Positions 1 to 64,000 of a stretch of 64,000 nucleotides of DNA are shown here, one piece after another. A program made the position numbers and the translations under genes. The notes beneath the pieces were generated by a model. The model had not been told where the DNA came from and made no database searches. It saw only the letters and a list, made by a program, of their open reading frames with translations. Source of the stretch: Adineta vaga (taxonomy: Eukaryota; Animalia; Rotifera); NCBI GenBank assembly GCA_021613535.1, contig CP075496.1, forward strand, positions 7,502,001-7,566,000. Direction: 5' to 3'. How positions within the stretch are numbered: position 1 is the first letter of the stretch; the number at the start of each line of letters is the position of its first letter.

Positions 1-1241
1 ACCCTTTTCAGACATACATTTTCTAACTTACACTCATTTAATCTTCTTCTTGTTCTTTTTCTTCAATTGTGACATCGTCGCACGTCGACCTCTTAACTGA
101 TAAAAGTAATTCACACAATGGTCATAACAGTAGTATATAAATATGCGATATGAATCATAATCTTGACTCTACAATAGATTACATATCAGCTTGGAAAAAA
201 TGAAATACAAGTTGAAGATTTCGGATGTAAATGATATTAAATTCTTTCATCATTATCTCATGGATAAAAGATAATGAAATAAAAGTGATGGAATATGCAA
301 CAATGTCTCTTCAAAATGTTTACTTAACGCAACACTTGATTTATTGAAAGAAAAGAAAACGTCTTGTTTTAAATAACAATTTAATAGAATTGAAATGCTT
401 ATTGATAGACAATTCAATGAAATATCATTCAGATTCGTGATTATACAATCCTGTTGCATGATAATGTCATTGCTATTGGCACAACTTTTGTAACATTGTA
501 TGATCAGAATACGGAAATACATGCAATTATCAGAATTACCAGACTTTTTCACAACATATAGATAAATGTTAATTGATTAAGAACAGATTGATGTTTTTTT
601 TTCTCTCACTTATAATTAATCAATTAGATATCTCGAAGACTAGTGGAACGTGTATTGATTTTCATTGTCAAGCTCGACTGACATGCAATTATGAACATCA
701 GATCATTTCAGATGATCCTAGGAAACAGTTAAATTATAAGAATAAGAAGATGAAGTAGAACTTTTCTTCTCTCTTTCGTCTGAAAGGTAATAGAGGGAAA
801 AAAACAATTAGTAATAGTTTAACCACAAGAGAAATTGACAAAAGAAGGGCAGATTTTTTTTCTCCTTCCTTTTTTTCCTTCTCTCTCTATTCTAGAATGA
901 ATTTTTTGTTCGTTATCGCAGTCCCGACAATGTCGCGCGATGCGATGAACAACACCCTATATCGATGCCGTCTAGAAGGCATAAAAACAAGAAAATATAT
1001 ATTGAGACACAGCTCTCATCTTCTCTTCTTTGCTACCCGTTCACGTTCTTTTCTTTTTCTGTGTTCTCTTCTTTCGTTCAGATCAAGAAATTTGATGCGT
1101 CTCTCTCTCTCTCTTTCTGTCCTATACACATACACATGGCATTATTACCCTACGACATACTGACAGCGTCTCCATTCGTTTTTTTCAATTGATCTCAACT
1201 TGGAAGCAAGTGTCGCCAAATGATGCAAATAATCGGTGGTC

Positions 1242-4200
1242 ATGAGTAATGAAAACGATTCGAAATGGTCACCCAAAATGTTAATGACATGGGCAATTTT
1301 AATTGATATTGGTGTACTTATTTGCTTGTTCATCATGCCTCTATGCAAATTAATTCAAGATATTTTTCAACTAATCTATCTCATCATTGTAAGTCGTTTT
1401 TCTCGCATATTATTTTCATTCAGATGATTTACAATAGAACGACAGAAATTATTCTTCCATTGTATTTTATGTAGCTATGAATGCAAATCGATTTATCAAT
1501 TGAGGGATTGAAAAATAAGCAAGACTTCATTTTCGAATGAGAAATGAAGTTTAAAAAAACACCAAACGAGATCGATATTGAATGATAACGAAAAAAAGAA
1601 ATCGAACAAATCTTTTCAATTGTTGTGACAGTTACGATTAACAATCAGTTTGTGTGATGTTTGATCAATGAGTATCATTATCATAGATGTGTCGTGTCTA
1701 AACAAGATTTGCGTAAAATAAATAGATTGTTAATTTTATTATCTCGAGATGTCATCAACGAAGATTTTTATGACGTAGACAGTTGTACTTAGAAGAAAAA
1801 AAAATTTTGCACATCTGTTGATAGTTGGATCGCGTAAATATTAGAATTGAAAGTTACAGCATAAGACAAGTGATTGACTTTTATGAAATATAAATGAAAT
1901 GAAATGAAGTGAAGAATATTATTCAAGATCGATTATTAAGAGAAAAGCTTGACACTGTCAGTATCCTGATTGAACTTCGAGAGTTCATTTAAGACATGAG
2001 AAAAAGTAAAAAAATGATCTCGATTATAAAATAACTCCTATGTTTTGTTGAGGGTATGGGTGAGTGACAACAAGATTCTCATGATGTGTTTAGACGCTTA
2101 TACTATTAGAATATTATATACAGATGAGAAAAATCTCTTTGTGTCTTTTTCTTCACCATCGGGTATGAATAGAACAGTGAAGGGAAATTTACTTTTGATT
2201 AGATTTTTTTTCACAATGACATCGTCAGAAAGATTCTTCATGATATATTCATCTGACAGAACCGGCTTTGACGAACAGTTTATTTATGTCGGAATATTAA
2301 AAACAATGAAAGACATTGATACAGAGTATATAATCTGAACATTGAACCGAATATAAACCTATATAAATACGCATGGATGCTATTAAAACATTTTGAGGTG
2401 TTTGTCATCTATCAATTGAATAAATGCAATGAACATGCACATAAACAAAAGAACAAGCGAGTCATTATGAGAACTAGTCATGGAATTCAATATACATTCT
2501 GTTCATTTTTTTTTCGTCTATGACACGTCTCGTATTTCTTTTTCTTTTCTATTTTCAAATGTCAGAGAGATGTTTAGTCATTATGCGAAACATTGTATTT
2601 ATATATTTGATCGATTAGTCTGTCTGACATTGTAACTAGTAAGAGTAACAGAGAGAACATTTTCGGAGAAGAATTAAAAGCATAGCAGGAGGTACACGCG
2701 AATTCTTCGGAATGTAATGGACGAATTAACTTCTGATATGTTTTGTTGAATAGTTGACATAGGTGTCTGCGTCTTTTTCTTTCTTTTTTTTTATTCATTT
2801 TCTTTTATGTTCGCTCACTTTTTCCTTTTTTCCTTCTTCTCCTTCTTCTTCTTCTTCTTCTTCTTTTTTGAGGTAAAACGAACGCGATAGTCTTAATTGA
2901 AGTAGAAAAAGAAAGAGAAAGGAAAAAACGAGAGATTTTATTTATTCAAGCAACTATTGGCGAACACATACTACTTCAATCTTGCTATGGGCTAACTTCA
3001 GTTGTTGACTTGAGCACCCTGAGGAAAGCAACGATTCTACGTAATAATACAATAAAGAGAATTGAAAGCAAGGTAGAGAAAATGTGTCACATTCTGAGAT
3101 AATATCATTGTATTTCCTTGATGCGTTCTTTTGTCTACAAAAATCTTTTCTCATTTCTAGGTCAGCTGGTTTCACAGTATGAGTTCAATATTTCGTCGTT
3201 GGAAGAATCGTTTACGATGTTCAAATAAACGACAAATCCAACATAGTCGTTCGTCGATTTTCAATGATAATGAAGTAACTATTCCATGTTCTTTTGGGAA
3301 AATAATCTTCAATTTCTTTTTTACCAGGTAAAAGTGATGACTGTGACAATAGATAGATTAACCAATGAAAATCGTATTTTAAAAGAACGTTTCGATAAAC
3401 TTGACGAAAAGGTAATTTATTATTATTGTTATTATTATTTTTATGAAAAACAAATCGATTGTGTTCTATCTGGTATATTTTTGTTGTTATTTTTCTTTCG
3501 TATTTTTTTAAGTGTCAACGATGGATTGGTGATGAACAAATCTATTTACTAAAACGTATCGAACAATTAGAAAATGAAAATCGTCAATTGCATGTTAACT
3601 ATCAAAACTATCAAATAAAAAGTGAAAAATGTCTTCAATCAGTTACTGATCTAATTATAAAACTTCTCTTCACTCAAGAGGTAAGATATAAATGAACAAA
3701 CAAAATTAAATTAAAGAAAGTGACGAAAAAAGCTTTTTTTTCGCCTCTTCCCTTGAGAAATTATAAGTTCTTTTTTATGTTAAAGAAGACAAACGAGTGT
3801 GAAGTCGACCTTTGTAGATAAAGTTTAAAAAGAAGAAATAATTCTCTACATATTTATCAAATACACAGTTAATGAACTTGAATTATTGTTTATTGAAATA
3901 GAGAAGAGGAGGAGACATGTACTATTGCCATTTTGTTTTTGGTAATATTAATCATTTAGTTTTATTTCAATGTTTACAAGTACAATTCAAAGTTTAAATA
4001 AACAATTGTCTTAAAAGAAAAACTGTCATTAAAAAACATCTTAACCATACTTTGCATATTTCATTTGAAATTCGTCTTTTCAAATGTTTTTCTCGCATTG
4101 AATTCTAAGTTCATTTTGCGTTTTAGTTAAAAGCTATAAAACGAAAAAGGACATGATGAGTCTTTTCAATTCAGGGTAGACTAAATAGTTGAAGTTTATA

Positions 4201-6600
4201 AATACAATAAACTGAGAAAAGAAAACTGTTCAATTTGATTTAATAAATCTTCAAATAGTTTTTTACGAATTCGTGTCCTTCGACCTTTTCATACAGAATT
4301 TGTCATTGGATTGATGCCTTCATTCATGTTTATGTAAATGTAAGTATTCTTCTTCATCATCGTCGTCTACTTTTCTCTTCTTAACCTATAGAAAAAAATA
4401 TCTTACGATCCTTATCAAAAAAATTCCTTTTTTTGATTTAATTGACGTGTGTCTGTTACTTTACCGGTAGTTTGAACTCAATGAGCATAAGTGTGCTCTC
4501 ATCTCTCCCCTCCTCTCTCTCTCTCTCACTCTCAAATATCTACAGCTGCTATCATTCATTTTTCTTTCTTATATATATGTATATATTCTATCTCCTTCTC
4601 TGATTGCATTCTCCGTTTCAAAGCTATTACGATTGCGAAACATGTGCATGAAATGCTGTACTATTTAGGCTTCTTGCATGCTTTTTTCCCCTTGTGATTG
4701 TCTTTAAAAAAATATGCTTTTGTAAATTTAACGACTGTTGATAGGATATGATGAATGCATCAGACGTATGTGTTTTTAAGTCTCCTAAAATTACGAATGA
4801 ATATATATATATATATATATGGCTGCTGAAAGAAAGTAGAAATCAAATTTTTTTTGTTCTTCTTTTCTTCGTCTCTTTTCTTTCGAAACAGTAAAAGTTT
4901 TGACAACATTTTGTTTGTTAAGAAGTAAATAAAAGCTCAAGTACCATTTTCTTCTCTCGTCTTCTTTTTTACTTTTAAATATTCTGTCAAAATAAACGAA
5001 AGCCTCAATAATTATCATAGATAAATAAGAGAAGTCGCAGAAAGAAAATGACGAGACACAAAAAATGGTGGTTTCAAAACTTGTTTGGTCAATGTGTTGC
5101 ACCTTGTAATGATCATGCATCTACTCAGGTGAACAATTATGATACTAAGATTTGATAGATCAATATAGAAGACTTCTTTTGTCTTGTTATTTATGTTAAT
5201 AATATTGTTTGTATTTGCAGGAACTGAGAAAACAATGTAGTGATATACATAATGCATTCGATACAGTCCAGTTAAGAGAGAAAATACAGCAAGTAAGAAC
5301 AATATTTACTTTATCTAAACCACATGTGAATATTACCGTTTATTTTTCCCTTAAGAATAAATCAATTTCCCGAAATGCACGCAGTATTTCATGTCAATTT
5401 GCCTCCAATTCTTCGGTATTCAAACAATAGATTGTCATAAATAAATCTGATTTCTTTTTGTTCTAATTCAATTTTCTAGAATCATCCTCATCGTCATACT
5501 ACAAATGATCAATCTTCATGGCTTCATCAACAACTGATGATTGTGGAAAAGAATGATCTGAAGAGCACACCAAATCAGCCAACGGGTATGAAATAACATC
5601 AGATGATTATGATGCAATTTATTTCTATCTCATTCATGCATAGAGATACAGATATAATTAGATTTTCTAGAATATACGAAAGGATATGAGTGAAAAAAGA
5701 ATACAAGCTTCGATGACTTTTTATAAAGACTAGAGAGAAAGAGGAAGAAGTAGACTTATGCTAACGGGCAAGGAAACGGACATGAATGAATGCCGCAAAG
5801 AAAACAGTAATAGAGAGAGAAAATAGTGCAGTTATTAGTTGATTAAATCTCGATTGAGCAAAATATTTCGACATATCTTCAGAACGAGGTAGGACAACAT
5901 TCTCTTAAGTGTTATTTTATTTTATCGACAAAAAAAAATAGAAAACATCAATGAAGGTTAAAAAACAACAAGTTTCTCTCTTCAATAAATAATAATCAAG
6001 AATTTGTTTCTTTATCTTAACCGTAAAAAATATTATTTAAATATAAGTATAAATAGCTGCAGACACTCATTTGAATAAAGTTTATTTTATTTCACCTTTT
6101 ACTCGGAAGAATACCTGTAGGAAAAAAAACTGAATCGGAAATTAGTTTAGAATTCAATAAAGCACGTCATTTCCAATCATAGATATTATTGTTAAAAGAA
6201 ACTTACATTAAATTATTTCTATTGGCATAGCAGAATAAGACAAAAGTGGGAATTTTATCTATTGAAATGGAAACAATAAGTCATGTTATAGGAAGTATTC
6301 ATCGATTTCTATTGACTATAGTAATAAGTTTTTCAACTAGTTAAAATTCAATGAAATTTAATATATACATAGAAAAAAGACAAAGAAGGTGATGCCATAC
6401 TAATGTATCGATTTTCATAGTCGTTACGTATAGAATGTATGTCGTGACACGACATCACGACAATATATGTCTCAGAATTGGGCGGTACTTGTTCATATAA
6501 CAAATATTCGTAAGATCGAGCAAGTCAGTCATGATTATGCATCAATAATGTATTGATAAAGTGCAGAAACGAAGAAAGAAGAAAGGAGACATTCATGTAC

Positions 6601-6633
<33 letters not shown>

Positions 6634-9600
6634 TAGATACTCACGTACTAAGAGATTTAAGCTTTTATTCATTTTAATTAATAACCCCGCCCGTTTGTGT
6701 GTCCTCTCTTAACATTACTGTCATAACCGTTTGAAACAAAAAAGAAAGAAAGAAAAAGAAAAGCTCTTTCTCTTTGTTGTCGTCGTCGTCATTTTTTATT
6801 CTCTCTACTTGACTCTGATGGCCATTATTCATACATGTACTGTTTATCTTTCGTGTTCACTGACTCTTCTCTTCTCTCATCATCATCATCATCATCTGTT
6901 TGTCGCCCAACAACAGAAAACAAACCATCTATTCGGGACATTGTCCGAAATGGGATAAATCAAGATTAAGATCAAGCGTATTATCTTTCTTATCATTCGT
7001 TTACAATCGGATTTCTTTTCGCGTCAAAAAAAAATCAAATTCATTTGTGTATCTTTAAACAAGAAAAAACAAACTATCAAACATGGTTTTATTAGATACG
7101 GATGTACATGATGATGATGATGATGATTCTACTCAATATTATTATGGTGAATGCGATAGTTTATTAGCGAATTGTTGTAGTAAGACACGTTTACCATCAC
7201 CATTCAAATTTCGTACGATGAATAGTCAACGAAGACAATTGGCCTTCGAAATGCTTAGACAAATGAAAACACAGCATCATCAAACAGGAGTTTTAACAGG
7301 CAAATCCAACAGACATAGAAATAAAAGACGTTTTTATAGAAAACTTTGTTGTACTGGTAAGACAATAGGTTTAAATTCGAACAAATTCCATTCTTCTTTT
7401 GCAATATCTCAATAACAATCATACTAATTGCTGTTTTCTTTTTTCGTTATTGATAGAATTACATATTAGTGAAAGTCAATCAAGTGTTTATTCACCAACT
7501 AAATCAGTTAACAAGTACAAATCTCGTCTTTCTTCAACTGGTCTTACCAATGAACTTTACTTTGCAGCGCATAAACTTGATGGTGATTATGAAAAAACTC
7601 CACCAGTCATACTACGTAACAAACGTCGTTCTCCGCATATGAATGGTACGCCTCTTGAAGGTACACCAGTCATATCTAATAATCGTCGCCCAATATCTTC
7701 ACCCGTACGTTCGACAACATATGTTCTTCAACAACATCAAAGAATCAATAATACTAATAATAATCATTCGCAAACGAACGGTACAAGTAAAAAGCATCTA
7801 TCACCTGTAACTCAACCCCTTCAATCAACACCGGTGGTATTAAATAAAACTCGACAAATACAACAACAACGTACATATTCGAATCATGAAAGGTCACCAT
7901 CAACAGTCAATGCATCGCCGACAAGTCAACAATTTACTTCTCGTGCACAAATTACATTGACATCACAACGTACAACACCTATCGTTAAAAGTACACCGAC
8001 AAAGACAACAACATATACATCAAGGTCTCCTCGAGTAAGTAGAAGAGAATCAAATAATTATTAAAAAAAATTCATATGTCATTTCTGCTTGATCATGTAG
8101 ATACCACATACTCCGCCTATTCGTCCTTGTCGTCCGACAGTACCAAATCCTACAGTACCCAGTCAACAACGTTCACCTAATATTCAACTTCGATCTCGAA
8201 ATTTAATATCCACAACTCAACGAACAATTTCTTCATCTCCAACTACACCCCATAAAGTTATTCGACCTCATCATATACCATCAAAATCACCTGAACAATT
8301 ACAATCTGTCACTGGTACATTGACACGTTCTCGACCAGTACATGCAGTTGTAAATAAATCAAAAATGGTCTCGACAAATAATCCTACTAAAATCCGAACA
8401 CCTACAGTCGTTGTTCAACCAACATCAACGACACCTCGTGTTTCGGATCTTGATGAATTAATGGCAGAGAAACAAAACAATAAACTATCACCTAAACATA
8501 TTGAAAAACAATCAACAGTTATAACACCATCACCAATTGCTGATAATATTTGTCGTTCATTATTTTCTACCAATTCTGTCAAAGTTGTTCGACCTGTTCG
8601 TAGTCAAGAATTGAAAACATTCTCATGTCATTTAACTACGTCAGCAACGGTGACAACAACATCAAATGAAAAACAATCATTATATATTAATGAAACAGCT
8701 TCGACAATAACACCTGCAGTATTAGAACAAAAGCCTGATAATTTATTACAGGCAAATCATAATCTGGACAAGAATGATGATTCTTCATCGAATGCATCTG
8801 GAATTTTACGTGATCTTTCTGAAGATAGTCTCAATGAACATTATCATATAAAACAACTATTAAAAAGCAGTAAGTCATCATATGTATTGAAATTATTCTG
8901 TCATTTAAGGGTTGAAATAACGATAGTTTTTTTAGTTTACTACGAATTAATTATAAAATTATTCTTTAGATGTATCCATCACTGCTATGAAACATGATAG
9001 TACAGCAAATAATTCATCGAATGATGATATTCAAATTTCATCAGGTGTAACATCATGGTCTCGTATTCGATCATCATGTGAAAGCAATCTATCGCATATT
9101 CTACCATTGAAAAGTGATACGTCTGCAAGTCCAGCGTTTTATAATGGTCCTGTTCGACAAGAAGATATACAAATGGCAAGTGATGGACGATATTTTCTCC
9201 TGATTGATGATAATATAAGCAGTGATGAAAGTGAACTAAGTACCAAATCATTATCATCATCATCTCTGTCACTACCACGATCTCTTTCACCATCACCACT
9301 ACCGCCACCCGTCACAACATCCATACCCATACCAGTTACAACCGACCGAAAATCTGCTATACATCGTTTAGTTTTTCCTGAACGTCTTGGTCGAATCATA
9401 TTTTATCGACGAACATTATCTGATTCTGATATTTATCAAAAACTTTGCTCAAAAGATAATGAAATTAATCATAATGTATATCATTTAGATACAATACGAG
9501 ATTATGCAATGGAATTTTATATGTTAACAACATATGGTTCTGATTCACAATTACGTGCTTGGTTTGATAATCGTTATGATGATACAGGGAATAATACATG

Positions 9601-10398
9601 TTATTTTGATGATAATCGATTTCAATCGTATGATGATGATGATGACGATGATGATGACGACGAAGAAGATAATCATTCAAAAAAACATCGAATAAAAATA
9701 ATTCATAGTAATGATAGTATCATACCAGAAGAAGATCTAAATCATTTACAAGTTGAAGAGGAACTTGACTGGTATTCTGAACTTGAATCCTTTAATCTAT
9801 CACCAAATAATCAACAGGTAACTTAGTTTCGCGACTCTGATACATAATAATAAACAATTTCTTTTAAAAATCTCTAGTGGAAACATGAAAATTTATCTAG
9901 TTGTTCAAGTGATGATCATGTTGAAGAATTATTACGTGCTGAACAGGTAAAATCATTTGATCAATTCCTTATCTTTAAATTAATAATGGATATTCTTTTT
10001 TTCGTTTACAGTTTTCTGTATCGAGTTTAACAACGACAACTTCAGCTGAGTCTTCCTGTTCTGCTGATCTCATTTCTGCTTCATGGCCATTGGCAAATGG
10101 TATCCATTATCCAGTTCATTCCAGTCGTTCGTCTCAATCACTAAGTTCTCGTCCATCATCAAAACATACTGATCCAAGTAATATAATCTTAAAAGAAATT
10201 CTCACATATCCATGGACAAATGAAATATTAGATGCAACGATCAGTTCTCATGAAAATGGACATGATCAGATCGAAAATGGCATTTCAACAGCATCCGTTG
10301 TCTCTGATGAATTTCAACCTGATTTTTATTATCTTTGCCCATTGAAAAATACCACAAGTTTTCCTAAAAACGATGAAAAATTCAACGGTATTCATTAA
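1242..10398 (+). CDS. Multi-exon NCKAP5/NCKAP5L-like coiled-coil protein with long S/T/P-rich disordered region (long isoform)
   Basis: Hand-spliced exons ~1242-1388, 3161-3274, 3328-3411, 3513-3680, 5221-5292, 5480-5585, 7457-8034, 8101-8869, 8970-9817, 9878-9946, 10012-10398 join in frame at GT-AG. LLKRIEQLENENRQLHVNYQNYQIKSEKCLQSVTDLIIKLLFTQEELRKQC resembles the NCKAP5/5L N-terminal coiled coil (recalled, not searched). Confidence 0.6.
6601..6624. repeat. (AT)n microsatellite
   Basis: Read directly; intronic. Confidence 0.9.
7083..7356 (+). CDS. Alternative first coding exon of the NCKAP5-like gene
   Basis: ATG at 7083, open to donor ACTG|GTAAG at 7357. The donor has the same phase (1) as the upstream exon ending ~5585, so both can splice to the acceptor before 7457. 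Confidence 0.6.
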
Positions 10399-10582
10399 CA
10401 ATTATCTCATTTTCTTTTTCTGTCTTTGCTTAAAACTTTTGTTTTTCAAATTGCTGCTCAAGGCCAGATACTGTTATATATATTTTTGTTGTTCTTGTTT
10501 TCTGTTTTTTTTTCTTCCCTGTTATCATATTAGAGATACAATGAGAGAAAAAAAATAACCGAGAGAAGCTTATTCAACATGT

Positions 10583-11445
10583 TCATGCATTGTCACTAAG
10601 TAATTGAACAAGTAAATCTAAAATAAACAGACATGTATAGGAATAAATATTAACAAAGAAAAGTCTCTTACAATCGATATCAATCTTCTTCTGATCTTTA
10701 TTTAAACCTAATCGTATCAATTCATCAAGTTCTTTTTTCATTAATGGTTCACCAAGAGTACTCATAGCTTTACGAAAGTATTCGATGTCAATGGAACCTT
10801 CATGATTAAAATCAAATCTTTGCAATGCTTGACGAAGACCTTCGTAATCATTATTAATTAGAGTCCATGGTTCATCAAGAATTTGTAAAACATCGTCAAG
10901 TGTTAATTCAAATTTGCCTTAGAAAAAAGAAGAAGAAGAAATTCAAAATAATTATATTCACATCTTAAGAACTAACAATATTCTAAATGAAAAACATCAT
11001 ATGATAGTGAAGTAATATAGTGAAGTGATAACTCCTAAGAAAATTAAAATACTAACAGAAAAAAAATTTCTCCTTGTTTAGTAACTATGAAAAAAAAGAT
11101 TCAGTTTTTTTCTCCATTAGATTATCTTACCAATTTCTTCAAGTTCCTCAATTCTTTCTTTTGCATCTTTCATTGATGGATTACGACCAAATGCTTGTAT
11201 GACTTCAGTTAAACGACTTACACGAATACAATCAGCATATGGATCATCTTTAAATTTGGAAAAAATCTCAACTAGAAAGATCAAATCTTTTCAATGAATG
11301 CTTTTACTAAGCAAATACTGATTTCTTCTTACGCATCTGTTGATCCATGTTTTCATGACCATAATCATCATCGTATGATGATCTATTTTCTTTTGCCTAA
11401 AATTCGATGTTATCCTCGATCTTTTCTCAATATATGACTTACCAT
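10583..11445 (-). CDS. Calmodulin/myosin-light-chain-like EF-hand protein
   Basis: 5 exons: M|AKENRSS...|EIFSKFKDDPYADCIRVSRLTEVIQAFGRNPS...|...ALQRFDFNHEGSIDIEYFRKAMSTLGEPLMKKELDELI. GRNPS and LGEPL are calmodulin-family linker motifs. Confidence 0.8.
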
Positions 11446-11646
11446 TGACTTTGAAATCGATAAAAATATATATAAGTTACACACTTCCTTCGTTACTACC
11501 AACTCAAATGTAATTTAGATATTTGTTTCCTCCCTTGGACGTTAACCACTTGTGAAAAGCATTATTTTTTCTTTCTATTCTTTCTCTCTCGCTCTCTCTC
11601 TACATTTTCCAAGCATTAAACTATATAAAAAAGTTTTTTTTTTCTA

Positions 11647-12713
11647 TTAAAGTTCAAGTTTTTCCAAAATTCTTTGTTCTGGTATTGGTGTATTACAATT
11701 TCCATGGTATAAACTAATCTTTTGATCATTATTGCAATTGAAATACGTTTCCCATACATCGTCATAACCTTTTCCTTTCCACCAAGTACACACTTGTCGA
11801 TTCCAATAACATGGAAGAATAAAAAATATATCACGATGTTCAAAACTTAATAAGGTATAAAAATCTTGATCACCTAAATGTGGATGATGAAAATGATATC
11901 GATGAATTAAATGTTGAATTAATGAGGCATTTTCTAAATAACTATTGAATAAAATTGATTGACGAATTTTTGATAAATCAAGTAAAAGAACACCACTATT
12001 GAAACCTGTTGTACCATCTGGTGGTGGATTGCCAATTTGTGTATGTGGATTTTCTTGACGATATGACCAAAGAAGATGACGATAGACAGGTTGATTTTCT
12101 CGAGCAATACCTAAATAGTGCGATGAAAAACCATGTTGAAACTTTTATTTTGGATTCATAGTTAGTTATTACCTATGATTTGACTTTGATTAAATTGATC
12201 GAATAATTTATATAAATGTTGAATATCATCATCGAATCGAAGATCGATATCGAGCATGATTACACGAGTTATATTTTCGGGTAAAATCCGATGTAGAAAT
12301 GGTGAGAGAAAGAACAATGGATCTTTATAATAAGTATGACTTGATGAAAAATGATGAATTAATGGCGAAATCAAATGTTGATATGTTGTTGTCAGATCAT
12401 CAATATTTAATTTGTCAATCTGTAAGACAAAAATAAAAATAAAACAATGAAAAGTTCATAAGATTACTTGTTGATTGTACTGAAGTGTAGAAAGAGTTTG
12501 TTCAACAAAATGATGACTATCGATATCACCGATAACATGTAGATGTAGATTTTCTGTTGATGTATGTTGAAATAAAGACGTGATCATAGTAATAAAATTG
12601 ATTTTCAAATGATCATTGGTAGAAAGATTTTTTACAGTAAAGATAACATCAATAACAGATGATGACTGAACATAGAGAAAGAATGAAAGAAAAACGATTT
12701 GTTTTAACATCAT
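11647..12713 (-). CDS. XXYLT1: Xyloside xylosyltransferase 1 (GT8 family)
   Basis: N-terminal signal/anchor; IMLDIDL (DxD), ARENQPVYRH, GFNSGVLLLDL, HLGDQDFYTLL, LPCYWNRQVCTWW and YHGNCNTPIP motifs across 3 exons. Confidence 0.88.
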
Positions 12714-13117
12714 GAATAAATCTAGAAGAAGTAGTTTTGTCAATGCAATGTATGACTATATGTTGTTGAAAAGATTACAATCTAATTCATGGTAATATGA
12801 ATCGGAACACTTTTTTCTTCTCTCTCTCTCTTTCTTTCTCTCGGATAATGACTGTCATTATTTACATATAATCTTGTAAATATTGATTGTTATTCTTTGT
12901 CTATAGACAAGTTAATGATGAAAATGTAATCGATTCTCATTGATTGAGAATGAATGAAAAGATCTTATTACTTACAAATGCCAAAAAGACATTACTTTGA
13001 CTAATCAATTAGTCGAATATTAATAAACTTAAAATTATAAAATGTCTTACATATCATATTTTAATTCTAATACATTCACTTTTCAATAGATTTACATGAA
13101 TAACAATGAGAACAATC

Positions 13118-13693
13118 TTATACAGAAAATGAAAGAATAATATAATCTACATCTGCATCATTTGAATCGGTACTATCAATTTGAAATCGACATTTTTCTA
13201 TATAAAAATCAATTGCTTTCTGATTCATTTTCTGAACTGTTAATACAATTTTTAACATTTGTGTTTTTCGACAAAGTATCTTCATTTGTTCCATAATCCA
13301 TTGTCCAAGACCTTGTCCTTGATAGTTCATATTTACTTGTAATTCATATAAATATAGAACATGTCGACCGTAATCCATATCAAAACGAAAATGTGCATAA
13401 GCAATGATATGACTTGATGATAAAATAAGTAAATATCGTGATTGATCAGAAAATAATTCTTGATATTTATCATTTCGATTATATCCATCTTTAGATTGTT
13501 CATATAAAGTTTTCATATTCAATTCGAATAGATCCATAATTTGTTGTTGAAAACTATTCGATAGTTGTGAAGCATAAGAGATTTCAAATGTATAATTTAT
13601 TGATGGATTTACATTTGAATTAAGCAGAAAATGATGAAGTTCATTTGCAGAAAGATTCTTGGCTTGATTAACTAATTTTCGATTTTTTTTCAT
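13118..13693 (-). CDS. NAA40: N-alpha-acetyltransferase 40 (NatD, histone H4/H2A N-terminal acetyltransferase)
   Basis: Intronless; NMKTLYEQS, AYAHFRFDMDYG, VLYLYELQV, YQGQGLG (GNAT acetyl-CoA motif), KIVLTVQKMNQKAIDFY. Confidence 0.88.
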   Translation of the reverse strand: MKKNRKLVNQAKNLSANELHHFLLNSNVNPSINYTFEISYASQLSNSFQQQIMDLFELNMKTLYEQSKDGYNRNDKYQELFSDQSRYLLILSSSHIIAYAHFRFDMDYGRHVLYLYELQVNMNYQGQGLGQWIMEQMKILCRKTQMLKIVLTVQKMNQKAIDFYIEKCRFQIDSTDSNDADVDYIILSFSV

Positions 13694-13804
13694 ATTCTTT
13701 ATTTTCTTGAAACAAAACAAAAATAAACTAATACATTGTAGATATCCTATAGTATTCCTATTTGTTTTCGTTTGCTTTTATTTCGAAAATTATATCAAAA
13801 CATT

Positions 13805-13822
13805 CACACACACACACACACA
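13805..13822. repeat. (CA)n microsatellite in the 3' UTR of the cold-shock gene
   Basis: Read directly. Confidence 0.85.
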
Positions 13823-13839
13823 TGCATGCATAATTGGTT

Positions 13840-15209
13840 TTAAGCTTCATCACGAACAGTTAGTTTCTCAGCCATAATACCTTTACCTCTGGATGTAACA
13901 TTAAATTCTACTGATTGACCTTCTTCTAATGATGTTAAACCGTCAGGTAAATTTTTGACGTGAATAAAAACATCAGGTTCACCATTATCTCGTTGTAAAA
14001 ATCCATAACCTTTTTCAGATAACCATCTAGAACAAAACAAAGATCGATTTGTTAGTTCATGAAGATAGACAAGATTTCAGAAAGAAATACTTTCGAACAG
14101 TGCCGGTGCAACGTTTATCGGAATCAACAGTTTCTCGCTCTTCAACTGGTGAATCATCTTCATTTGAAATAGTTACATCACGTGCTTCTTCGCCTTTATC
14201 GGTTTGTTGAATTGTATATTGAACTATTTGACCCTAGATGAACGAAAAATGCATACATTAATTGTTCATATACGACCCAATCAAAACTTACTTCGCTTAA
14301 TGCACGTAAACCATTTCTGAGACTTCGAGCATGACAAAAGAGATCTGGACCACCATTATTTCGACGAATAAAACCAAATCCTCGTTCATCTGTCCATCTT
14401 TTAACAGAACCTATTTCACGTTTTCCATTTCCACTTGTTTGATTTCGTCTCGAAGAAAAAAAATCATCTGTTGTTTTACCAGTTAGTCCTGAACTGTAGT
14501 CAAATGATTTATCAGCTGCTGCAGAATCACGTCCAAACGAATGTAATTTCGATGATGTCGTACCACCAAAACGATATTCTGATGGTGATGATTGATTTCG
14601 TGAATTACCACCAAAACCAAATCTTGATGAAGTAGAGTTATTGTCGGACGAACCACCGATGAATGATGAACGACTTGTTCCATTGTTAACAATATTAACA
14701 TCCTAATAATAACAAAATATCAAAATCTAATTCAATTGTAGAATCTTTTTTATGTAAAAGAAATGTTTAATACGTAAGGAATTTTAAATTATTGAAATTG
14801 AATATTATTTATTCAATTTTACACAAATGTAACGATTGAACTTACTTTTGCTTCAAGTCCTTTTTCACCTTGTACAGTTGAAAATTCAACTTCTTGTCCT
14901 TCTTCCAATGTTCTGAAACCGGTTGCATTTATACTTTTAAAGCTTTAAAATAAATACATTAGAATAATTCAAATTCAATCGATAATATTCAACATACTGA
15001 ACAAAACAATCAGTTCCATCCTTGTTATTTGATATAAAACCATAACCTTTATCTTTTGAGAATCGTTTAACAATGCCTGTTTCACGATCACTTGAAGTGT
15101 TTTGGGTTGGACTCGATTCCATTGTACTTAATGAACGAAGAAAATGTTGTTGATAATGACGGATTGGACGAACAGATGTGAGAAGACGACCAAATACGTT
15201 CGATAACAT
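13840..15209 (-). CDS. Triple cold-shock-domain RNA-binding protein with mitochondrial-type presequence (~349 aa)
   Basis: Exons 15209-14998, 14942-14846, 14702-14292, 14233-14091, 14026-13840. Three CSDs with RNP1/RNP2: KGYGFI..DCFVH, RGFGFI..DLFCH, KGYGFL..DVFIH. Confidence 0.88.
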
Positions 15210-15297
15210 ATCCTATCTAAAACAATTTCAATTAGAAATAAACTTCAAAGAGAAAAAGAATGAAATTTATTTTTATTTGAAAAAAAGAAACAAGAAA
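15210..15297 (-). promoter_or_regulatory. Intercistronic-like spacer: polyA signals followed by an unpaired 3' splice acceptor
   Basis: AATAAA at 15277-15272 and 15271-15266, U-rich tract, then TTTTAG (15222-15217) 7 nt before the ATG. Confidence 0.55.
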
Positions 15298-18200
15298 TTA
15301 TTTCTTTAGACGTTCATTATTCCAATCATGTATCGACATTAATTTAAAAGATATCTTCATTGTTTCACTTCGGAATGAACAGACTTTGAATTCATCAAGG
15401 AATTTTGTGAATGTATAGTAAAATTGTCGATGTCGACTGAGCGTTTGTTCGTCAATTTGAAAACCAATTGAATAAAATCTTTCAAGATTCTTTTCTCGTA
15501 TTTCAACTTTAGTATCTGTTTGAACAAATAAATGACATTCATCTTCGCAATCGGTTAAAAAATGTGCTAAACGAGATTTCATATAGCCAACCCATTGATT
15601 TAATTCATTGATCGTTTGACCAGATAATGATAATTGAATAATCGATTGAATTGTTTTCTTTGGAAATTGAGTTGGAAGTTGAAGAATTTCTTTAAGATTA
15701 TCTTCACAATTCGTTGTTTTTTCAAGTATTTGATATGCTTGTTGAAAACCTTGAGTAATCATATCACGAGTAGAATTTATTGTTGAGCGTGCACTGTTTT
15801 GAAAAGGTGGTGATGGACATAGTATACGCATTGAACCACGATTATCCACTGTTGATTGATCATGATAATGAAGTTTTGCAGATAAACAAAGTGATTCATG
15901 TAACCAATTGAAATGAGAATAGAATGTAAAGAATTGTTTAACTAAATTAAAGAATTGTTCAATGGAAAGAGTTGATTGATTTTCTGGTAGATATTGATGA
16001 CAAATATATGCACATAGAATTGCCCAAGAATAACCACCTAGATAACCGTAGACTTGTCCATAAAAACCGATATGTTGAGCCCAAGTACGTATATATGTTA
16101 ATAAATATTGAAAGATAAGTGGAGAACGAACATAAACTATAAGACGTTCGATATCATGCACCTAAAAACATGGAGAAAAAAGATATTGAATGAATAATTT
16201 TTTAAATTAGTTATCTTACGCCGTGTATTGGTTCGTGAAAATTGGAAAGTAAATTTGTTTCATTTAATATAGAAGCTTCTTTAATTTGTACAAATATTTC
16301 TACTCGGATTTGATCAGTAAAGAGAATGGAAAGAATCGGATAGAGTGCTTGAATTCTTCGACAATCAATGATTTCTACATTGAAAATATCTTGTATTGTT
16401 TTTTCCAGTAAAATCAATACACAATTTGTTAATTCAGATGGATCATATCGTAATCGAAGAAATTTTTGATCGAGATTAGTTGGATTATTAATAGATCTAT
16501 GTTCACATAAAACAAATACAATATCCAGATCTTCGCCATTTAAACCCTAAAGATGAAGATATTAAGTGTCTTTCTATAACACAAACTTACAAGACGAAAA
16601 CTTCCATATGGAAGAATTAGACATGTATAACAGTGTAATGTATTTGAATTAAACATTTCTTCGAAACAAATTGATAATCGATGTAATTTCTCATGCTTCA
16701 ATTCATAGGATTGTTCGCTTTCATAAAGCTTCATTTGATGAAAAAATCTTTTCAATTCAGAATCAATACCAAACAATTGTTTGAAATTAATCGGTTCAAG
16801 TATTGGACCTAATGGTAATTGATGAGTTACATGGAATGATGATGTATGATTTTGAATTGACTGTTCTATGATAGAAATATATTGCACAGGAAATCGAATT
16901 GAATTGTTTAAAGCTAAAGAAAATGAAGTTAGACATAACTGTAAACTTTGTTATGACTTACATAGTGTTGATTTGACTTGATTTAATCGTTTATTTGTAT
17001 CAAATTGTGCAATTCTTATATGTGGATTGTATATGATTGTGTTGTTTGATAAACATTGTGAGAAGAGTTGTTGAATTTGTTCATATAATTCCTTAGTAGA
17101 TTGTGTTGATGATGAATTTAGTTTTAAGAAAATCGTTCGATCTTCTGTTGATGAATCGATTTCATCGATAACAATTTCAAATGATTTATATTGAGCAAAA
17201 AGTAATCGTAAAGGTAAAAGAATATTGTCTTCATCATCTTCATTATTAATTAAATCAAAAAATGGCGAAAATAACTTAAGATGTAATGGCCATTGATCCA
17301 ATGATAAATCATGTTGTTCACGAAATGTTTCAATAACGGAATCCATTTTTTCCGGAGGTAAAATTGCAAGCATTGATCGTTGATTCATTGATCGTGTTCG
17401 AAAGTTGATTATCAACTGTAATCCGAAATGATCAGATTGATGAATACGTTTATGATTTTGAGAATCGATCGAAATAGTTTCAAGGCCAACCATATTGAGA
17501 TGTTCAATTGAATATGAAAGATTATGCAATGTATGAAGTAAATATCGATCAAGACGAAGACTCTCTTTTGATTTTGATGTTATTTGAGCACAAGAATTAC
17601 GTGTTGGATCAAATGTATAACCCGAATTCTAAAATAAAATTTGTTTGTTTTCAAAAATAAATCGGTAAGAAAATGAAAAGAGAATTTTACCTCGTCAATA
17701 TCATAAATATCTTTCCATAAATCATGTATTTGATATTGATATTTTTGAAGTAGATATTGTTCTTTGGAATGATGATCACCAAAATTCAAATCTCCAATTA
17801 ACATATAATTTTGTGTATTCATTGTTTTAAGAAAATATTCTAATACTTGACAACGTTTTTCTATCGCATCATATGAACAATCACTATGTAAATGAAGATT
17901 AACGAGATCTATTGTTATATTTGAATTTAATCCAAATCTTGCAATGATATATTCTTTCGTATATTTTCGTTTTCCATTCGATACATTGTCCAATAATTGA
18001 AGTGAAGAAATCGTAAATGCTCGTGCTCGAAAACTTTTTGTTAATATCAATTGTCCATAGGCTTGTTTTTGTTTACAATCAAGAATATTTCCCATAATAA
18101 TAATATAATAATTATTTTCTTGTAACCATAGTTCATTCATAAGAAGATTAAGAAAATCTAAAGTTACTTCTTGTAAACAAATAATATCTGGTAAGAATGA

Positions 18201-19256
18201 TTTTAATGTTTTCAATATTTCTGGATATCGAAGATTTGTATAGATTGATTCGGAATGAAAATAATTGAAAAGAATATTCCAGGTTATAATTCGACACCGC
18301 TTTGGAATACACATATTATCTGGAGATGGAATGCTAAAATTATCAGATGCTATGTTCACATGTACACATAAATTCCATTGATGAGTTGATCGATCATATT
18401 CATACATTCCTTCGATTAGATTCACAGGTTCTTGCTCAACATCGACTAAAAGTGCTATTTATAAATGTTTATCAATATTCGACATTTACTTGTTCTAAAT
18501 GCAAACTTCTCTCACTTACTCGGAGTATTTTCAAGATGAATTTCACTTCCAGTTAAAATATCCACTTTCTTTATTCGATCCCAAACGACTTGTCCATCGA
18601 TTTTATAATACCGAATTCGATGCATTGGAATACCATACTAATCAATCGAAATATTGTACATAAAGAAACTGTTTTTTTTTCTATATTCTTACTTCATCTT
18701 GATGAACTTTTTTAAATTCATTGAATATTATTTCATGAATACCAGTGAAACGATCTTCGTAACCAATGATGACTTTCGAACGATCGATTGTTGGATCATG
18801 TGCTAGGCGATTAAATATTAAATCAGCTCCACGAAATTTTTCTATGGGAGTTGAGGCATTTTCTCTTGATATTGCTATCGATGAAAATGATTGTGATTCA
18901 GAAGATTTTGATTTTGAGAGTTGTGAAAGATATTCCTGCATGGATTGAACAATTGAATAGAGAGAAGTATTAGAATTGGATTGTTGAATAAGTTTTTGAA
19001 AATAATCTTGAGTTTGGGTCCATTGTTCATTTGTCAATGAATCTTTATTTATTATTTTTAAATCATGAATATCATTGATTGTAAGAGATGATTCTGTCGA
19101 TAAAGTTAATGAATCAATAAAACATGTGATATAAATATTATATTCGAGTTTGAGACAAATTTGATCGAAATCTCCAGCTGATCGAATCTGAAGATCGTCA
19201 TCGAATTGAAGTATCGAACGAAGTAAAGTGAATTGGTCGGTACCAGTTTTTGACAT
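15298..19256 (-). CDS. Multidomain RNA end-processing protein: RWD-like + MJ1316/DUF504 + EEP phosphoesterase + 2H phosphoesterase + poly(A) polymerase-like nucleotidyltransferase (~1205 aa)
   Basis: 7 exons (19256-18693, 18637-18520, 18445-17691, 17628-16962, 16913-16591, 16546-16220, 16161-15298) give one 1206-codon frame. Motifs: IIGYEDRFTG..IPMHRIRYYK..VWDR; TWNIL, LQEV, GDLN, LDR, SDH; WPLHL / YNPHI; YGSFRLG..DLD; TWAQHIGFYGQVYGYLGGYSWAIL. Confidence 0.88.
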
Positions 19257-20157
19257 TATAGAAATTGATGAATTCTATCCAATAACGTTGGAATAATTGA
19301 TATGCATACGAATGACTAAAAAATTCGTCTTTCATTTGTTAGTTTTATTTCAAAAAAATGAACCGTAATAAATTGTATTTATGAGAGAAAGTACTTTCAA
19401 ATATATAGCATAGCAGTAACAAGAAACCAATCTCTATAAAAACTCTCTAGTGGATGATTCATAGAGGATGCTTTAACTAGAATTGAAACGAAATACTATC
19501 ACTCTTAGAAAGCAAAAAAATGAAGCACATTTCCTTGAATTTTTATTTGAAAAGAAAAAAACAACGAGAAAACATTTTTTTAAATATTTTTATTTTCATT
19601 CACGAGAGATGTCGCTCGATGATGATTGATTATTGCAAATTCATATACAATTAGATATTATAATATACTATGTTGAAGTTTCGAAGTCTTTCGTCTAGAA
19701 TTTGATATTTCAAATAAATTTTAATGATTTCCTTCAGCACACCGGTGTTCTTTTACTCCCATGGATAAGATGTTATGTTCAAGAATTTTTCGTTAGTTCA
19801 TCTATTGATTATAAGAAGACATCCATTACAAGGGCAGTGAGACTGTTTCATTTCTTTTTATATCGAAGCGACTTATTGTAATTCTTTTTTAATTAAATTC
19901 TATACGCATGAAAGACGTGATGTTACTTCAAGTTTTGATGTGGTGTTTTTAATAAAATTTATTTCTATTAAACTACATATGAGTACACAATTAACATCTA
20001 TCTCAATATACTAAAATAAAAATTCTTTGACTTTTTTCTCTATTTTTTGTATGAAAAATATATAAGCTGCTGGCATAAGGCTGCGGAAGACGCTATTTAC
20101 AGCTATGCTAGACGTAGATAGATAAATAAATAAATATATATATATATATGATTGGTT

Positions 20158-22113
20158 TTAATTGAATGAGCGATAGACAACACGACCATTCAATGGCATT
20201 GTAGGTCGAAAATTTTGATGATTATATCCATTTTTTGAATGATCACCTCTACAAGTATGTTTCAAATGCCGTAATTGTTCAAACTATAGAATACATTTAT
20301 TATCATGATTTGAATATTTATCAAAATATTTACTTGACGCCGAGAGAGACCTGTTTTTTCACGAAAAACCATCCAACGTACACTTTCAGCACACATTGGT
20401 GTTGTTAAAGAACCATCATATGTATAATAGCTTTGCATATCCTCTAAAATATAATAAAAATTTCAAAACAAAATATTCATATATAATTTTATCTAATGAA
20501 TTATACTTGGTAGTAAACTTTTTAATGAAACTGTTCCAAAATCTAAATCAATTTTTTCACCTCTGTGAGTGATTTTTGGAAATAAATCCAATAATCTACC
20601 AAGTTTTTGATTATCAGATGAAGCAATCTAAACATCATATGTTTTGCTTTTTTTAAACATTATTTCATTTTTTATTTGTTCCTACTTTTATCAATACAGC
20701 AAATACCATTAAACCGTCAAATTTTTCAGAGGCTGCTGCAGCTTGTGGTGTACTATATCTACTTGTATTCCATGTTACAATATGTAACTAAAAACTCATA
20801 ATGTTTTGAATTTCAGTAATAAAAGACAAAAGAATCGCTACATACTTCACCAGGTAAACGAATACCATCAACAACATGTTCAGCACCTTCGAGATCATTT
20901 GAGCCCCAATGTATGTGAAATTGAAGAAATCGATATTCATCAAGTACAGGTCCACCAGTAATCGCTATTGAAAGAAAACGTAGATTAATTTACCTGAATA
21001 ATGAAAGATATAAGAGAAAAATATACTTACAACTGTAACCTTTACCAGCTACTTGAAAGCAAAATCCAATATTTTCAAGTGTTTGACAACAATCTTCATC
21101 TGCATCGAATACTAATGGTTGTTGAGCAAGTTGCGCATCATATTCACATTGATCTGTATAGATTCGAATTGGTGATTGAAATTTTTTACAAGCTATTTCA
21201 GGAAATAATTGATTCCACATATTTGGACCTATAAAAATCGATACAAGTCTTGCAAAACAATCCATTGAGAAGATAAAACTTTACAATGTATAAATTTCAT
21301 TTACAGTCAAATGAGAGTTACTCTTGACAACAGTCATTACAATTCTCTATTGATGTTTAATCATGCTTATTATATAAAGGTATAAATCGAAAGAAGGAGG
21401 AATCCGGAAAAACATGACAATATTAAAATTTCTTTTAATGAGTTTTTTCATAATCCTATTTATCGATGATGATGGTTAAAGAGTGTGTAGAAAATTCAAG
21501 ATTATTTTTTGAAAAAAGTGATTTTATGAACGAGAAAAACAGTTGAATAATTGAGGTGCAAAGAGAAATCTTAATATTCGAAAATAAAAGTATGAATTCA
21601 GGATGTTATCATTTGATTTTTCTTTTCATAATATTAATTAATTTTTCTTTTAATAACTTCATTCAAGATGACCTTGTTTTGATAAACAACTTAATTGAAA
21701 AATTATGAAGGAAATCACTTTTTTCTTACCGTGAGTTACTGAATAATCCCATTTCATTGGTTGTATTGTACTTGGTTTGTCTTCGATAATAGGATTCTTG
21801 TCTTGTTCACCATATCGATATGTTACTTTTGGAGATCGAGCTGGTGATGAAAGAGGATTTTCTTTCTTTTTGTATTGTTCTATTGCTTGAGTGGATCGAC
21901 GAATTTGTATTTCAAGATCACCCATTTCGATTAATATTGATGTTAAAAGAAGTGATTGAGGTTGATTCTGTATAATTTTCAGTATTAATAAAATTCAGAG
22001 AAACTTTTCTGGAAACTTACGATTGGTGCTTGTTTTAAATTAATTGCAACTCGATCATTTCCACTTCCGACTACTATCGATTGTGCATCATCGTCGACCA
22101 TCGCTGTTGCCAT
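20158..22113 (-). CDS. Alpha-carbonic anhydrase with ~100-aa N-terminal extension
   Basis: Exon ending KWDYSVTHG (21730) splices to GPNMWNQLFP (21228). QSPI, QFHIHWG, EHVVDG, GELHIV, YDGSLTTP and NFRP motifs present; three Zn-ligand His intact. Confidence 0.9.
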
Positions 22114-25100
22114 AAGCCCTATGTTTTCAAATAAAAGAATCAATAAATTCAAGTTGAAGATAATCTTTGTTCTTTTGTTTCTATATTATTGAATGGAACT
22201 GTAGTTATATAGTGTCACAAAAAAATCAGAGAGAGAGAGAGAGAATAAGATTTAGTTCTTATTGGCATTTTTCGCTTATTGTTACTAAGATTTTTCTTGT
22301 GTGATCATTAGGATGCGCGTGCATACCTTTACAATCCCTAAAATAATGGAAGTAAACAACGGCGAGAGCGTGAGAGTAAGAAAGAAAGAAAGATAGAAAA
22401 CATCGTAACATGCAGACTTCCTCTCCTCTCATGCGCACTATTGATCAGATAATTATTTTGCTGAAACGATAAGAGAAAGAGTAGTTCAGTATCAAGTAGT
22501 TACTGTTACCTTATGCATAAACCAAATCAAGCGTCATGAAGATTTGTTATAGTATGTTTTTTGAAATAAAAAAGACATCAAAAATGTTTGTACCTTTTTT
22601 TTCTTGATATTTTGGATAAAATAGAGTAATAAAATTAAAGAGCAAAACTATTTTCTTCTCGATGCATATGTCAAACATGCGAGAGATTATTTGAGATCTG
22701 TTTTTTATCAAAAATATCTTATAAAAAATTCAATAAAAGAATATTGAATTGAAAACTAGATTAAAAAGAATATTTGATATAATAGTTAAAATAAATAATA
22801 AATTGATAACGACTCTGATTACTCAAAATAATAGGATCCCTGTATCACCCGATGAAGAAAATTCTCTGGGATGGAAGAGAAAAAATAACACGGAAGTTGA
22901 TCGAAGGAAATTCCAAAGAATTGCAATTCTTATTTAATCATCTCTTCTTTTTTTGTCTGATGTCATGATTGTTTTGACAAAGTGATACTAAAAAAGAATC
23001 GATTCTAAATTTTGACACTGATGGTCCTTGTGATTAATAAGTGAGCAACATTTCCTTCTGCTCTATGAACCAAAGTAGAATATAAATTTTAAGCTGTCGT
23101 TTTCAACTAATGGGAACAATCTGACACTGAGTATATTTATAATGTGTAATCTGATCTATACATATCAAGCGAATAAAGATTGCTCAATTGACACGATCAA
23201 AATCTATGTACCTATACTGTTTTCGTGACTATAACTCTTCGTGTGGAATGAACTGTCGTCCTGTATGCCTTGAAAATATTGTTCCTGTAGCGAAGCAATG
23301 AGACATGATGTATTATTTTCTCCTCACAAAATGGAGATAAAGAAAAGACGTTTTACTGCTTCGATTAATTCACAAATTACAGGAAATAGTTTCAATCAAC
23401 TATTGAAAGGCTATATATTGAAACTACTCAATAACAAACTCTGTTTTCAAGGAAATATAGCATCAATGATCAAATACAAACTGGTAATATTTCACCCTAT
23501 TTTTACTTTTCCATCACGATTCTTTTCTTTTATTCTATGGAACTTTAATAATTTTATCTATCTTGGAAAAAAATATGCATAATTTGTTGTAACATAAATT
23601 CTTTTGAATTCAATTGAAAACTATCAATATTCACTGAATTACAAGAAACAACGATGTTTTTAGTCCAATTTATCCTTTTACTTGTCCATTCAACAATGTA
23701 TTAACGGATTGTATGATGTTGTTTGCCAACGAACTGTTTACTACACATTGAAGAAATCTATTTTACATAGGTATGAGTTCGTCTAAAAGATAAGTATACT
23801 ACGGTAACGTCGATCAACCTTTTATTCCTTTAATGCTTCGATGGACTATTTTTATCGTTGATAAACTTAATGTTATGAATATTTTTTGCATCTGACATTT
23901 CAAAATTGATTAGCAAAGGGTAGAATAATCTTACAAACGAACTATCATCACATAACAATTCACTCCACATGTTTAGAATTGATTACTTTTTATTAAATCG
24001 AGTACTATATGAACTTATTCAATCTTTTGTTATTTAATCACGAATCATTAGCTTATCATCTGTCCGAATCGCGATATGTGTAACAAAAACTATGCTGTAA
24101 ATACTTTGATATATATATATATATATGACATTTTTGTGAATAAAATATGCTATCTTTTGTTCTATATTAAATTCCTCACGCTTTTCTAGTCAGATTACAT
24201 TACCCTTGGAAGAAAAACCAGAAATTATTGTGAGATGAAAATGTTGATTAGAGATTTACATTTCCGAGAAAGGAACATAAGTTTTTAAGAGATTTTCTAT
24301 GGTCCTGTTGGTTAAATATTGGTTAGAAAACTATTAATCATACATAAATACAAGTAAATCGTTCTAATAGGTAACGAATATTTAAAAATTTTATGTTTTT
24401 GTTTCTAACTTACATGGAAGTATTTCTCAGGTGTTAAAAACACTTTTTTTTTATAAACGCATTCCTTCAGATAGACAATCACATCGAATGACAATAAAAT
24501 GCCTTTTATTCACACTTGGCTCGTTTAATTTAGGTTGCGATATAAATAAAATTATTTTCTATTCCTCTTTTCCGATTAGATTGAAAAAAGATCAAATACT
24601 AACCATCTAATCCAATGTGAATATTGAGACATTCGACATAAGATTGCTGCCAATGGGCGTTGTTGTCGTTATCGATAAGAATTGTTCTGATGGAACTCGA
24701 TAGACTGGTCGACCTACTAAATAAGATTATTATGATTATGATTATTATTGTTGTTGTATTTATTCGTGATGCGATCGATTCGACACAGCGTTTAATAAAT
24801 TAAGTATAGATTCATCTATAAATAAAAATATACATATATGTATCATTCTGTATCATATATCTTTCACCTACGTAGTAATCAATTTAAAGGGTTTTCGATC
24901 TAACAGATTTTTAATATATTTCCTCGTTTTTATTAGATTTTGTCTTTTCTTACATTCTAACTTCTTTTATATTCATCATAGAATTAGATTTTTCCGTATT
25001 GAATTGTTTGCTAATAATATTTACATTGCTTTGGTAGTAGAAAAAAGAAATCGTTTATAATAAAAATGATATTAATGTATACGAAAAACAAGAAAATATC

Positions 25101-26843
25101 GACCGAAATGTTCATTTCATTTGATTCCAATCGCGAAGTACCAATATGGAATAGCTAAGTATCTGATTTCACTCACTGTACTCGATGACCTGTATGTGAC
25201 AGGATCAGGACAACTTTTCAGTAAAATCACAAAACTCCGAATGACTAGTGTAAGTGCAAATCGAAAGAACAGGCTAATAAGTAAATCGATAATAGAATGA
25301 ATCTTGTAAATCTAATGATGATCGGCAGTCGTCTAACTCTAGGCATTCTATCGAACATCTTTCTAGTTCTTTTTTTCTCTTTCTTGCCCTATTTTTCTCC
25401 AGTGCTTTTCTCGATGTTTGTTTCTCTTGGCAGTTAATAAACAAAATGAATACTTCTTATTAACTATCATTTATTTCTAGTTTCAAGTAAAGATGAGTAT
25501 GAAAATAATTGTTGATAAGATTTCCTTGATTATTATTGCCGAATATTATAATAGTTAGTTTAATCGATTAGCCCCCGGAGAATTTAATAGTCATTTTTCT
25601 ATCTTCATAAACCTTATAGGAAAGAAGAAGAAAAGCATTACACCACTCAAGAATTGTTAGTGTCGATAATATGTGCATCAAGGCACGTCAAGTCGAAGAC
25701 ATAATCATTACTTTCTACAACCTGTCATTATAAAAATGTGAATATTCCCTGTGAAAACTCTTGACATATCTAAATTGGTGAGTTGTCGCCCATTTATTTC
25801 GAGAGTAAACAAATAACCAGCAAAATAAATACAGACACTACAAGTAAACACACTTTTGATGTTCAAGAAGTAAACTGAAAAATAATCTGTCGAGGTAATT
25901 TGTCTTTCAAGTAACAATTAATTCAAAAAACACGAATAATTAATGTCTTTAGTAAAGGTAAAAAATCATCGATTGCTCAAAATAGAACCGTCGTCGGTCT
26001 GTTGTCACCTTGAATATATATATATATATATAATTTAAAAACATAGATTGTAATACAAAAATCATGTTTAATAGTATATTGAAAGTATAATTACAGATTA
26101 TCGATCAAGAAACGTTCGACATATTCATCGCCAAAATAGTTGAAACATAACATTATGTTTTTTTGTGACAGTTCTTATTGTCATTCCCGTATTCACAGAA
26201 AATCGTAATCGTAAAGATAATAAGTCAGTCATAATACTGATAAATAAGGAAATATAGACGAGACAATGGAATAGTATTTTACACAAACGTGCCAAGCCTT
26301 TCATCGTATATCTCTTTTAGTTCGAAGAAAAAACAGAGACAATGTGTTTGTTCACAAGTTCAACTTACTCGGTAATAGAAGAATATCGAATGATTGAAAG
26401 CTATAATCAGATATTCAACAGATTTATAGACATTTTATAATACTTGAGTGCTGCCATGTCGATTTCAATGATCAATTAAGTTAATATTTGGATTTTACAA
26501 TGACCAGAAATTCTATTCGTTCTTTTGCGAAAACTATTCATTAGCTTTATTTTCTAATAAATGCTTAAATGATACTTCAATCATGCAACTGACAAATTAA
26601 CTTGATCAGTATTAGAAATAAAACTAGAATCTAATAAAGTCTATCAGACTTTTTGGAATCTTAGAAAAATATGTCATGAGAATCCAAAATAGTCTAGTAG
26701 ACAAGATCAGTATTAAATGTTTCGTACGAAAAATCAATGAAACATTTATTAGAAGAAGTAATATTTATATGTACAACAAATATAAAATGTATTTTTCTAT
26801 CAACTTTACAATACCAAACATACATAAACAACAGAAAATCGCG

Positions 26844-28923
26844 TTATTTTGATTCAAATACTGCAAAAGATATTTTTCGCGACGACGAAGAAACATCTCG
26901 AATCAATTGTTCGATTTTGATGTTATTAACATGAGTTGGAGGTAACATTTGTCGATAGATTTCAGCTGTTTTCTCATAATAAAATAATGCTTTTTGACGT
27001 TCATTTTTCAATGCATGAATAATACCAATATTTCCCATAACTTTAGCAAGTTCAAGACTATTTGTTAAATAATATTTCTCTGAAATTTTTAATGCTACAG
27101 AATAATGTTCCAAAGCTGAATCATATTCTTCAAGTTGTCTATAGACATTCGCAATATTACAACGTGTTTTAATCATATCGATATGATCACTTGTGAGATA
27201 TTCTTCTAAAATTGTTAATGTTTTTTTGAAACATTCCAATGCGTTTTTATAATCTTTTTCTTGTTTATAAACAATACCAATATTATTTGTGCATTCAGCT
27301 ATATTAAAATAATTCTCATCGACAGATTGTTTCCATATCAAAATAGCATTCTTATAAGATTCAATAGCTGATTTTGAATCATCTTTTGCATTATACATAT
27401 GACCCATACTATTATAAACAAGTGCAAAAAACATATCATCCGATTCTAATGTTCGTAGAGATATTTCCAGTGCTTTTGATAACCATTCATAACTGGCTTC
27501 ATAATCACTTTTTATAAAAGCTATATTACCAAGATTAAGATAACAATAAGCAATACGTTCATCTTCATCTGATAATTCAGCAATTAATCGTCGATAATAT
27601 TTTTCTGCTTCATCCGAATTTTTCAATTCTTGTAAAATACAACCAAATGAAAGAAGATTGATTTCTTCATTATCATTTTTATAACTATTCAAAACAGATT
27701 TCAGATATTTATTTGTTTTATTTGTTAAGGTCATTTCAATAATCCAAACATTATTTTCGTCTTGATGAATATTATTTAATTCAAATATAGATCCTAACAT
27801 GAATAAAACTTCAGTTGAATCCTTTTGAGAAGAATCTTGTGCTGGAATAATTGCAAATGGTTTTATTCTATTGAGATTCGAATCAGCAGTAATTTCAAAT
27901 AGAATAGATTGAAAATTATTCGGTATTAGTGAAACTTTAGTAGAAAGAAGTTCTAATTGACGATCTATATTTGTTACGAGAAAGTTCTTTATTGATATGA
28001 ATTGTCCAATTGAATTTTTCAATAATTCCAATTCTTGCTCATTGATCAATTGATGTTTATAAACTTTAATTGGAAGTGAATATTGATTTAACATTAATTG
28101 GTGTTGAATATCACGTAGAAACGGTCGAAAGAGAAAAATTAAATCAATATTATTTCTTCGTAATGCTTTATTGAATATTTGAGAAATAAATGTTTCTTTT
28201 GTAAACCACCATATAACATTATCAGGCGAATAATTATGATCAAATTTACGAAGTACTTGTAATTCAAATTGATTTCCTTTATATTGATTTCGACATAGTG
28301 ATAGTAAATCAGTTGAATCATTTGGCATCGGATCCATTTCAAGTAAAACATCAATCAAGATTTGAGAAGATAGAAATCTTTTATTATTCGTATTTGTTCG
28401 ATCAATACGAAAAATATCGAACAAGAGTTCATCTTTCCGATATTTACATCTTGTTTGATCAATGTTTATTTCATTTATTAATTCATTATATGTTGTACAA
28501 ATCGATCTGATCTATAAAAAGAAAAAGATTCAAATTCTCTTTTATATACTACAATAAGAATATTACCTTATGAAATTCATTCATCCATTGTTGATCTGTA
28601 GTCTTATTTGGAGAATAAATGTATACAGAAAATAATTGTGATAAATCATGAATATGTGAAATAATCGTTTGTCCAATTTGATCGTTGACTATGAATATAA
28701 TATCTTCATCTTTAGGTATTTGTTTAATATAGAATTCACATTCTTTTTCATTGGTAAATATTTTCAGATAATTTATTGTCGTACGAAGTTGTTGTTGAAT
28801 AAAATTCGTTTTTCGAGATTTTTTTGTTGTAGTATCTAGCCAAATGAGAGTAAAAATTTCCAAATTTTCATTTTGAATAAATGTTTCACGCGAAGATTTA
28901 CTCGTACTATAACACGAGCCCAT
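26844..28923 (-). CDS. Receiver-like domain + ADP-ribosyltransferase-like domain + TPR repeats (~674 aa)
   Basis: 2 exons (28923-28567, 28511-26844). LEIFTLIWLD N-domain, ART-fold segment VYKHQ..FLVTN..LFEI..EVLFMLGSIF, then ~6 kinesin-light-chain-type TPRs. Confidence 0.8.
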
Positions 28924-31034
28924 CTTTTAATAGTTTTTTACATGAAAACAAAGTCTTTTATGGGCCATATAAATATACCTGCATGCTCATTCATTGGAAC
29001 GAACCAAAAGAAAAGAAAAGAAAAGAAAAACGAGTCATAAAACCAGTTTGTTCTTTTTCGTATTCGTTTTATTCAATGTGATATGAAGAATGACAAATAT
29101 ATGATTTCTTGATAATTTATATCGACGTACATTGAGTATGTAGTTAAAAGATATTGTGTATCACATTAATGATTCAATTCTATAGAATAATAGAAAAAAT
29201 TTGAAGTTTGATTGATGATTTTCGTTTGGTTTCATACGTAATCAAAGTCGTGAGTAATATAAATGACGTAGGACGCCAAGAATAACAAATTGATTAATGA
29301 ATATTGAAGGTTACTGTTAGAACTGTCAATATCATTCATTTACTTCGTGTTCCTGAGAAATAATCTATTGGTATTATCGATCTATTTTCTACGATACAAA
29401 AACAGAAGAATTCGATAGCCGTCATCTAATACATTTCATGCACATGAAGCATATTTTGAAGAAATCATAAAATGAGAAGTTATTAACAACGAAATAAAAC
29501 TTTTCGTTTATTTCTTTGTGTAATTTTCATTTGTACTTTTGATGAATGACTTGATAGGTTTTCTAGTCATAATTATAAATTAGTATACAATCATTAAATG
29601 ATCATATCAATACATTAAACCCTCTAGCTAACAATTTGCTTTGCTAATGGTTTTCTTCAACAAAAATTACAGTCAATCTTTTCTATACAATATACTAGAA
29701 CAGCAAATAGTTATATTACAATTATCCTAAACATATGACATCTAATGCAATTTTCTAAGATAACTTTATCGATAAATGTTTTTATAGGGTTTATTTTTAT
29801 TACTAATTTCGACAGATGTATTTTGTGCAATGATTGTTCTTCGAACAGTGAACTCTTTGGAAGTTTCAAGTTGAAGAATCTTTGAATTTTTTTTATTTAA
29901 AATCGAACTTTTCTATCGATTTACTAAAAGATTTAGGATATGGTAAAAAATGTACTGGTTTTATTGTTGGTAACGAAACATTTCGATAACGTAATATGTG
30001 TTGTGTCGTTGGATATGAATTGTCTTCGATTTTTGATTGAGATACTTTCATATCGAATGTTGAACAAGGTTCGATGCAACATACACTTCGAGATTCTTAA
30101 AAATAATTATTTCAATATTCGAATTAGAATTAAGAAAAATATACTTCTCAGTTGTAAATCGTTTGATTGTTTATTTACATTAAATAATTTTTCACAATTA
30201 CGATGAGATTGTTTCGAGACTGATGTATTGTCATTGTGAGGATGTACTTGAGTTTTACACGTCCATAATCTTTCTAAATAATTCGCATCAAAATGATAAA
30301 CTAGTAACAATCGAGATTTTTAATATATACCTGGATTATGTCTTGAACGTCGTCCAGAAGAATGATTACGAAAAGGTGAAAGAAATGAAATTGATCTTAC
30401 TCGAAAACGATCGACTAAAATGTTCAATTCTTTGGTTGAAATAACTTGACAAAGATCAAACTGAATTACTAATCATTACGACTAACATAGTTCTTGTGAA
30501 AAAGTATATAGAAAAATGTCCTATTATACTTACATGATAATGGCATACGTGATGAACGATTTGATGATGATGATGTCGGCATGGTATTATTCATCAATGA
30601 GCATCTGCGTTTCAGTTATATATTTGAATGAGATAAATATAAATTATCGATTTTGCTTTTTAACAGTATGGAAGAAAATCGTTCAGTTGATTGTATCTCA
30701 GAAGTCCATCATAGCGTACATTGATGACAACGGATATAGAAAAAGAAGAATTCGAACAGACGAACCATATTTCCGATTAAATGAAAGTCTTATAGATGAT
30801 TTTTTGAGAAAACTTCCATGATAATTACTAAGAAGAAGTTTTTGTCTATTCTGAATAGATAAAAATAGAAATGTTCTTATCGAATTAAATGTATCATAGA
30901 TTAACTTCCCATTAACGATGAACAAAGAAATTCGAAGTAGTAAAAATTTTATTTAAAATAAAGATAAGCTGTTTTCATATATTAGTTAAAAAGAGTCTAT
31001 TTGTATCTTTTAAAACTATTGCAATGTGGTAGAT

Positions 31035-33032
31035 TTATACTCGAGCAACTTCTTGAAAGTAAACGCCCATAACTTTCATTCCATTCATATAATTAATAAT
31101 ATCGAATTTTTCATTTTGTGAATGTGCACCATCATCACTAGCACCAATTGGTAATAAGAGAACATTTTTGCCTGTTTGTTCTTGGAATGTTACTAGAGAA
31201 ATGAAAATATAGATACTCAATATTTTGTTTTGATGAAGAAAACAATTGTAACTTACAAGTAATTGGAATAGAACCACCTTCACGTGTTAAATCAGGTTCA
31301 ATACCATGAACAGCAATTGTTGCTTTACGTGCTGCAACATATTGAGGATGGTTTGGATCAGCAACCCAATAGTCGCCACCATGTTCTAATTTAACGGAAA
31401 CTTTATTTGGTGAATTTCGTCCTTTCATAATATTTTGAACATGTTTTTCAACTAATTTTTCTACTGTAGCAATTTTCATATTAGGAACGATACGAATAGA
31501 AAATTTTCCTATTACATGACGAGGTATAACTGTCTTACAGCCAACACCATCAAATGCACCTAGAAAAAGACAAATAGAGCATTGTTTTTTGATTTTCAAT
31601 CATTCATCTTCATGATATACCTTGGATTCCATGTAAAGTTAAAGATGGATATCTCCAACGATGCATTAAAATTTGTTCTTTATCTTTCTGAATTGTTTTT
31701 TCCACGCCAGCTTCAGAACAATAAGCTTTCTATTATGATAGAAAAGTGAAGATGAAAACAAAATTTCAAAAAATGAAACAAACCGTATCAAAAGTAATAC
31801 GTTTATAAAGTTCTTCTTCTTCTGGTAGAAGTAGTGCAACTTCATCATACATTCCATCGATTAAAATACGGCCTTGACCATCAACTAATGTGTTCATTAC
31901 AGCAATTAAATCAGTCATTGCTTCATGGCTAAAATTTATAAAAAAAAAACACAATTAAATCTCATGACATCATACAGATATGACAAAACTAGTATTCCTC
32001 ATTTAAAATCTAATTTACTTCTGAATACTCTGTTGATAATGTACTCTATGAAGAATAAGGACGTAGATCACCGGTATATAACAATAGCGGAATTATATTA
32101 CGCGAGAGAACTTATATCTTAGTTTTTACTATATGTTCAAAAACGAATCTTAAATGAAAGATCTATTCTATCGAACATATTTTTATTGTTGATTCTATAC
32201 TACTTACATTGTACCACCGAAACAGCCAGAGTGTAAATCTTTTGTTGAACATTCAACATCAAGAAAGAAGTAACAAATTCCTCTAAATACAACGAAAGAC
32301 AATCAAATAAAATAAATTGAAGAGAAAATTTACCGAAGACCATATTGTAAACATGGTTTTTCTTTTCCTAACCAATAACTATCGGAGATTACAACATAAT
32401 CAACACCAGATAGAAAAGTATCTTTTAATGATTTGAGTAAATCTTCAAGACCTTCACTGCCATATTCTTCCATACTTTCGAGTACAAATTTAACATTAAC
32501 TGGAAATGGTTCATTCAGTTTTTGATAAGCTTCGATGACATTCAGCCAACTAATAACTGGACCTTTATCATCAGTTGAACCACGACCATATAATTTGCCT
32601 TGTTTCTCTGTTAACACAAATGGTTCCGTATCCCAACCATCGGATACTTGAGCTGGTTGAACATCCAAATGACCATAAATAACTACGGTTTTCTTCAATT
32701 TATCATTTCCATAAGTACCCAAAATAACATCGGGCAATTTTATTTTTGTTCCATCAGCGAGTTTTTGTTCACCAACATCAGCTAATTCAATTTTAATACC
32801 TAATGATTCCATAAAAGATTTAGTCCATTGAACCATACGAAAAACTTCAGGTCGATGATCAGGCCAAGCTGATACAGAGGGTATAGCAACTGCATCACTT
32901 AAACGTTGAATATATTCTTTTTGATGATCATCAAAAAATCTAATTAATTCCAATTCTTTTTATTCGATCTGTATGTATATAGAATGAAATCACTTACTTA
33001 AATAAACGTTTGTTAAAATCTTCATTAGACAT
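31035..33032 (-). CDS. CNDP2: Cytosolic non-specific dipeptidase (peptidase M20)
   Basis: [37 protein letters not shown] and DGAHSQNEK over multiple exons. Confidence 0.95.
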
Positions 33033-33938
33033 GGTTCTATTTGATAGCTGATGAAGTGATACTTTTCTGATCTACAAATATTAAAGAATAAATGAAATAG
33101 ATTATGAAGTGGATTTTTTATATCTTTGTTATGTTTGTAGATGACAATGCTCGTTTTTTTTTCATTTGGTCAAAGTTTCTCATAGATAAAAGTATAAGTG
33201 CTCTGTCAACAGCAACGAACGACAATGTATTTGTCTTCGAGAATATCATTGAAATAAAAAAAGACATTTATATCTATCGAGGTAATGAGAGCGAATATAG
33301 CTGAAGAATAGTGTAAGCTATAATTATTGAAGTGAAGTGAAGATAAAATCGGATAGGTTTTCAATTCGACCATTTTGTTTTGTCGATTTATTGTATACAA
33401 TAATCACTCATATTATTCTATGCGACTTGAAGTCAATGTAAAACATAACGGTCAGAATACATCGCATATCCATATAAACCCTCAATTGCTCTGTCTCTGA
33501 AAAAATCTGCACAATAGTCATGGCGTGACACAAAACAAAAGCAATGTTTCATTCTTTGTAATATATATGTATATATATATATATGTATATTGTGTCAATT
33601 TCTTTCTGTTCATCGAAAGTCAGTTCAGTTTCACAAGAACTATGCTAGTACGAATAGAAAGATGCAAGACAAAATCCCAATCATGTACACAAAAAAAGGC
33701 ACAGAAAAGAAACGAAAAATCCTTGTGTACGTATATAAATATATATACACAATTTAACAAAACTGAAAACAAAACAAAACAGAAACGGAAGTGTTTTTTT
33801 TAATGAAGAAAAGAAAACGAACGATGTTAAACCAAAAACAAAATGAGAAAAAGAAAACGAATGTAATAGTCAAAATAGGTTCGAATGTGCAATATATGAG
33901 AAGTTTATGGCACGAACTTCTTTACAATAAAATGTTTA

Positions 33939-34802
33939 TTACGTCTGTACACAACGTCGTTGTCGATTGCCAAGAACAATATTGTCAAGATCAAGACCTG
34001 ATCCAAGAAATAGTTTGGTAGTTTTTACCGTCGATACTATTGGTGAGGTTTTTCTTGATTTAGTTGTTTTATTACTGATGGATTTAACTTCTTGTTTGAT
34101 TGGCCGAGATTTAGTTTTTTTTACAGGTTTTGTTTCTAAAGTAGTCGTTGTTGATGACTGAAGTGGTTTTGTTCGACGTAATTTTACACGTTCTTCAATA
34201 GATAGTGATGGTGGAACGTCCGATATTTGATTTTGTGAAAGATTTAATGTTTTTTCATTGCTTTGTTTAATTGCTTTCTTCTTTTTTATAATACTACCTT
34301 GTGTTAGTTTAATATTAGTCTAAATTTAGAATTCTGTTATTATTTATTTCAATCAAGTATTGTCTTACTTTTACTGTTGTTTTATTATCTTGTTTTTTTC
34401 CCGATGACGTCCGAGAATTAGTCATTGCTGTTCGTGTCGAAGATCGGAGATTTGATTTCTTCTTAGTTAATCTTGCATCTGTTAATGATTTATTACTATT
34501 TGTTGTTGAGATTGATGCACGTTTCGAATTTGATAAAACTAAAGAATTATTTTCTTTATCGCTGGAATTACGATCAACGGAAACAGTACGGTTTTCAGTC
34601 AATGTTGTTGTCTCTATTGGAATAAATGTTTTGATAGAAGAGAAGTTTTATGAAAAGTTTTAAACAGACTAGTACGATTTGAAGACTGTCGACGTTTTCT
34701 ATTCTTCTCTTCACGTTGATTCAATGGTAATTCATCGTTATCATCTGCATCAGGTCGTAAAGAATAAGAATGATCGGAAAGAAAGGTGTAATTATTTATC
34801 AT
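33939..34802 (-). CDS. Basic S/T/K-rich disordered protein with C-terminal CHZ/HIRIP3-like motif
   Basis: Exons ~34802-34676, 34612-34369 and ~34294-33939; ends LGSGLDLDNIVLGNRQRRCVQT*. The start and the last acceptor are uncertain. Confidence 0.5.
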
Positions 34803-35909
34803 AATTAGACTATCAATAAATACATCGAAGAATTACATGGATGGATTATCTATCGATTGATATGAAAATAATCAAAAGAAAATTATTAGAATTTTTTCGA
34901 ATAGCAATCATTTTATCTGACAGATCGTATAAAAAGAAGAAATCAAATGAAATATAAATAAATAAACAAGAAAAGAATCAAGAATCATTATAGTTTAGTT
35001 AGTAATATTAATAGATTTTTCAATTGGTTGATTTATTTATTCATTCAGCTTGATTCTTAAATAATTTAAGCATAATAATGGATGTATGAATTTATTTTAA
35101 TCGTGAAATTTTCTAGATTTTTTTTCTCTAATATTTTAATACAATCTGTTAAAATTAAAATACCAATGATTATATTGATTTCCACCAGACAGCAACGACA
35201 TCTATTCAGATCGAAGAATTCAATGCACAAAACTTCGAACATATACTATCGATTCTTTGAAGCATATTTCTATTGATACTGTAAGATCTGAGCAAATTAT
35301 TGTCTTGAAGATTTACAGAACCTTGTCGAGATACAAAATGCAAGAAAGAAAAGAGTTTTCATAATTTACAAAAAGTTTCAAACTGCAATGCATATTTTCA
35401 AATTACCAATCATTCAAAATGAGGTTGATGATGATGATTATAAATACTCTTTTATTTTATTTTATTTAATTACAGTTTTTCTATCTTTAAAATGCATATA
35501 AAACATCTCTTTCATCTGCATACAACTTGTCGAAATATTCGATAAAATCATCGAGTTTTGCTTCTCACAACTTTTTTTATTAATTATTTTTCCTTATCAA
35601 AATATCAAATATTTTCTATATTGTCAAGTATGACATGGACGATAAATAAGCAAGGACATCGATTATATCAATTATTGAATTTACCTCTAATTATCATTAC
35701 ATTCAATCATCAAATATGATGTTTTCTAGTCATGGACATACGCTAGACAAAATAGAAGATTTCGACATTGAAATCATGTGCATTAGTGTAATGTTCTTCA
35801 AACAATTGAAAATCAAAAGATCAAATAATGATTACATCTAATTATCTATTATATTATGAAACTAAATCGAAAAGACGAACAAATAAGCTATTAATATAAA
35901 CATTAGCAA

Positions 35910-36388
35910 TCAGAAATCTTGTTTTATTTCAAATTGTGCTTTCGGTTTTTGACGTAATACATGTGGACGTTCATTTTGTGTTAATTCTTTATGTTCTTCA
36001 ATTTCTTCTTCAGTATTACCTGCAATTAAAGAGAAAAGAAAATTAAATTAGTTAAAAAAATAAATATGTATAGATGTCTGTCTACCTGCACGACATTCTT
36101 CTCTACATTCTTCTTTACGACTGACTGGACATTTCATTCGCTGTATACATTTATCATACGACAAGAAATGATTTGCTTTCAATGATGTATACACTAAATG
36201 ACGAATAAATCAATTATTTGTTTTTGTCGTTGAATACTCAGATTAACTTACTATGTGATGCATCTTTAGTTACGTCGGATTTTTCCAATGATTTTGAATG
36301 TTTAAGTTTTGATTCAGTTTCTACATGTTGAAATAAATAGAGAAGAAAAATGACCAATATGAATTGATATCGTTCTATAATATCTACC
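35910..36388 (-). CDS. Small putative secreted Cys-containing protein (5' end unresolved)
   Basis: Three in-frame exons: ..YQFILVIFLLYLFQHVETES..|..YDKCIQRMKCPVSRKEECREECRAG|NTEEEIEEHK..KQDF*. No in-frame ATG exon was identified. Confidence 0.4.
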
Positions 36389-37048
36389 TAAATAGAAAAT
36401 ATGAATGTAATAATTAGAAATTTATTTAGTACTTTTCAAAATAGGATTGATCTTCTTTTTTTGTTAGTTGTGTTATATCTTTTCTTTAATAATTTTCGTT
36501 TTGTCTCTTATTACATAAAGATAAGTTCAATGAATAATCGTGTAGACATTTGAACGCTTTAATGCGAAGCGCAAAACAGATTAACGGCGTGCGCAATATA
36601 TCACATATGCCCATCTTTTGACACGCGTTATAACTACTCTTTTTTTTTCTAGCGTCTCACTTCTTTCTCTTTTCCTCTTTTCTTCTCTCTGCCTCTCTCT
36701 CTCTCCGACTCTTTCGCTCGTTCGAATGTTGTTGAACAACATTGTCCAGACGCAGTGAGTTAGAAACTAACGATAAGAGTAAAGTAGTACATCGTGTTCT
36801 TTTTTTTTCTTTCTTTCACTCTCTTTTTCTCTCTATGTATCTTTCTTTTATTCTTTATCATTTGTATACAAAATATCCCGCAAAGGGATGTATCGAGCAT
36901 TTACCGTGAAAACAAGCGTTACGAACGAATACTATTAAAATTAGACGTACAAGGATGTTTGGAAGAGCAAGGATTGAGTAAAGAAAGGTCGATCTGCATA
37001 ATCAAAAACGTCTCTTTATTGTGGTGATAGTTTTGCTCAAAATACAAA

Positions 37049-38219
37049 ATGGGTAGCAAGGATTATTATATCATCTTAGGTGTTCATCAGTTGGCAAGTG
37101 ATGATGAAATCAAACGTGCTTATAAACAAAAAGCGCTTAAACATCATCCCGACAAAAATCGTGGTGATATTGATGCCGAAAGAAAATTCATGGATATTAG
37201 TGAAGCTTATGAAATTTTATCTGATCCATATAAACGTTCTTTATATGACCGATTTGGTTCAGAAGAACTACGAAATTATTTAGGAACAGATCCTCGTACA
37301 CATTTTCGTTCAACCGGTAATAATTATCCAGAATATGGTACTGATCCAAATAATGAATATACATATGATTCATATAATAATTATTTTGTACGTTATAAAG
37401 ATCCTACAACTTTTTATGATTTGTATGTTACCTTAGAAGAAGTGAACAAAGGTGCGACAAGAAAAATGAAAATCACACGAAAAAGATTCAATGCTGAACA
37501 TAATACAACTGTACGTGATGAAAAATTACTAGAAATTCAAATCAAACCTGGCTGGAAAGAAGGTAGAGGAAAAGAAAAAGAAGAAGAAGAAGAATCAGAA
37601 AAAAATGAAAAAATACCTTCATCTGATTTGTTTCTTTTGTTTTTAGGAACGAAAATTACGTTTGAAGGTGAAGGTGATGAAGGCGATGAAAATACTATTG
37701 CAGGTGATATTGTATTTATTATTCGTGACAAACCCCATCCAATATTTGAGCGCTCAAATTCTGATTTAATTTATCGAGTTAAACTCAATATAAAACAAGC
37801 ACTTCTAGGTACATTGATTGTTATTCCATTTCTTGACACGAATAAACCGCCGTATCAATTACGTTCTCATCAAGAAATTATTACACCACATGCTGAAAAA
37901 CGTTTTCTTAACGAAGGTTTACCATATCCAAAAGATCCATCGAGACGTGGAGATCTGATTGTTAAATTTGATATTCTTTTCCCTAAAATACTTAGTAACG
38001 AACAACGTACACTTATCGATTGTTGTTTTTCAAATTCAATCGATTCTTATCTACCACATAATTCGGTGCTTCATACTACTATTATCGAACAAACCCAACA
38101 GCAACAATCACAAGCACCTCCAGCTCCAGCTCCACCTCCTACTCAACCTCCTCCACCACCGCCACAAACACAGCAGCAGCAGCAGCAGCAGCCGCAGCAT
38201 CAGCATCAGCAGCATCAGC

Positions 38220-38250
<31 letters not shown>

Positions 38251-38650
38251 GCAACAACAGTCAAACACACAGTCACATCATCACCACCATCATCAGCATC
38301 AACATCAACATCAGCAACAACAGCCACAATCTTCAACGATACAACAACCTCAAGTATCTCCGCCACAACCACGAACAGGCCCTACTTTTCCTCCAACATC
38401 ACCTCTAAAACATTCGACTGCTCCGCCTAGCAATTCTTCTTCGACTAGTACTCCTACTAATTCAAATAATCAGTATCAAAAAGTTTTCAATCGTTATGTA
38501 AATCGTAATGGACATCAGAAATCTCCAAGTTCACCAATTAAAAATCCTAATAAAATAAAAATATCACCTGTACGTGCGTCAGTACCGGTTCCACCGCCGG
38601 CACCACCATCATCACCTGCGACGGTATTCGCCAATGAAACTGTCTTTTGA
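37049..38650 (+). CDS. Class B DnaJ/Hsp40 chaperone with polyQ/H/P C-terminal tail
   Basis: J domain with HHPDKN; DnaJ_C (VTLEEVNKG, IKPGWKEG|TKITF, GDIVFII, EGLP..RGDLIVKF); 84-nt intron at 37563-37646. Confidence 0.92.
38171..38325 (+). repeat. Coding CAG/CAA/CAT trinucleotide tract (polyQ, QH repeats)
   Basis: (CAG)7, a long CAA run and CATCAG/CATCAA units read directly. Confidence 0.95.
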
Positions 38651-39404
38651 GTATTCCTATTTTCGTTTATTATAGTGTTTTTCTTCTCTGACAACAAAAA
38701 ATTTGAATTCTAATTGTTTTTCTATGATGTTTTTTTATCAGTAATGATCAACGTAGTGAAATCCTTTTCAATAAAAATCAAATATTGTCTATTCAATTGT
38801 TCTATTCATGATATTTAATGAATCATAGCAAACATTTCCGTTACATATTTATTAATACAATTAAATCACTCTAGGAAATGTACAAACAAAAACATATATC
38901 TTACCATGTTATACCTCCTGAATCACTGAGTGGTAACTAGAAAATGATGGATTAATTCTACGCATCCCGTCGTCTTTTTTTCTCCGTCATCTTCTGATAG
39001 AACGATTAATAACTTAGATGAGAAACAACAATCCTCTTGGCGATATTTATATACAGATCCTCAATAAGCGATGATGGCAGCTGCCGAACTAGAGAAGTTC
39101 TGCACAATATTGCATAAATAATTATCTAAAGATGATATTCCGATGACATAATTATGCCATCAAATATAATAATTAATTTTGACTAAAATTAGTAATATTT
39201 CATTCAAATGAAGACTAAATGGTATATGGTGTGGATCTCTGCAGTGACAGAGGCGATCAGCAATGGACGACATCTATTATGAATGAGAAGGCATTGAAAA
39301 TAGTGTAATGGCTCGAATAGATTGGAGCATTAAGCAAGAAAATAGGAAAATTTTCTTTGCTTATTAAATCATTCTATTCTTGTTCTCACTCGATTGATCG
39401 GACC

Positions 39405-42400
39405 ATGGTTGAATTAGGAACAAATCGATCAATCGATATTCTAAATACCATTAATACATCGATCACAAATTGGTCATCTGATGGGCGAACTCAATTGTAT
39501 AGAAAATCATTTTTCTTAGCTAATATTATTTATTTATTTACTTCTTTTTTTTTTTTGTTTAGCACTCAACTTTATAAACAATTACTTGATGATAATAAAA
39601 ATCCTTTCGAAGCTGAATTAAGTAATTAAACATAATTATTTTCTCGTTTTTTTTCTTCAATAAAATGTTTTGATTTTTAGCATTGAAACAATTGCTTGTT
39701 TCTTTGTGTAAATCATGTTTGCAAGGTAGTCAATCAGTAGAAACAATTATTCGAATATTTACGGAACTTCAAGTAAAGTTTTTTTTCTACCTGGAAAAAC
39801 ATATCTATATCACTTTTGTTCTCGACAGGAAATTGTCAGTACACCATCAATAATTGGTGATGTTCTTGCTGATATTTTGGCAACACTCGGTTTGTTATTT
39901 TTGTACTTACGAAATGAAGGGAATTTTCGTATTTGGTAAACTATTTAGATGTGGAACTATTTCCGAGTGATGATACAACAACAACAACAAAAGAAACATA
40001 TAAACAAAGACTTTTTCAATTGATTAATAATTCAGAGGTAAAGAATTGGTGAAGCATTTTAGGATGTGTTTAAACATTGTATTAATTATTTCGAATAAGA
40101 AGCGAGTAGACAAAGTGCATTTTTATTCATTCAGTATTCGCCCAAAATATTTCTCTATACTTTGATGTATTAGTTCTTTGGCCTGGCGCATTATACTACT
40201 GACGATCAGATGACTTTAGATACAGATAATTGATCCTGCCTGCGTCCCTTGGGAGTTTTCTAATCGCATCGACATTCTAGATCTATTTTTATAAAATAGA
40301 AAGATCGATTACTTTTCAACTATGTTTATGTCGTGTTTTCTCTTAGCATATTGTTTCAACGACATTATTGATGGAACGTCTGGAAATTGAAACATTAGAA
40401 TATCTTGATTTAATTGTTAGTCGTGAACAATTCAATCAAAAATATGTTCGAATAAAAACTCGTCTCTAGTAAGTAAACAATCTATTCACAGATGTCAAGA
40501 ATGACAATGTGTCTTTTGATCGTTTTAGTTATAAACAACAAAAATTTAATTTATTACGTGAAGAAAGTGAAGGTTTTGCTAAGGCAATCACTGAATTAAA
40601 TCAAAATTTTACCATAACAAAATTAACATCCGAACAATTATACGATCGTTTAATGGCCTTAATTGGATATTTTGATATTGATCCAAATCGTATGCTTGAT
40701 TTAGTAATTGAATCATTTGAAAATCATCTTGAATATTCGAAAATCTATGTTGATCTATTACATTTACTTCATTTTGATCCAATAACTTTATGTCAATTAA
40801 TTGGATTTAAATTTCAACAATATCAAGTAAGAACTAACTTTTTATCTTTGTTAATTTCAACACTATAACAATTCTTTTTAGTTACAAGATGAAACAGCTG
40901 GTTCACTCTATCTTGTAGCTGCTCAACTTGTTGCAAATAATTTGACTCAACTTGAAGATTTATTACCACATGTAAATATTTAACCTTGCCGTAGTGAAAA
41001 GATATGATTATAATATTGTCTTAATTTTAGTTATATCCGTTATTGACAGATTTTTCGGATAATTATACAAAAGAACTTGAGAATATTCGAACATCAAAAA
41101 AAGGTTTAACATCAACAAGCAATGATACAAATAATAAATCAAAAGATTCAAATACATTAGTAAATCTTTTTCATCAATATCAAAATTATGATAAATTTGA
41201 TTTCTTTGTTTCTTTTTTTCTAGAAAACAAATAATCAATTGATACATTTTCTTCAAGCATTATTATCCATCGGTGATTTAGATCATGCTTTATATCTATT
41301 TGATAATCTTCCACGATGGTCATGTACATCCTATCGTGAAATAAATGTACTTTTGACAAAGATTATCGCCTATGTAATTGATCCACTATATAAAAAGTAA
41401 CCACATTGATTGAACAGAAGAAATTCTTATTTTATCTTTTTTTCTCCTCATTTTCAAGTAATTCAGATCTTCATGCTTGTTTTCTTCAATATGAATTAAG
41501 CAATCCATTAAATCCATCAATATGTCCACGTAATTTGAAATTAATCACAACATGGAATGAATTTCATGAAAATATCTTTCCACTTTTATTACATCTTGGT
41601 GCTTATTGTCAAGATCGTTTGTTATTCATGAAATTAACACGTTTATGTACAAATTTAATTAAAAAATCTCTTCATACAAACGATCAACAACAAGAAGATA
41701 TTCTTCTCCTAATTGATGAAGTTCTCTTTCCAAGTCTTTCATTACTCGATGTTAACAGTTGTCTAGCTATTGAATTATGGGCATTAATTAAACAATTTTC
41801 ATATGATATTCGTTATGGACTTTATGGACAATGGCATGAAGAAACGTATCGAAAAACATCACAATTGATTTTTATGAAACAAGATGTTGCTGACAAAAGT
41901 CGAGCTATTCTCAGGTAATACAATTCAATGATATTTCTATTAAGCAAAAAGACTAAAAAATCGATATACTTCCTCTAGACGTATTACAAAAGATAATGTT
42001 AAAACTTACAGTCGTCAAATTGCTAAAATGACACATAATAATCCAATTATAATTCTTACAGTTGTAAGTAATCATTTTTTCTATTAAATAAATTTCAATA
42101 AATTTCGATCTTAGATAATCGATCAAATTCAACGATTTGATAATTTCATAGCTGTTATTAATGATGGTTTGAAATATCTTTCACCATTAGCATATGATAT
42201 TGTTTGTTATACAATTTTACGTGCATTAACAACACCAGTATCATTATCAGCAGCAGCATCGTGTATTGACGGTAAAATGAGTCGTGAAAATGCCACACCA
42301 GCTCAATGGTTTCAAAATTTATGTGTACTCTCGGCGAATGTCTTTAAAAAATATGCAATTGATTTTACTTCAATACTTTATTATATATATGATCAATTAC

Positions 42401-45400
42401 GAGTGGAGAAAACATGCGATTTATATTTATTACGTGAAATTATAACGAAAATGAGTGGAGTTGAAGTTTCTTCAACAGTTACACGCGAACAATTAGAAGC
42501 AGCATCCGGTGGTGAATTATTACGAAATGAAGCTGGACAATTTACTGCAGCAAGAAATGTTAAAAAACCTTCAATACGTTTGAAAGAAGCTCTCTTAGAT
42601 AACCATTTATATTTACCATTATCCATTATCATTGCTCAACAACGTAGTTGTATTATATTTAAATTCGGTGCACAAAGAATTGAACATTTAAAATTAATTG
42701 GTAGTCTTTATGATCAAGTTCGTTCTCGAGATGAAGTTTCATTTCTTTTTTTTAATAATAATCATCTTCGAATTGATTTCTAGTGTCAAGATACAATGGT
42801 ACAATTTTTCACATTTTTATCGAATGTTTTAACAACGGAAAACTTTCATCATCAATTTCCATCAATTGATAATCTTGTTCTCGGATTTCATTTACAAGTT
42901 GATGCTGCTTTTCATATTTCAAGACCACTATTTAATGTTAATATTCAAGTAAATGATACTTTTAGGAATTAAATATAAAACATATAGGAGATTCTTTTTA
43001 GGCTAAATTTGATGAACTTCGAGCAGTAGCACCCAAATCTTCAAATAAAAGTACAATGGTAAGATTTCTTCTTTAGATACGATTGAGTCATTCAAAACAT
43101 CAATCTTTGTTGATTGCATAGTTATGAAATATAAGATCGTTCATTTGATTCTATTTAGATACAAAATTATATTGATGCAGTTACAGATGTGATGTCACCA
43201 GTGCTTGATTTCGTTAAAACTCTTCATCCACAACGAACTTGGGATGAAATGACGTATGTGAAATCGATGATCTGATTCTCATATTTGTTTTCTTTGTGAA
43301 ATTTAGACCACAGTTTTATTTGACATTTTGGTCTTTATCAATGTCAGATTTACAAGTTCCAGAAGGCGCATATAAACGACGTATTCAAATACTTGAACTT
43401 GAAATGTCAAAAATCGATGAAAAAGAATTGGTTTGTTATCAAATCAAAGAAATGGGAGGTGTTTTTTTTTATCAATGTGTTGTCTTCTTTGTTTTAGACG
43501 ACAGGAAAGAAACGGAAAGAAAAAGAAAAAGTTCATATTATTATCGATAAACTTATCGAAGAATTAGCCAAACAAAAAGAACATGTAGAACGAGTACGTG
43601 CACGACTCGATCGTGAACGTGAAAATTGGTTTAAAAGTCGTACGTGTTCATTCTCTTTAATGACTTCATTTTCTAGTCATTCATATAAATTTTCTAGGTA
43701 ATAAAACAAAAGCAGAAACGATCACTGAATTCTTACAATTATGTATTTTTCCTCGATGTTTATTGAGCGAAATTGATGCACTCTATTGTGCTCATTTCAT
43801 ACGTGTTATTCATGATCTAGCTACACCTAATTTCAGTACAATTATTTGTTACGATCGATTATTTTCGGACATCTCCTATTCATTAGCTTCATGTTCAGAG
43901 AATGAAGCTATTCGTTATGGACGATTTCTTCAATCATTATTAGAAACAGTTATGAGTTGGCATGGCAATCGAAGTAAATTTGACCAGGTAATTGAATACT
44001 ATTCAGATTGAATTTCAATGTTGATTCATATTGTTCTATAAATATGTAGGAATGTGCAAATCATCCAGGTTTTCTGACTGTTTTTCGTAACACTGGTAAT
44101 GCTGCATCAAAAACAAATGGTGCTACACAAGCACCTGAGCAACTTGATTATGATAACTTTCGTCATGTTTGTCATAAATGGCATTATAAATTAGCCAAAA
44201 GTTTTATTGTTTGTCTTGATTCTAATGATTATATTCAAATACGTAATGTATTACAAGTTCTCACTGTTCTTTTGCCTATCTATCCCAAAATAACAACATA
44301 TTATGCGGCACTTGAACGACGCATCAAAGCTATATGTGTAGCAGAAAAAGATCGTCGTCATGATTTGTTTGCATTAGCGAAATGTTATAGTGGTCGTTTA
44401 GCACATAAACACAGCGATATGATTGGTGAAGGTCAATTTCATACAGTTTCAGAACGATCAACAACATCATCGACAAGTATTAGTAGTAATAATAATAATA
44501 ATAATAATAGTAGTGCTGGTACGAAAGTGAATCCTATTGTTACACCGTCTGACGGTGATACAAATACTGTTAATCATCATCCTATTTTATCAGATACTCA
44601 ATCATCACAACCATCAACAACTCGTCCAACAAAAAAAGAATCAACAAATAGTAGTAATAGTAGTACAACAAGTAAATATTCAAATTTTGTTAGAAAAACA
44701 CGTCTAAGTTGTTGTCTTTTTTCCTTTATTTAGCACGAGCGACAAGTGATAGATCGGGAAATTCTACTGAACCAGGTAACGCACCAACAACAACACGAAA
44801 GTCATCTTCACCTGCACCATTATCTCAATCAACAGTGGCATCTTCGACAACAACTCGATCAGCACCCATAAATAGTACTGGTATGATACAATATTGCCAT
44901 CGGTGTCCATCCAATATGGTTCTTATTCTCTATATCTACGTGTAGAACCATCAAGTAATAGAAATAAATCTGAACCTGTGACCAACAGCAGTAGTAGTAA
45001 TACGAATGCGACATCGAGTACAACAACGAAAACGACTCGAACAGCACATGGTCCAACACAACCGTCGAAATCTCAAGTAACATCGACGACCCAAATCAAA
45101 AATGAATCGAATGAATCATCGACTGGTGGAGGACGCACAATTAAATTGTCGAGTAATGGAAATGATCGTCATGAATCACCTCCTACATCGACAACACGTA
45201 TAAGTCCACCGACCAGTAGAAAAGAACCCTCATCGTCGAGTGATAAGTAAATATATATTGAAAATAATAAATAATCTCTTCTAATGTTCTGTATTTTTTT
45301 TATAGACGAACTACTTCATCATCTGTGATTGACCAACAGCTGTCGTCAACTAAAACATCCGCATCACCTAGTTCACGTACTACTACATCGCGTACTTTTA

Positions 45401-46378
45401 CAACATCATCACGTAATACTCCTTCGTCGGCCGGTAACAATGATGATTCGATTATAAAGTAACATAATATTCTTTTTTGTTTTCTTTCTAATATTTTTAT
45501 CAATTTTTTTTTCAAGATCGGATACAACGGCAATCAATGGAGCGAATAGTTCATCATCAAAAAGTACTCGTGCAGAATCAGTTCATGAAAATGGTTGACT
45601 CGATTGTTTTTGCGTTTTCTTTTATTTATTCGAATGATTATATTTTCTCTTTTAGCACCAGCAGGAAAACGATCGCGTGGAACGTCTTCAAAGGTAACAA
45701 TTTGAAAACGATAACTAATCACTATGCTTTATACATCAAATTTCTTTATAAAATCTTCCGATTACGAAGAAAATAACTAAAAACAATTATTCGAGAATAT
45801 CATTTCGCTACATTGCAATTATGTTGAAACAAGCGCATATTCATTATTGTCTCTTCTAGGGCGAACATAGCACAACATCACATACAGATGGATCACGCAA
45901 TGGTAGTTCACGTAGTACACATCGTGAACATAAACATGTATATAATTTCATTTGAATTCTTTTCTCAAACTTGATCTTTCACATTCAATCATCTTTAGGA
46001 ATCAAGTAAACGTGCACGTTCATCAACGCCTGAAAAGCAATCATCAAATGGTGGTGGTAGCAGTGGTACTTCAAGTCGTCGATTAAATCAAACAGCTGAA
46101 TCGTCTTTATCGACAACACCTGTTCACCAAGATATCGAGTATAATAGTGCATCAGGCATAACGGATGTATCACCATCAAGTTTATCATCCAAACGAATTA
46201 AAACAACTGATACAGTTACCAATGGACGATCAGCACGAAAAGTAAAACAAAACAACTTGATAAATGATTGATAATGATTTATTGTATTCAGGAAGCACGT
46301 GAAGATCGACATGCAAGCTCATCATCTTCACATCGCGTTTCATCGTCTTCATCTCGTAGTGAACGTCGAGAGAAATAG
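39405..46378 (+). CDS. THOC2: THO complex subunit 2
   Basis: KTRL|[55 protein letters not shown] and FRHVCHKWH across >20 exons, plus an S/R-rich tail. A last mini-exon ending ~46467 is an alternative 3' end. Confidence 0.95.
40165..40277 (+). ncRNA. Candidate intronic H/ACA snoRNA
   Basis: GC-richer island in an unusually long (309 nt) THOC2 intron, 40038-40346. Hairpin, H box AGATAA (40224-40229), hairpin with TCCC-TT-GGGA apex, then ACA at 40272-40274, ~70 nt upstream of the 3' splice site. Confidence 0.45.
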
Positions 46379-47081
46379 TAAATAAAACAAACATTGCTTT
46401 TTCAATGATAAAATTTTCATGTTTGATTTCTTACAATTTTAGTCCTTCAAGCAAAGAAACAAAATGATGAACAATAATCTTGTCTTTTCTTTTCTCTTCA
46501 ATCTACCTTTTGCTTCTTGTCTGAAAAAAAAACATTTCAAAAAAACAAAATTTTCTGTGTATTTGTCTGTGTGATGAACAATTGATATGAATACCTGGCA
46601 ACTAAAACCAAGAAACATTCTTTTGCTGATTTTCTTTTTTTTTGTTCTCTCGATTTTGTATATTCTATATAACTTTGTGTACGTGTGTATGTCTATCGGT
46701 ATTGAAGGCAGTTATTATTTTTCTTCTTTTGATTGAAATCAGCTTGCTTTGTGATCTTGTTATTATACGAATCGACTGCCTCAGAAAAAAATAAATCAGA
46801 AATGTCCTTCTTGATGAGCATAAGTAAAGAAACACAAGTAACGATCTGTTCTGAATTATATTTGGTAAATAGTTCATCAAACAAATATGGATATCTAATT
46901 ATTTATGTAGTTAACAGAATGATTATCATGTAAAACTAATAGAAACAACTGGAATACAATAGTCCTAAAGAAAGAAGAAAATGAGATCTAACATATATGT
47001 ATCTGACAACAGAGAACGTAGAAAAATGAACAGAACTACAATAGTTGGCATCTATAAGAATAATCTAAATAAGTCATTTGA

Positions 47082-47561
47082 TTAAACTTCAACAGTGACA
47101 TCCGGTTCTTTTGTTTCAATTGTAGGAATATCAGTCGATTCACTGATTTTGATTCTTTTCGTTTGATCATCATGATTCAAAATGTTATCTTGAATTTGTT
47201 CATCTTCATGATCTAAATCACGTTTTCTACTGATTGGAACTTCTGAACTGTTGGCCAGAGTTTCATTTTCTTCTTGTTTTTCACTTTCATTCAATTCTTG
47301 AAATGGCACATTAGCACGATCTGGTACAATAGTTGTTGAAATATTTGTATCAATTTCATTGCCATTCTCTTGTTCTTCAATCTGTTTTGGTGTTGTAGAT
47401 GGTACTACTTCATCATCATCTTTGTTATTATCTACTGTCGATATAGGATCTTGCGTATCTTCTTTTTTCTTTAATACATCAACCGTTTCTTGATCAATAA
47501 TCTTTTCAGATTCTTCAGGTACACATTCTTCATTTTCATTTGAAACATTGACGTTTTCCAT
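47082..47561 (-). CDS. Acidic intrinsically disordered protein with bipartite NLS (paralog A, 159 aa)
   Basis: ATG directly after TTTAG|AAAC; E/D/N/T-rich, almost no aromatics; RKRDLDHED...TKRIKI. Confidence 0.75.
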   Translation of the reverse strand: MENVNVSNENEECVPEESEKIIDQETVDVLKKKEDTQDPISTVDNNKDDDEVVPSTTPKQIEEQENGNEIDTNISTTIVPDRANVPFQELNESEKQEENETLANSSEVPISRKRDLDHEDEQIQDNILNHDDQTKRIKISESTDIPTIETKEPDVTVEV

Positions 47562-48254
47562 GTTTCTAAATAATAATAATTTTTTACAAATATAACATAA
47601 AACTACGATGAACTTTTTCTTTTCACCTACTTGACGAATAGACAAATATTCTGCTTTATTGTTATGTTCCAAATGACCGATCGAATGATTGATTGTATGT
47701 ATGAAGAGAAAGAGACAAAATATATTCACGTATGTCTGTAACGCATGGACAGACAGACAGATAGACAAGGCACTATAGTGTGAACTTACGAAAAATATGT
47801 TCAACAATGTTACCTGGAGAATATTCAACATAGCATGATAGTAGAACATTATTAAATCATTTAATATTCTGCTAATCTATATTTCATTCTATTTGAAAAT
47901 TTTTGTTCATCAAGCGAAAGATGGCGATAAAACACAATAATAGAATTTCAATTCAAAATATTCAACAAAGTCATCATTAGATGTCACTCAACTATGCTCG
48001 ATAAACTTTTCCTCATGTAATTAATAGTTTAGTCATCAATATAATTAAGTATTTTTGATATCTGTAGAAATTTTATATAGAAGAAAAAAAACTAATAGAA
48101 AAAACATTATTAACTGGTATGACCTCTGAGCCAATAAAAAAACTTGGAATGTCATATATAAATAGGGCTCTGCATATTTTCTTTCTTCCTTGTCACGTAG
48201 AATATTCATATATAGATCTGTCAGAACAAGAGAAAAACAGAAGAAGGCAAAGTC

Positions 48255-48698
48255 ATGTCAACTGATGAACAAATACCCGCTATTGCTGAAGTTGAAAATG
48301 CCAAGAAATCTGATGGTTCAAGTACAGCTAATGAACATCATATAGACAAAATCAATGATGATGAACAAGTACCACAGGTGGATGAAAAATCAACAACAGA
48401 AAAGGAAGAAGAAGAAGACGACGATGACACGAAACCGGAAACAACAGCTAGTGAAATAGAGGACAACAATATTAATGAACAAATAAATAATAATAAACGC
48501 GATATTGAACATGTTGACAAAGATGATGAAAAACAAAATGGTCAAACAGAAGATGATGAAGAGGCTGTGGTTTCTACCACAACATCAAATAAAAAAATTA
48601 AAATTATTGATCCGTTAACAACAGAAAATGATGGTGATACGGATGAATCATCATCAACAAGTGCCAAAGTACCAAATGAAGAGCTTACTGTTGTTTAG
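48255..48698 (+). CDS. Acidic intrinsically disordered protein with bipartite NLS (paralog B, 147 aa)
   Basis: Intronless; TATATAAATAG ~95 nt upstream of ATG; NKRDIEHVD...NKKIKI; no aromatic residues. Confidence 0.8.
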   Translation: MSTDEQIPAIAEVENAKKSDGSSTANEHHIDKINDDEQVPQVDEKSTTEKEEEEDDDDTKPETTASEIEDNNINEQINNNKRDIEHVDKDDEKQNGQTEDDEEAVVSTTTSNKKIKIIDPLTTENDGDTDESSSTSAKVPNEELTVV

Positions 48699-48942
48699 TT
48701 TAATATGATGTTTGGAATTTTCATAGCAATATGAACTAGTCCATTTCATTGTTTGTTCTGTTTTGTTTTGTTTGTTTATATGTAATACATATTTCAGCCT
48801 TCAACACGCATTCAGATGTAACTAACGAAGAAGAAAAACACTGGTCAATTGCTTTGATGTTGTAAACATTAATTATGAAAACTTTTGTCAATATAATAAA
48901 TATTGTTTCTGTTCTAGATTATTTTATTTTTATCTATTAATC

Positions 48943-50156
48943 ATGGCATCTGCATCTACAAATCTTTTTGAAATACAGTGAGTTAAAAAAAGTCGAAGAA
49001 TACAATAAGATGAATGTAAATTAATGACATTCAATTCTAGAGATGAAGAAGCGAATTCAGCATTTCTACTTGGTAAACGTGATGTTGTTTTGAATAATTA
49101 TCAATCTGCATGTGATCATTTATCAAAAACATGTGAACGAATGTAATTAATTAATATGTGTTAATCTCCTTTACGGAGACAAAATAAAGATTCTAATCAT
49201 CTTTTAGTGTTCAACTACGTGGTAATGATACAGTACCTGAACTTGCTGAGCCATATTTTTATTATGGTCAAGCTTTACTCTATCTTGGTCTTAATGAACA
49301 ACAAGTATTTGGAAGTGATATTGTAAAAGGTTCGTATAGAAAAGAAAGTTTCTTCTATTTAAATCATAAGATGATAGTATTTATTTCTCCTAGATGAAGA
49401 TAATGATGAAAATGAAGAAGATGAAGATGAAGACGAAGAAGAAAAAACTGCTGAAGCAGTAGAAAGAAAAGAAGAAGATAAAGGTGAAAAGTAGATGATG
49501 CAATTCCTGATGATGAACAAGTGAATGATCTTGAACGTGCTTTTGAAATACTTGAATGTGCACATATGATTTATACGAAAATGTTAGAAACTGAACCAAA
49601 TAATGCTCATATCATTACACGTATAGGAGATATACACGTTATGCTTGCTGATATTTGTAACGAAAATGGCGATCATGAAAATGCACTTTCAAATGTTCTC
49701 AAAGCGATTGACTTACAAGAGACAATCAATGAACAACAACGTTATCGTTTACTGGCTGAAAGTTATTATAAATTAGGTTTAATCTATGAATTAATTAATA
49801 AATTTTCTGAAGCTATTGATGCTTTTGATAAAGCAATTCATGCAATTCATCAAGCTATTGAGCAAGCCAATGGTACAGATAAAGAAAATGAACGTGAAGA
49901 ATTAAAATCTCTTATACCAGCAATTGAACTTAAACGTAATGATGCTCAAGCATCGATTGCTGATAAACATTTGATTGCTCAGGCAAGAAATATTATTTCT
50001 GGAAACAATAATAGTAGTAGTAGTCATACAACAGATAATAGTACGAAAGATGCACCGGTAAAAGATTTAACATTAACAATACGACATAAAAGACCAGCAA
50101 CTGAATCAGACAAAATTGATGAAGAAAATAAAAAAACAAAGAAAGACGAAAATTAG
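48943..50156 (+). CDS. NASP: NASP/Hif1/Sim3-family SHNi-TPR histone chaperone (apparent 1-nt frameshift near 49455-49491)
   Basis: LGKRDVVLNNYQSACDHLSKTC, ELAEPYFYYGQALL, acidic insert, DLERAFEILECA, LAESYYKLGL and C-terminal NLS KRP..KKTKK. Confidence 0.85.
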
Positions 50157-50384
50157 ATTTTTTTTTCCAATTTTCTTTATGTACTGTTTATATTGTAAAG
50201 ATTATTATTCGAGAAACAAAGTTTCTTTTTTCTGTTCTAATAAAAATACATTCATTTGTATCTTGTGTTTATTGAAGAATAAAAACATCGAATTTATTCG
50301 AAGAGATTTTAGGAAGATTTCTTTTCACTAATGATAATTGAGCAAAAACATCAGAATAAATATTCTTTCAGATTTGTAATATCC

Positions 50385-52601
50385 ATGGCGAAAAATACGA
50401 TAAATATTCTATGTCCAAGTGGACATCGACGAAAAGCACAGATGACTCCGAATAGCAATTTACTTCAAGTGAGATTCGAAAAAGATTTACATGAAATCAT
50501 TACTGAAATTGTTATTTCAGGTGCTTGAAGATATGTGTACTGAGGAGAATTTAGATTCTTCCGAATGGGCACTAACGTATGAGTTGTCAATGATTGAAAA
50601 TAAATAACAACGAATAATATTTGTAGATATCAACGTCAAAGATGTGATTTAACTATTCCATGGCGTTTACAGAATATTCCAAGCAATGCGACTTTAGAAA
50701 TGACTAAACTTGAAGATCGTCGCTTGACAGATGATATCAATGTTCAATTGCAACTACCTGATAATTCAAGATATTCTGGTTGGTTTGAACCTACTGTTAC
50801 TCTTCAAGAAATGCTTGATTGGTATCGTATTCAACCTGAAAGGTGAGTAGTGATCAAAGATGATTTTTCATCTATAATCCAATTTATAATCAAGTATGGT
50901 AGCTGCTATTGATATCTCTATGAGTGATCAACATAATTCATGTCCAGTTTGTACATATATGAGCGAAGAGGTATCTAATAGTGACTCTTTTTACGAACAT
51001 TCTCTTTGTTCTTAATATTTATATAGGTTATTGGAGAATATGCTTTATCAAGTACTACGTTACGTGATCTGGGATTGACTGGTGGAAAAGCTGTCATTCG
51101 GTAACTGATCGATATACGCAAGACATGTTTTGCTAATTGTATCTATTTCATTTTCTTACTACAGATATAATCTACGACCAGTAAGTGACAATGAATTGCA
51201 GAAAATCAATCGTCATATTGATGATAAAATTGTTCGTCGACGTCAACAACAATATGAACAAGAACAAAAAGCCAAACAAACACAAAAGCCACAAGAAACA
51301 ACTAAACCTACTGCTATTCGTTCGTCTCCTTCAACAACAGCAACAACAAAAACATCAGCAGCAGCAGTAGCAGCATCATCGTCATCAAAAACGTCCAATG
51401 TTACATCATCAGATAATCAAGAATATTCTATATTTCGTGATCCACCTGCTCGCACTTCACAATCAACCACTACAGCACAAGTACTTTTCTAATTTAATTA
51501 CAACAATTGTTACTTTTTTCTTTCTGTTATTAGTCAAATCAACGACAATCAAGAACATTAGCTGAAGAACTTGGCATTGACATATCACTCGATCCTGATT
51601 CTAATACTAACCGACAAAAATCCCAAACTGATCTTCGAGATTTTAAAGTAAACTATCAAACAGATTAAAAAAAATAATTTGATCTGTTTCGTTTTAGTTT
51701 CCTGTTGCAACAAAAGGAAAAAATTTAAATCAAAATGATGCTGACGATGAATATCGACATACACAAAATATTAAAGTAAATTCATTTTCATGTATTTCAA
51801 AAAATTAATGATGAAGTTTTATAGCCATGTGATCGACATCCAATAGCATATGACGTAACAAAAACTCGATCGACACATGAGAAAAAAGATTCTAAATCTA
51901 GCGAAGTGTCGGAGAACTTCTATGAATTAACTGCCCAAGATCTTCGAACAGTACTTCAAGGTTTACAGCAACAAGGGTAGATTATATATTTTCAAATTTA
52001 AAACTGAATCTTTTCTATTTTAATTAGTAATGATGATGCTCCATTGGAAACTCGCGCTATGCGTGATCGAGCACAATCAGCACGTCATGTCGTTTATGAA
52101 AAAATTGCTATTCGACTTGTTGTTAATACACGTTGTATTCTTCAAGGATTATTTCGTCCTGAAGAATCCATTTCTCGTCTAATTGATTTTGCTCGAATGT
52201 ATCTTATCTGTCCTCAGATTGGTCAACCAGATTTTTATTTCTATACAACACCGCCTCGTGTTGTATTATCCGATTTACGGAAACCATTTTCTGCTTATGA
52301 TTTAGCTCCTGCTGCTTTTGTTCACCTTGGTCATCGAACAATTTCACCACTTCAAATTCAATTAGCATCAAATATTTCCATACGATCAATTGATGAAGCA
52401 AATCAATTAGCTGCTCAATATGTTTTCAGTCGTACAAGACCAATGACTGAACGTGAACATAGTACTTTATATACCGAAAGGCCTAGTACGGCAACAACAA
52501 CTAATACAAACCGTCCAACACCAAGAAATCCAAATGCTAGTTCTATTGATGATAAACAACTACGTGAAAAATTACGTAAATTTATACCAGGAAAAAAGTA
52601 A
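50385..52601 (+). CDS. ASPSCR1: Tether containing UBX domain for GLUT4 (TUG/UBXN9)
   Basis: N-terminal TUG-UBL1 (ILCPSGHRRKAQMTPNSNLLQVLEDMC; DLTIPWRLQNIPSNATLEM), TTLRDLGLTGG, NFYELTAQDL, LETRAMR, UBX (ILQGLFRPEE, FYTTPP, LAPAA). Confidence 0.88.
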
Positions 52602-53581
52602 ACATTCCACCGAGTTTTCTTTATTTTACTTTTAATCAAGTAATTTTTTTTTATTAAAATATAATTATGACACAGGTGGTTTTTTCCAGAATTGCCAACA
52701 TATAAAAAACAAATATCTGCACAATATGAAATTAAAGTTTATCTTTAATATAAATCAACACAGGAAGTGTATCTGATAAAAAATAATATGTGGTCTGTAG
52801 GAACAATCTAGAGAAATCTAGAATATTCCTTTTAAAACCTAGTTAATAATTGAATACTTTTTTTTGTACTTGAGTTGCTACTAACAAATAAAGAAATATG
52901 AGAATATCATCAAAGGATAAAAAGTTAATAATGATAAGAAAGATTATCAAAAAATACCTAACTAACACACACACATCAAAAGTGCCTGCCTATTTTTTAT
53001 TCGAAATTCATTTTTATTCCTCAACATTATGAAAAAATGAAGAATAAGAAATATATTGTTACATTATGATATGAACAATCTTATTTTGAAGATCTTAAGT
53101 ATTGTGAAAGGTTTAAGAGAGAAAAACTATTAAATTCATAAAATTTTCTGTGTAATTATCAAGGACATGTATGTGTCGTTAAAATCCTTGAAAATTGATA
53201 TATCTCATATACAGTTTGTTTTTCTTTCTCGAGATGTGAAAATATCCTTGATAGTATTTGCCATTTTCATCCCTAGGCAAAACTGTTTGTCTGGGGCGAT
53301 GTTTACTCATAGTGAAGGTTCAGAAAATGTCAATCGTTCTTTGAAGTATCTGCGATTTTTTTCTAATGCACACTTGATTACTAACGTAATATTATCATTT
53401 GCAGATCATATATCATTGATACGATATTTTTAAAGACAAAAATTGTTTTTAGTTCAAACAATGACAAAGTTTATTTCAAATTTACATTTAACAAACAGAG
53501 AACATGAAATAGAACTAAATAGGAAAAAATTGTTTGTAAAAAGAAGTCACAGTATCATACAAATTTCATTATCTGATGAAA

Positions 53582-53845
53582 TCAATAGACAATATGTGAC
53601 TTTATAAATGGCCATCGTCCTATGCCATTCGGATGTCTTCCAGTACAAACATTCGATGGTCGACAACGGCAACTTGGACAACTTCTTTCTTCCACGATAA
53701 TTCCACAGGGACAATAGTTGTTGCATGGTGGGCATCGTCCAAAACCATTTCGTGCAATTGGAGATGCTTCAGTATTAGTTGGCATCAACCAAAGACACAG
53801 ACAAGCCATTGAAATAATAAGTGATAATAATTTGTAAGAACGCAT
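53582..53845 (-). CDS. Secreted antistasin-like Cys-rich peptide
   Basis: Signal peptide (..TEA|SP), then CPPCNNYCPCG..SCPSCRC, matching antistasin spacing CxxxCPxG-x7-CxxCxC; TATA-like element upstream. Confidence 0.7.
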   Translation of the reverse strand: MRSYKLLSLIISMACLCLWLMPTNTEASPIARNGFGRCPPCNNYCPCGIIVEERSCPSCRCRPSNVCTGRHPNGIGRWPFIKSHIVY

Positions 53846-54941
53846 TTTGTACTCACACTAGTAATGTATTAGATTGTTTGTAATGTATTTGTTCTCTCTA
53901 CTGGTAACTGGCAGATATATATATAGATAGATAGACGTGGAAAGTATTCTTAACCCGGAATATCTATAACTGGCTTTCTCTTTCTCTATCATAGATTTGT
54001 ACACGAAGTACATTTCCATTTTTCTTTAGTCACCAATCAAATGATATGATATGATATAATCTAATATGATAAGCTTTGCTTACTATAGAATAAACGAAGC
54101 TTATCTATTTCTTCCTATACTTCTAATATAGCCATCCGAGGACATTGAGAAGATGGCAGTGAGGAACAGAACTTAGAGTACATATTCTAGAATTCTAAAA
54201 ATACGAAAATATGCAACAACAAAAAATAAGCGAACTTTAATATTTATCCACAGTTATCTGCTCAATAGAGTTCATATAAAGTTTACGAATGATAGTATTC
54301 CATTGGTTCATTCGTTCGTTCAATTCAAATGCTTGTTCGATTTTTTTGCTTAACAACCAATCACGTAAGCCGATCGTAACTGAAATATTTCGTTCGTTTA
54401 CAACTAAGTAGTACGAAACTTGTCTACGTTTTTGATTGATTTCTACTAATAGAGTCTCCAAAGGTGAACGTATTCTGATTGAATCCTTTCTTTCTATTTA
54501 GACGTACGTGTAGGGTGCATCTTTTACTTTTCTTGTTCAAAAATAACTTATTAATAACTCTTATTCAAGATATCGATATTTCCTAATCTGACAACTTGTG
54601 ACCTTGGATGACGTTCTTATTTACGAAGAAAAAGAAACGACGTCAATAACGTGAATCAGATTGAAAATTATCTACGTATAGGCGTTGATTAATTGAATTA
54701 GAGTACTTTTCATCGCTAGTGCACCCAATAAACTTATCAATCAATTAAAATAATCGATTATGTATCCTATTGCTATTTTATTTACAACTTTATTCATTGA
54801 AACTTTCAGTTTTAACGATGAATGTCTTCTATTCTCTATTTTGTAGATATATCCATCTCTCTAACGTCTATTCGAGCATGTGTAAGTACTTGCTCAATGC
54901 ACAGACTGATCATTTTTGTGCTTTTTTCGATCTATTTAGAA

Positions 54942-57020
54942 ATGATCAATGCTGAAGTTCGAGTATATTTATTGCCAAATGCAATTGGTAAAGGACGTTT
55001 ATCTATATTTCGTGATGCATGTTCAAAATTTTCTCTTCAATATTTAACTTCATTTCATATTGATAATGTTGATTGTGTTATTGCTGAAGATACACTTGAT
55101 ACTCAGATTATTATTGAAAAAATTCTCCATCTTAATTCATCCAATTCACATATTCCACCGATCGTTAGTACACGATGGCTTAGTGAATCTTTACGTGCTC
55201 AAAAATTATTATCACGCGAACCATATATCCGATCTATAATATTAGAAAATCCTATGATACCAAGTGCAGATCATATTTTTATCGATGAAAAATTATCTCG
55301 AACAAGACATAGTAATGAACAGTCGATTATTCCTCGAATACGATCCAATTCAGATAGTGATTATGATGAAGATGAAGATTTGAATAAAACTGATGAAGAA
55401 TTAATTGTTAGTAATGTTTTATTTATTCTGAATTATTATATATTCAACTTTGATTTAGACATTGGCTTCCAAAGAAATTACATTTGCAGTAAGTTATATT
55501 TCAGTTTTGTCATAGAAGTATCATTTTATATGAATATTTAGAAAAGTAATTGGATGTGTTGTGAATCATCTGCATTACCTGTTGATTCTGTAATCAATCC
55601 AAATCAAGCTGTTATTGATAAACTTCAAGTAGAAATAATTTACTCATGAAAAAGATATGGAAATTTCCTGTATTCATTGTAGGAGATGGCGAATCTGTAT
55701 CGAAATTCGAATGATAAATGGCGTGCATTCGGTTATCAAAAAGCAATAAGTACATTGAAGAAATGTCATAAGCCTGTTACAACTTATGAAGTATATTTTT
55801 CAGTTGTCGAGTTTCAATAACTATAAGATTTGTTTGTCTAGGAAATCCGACAATTGCCTGGTATTGGTTCACGTTTAGCTGAGAAAATTGTTGAAATTAT
55901 GGAAACAGGTAGCATGACAAAACTGGAAGAATATCAAACTGATGCTGATATTGCTGTTATGGATTTATTTGGTCAAATATGGGGCATTGGACCTGCTCAA
56001 GCAAAACGATGGGTGGATCTAGTATGTCTATTCACTTTGAAAATGATTGTATAACTATCTTTCCCTCCCAATATTCAATTTAGGGATATCGAACATTAGA
56101 TGATCTTCGTACGAAAGCAAAATTGACGCATAATCAAATGATTGGATTGAAATACTGTTCTGACTTCCTTGAACGCATTCCAAGAGAAGAAGTGACACAA
56201 ATTGAAAATGTTGTATGTACGGAAAGAAAGAAACGAAAATAAATTTCTATTCAATTGCATCATTAGGTTCGAGAAGCGCCGAATCTATTCGACCTGGTCT
56301 ACTTATAATAACGTGTGGATCATATCGACGTGGTAAAGCAACATGTGGCGATTGTGATATATTAATAACACATCGAGATGGTGTTTCACATGAACATCTA
56401 CTTTATCCCTTAGTTGATAAGTTAAAAGCTACTGGTAAAAATTTCATTCTTAAAACAAACATTTCATTTGTAAATTATTTTTCGATAGGTTTTCTTATTG
56501 ATGATCTTGTGTATACAGATAAGCATGATGATGAACCTGGGTAAGAGTAATAATATTTCATAAATCGTTTGATATCGAATTTGTTACTTTTTTTCAAGGG
56601 CACATTTTCGATATTTTGGTGTATGTCGGTTACCTGGGGATAATCGTCTGGTAAGAATTATTTGTAAAATATGTGATTTGGACAATTTCATAAGAACTTT
56701 TAGCCGCGTCGAATTGATATTATTATTGTTCCATACACTGAACATGCTTGTGCACTTCTTTATTTTACTGGTTCGATGTTATTCAATCGTTCAATGCGTC
56801 AATTAGCCGATGAAAATAATATGTATCTATCTCAGCATCGTTTACATGTGGGAGTTATTCGAATGGTAAAGATTAAGATTTATATCGTCATCAATTTGTC
56901 TTTTTGTTCTAGGGGAAAAATAAAGTAAATGAAGGTCGCTTAGTACCAACACCAACTGAAGAATCGATTTTTCAATATTTGAAACTACCTTATCGACCAC
57001 CATCGGAACGCGATCATTGA
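54942..57020 (+). CDS. POLL: DNA polymerase lambda (BRCT + PolX)
   Basis: BRCT ([11 protein letters not shown]), [55 protein letters not shown], ends PSERDH*. Confidence 0.93.
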
Positions 57021-57277
57021 TTTGTATAATCTTTTCTTTTTCAAGTATATTTTATGAATAAATCAGATAGGAAATTTCAGGCTGAAGATTAGCTATGTTA
57101 AGAAATTAGAATATGAATAAAACTTAATTATTAACTGTTTCTTTCCTTCTCGGTTATATCTTCCTGTGGTGAAAATAGTTGTGCGATGAAATTATCGATG
57201 TTAGAATCAATGTTTTATTGAAGAAAAAACGAGATGAATCCAAACAAATAGTCTATCGTTATTGTACGCATATTTGA

Positions 57278-59080
57278 TCATGAATATACCGGCTTGAGTA
57301 TATCGGGTAGACCACCGATTGAATCAAGCGGTAATGTACTTGCTACAGGTGAATCAAGAATTGTTAATTCTGTTGATGTAAACCATTTTGGTAAAATGAT
57401 AACTCGAAATGGAATCAATAGTAATACTATTACAGGAAATCCAATTGCAGCAATTGTTTGTGAGATTGCAAAAAGAAGAGCGAAAGCAATGAGCATTGTT
57501 ATTGTATAAAGACCAATTTTCTTACGAGAAAGTCGAATTAATCGATCATCCATTTTAATATGATTAGGATCACGTATAAGATGTAATAATTGATGTGTAA
57601 TTGAACTCACTTCCACGGAACCCCAACCAATTCCAATAAAAACACCAGCTAAAACAGCACGTGATATCATAGAATAACAAGTAAGAAATGGGCCGATCAT
57701 GGTGAGAAGACAGAGAAGACTTTGAAGTGTATTTGTTATACGTTGTTCTTTAATTTTAACTAAAATATATTGCTGGACAGGTCGACGAGATTTATGAGTA
57801 GTCACAACAGCAGTTGGTACTTGATTTTCAACAGATTTATCTACTTTCCACCGACCTAGTGCATCGGTATGCATAGCACATTGTGGTACAAGTGCATTTG
57901 GATATGGTAGACCAAGAAAACCTGCAATGATTGTCGTGCATCCTAAGAGAAAAAAATCCCAATGGAATCCAGCTGGTTTTCTTAATGGATAATGTTTTGC
58001 TTGTGCTGTTAAACTAGAAACATTATGATCGAAATAAAATAAAGCTGTTAGAAGTATTGCAAATGGTAAAGCAATAAAAATATTTTTCACATCTACATCG
58101 GCTGGATTTACAAACCACGAACGATCTCTTATTGTTGGTTGATAAGCCGGTGTAACTGATAATCGTTCAATATTTGTCGAACGTAAATGACCTGGAATAA
58201 AAGCAAAACCAGTCCAGAAAATAACACAAAGTATCATGGCATAATCAACCAAAAAATCACGAATTATTCGATTAAAATATCCTGATTGACCGATATGGGT
58301 TAGTATCCAATAGGAAAAAAAGAAACCAAAAGCAATTAAAATCGACATAAATCCTTTTGTAGATGATTCATCAAAATCACCAATTATAAATTCAATGCCT
58401 TTCTGTATGTAAACAATGCCAACATAAAAGCCGAATATTTCTGCTGTAAAATTTGTCATATAACGAACATAGGTTACTAAATTAAATATAGCTATTAACC
58501 AATGAAGAATAGCTGCCCATATCGCCACCCAACACATAAAAGGTAAATAAGGTACCTGAGAATATCGACTGATTATATCATAAGTTGTATAATTAAATAA
58601 ACTTATTAAACCAGTAAAACCAACGATCGATATAGGTTGTACAGCAAATAGACCAAAAACAATACCTAAAATAAATCAGATTTCATTCTAATTACGATGA
58701 AAATCGAATTAACCTCCAAGAGCTGATGATAATAACGCTTCATTTACACCATAATAATGATCACTACGTAGATATAAATCAAGAGCATAGGCTAATGCTG
58801 GTATGGTATTGAGAAAAAAGATGCGAATAGTTGCCGCAAATATTCGATATGACAAAGCTAATTTCCAATCTGATAAATAATAAGGTAAACGTATTTTAAC
58901 ATCACGAATCATTCCAGCAAATGGATAACAAATTGAGGTATAATGTGATGAATAACCAGATTTTGGATCAAGTTGATTTTCATCTTCAATTCTTTGATTA
59001 TCGATTGTAACATCGTATATATCATCGATTGATGTTATAACAGACACATGTGTATTTTTATCACTTCGATCATCCATCAT
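57278..59080 (-). CDS. BOR1: Borate/HCO3- transporter (SLC4 family), fungal BOR1-type
   Basis: 2 exons (intron 58666-58713); RLPYYLSDW, YGVNEALLSSALG, FYFDHNVSSL, LRKPAGFHWDFFLLG, PNALVPQ, EQRITN; no large cytosolic N-domain. Confidence 0.9.
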
Positions 59081-60366
59081 TAATTAATTCTATAAATATA
59101 AATTTAGTTTTGATCTACTGAGAATGAAACGAGTAACGAAATTTTATGTCTGACGTTTATAAATGTACTCAACAGACAAAAATATAAGTTTGTAATGTAA
59201 CTCATTGACTTTATATCGATCTTACCAACATTTCATATCGTTTTGTCAACGTTTATTTCTTCACACACTTGACGTGTATTCAATTTTTTCAATACCCTCA
59301 GGATTCACGTCTTATTCAACAACTGTCTATAATTTATTCATTATAACTATATATGATCATACTAAAGATAAGTTTATATATGCAAAAATTCATCAAAATG
59401 TACGTTCATAACACACCATTGTTCTATTATATTTCAAGTTATTTACTTGCCTTGATATATTTATACTGAAACATTCATTGAATAAGTGTATTAAATATAT
59501 AAAACAAACATACGAACTAAAAAAAATTGATTCTAGATAAATAGGCACGAAATCGTAAATGCCATTTCAAGACATTTGCCATTTACATCAAATGAAAAAT
59601 GCATGCATTCTAAATTTTATCAATATGCCTATTTTAATCTAATGTTAGCTGTTTGCATTCGTGAATCGATCAGTCCAAAGTCCAATAACCTTCAAAAATC
59701 CGTTTTTATTTTTCAATTTTAAAAATACGTTTTCATTTCAATGAAGAAAAACATTCATGTGTTTATTTAATTAGAAAGCCCTAGATTTCCTATCAAATAT
59801 CAATCTTAATATTTCATTCTCTATGCATATATTTTCATTTCAATGTCTCTGAAGATTTAATCAATTAGTCCTTTAAACAAGGTCATGTACTTGTTTCAGA
59901 AGCAAAAAAATATACAAAGATTTTTCAAGATAATATTCAAGGTTAGACTCGATTAAATTTCATTTTCTAATCATCGTCATGATTTAATTTGACAAAAACA
60001 ACTTTTTTCATCGTTAATGATCAGTAATCAATAAAAAGGTGTTTGTACTTGCAGAATAGTTTATCACCATATCGTACGATAAACAACAAATAAGAATGAA
60101 GAACACAGGTAGTCAAATTCACTGAAGCATAAACAAACATTTAATTTCGTACATAGAAAACCGCATATTTCGTGAGTGTACATATTTTCATTAGGAGTAG
60201 AAAAATTGTTTTTTTTTGTACATATAAGTATACACAATTGTTTTTATTATTATTATAAAGAACAAATATTTGATTTATTTTTTTTTCTAAAAAAGAATTA
60301 TTATTTTATCTTCAGTCATTAAGTATAAGACAATAATAACAACACGAAAAAGAAAAAGGAGATCTT

Positions 60367-62255
60367 CTATGCAACAATTCTAACTCGAGGAGTAATGGGA
60401 AATGATAGAATGCTACTATTATTATTATTATTATTATTATTCGATGATGCTTGTCGATGTTTTTTAAACAAATTTGCAGCACATGCAAGAGCACCACCTT
60501 GCAAAAAACGAACAAGTTTATCTCCGGCTAATGGACCTAGCGCATAAATATTTTCATAATCGAGACATTCATATGTATAAGGATTGATATGAAGACCATT
60601 ATTTTTTTTCACGGTCAACGATGAAAGGAAAGGTACAGTCACATCAGACCCAGTTAATCGAGCAACGATAGATATATCATAGTCTGTTGTTGTATGTGTT
60701 CGAAGATTACGAATATAAGCTGTACCATCTTCTGTTATTGAGACAACTTCACTTTGTGGACAACATTGATAGGACCAAGAAGATATCTAAGAAGAAAGAG
60801 AAATGGATTAGTTCGAAAAACTATTTCTTAACATACTGTAGATGTTGTTGAAGAAGTTGATTGTCGAATTAATTCTCTAATACGTTCATATTCAGGATAA
60901 ACATTGGCAGGTAATTGATTGATTACAAGCTCATGATCATCAATAGCTCGACGAAAAACATGTAAAACAGGTACGGAATATTCTTGACACACAAGTAGTA
61001 CATCAATGGCTGTTAGACCACATCCAACCACCAGTACAGGTTTACTATTCTGTGTTAATCTTTTCTTTGTTAGAATCAATTCTTCCATTTCATGTAATGT
61101 TGTATAAGTAAATGATTTACTTGCTTGTTCACCAATAAAACCTAATGGTCTAGTTAGATTTTGTGGTATACCAGTGGCTAATACTACATATTTCGCATGT
61201 ATTATAAACGATTCTTTAGTTTGTTCATTATAACCACGTACTTCCCATAATGGTTCAGGTGTATGAATTTCTTCTGAAACATCATCGTAAAATGGTTCAT
61301 CAACTGAGACACGTTTAATTGATGTTATCTCATGACCATTACGAAAATAATTTGTTAAACGGTTTCTTTTAACGTAATGAAAATAATATGATCGAACTTC
61401 ATCATAAGTTGCTCGTGATGATGCATCATCAGTTGATATGCTTGATTGATCAGAATTTGGTATTGAACGACGTCGACTTGCACGACGTTGCTGACGAAAT
61501 GTTGCCATTGAATAATTTGGCAATTCCATCCAATCAGCCATACTAATGGTCTGTAACTGTTTTGATGTTAATTGATTCCAAACACCACCAATTCCACCGC
61601 GTCCAAGACAAACATGATCGATACTTAACGATGGTTCGTGACGCCATTTTATTTTCGATTGTAAATGTGCACCAAGATCGGCATCTGGATGGATTAAATT
61701 ATCAATTAATAATGAAACAGGATTTCTCGAACGACCTTCAAGTCCATCTGATAAAAATTCCAAATCCTAGAAATAGTTTGAAAACAATAAATAGAAGTTA
61801 TTTTTAACTCTTTGGAACATGAGCAAATCAAAACTAATATAACTTATTGTTATCCTGTACTTTAATCAGATTGTTTATGTCAAATAAATTTTACTTGAGA
61901 AGTATTCAACAGCTGATGTCATGTGAATATTTAGTACGAAAAAGCATTCTTTCATTTCTAAGCGACCTTTGCATCAAACTAACCTGTTCCAATAGTGATG
62001 TATCTTTTACATATTGTTCTAATTTAACATTCAAATAATCATTCGATACTGGACAACCATTCCAATAAGGTATATGACCCGAAAGAATATAAGAGAGAGT
62101 AATAGCGGATGGTCCATTACCTAGAAATAATTTCATTAAATATTCAAATAACAATGTTTGTTGGAGAAAAAAACAACTATGTACATACCAATAATAACAA
62201 CTTGTTTACGTTCGAAAAGATCTGGACAACATTGATCAGTAGTATGAGTGTTCAT
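60367..62255 (-). CDS. Oxidative stress-induced growth inhibitor (OSGIN1/2)-like FAD-dependent oxidoreductase
   Basis: 4 exons; VVIIG|NGPSAITLSYILSG, LEGRSRNPVSLLIDNLIHPDADLG, VVLATG, VLVVGCGLTA, IYALGPLAGDKLVRFLQGGAL. Confidence 0.9.
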
Positions 62256-63780
62256 TGGATAACGGCGTTGTTTCTTTCTTGTTGCTGTTCTTATGTTATA
62301 ATTTCTAGAAAATGTCTGTTTTTCTGCAAGAGCAAAGCAATAAATATCTTGATTCTGCTTTGTAAACGAGCGAAGAAAAAAAAGAGATAGACGAGAGAAT
62401 GTGCCTCGTCATTCTTCGATTATATATTCTTATATTTCTCTTTTTCTCTCTCTTTTTCTTTCTCTCTCGTTACTTTGTTCCGGAATTTGAGAGAAAGGCA
62501 TTTTTGTCTGTTCTCTTTCTAGACGAGACAGAACGAAAGAAAAAAAAATCTATAACAGAAGGTCGTAATCTCGTATTTTTCTTTAGCGGAAAGTACGAAA
62601 AAAACAGCCGAGAAAATGAACGCAGAGTTCAGCTGTTTTGCCACCAAAATAGCGTCACCGAACGTTCTGACATAATCTCATTTGCGATAGAGTTTAAGAA
62701 AAAAAAATTAATAATTATGCACATTCATCTTCCAGTTACTTCGATAAACAGGTATTCAAATCATTATGTATTAACATCATATATTTCTTTTTTTCTTCTC
62801 GTTCTATTACTTCTATGATGACAGTGCAAATCGTTGACTAGCTGACTAACGGTCTCTTCACAGTCTATTTTTGTTATGAAAAAAGAAAAATGTAGATGAT
62901 GATGTATAGATGTGAGAAAGAGAACAAGCAACAGGCGTGCACAATAACAATTCGAAACTAGTGAAACAATATGATATATTAACCTAGGCAATCGTATTGG
63001 AAGAAAAGAAAAGATTCTAAGAAAAACAATCTCTATCAATAAATCATCTTGCTTCATTGCTGATACTGTGTTGTCTTAGTCACACACTTGTTTTTCTTCT
63101 GATTATGACTATCTCTGACCCTTTCTGTTTCTATGTTGACTTTGTAGTAAACCTTATCTCTGTGGAAGAATGTTGTTTTCGAGGATAAAATTAGCAAAGA
63201 CAAAGTTCATTGCATATTGTAAACATATCTCCTATCAGCAAAAATCTATTCCATGTCATAAAAACAAGTAATATTTTTATACGCATTTCCATTAATGACG
63301 TTGCATATTTCTTGCAAACTACACATGTATATAATTGCTTTTGCTTTCTACGAATTAATCAATTCGCATTTGAATCGACATTAACTATGATAATAGAAAG
63401 AAAAAAAACGTACAATATCTCATTCTTATGGTAAAAACCTAATGATTGACACATTATTCTTTTCAAATGATTGGGTTGATGAAGGAGACGACATGAATAT
63501 TTCCCTCATCGTTTCCGATGCGTAACGATCAGTACGTTCGAATCTTTCGAGATATTATTTTAATAAATAAACTTACACACATATTCTCAATATACAGTTA
63601 GATATGATCAAATAGTCATATATACTATTTGACGAAAAAAAATGAAACATTCTTTACAATAGAGAAGTACAAGTATTTGTTGTGTAATCGAAGTGCACAA
63701 GAAATAAAAGGAGAAAACTTTTGAAATACTGTTGTCATTTCGATCACCGCAGCGATGGACATAGAAAACAAAGTTTTGAA

Positions 63781-64000
63781 TTAGGTTTTTTTTATTTGAT
63801 TGCAAGCCATTGCTGCAGCAAAGAGTAAATCATCATCATCATTATCATTGAGTTGAGATGGTTTTTCCACGGATGGATAGAGTTGATCAAGTTGAATAAA
63901 TACTTGATGAAGATTTATATCTGTTTGATTGGATAGTTTTTGTAAAGAATCAAATGAAAATGGTAAAGATATTTTATCATCTTCAGATGATGTGGAAGAA
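63781..64000 (-). CDS. 3' end of an unidentified gene running off the window
   Basis: Open frame from the window edge: SSTSSEDDKISLPF...NDDDDLLFAAAMACNQIKKT*. Confidence 0.5.
   Translation of the reverse strand, partial: SSTSSEDDKISLPFSFDSLQKLSNQTDINLHQVFIQLDQLYPSVEKPSQLNDNDDDDLLFAAAMACNQIKKT

What the first reader, a model, noticed from the sequence alone, without database searches (positions are those of the whole stretch)
15298..19256. Five-domain RNA end-healing/tailing enzyme (RWD-MJ1316-EEP-2H-PAP) in an animal-like genome
Seen: seven exons splice into one ~1205-aa frame that the ORF track shows as five or more separate ORFs. The domains are a RWD-like N-terminus (SLYSIVQSMQEYL), MJ1316/DUF504, an EEP domain with all catalytic positions intact (N, E, H, GDxN, D, SDH), a 2H domain and a poly(A)-polymerase NTase plus central domain. 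Known: MJ1316 is proposed to recognise 2',3'-cyclic-phosphate RNA ends. Vertebrate LENG9 pairs it with 2H only, whereas fusions with EEP and PAP are typical of fungi, protists and some bacteria. Inference: a single polypeptide that binds broken RNA ends, removes the terminal phosphate and adds nucleotides. It may have been acquired horizontally and then gained introns, and it could matter for desiccation, radiation or ribotoxin damage.
Basis: partly seen in the sequence, partly recalled or inferred. Interest (0 to 1): 0.88.

Follow-up and report, generated by a model that had tools for sequence, protein, structure and literature searches.

The report
Rotifer RNA-end healing and tailing enzyme
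A real, seven-exon gene of the bdelloid rotifer Adineta vaga encodes one five-part protein that is predicted to strip the phosphate from broken RNA ends and add a short tail; it belongs to a widespread but untested microbial family that rotifers likely gained before their main split, and one of its three predicted enzyme parts likely no longer works.

Summary
Seven minus-strand exons (19256-15298) give 1208 aa, identical to A. vaga I4U23_019387. All six introns are skipped in three RNA-type runs of one study and retained in a DNA-type run; one contig crosses all six junctions. Domains: RWD fold, MJ1316, EEP (8 of 8 catalytic positions), 2H, canonical-type poly(A) polymerase (D818, D820, E895).

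Three corrections. (1) The 2H motifs are off-consensus (H-L-K, H-I-R) and decay across this paralog group (1 of 12 rows intact, against 21 of 28 in the sister group). (2) The gene is not a bdelloid import from bacteria: the monogonont Brachionus has it, rotifer copies form one clade, and the nearest outside relative is an unnamed eukaryote-like protein. (3) No tie to desiccation or ribotoxins was shown.

The four-domain core is widespread (bacteria, fungi, amoebae, euglenids, Capsaspora), and this scan found it before in fungi, bacteria and giant viruses. New here: an RWD-headed, rotifer-wide animal branch with a duplicate shedding its 2H. Likely mechanism: bind a broken 3' end, dephosphorylate, tail. 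Activity is untested. Verdict: new variant of a known kind.

The parts
18693..19256 (-). Exon 1 (aa 1-188): start codon, RWD-fold domain, first part of MJ1316
18903..19238 (-). RWD-fold domain (about aa 7-118), lacking the YPxxxP motif seen in the Brachionus-side relatives
   Evidence: AlphaFold2 mean pLDDT 82; best matches are RWD domains, Foldseek E 0.027, VIA Z 7.6, rmsd 3.8, 105 aligned; alignment
18548..18848 (-). MJ1316 domain (aa 137-218), split by intron 1; motifs GYEDRF, PMHRI, VWDR
   Evidence: PF04457 E 9.7e-16
18520..18637 (-). Exon 2 (118 nt)
17691..18454 (-). Exon 3 (most of EEP)
17401..18305 (-). EEP domain (aa 278-558), split by intron 3; N287, E323, H415, D449, N451, D509, D548, H549 all match the family consensus
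   Evidence: PF03372 E 1.6e-6; closest solved proteins TDP2
16962..17628 (-). Exon 4 (end of EEP, most of 2H)
16801..17379 (-). 2H phosphoesterase-fold domain (aa 566-742) with off-consensus motifs H598-L-K600 (17283-17275) and H685-I-R687 (17022-17014)
   Evidence: PF13563 E 2.4e-14
16591..16913 (-). Exon 5 (end of 2H, start of nucleotidyltransferase with the GS motif)
16220..16546 (-). Exon 6: nucleotidyltransferase palm with D818, D820 and E895 (E895 aligns to D167 of bovine poly(A) polymerase)
15298..16161 (-). Exon 7: poly(A) polymerase central domain and C-terminal RNA-binding-like domain, stop codon
   Evidence: PF04928 E 1.7e-19; aligns to human PAP gamma to aa 1124
18638..18692 (-). 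Intron 1 (55 nt)
   Evidence: same position in other bdelloid loci
18455..18519 (-). Intron 2 (65 nt)
17629..17690 (-). Intron 3 (62 nt)
16914..16961 (-). Intron 4 (48 nt, in frame but holds a stop)
16547..16590 (-). Intron 5 (44 nt)
16162..16219 (-). Intron 6 (58 nt)

Best explanation
The gene is a spliced, conserved rotifer member of the MJ1316-EEP-2H-PAP family, and its protein likely binds a broken RNA 3' end through MJ1316, likely removes the terminal phosphate with its EEP domain, and would then add a short untemplated tail with its poly(A)-polymerase module. Shown: one transcript, the domains, intact EEP positions, an acidic triad D818/D820/E895, off-consensus 2H motifs. Inferred: in the family the 2H opens the 2',3'-cyclic phosphate and the EEP removes what is left; in this copy the 2H is probably dead, so the EEP would do the job alone, as ANGEL2 does, or the sister paralog with an intact 2H would supply the first step. 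The tail most likely hands the fragment to decay (by analogy with TRAMP, recalled); its nucleotide need not be A. The RWD head, added in the rotifer lineage, may dock the enzyme on ribosome or ubiquitin quality-control machinery (inference from the fold only). Origin: present before bdelloids and monogononts split, most likely gained from a microbial eukaryote (about 0.6), else inherited and lost in other animals (about 0.3).
For: Splicing and single transcript. EEP: 8 of 8 positions equal the consensus, which is nearly invariant in 144 representatives. Polymerase: closest solved proteins are canonical poly(A) polymerases (E 1.6e-15; 5e-46 for the profile); two Asp conserved, third acid E in 15 of 16 bdelloid rows. 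Purifying selection: 15 synonymous and 17 non-synonymous among 32 coding differences, pN/pS 0.32, p 0.0015; MJ1316 and EEP are the most conserved parts. Context: in 3 of 3 actinobacterial loci the homologue follows an RNA ligase-kinase gene. MJ1316 is described as recognising 2'-3' cyclic ends and fusing with RNA-repair domains (PMC6514570, passages). Precedent for the two-step logic: 3' phosphates block polyadenylation until the EEP protein ANGEL2 removes them (PMC9525292, abstract and passages). Rotifer clade: 98/97, 96, 96, 99/96.
Against: No activity has been measured for this protein, and my searches found no paper testing any family member. The EEP is closer to TDP2 (E 1e-14) than to nocturnin (1e-6) or ANGEL2 (1e-4). 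The third acid is Glu, not Asp, and positions matching bovine N202, N239 and T317 are H920, Q957 and A1045 (their role in ATP choice is recalled). One contig of run X3 reads His at the catalytic N451. A syntenic orthologue (L019) lacks MJ1316 and has a decayed EEP and 2H yet keeps the polymerase, so the upstream modules are not always needed. With long branches kept the rotifer clade has only 47/98, the PAP-only tree leaves it unresolved, and letter make-up is uneven in all trees.
Confidence: 0.55

Rival explanations
1. The EEP works like TDP2: it cuts a protein or other adduct off a nucleic-acid end (5' or 3') and does not act as a 3'-phosphatase; tailing is a separate step.
For: TDP2 fills 12 of the first 12 EEP rows by sequence and leads the EEP matches by fold.
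Against: MJ1316 and a 3'-end polymerase lie in the same chain; bacterial neighbours are RNA ligase-kinases; identity to TDP2 is only about 20%, so nearest neighbour says little on substrate.
Confidence: 0.15
2. This paralog is turning into a stand-alone tailing enzyme; the end-reading and end-cleaning parts are passengers being shed.
For: 2H intact in 1 of 12 group-A rows, with deletions of 39-64 aa in three; SDH changed to SNH in L025 and L029; L019 keeps the polymerase motifs but has lost MJ1316.
Against: In A. vaga itself MJ1316 and EEP are intact and better conserved against Rotaria orthologues (78% and 72%) than the polymerase parts (64-70%).
Confidence: 0.15
3. The polymerase module is inactive or only binds RNA, and the protein is a 3'-end phosphatase that prepares ends for a separate ligase.
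For: Bdelloid PAP sits on a very long stem (1.7 changes per column), has Glu at the third acid and misses the PAP_NTPase Pfam. Bdelloids carry RNA ligases of foreign origin (PMC11258130, PMC10809525, passages).
Against: GS motif, D818, D820, R946 and Y955 are kept; the Glu is fixed in 15 of 16 bdelloid rows; the module is the part kept in the most reduced orthologue.
Confidence: 0.1
4. Origin rival: the gene was inherited from the unicellular ancestors of animals and lost in other animal lines, not transferred.
For: Capsaspora owczarzaki has MJ1316-EEP-2H-PAP in the same order (P0097); amoebae, euglenids and fungi have the family; GC3, intron size and neighbours are host-like.
Against: Trees holding rotifers with Capsaspora are rejected (AU p 3.4e-5; p 0.02 if P0040 is allowed in, simple model, groups named after seeing trees). 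Rotifers are the only animals among named hits, though most hits are unnamed.
Confidence: 0.3

Closest known systems
MJ1316-EEP-2H-PAP fusion proteins of bacteria, fungi and protists (database names 'poly(A) polymerase', 'polynucleotide adenylyltransferase', 'RNA 2',3'-cyclic phosphodiesterase'); MJ1316 fusions reviewed by Burroughs and Aravind 2016 (paper not held; known here only through passages in PMC6514570 and PMC11258130, and recall)
   Same: Same four domains in the same order as 106 of 145 new representatives; same EEP and polymerase motifs.
   Different: Extra RWD head; six introns; off-consensus 2H; Glu as third acid; no ligase-kinase gene beside it.
Brachionus plicatilis RNA21173.1 (P0042) and unnamed relatives P0041, P0043, P0044, P0071, P0073, P0074
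   Same: All five domains, RWD included; sister clade in five trees.
   Different: Only about 26% identical to the bdelloid proteins; keep both 2H motifs, Asp as third acid and the YPxxxP motif.
Bdelloid sister paralog (group B; A. vaga I4U23_001795, P0029)
   Same: Same architecture in full-length members and shared intron positions.
   Different: 2H motifs intact in 21 of 28 rows; the A. vaga model ends at 931 aa, before the central domain.
ANGEL2 plus MTPAP (PMC9525292)
   Same: An EEP enzyme removes a 3' phosphate so that a polymerase can tail: the logic proposed here.
   Different: Two separate mitochondrial proteins; CCR4-branch EEP; the rotifer EEP is nearer TDP2 and its polymerase nearer canonical PAP.
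LENG9 and LENG9-like multi-domain proteins (L001)
   Same: MJ1316 with a 2H; L001 also has an RWD start and a C-terminal GS..DID motif.
   Different: AKAP7-type 2H, CCCH finger, kinase and HAD phosphatase in place of EEP; its MJ1316 does not group with the rotifer one (weak tree). Vertebrate LENG9 architecture is recalled, not fetched.
Canonical poly(A) polymerase (PAPOLA, Pap1)
   Same: Three-part polymerase module, GS and DxD motifs.
   Different: Not nested among five canonical-like PAPs in the tree; several nucleotide-pocket positions differ.

Membership tests
MJ1316-EEP-2H-PAP fusion family | MJ1316, EEP, 2H and PAP domains in one chain | tested here: met
   Pfam above cut-off for all four; one RNA contig across all junctions
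MJ1316-EEP-2H-PAP fusion family | Common descent with the other members across domains | tested here: met
   Profile search and trees
MJ1316-EEP-2H-PAP fusion family | EEP catalytic set N, E, H, D-x-N, D, D-H | tested here: met
   8 of 8
Active 2H phosphoesterases | Two H-x-T/S motifs (H-x-N/T and H-x-T/S in this family) | tested here: not met
   H-L-K and H-I-R; K in 0 of 135 and R in 0 of 135 representatives with a residue there. Both histidines remain, so activity is unlikely, not excluded
Canonical poly(A) polymerase | GS motif, DxD and third Asp | tested here: inconclusive
   GS and DxD met; third acid is Glu
Canonical poly(A) polymerase | Orthology with PAPOLA/Pap1 | tested here: not met
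   Outside the canonical-like group (five unnamed PAPs, labelled canonical by me from sequence)
Canonical poly(A) polymerase | ATP-specific, processive tailing | not testable with these tools
   Needs an assay; pocket residues differ
RWD domain | alpha-beta-beta-beta-beta-alpha-alpha fold matching solved RWDs | tested here: met
   best Z 7.6 is under the level the tool calls clear, but RWD/UBC folds fill the top rows and relative P0074 passes the Pfam RWD cut-off
RWD domain | YPxxxP motif (recalled as typical) | tested here: not met
   Absent in bdelloids, present in P0041-P0044; profile comparison of the two N-termini not significant (E 0.14; 3 of 20 shuffles as good)
LENG9 | CCCH finger and AKAP7-type 2H, no EEP (recalled; seen in L001) | tested here: not met
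   No CCCH or AKAP7_NLS hit in P0001, both in L001
ANGEL2-type 2',3'-cyclic phosphatase | Conversion of RNA>p to RNA-OH | not testable with these tools
   Only distant likeness (E 1e-4; Foldseek 3e-5)
Bdelloid-specific horizontally acquired gene of bacterial origin | Nested among bacteria, absent from monogononts | tested here: not met
   Brachionus homologue; AU p 7.6e-5 against bdelloids with bacteria

The most novel reading that the evidence does not exclude
A rotifer ancestor took a one-chain RNA end-repair enzyme from a microbial eukaryote, bolted on an RWD head that aims it at stalled or cut ribosomes, and kept it in both main rotifer lines; bdelloids then split the work between a full copy and a 2H-dead copy with a changed nucleotide pocket. 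That would be a dedicated heal-and-tail defence against RNA-cutting toxins in an animal.
Probability: 0.15. Interest if true: 0.75.

Novelty: new variant of a known kind. Interest (0 to 1): 0.42.

Why it matters
A 2026 review says direct evidence for dedicated RNA repair in desiccation-tolerant animals is limited (PMC13407396, passages), and a 2024 study proposes that bdelloids use foreign RNA-repair genes against fungal ribotoxins (PMC11258130, passages). This gene is a concrete, transcribed candidate in a laboratory species. It also offers a natural pair (2H-dead copy and 2H-intact paralog) for the first biochemical test of a family with hundreds of members. It matters less as a discovery of kind: the core fusion is already catalogued across bacteria, fungi and protists, and the protein is already a database gene model.

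Tried and rejected
No whole genome is held for this window, so copy number, a separate LENG9 and the paralog's 3' end were not checked. The Burroughs and Aravind 2016 review is not held. Paper searches: MJ1316 gives 2 papers, neither on this protein by title or passage (one read in passages, one seen as a listing); LENG9/MJ1316 gives 74, of which 30 listed, none on enzyme function by title; DUF504/PF04457 gives 32, of which 20 listed, almost all a drug name; searches found nothing useful, and the term 'poly A polymerase' scored no occurrence, so searches are weak. PAP pocket residue roles therefore rest on recall. Expression under stress: the one supplement held for PMC10809525 has no hit; in PMC11258130 the gene could not be mapped to an AVAG id (Supplementary Data 1 too large, two zips cut, one scanned PDF unread). 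Four induced 'polynucleotide adenylyltransferase' genes there have orthogroups absent from Didymodactylos, unlike this family, so they are probably other genes. No listed run is on record as RNA; the RNA label is the tool's guess, backed by the splice joints. Viral contig scans and phages found nothing; the genome scan found only L001; these pattern scans miss distant members. The full-length fold was of P0009, not of this protein, and was poor (pLDDT 56); it was used only for domain matches. The second Atlas call gave no usable hit. NCBIfam has no model above cut-off. Rejected: gene-model artefact; separate genes; bacterial contamination (introns, synteny); fusion with the downstream cold-shock gene seen in the A. 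ricciae model P0004 (RNA contigs of the two genes are separate here).
Full report
1. Observation. The region is 28-31% GC with short introns. Joining seven minus-strand exons at GT-AG sites gives 3627 nt and 1208 aa with a single stop. The protein is identical, letter for letter, to P0001, named Adineta vaga I4U23_019387. Contigs of three runs guessed to be RNA (X1-X3, one study) skip all six introns at the predicted places; the DNA-type run X10 has one piece covering 15045-19700 with none of these joints. One 3257-nt contig of X2 runs from exon 1 (18919) to exon 7 (15331), with a 118-nt gap in the listed pieces equal to exon 2. The first 110 codons lie on other contigs but in the same open exon. 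The gene is real and spliced as one unit.

2. Anatomy. Pfam gives MJ1316 (145-209), EEP (284-453), 2H (573-721) and PAP central (938-1081), all above cut-off. The N-terminal 130 aa fold with mean pLDDT 82 and match RWD domains best (RNF25, E 0.027; RWDD1 Z 7.6, Knl1 7.5, GCN2 7.3). These scores are modest, and a profile comparison with the Brachionus-side N-termini was not significant, but relatives carry Pfam RWD, one above cut-off. The EEP has N287, E323, H415, D449, N451, D509, D548 and H549, all equal to the consensus of 144 representatives; its closest solved relatives are TDP2, then nocturnin and ANGEL2. The polymerase aligns to human, bovine and yeast poly(A) polymerase with GS, D818, D820 and E895 opposite bovine D167. 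Glu stands there in 15 of 16 bdelloid rows; 5 of 5 Brachionus-side rows have Asp. H920, Q957 and A1045 replace bovine N202, N239 and T317; their role in choosing ATP is recalled, and the N202 position varies widely in the family.

3. The 2H is the weak part. Family members have H-x-N/T/S (134 of 135 with a residue) and H-x-T/S (133 of 135); this protein has H598-L-K600 and H685-I-R687, seen in none. Bdelloids have two paralog groups. In the query's group both motifs are intact in 1 of 12 rows, three rows having deletions; in the other group in 21 of 28 rows that show both motifs (4 more rows were incomplete), and in 1 of 2 Didymodactylos rows. Rows include alleles and close species, so they are not independent. 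Against Rotaria orthologues the 2H is the least conserved part (52%, against 78% MJ1316, 72% EEP, 64-70% polymerase). A syntenic orthologue, L019, has lost MJ1316 and most EEP and 2H motifs while keeping GS, DxD and the third acid.

4. Selection and setting. Of the 40 differences shown (5 more not shown), 32 are coding: 15 synonymous, 17 not, pN/pS 0.32, p 0.0015. One, in a single contig, changes the catalytic N451. Downstream lie a cold-shock-domain gene, a GNAT and a GT8-like gene; the same order is kept in L019 and L025, and introns after aa 188, 482, 812 and 921 recur in other bdelloid loci. GC3 is 0.16 against 0.12-0.20 in neighbours. The gene is long settled in the genome.

5. Spread. 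All 24 hits are named bdelloids. One search adds Brachionus plicatilis (monogonont) with all five domains. The Atlas shows clusters with the same families in Rotifera, Actinomycetota and Ascomycota. A profile search of 1.84 billion representatives finds 1846 proteins at E 1e-30 or better (this count may include plain poly(A) polymerases); of 145 new ones among the best 150, 106 have MJ1316-EEP-2H-PAP in this order and the rest are permuted or partial. Of 20 looked up, named ones are Pelomyxa, Clastostelium, Balamuthia, Ploeotia, Entosiphon and Capsaspora; the other 14 carry no organism. Bacterial copies occur in Calothrix, Embleya and Nonomuraea; in 3 of 3 actinobacterial loci an RNA ligase-kinase gene lies directly upstream, while the Calothrix locus has no annotated ligase (neighbours not scanned). 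Rotifers are the only animals among named hits, but other animal genomes were not searched directly.

6. Origin. Bdelloid and Brachionus-side proteins form one clade: 98/97 (21 of 28 rows, long branches and near-duplicates dropped), 96 (mixture model, quick tree, 19 rows), 96 (FastTree, 164 rows), 99/96 (22 rows); with all 28 rows support is 47/98 and the PAP-only tree does not resolve it. Only P0042 is named a monogonont; the others are placed there by the tree. The sister is the unnamed pair P0040/P0064 (100/99), without RWD; deeper nodes are unresolved. Bdelloids with bacteria is rejected (p 7.6e-5); rotifers with Capsaspora is rejected too (p 3.4e-5, or 0.02 with P0040 included). These tests used a simple model, uneven letter make-up and groups named after the trees were seen. 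Best reading: one gain in a rotifer ancestor from a microbial eukaryote, RWD added then, duplication in bdelloids. Inheritance with losses and hidden paralogy is not excluded.

7. Mechanism. MJ1316 is described as recognising 2'-3' cyclic ends and as fusing with RNA-repair domains (PMC6514570, passages). Polyadenylation needs a 3'-OH, and the EEP protein ANGEL2 clears 3' phosphates to allow it (PMC9525292, abstract and passages). An end reader, an intact EEP and a polymerase in one chain therefore most simply mean bind, dephosphorylate, tail (0.55). With the 2H probably dead, the EEP would act alone or after the paralog. Whether the tail leads to decay or rescue is inference; decay is likelier by analogy with TRAMP (recalled). 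Rivals: TDP2-like unlinking (0.15), a tailing enzyme shedding its front half (0.15), a phosphatase with an idle polymerase (0.10).

8. Stress link. Not shown. Nowell et al. 2024 (PMC11258130; passages and parts of supplements) report RNA-ligase terms enriched under fungal attack and not under desiccation, built a PF13563 tree and proposed defence against ribotoxins; I could not map this gene to their ids. Moris et al. 2024 (PMC10809525; passages) report two foreign RNA ligases and EEP-family genes induced by radiation, again unmapped. Supplements that I could not see may settle this. PMC13407396 (passages) calls evidence for dedicated RNA repair in such animals limited.

9. Verdict. A sound observation of a known, untested family, which this scan has met before in fungi, bacteria and giant viruses. 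I found no paper on the rotifer branch, but the key 2016 review was not readable and may list it. The RWD head, the rotifer-wide spread and the 2H-decaying duplicate make it a new variant.

Noticed in passing
L001:4502-10023 (OZ220010.1, titled Stappiaceae MAG): A contig filed as bacterial holds a eukaryote-looking gene: an RWD start in a separate ORF, then CCCH finger, MJ1316, AKAP7-type 2H, P-loop kinase, tRNA-ligase-type phosphodiesterase, HAD phosphatase and a GS..DID motif. It looks like host contamination, and like a second RWD-headed heal-and-tail protein built from other parts.
   Followed up: partly
L019:3400-6134: Syntenic bdelloid orthologue without MJ1316, with decayed EEP and deleted 2H but intact polymerase motifs: a natural polymerase-only form or a decaying gene.
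   Followed up: partly
L031:4995-7532: An 845-aa compact MJ1316-EEP-2H-PAP gene among intron-free genes for a 2OG-Fe(II) oxygenase and a tyrosine phosphatase; the setting suggests a giant virus.
   Followed up: partly
window:13843-15212: Spliced gene with three cold-shock domains starts about 100 nt after the stop of the gene studied; the A. ricciae model P0004 merges the two, and the pair is syntenic in L019 and L025.
   Followed up: partly
P0041, P0043, P0071, P0073: Brachionus-side proteins of 1259-1342 aa were called whole on ENA contigs, which hints that they lack introns there; not checked on DNA.
   Followed up: no
window:17786: One contig of run X3 reads a change that would turn catalytic N451 into His; allele or assembly error unknown.
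   Followed up: no
P0014 (Rotaria sp. Silwood2): A 568-aa model joins a 5'-nucleotidase domain to the polymerase part of this family; real fusion or merged model unknown.
   Followed up: no
window:20262-21994: Carbonic anhydrase gene on the minus strand upstream; ordinary.
   Followed up: no
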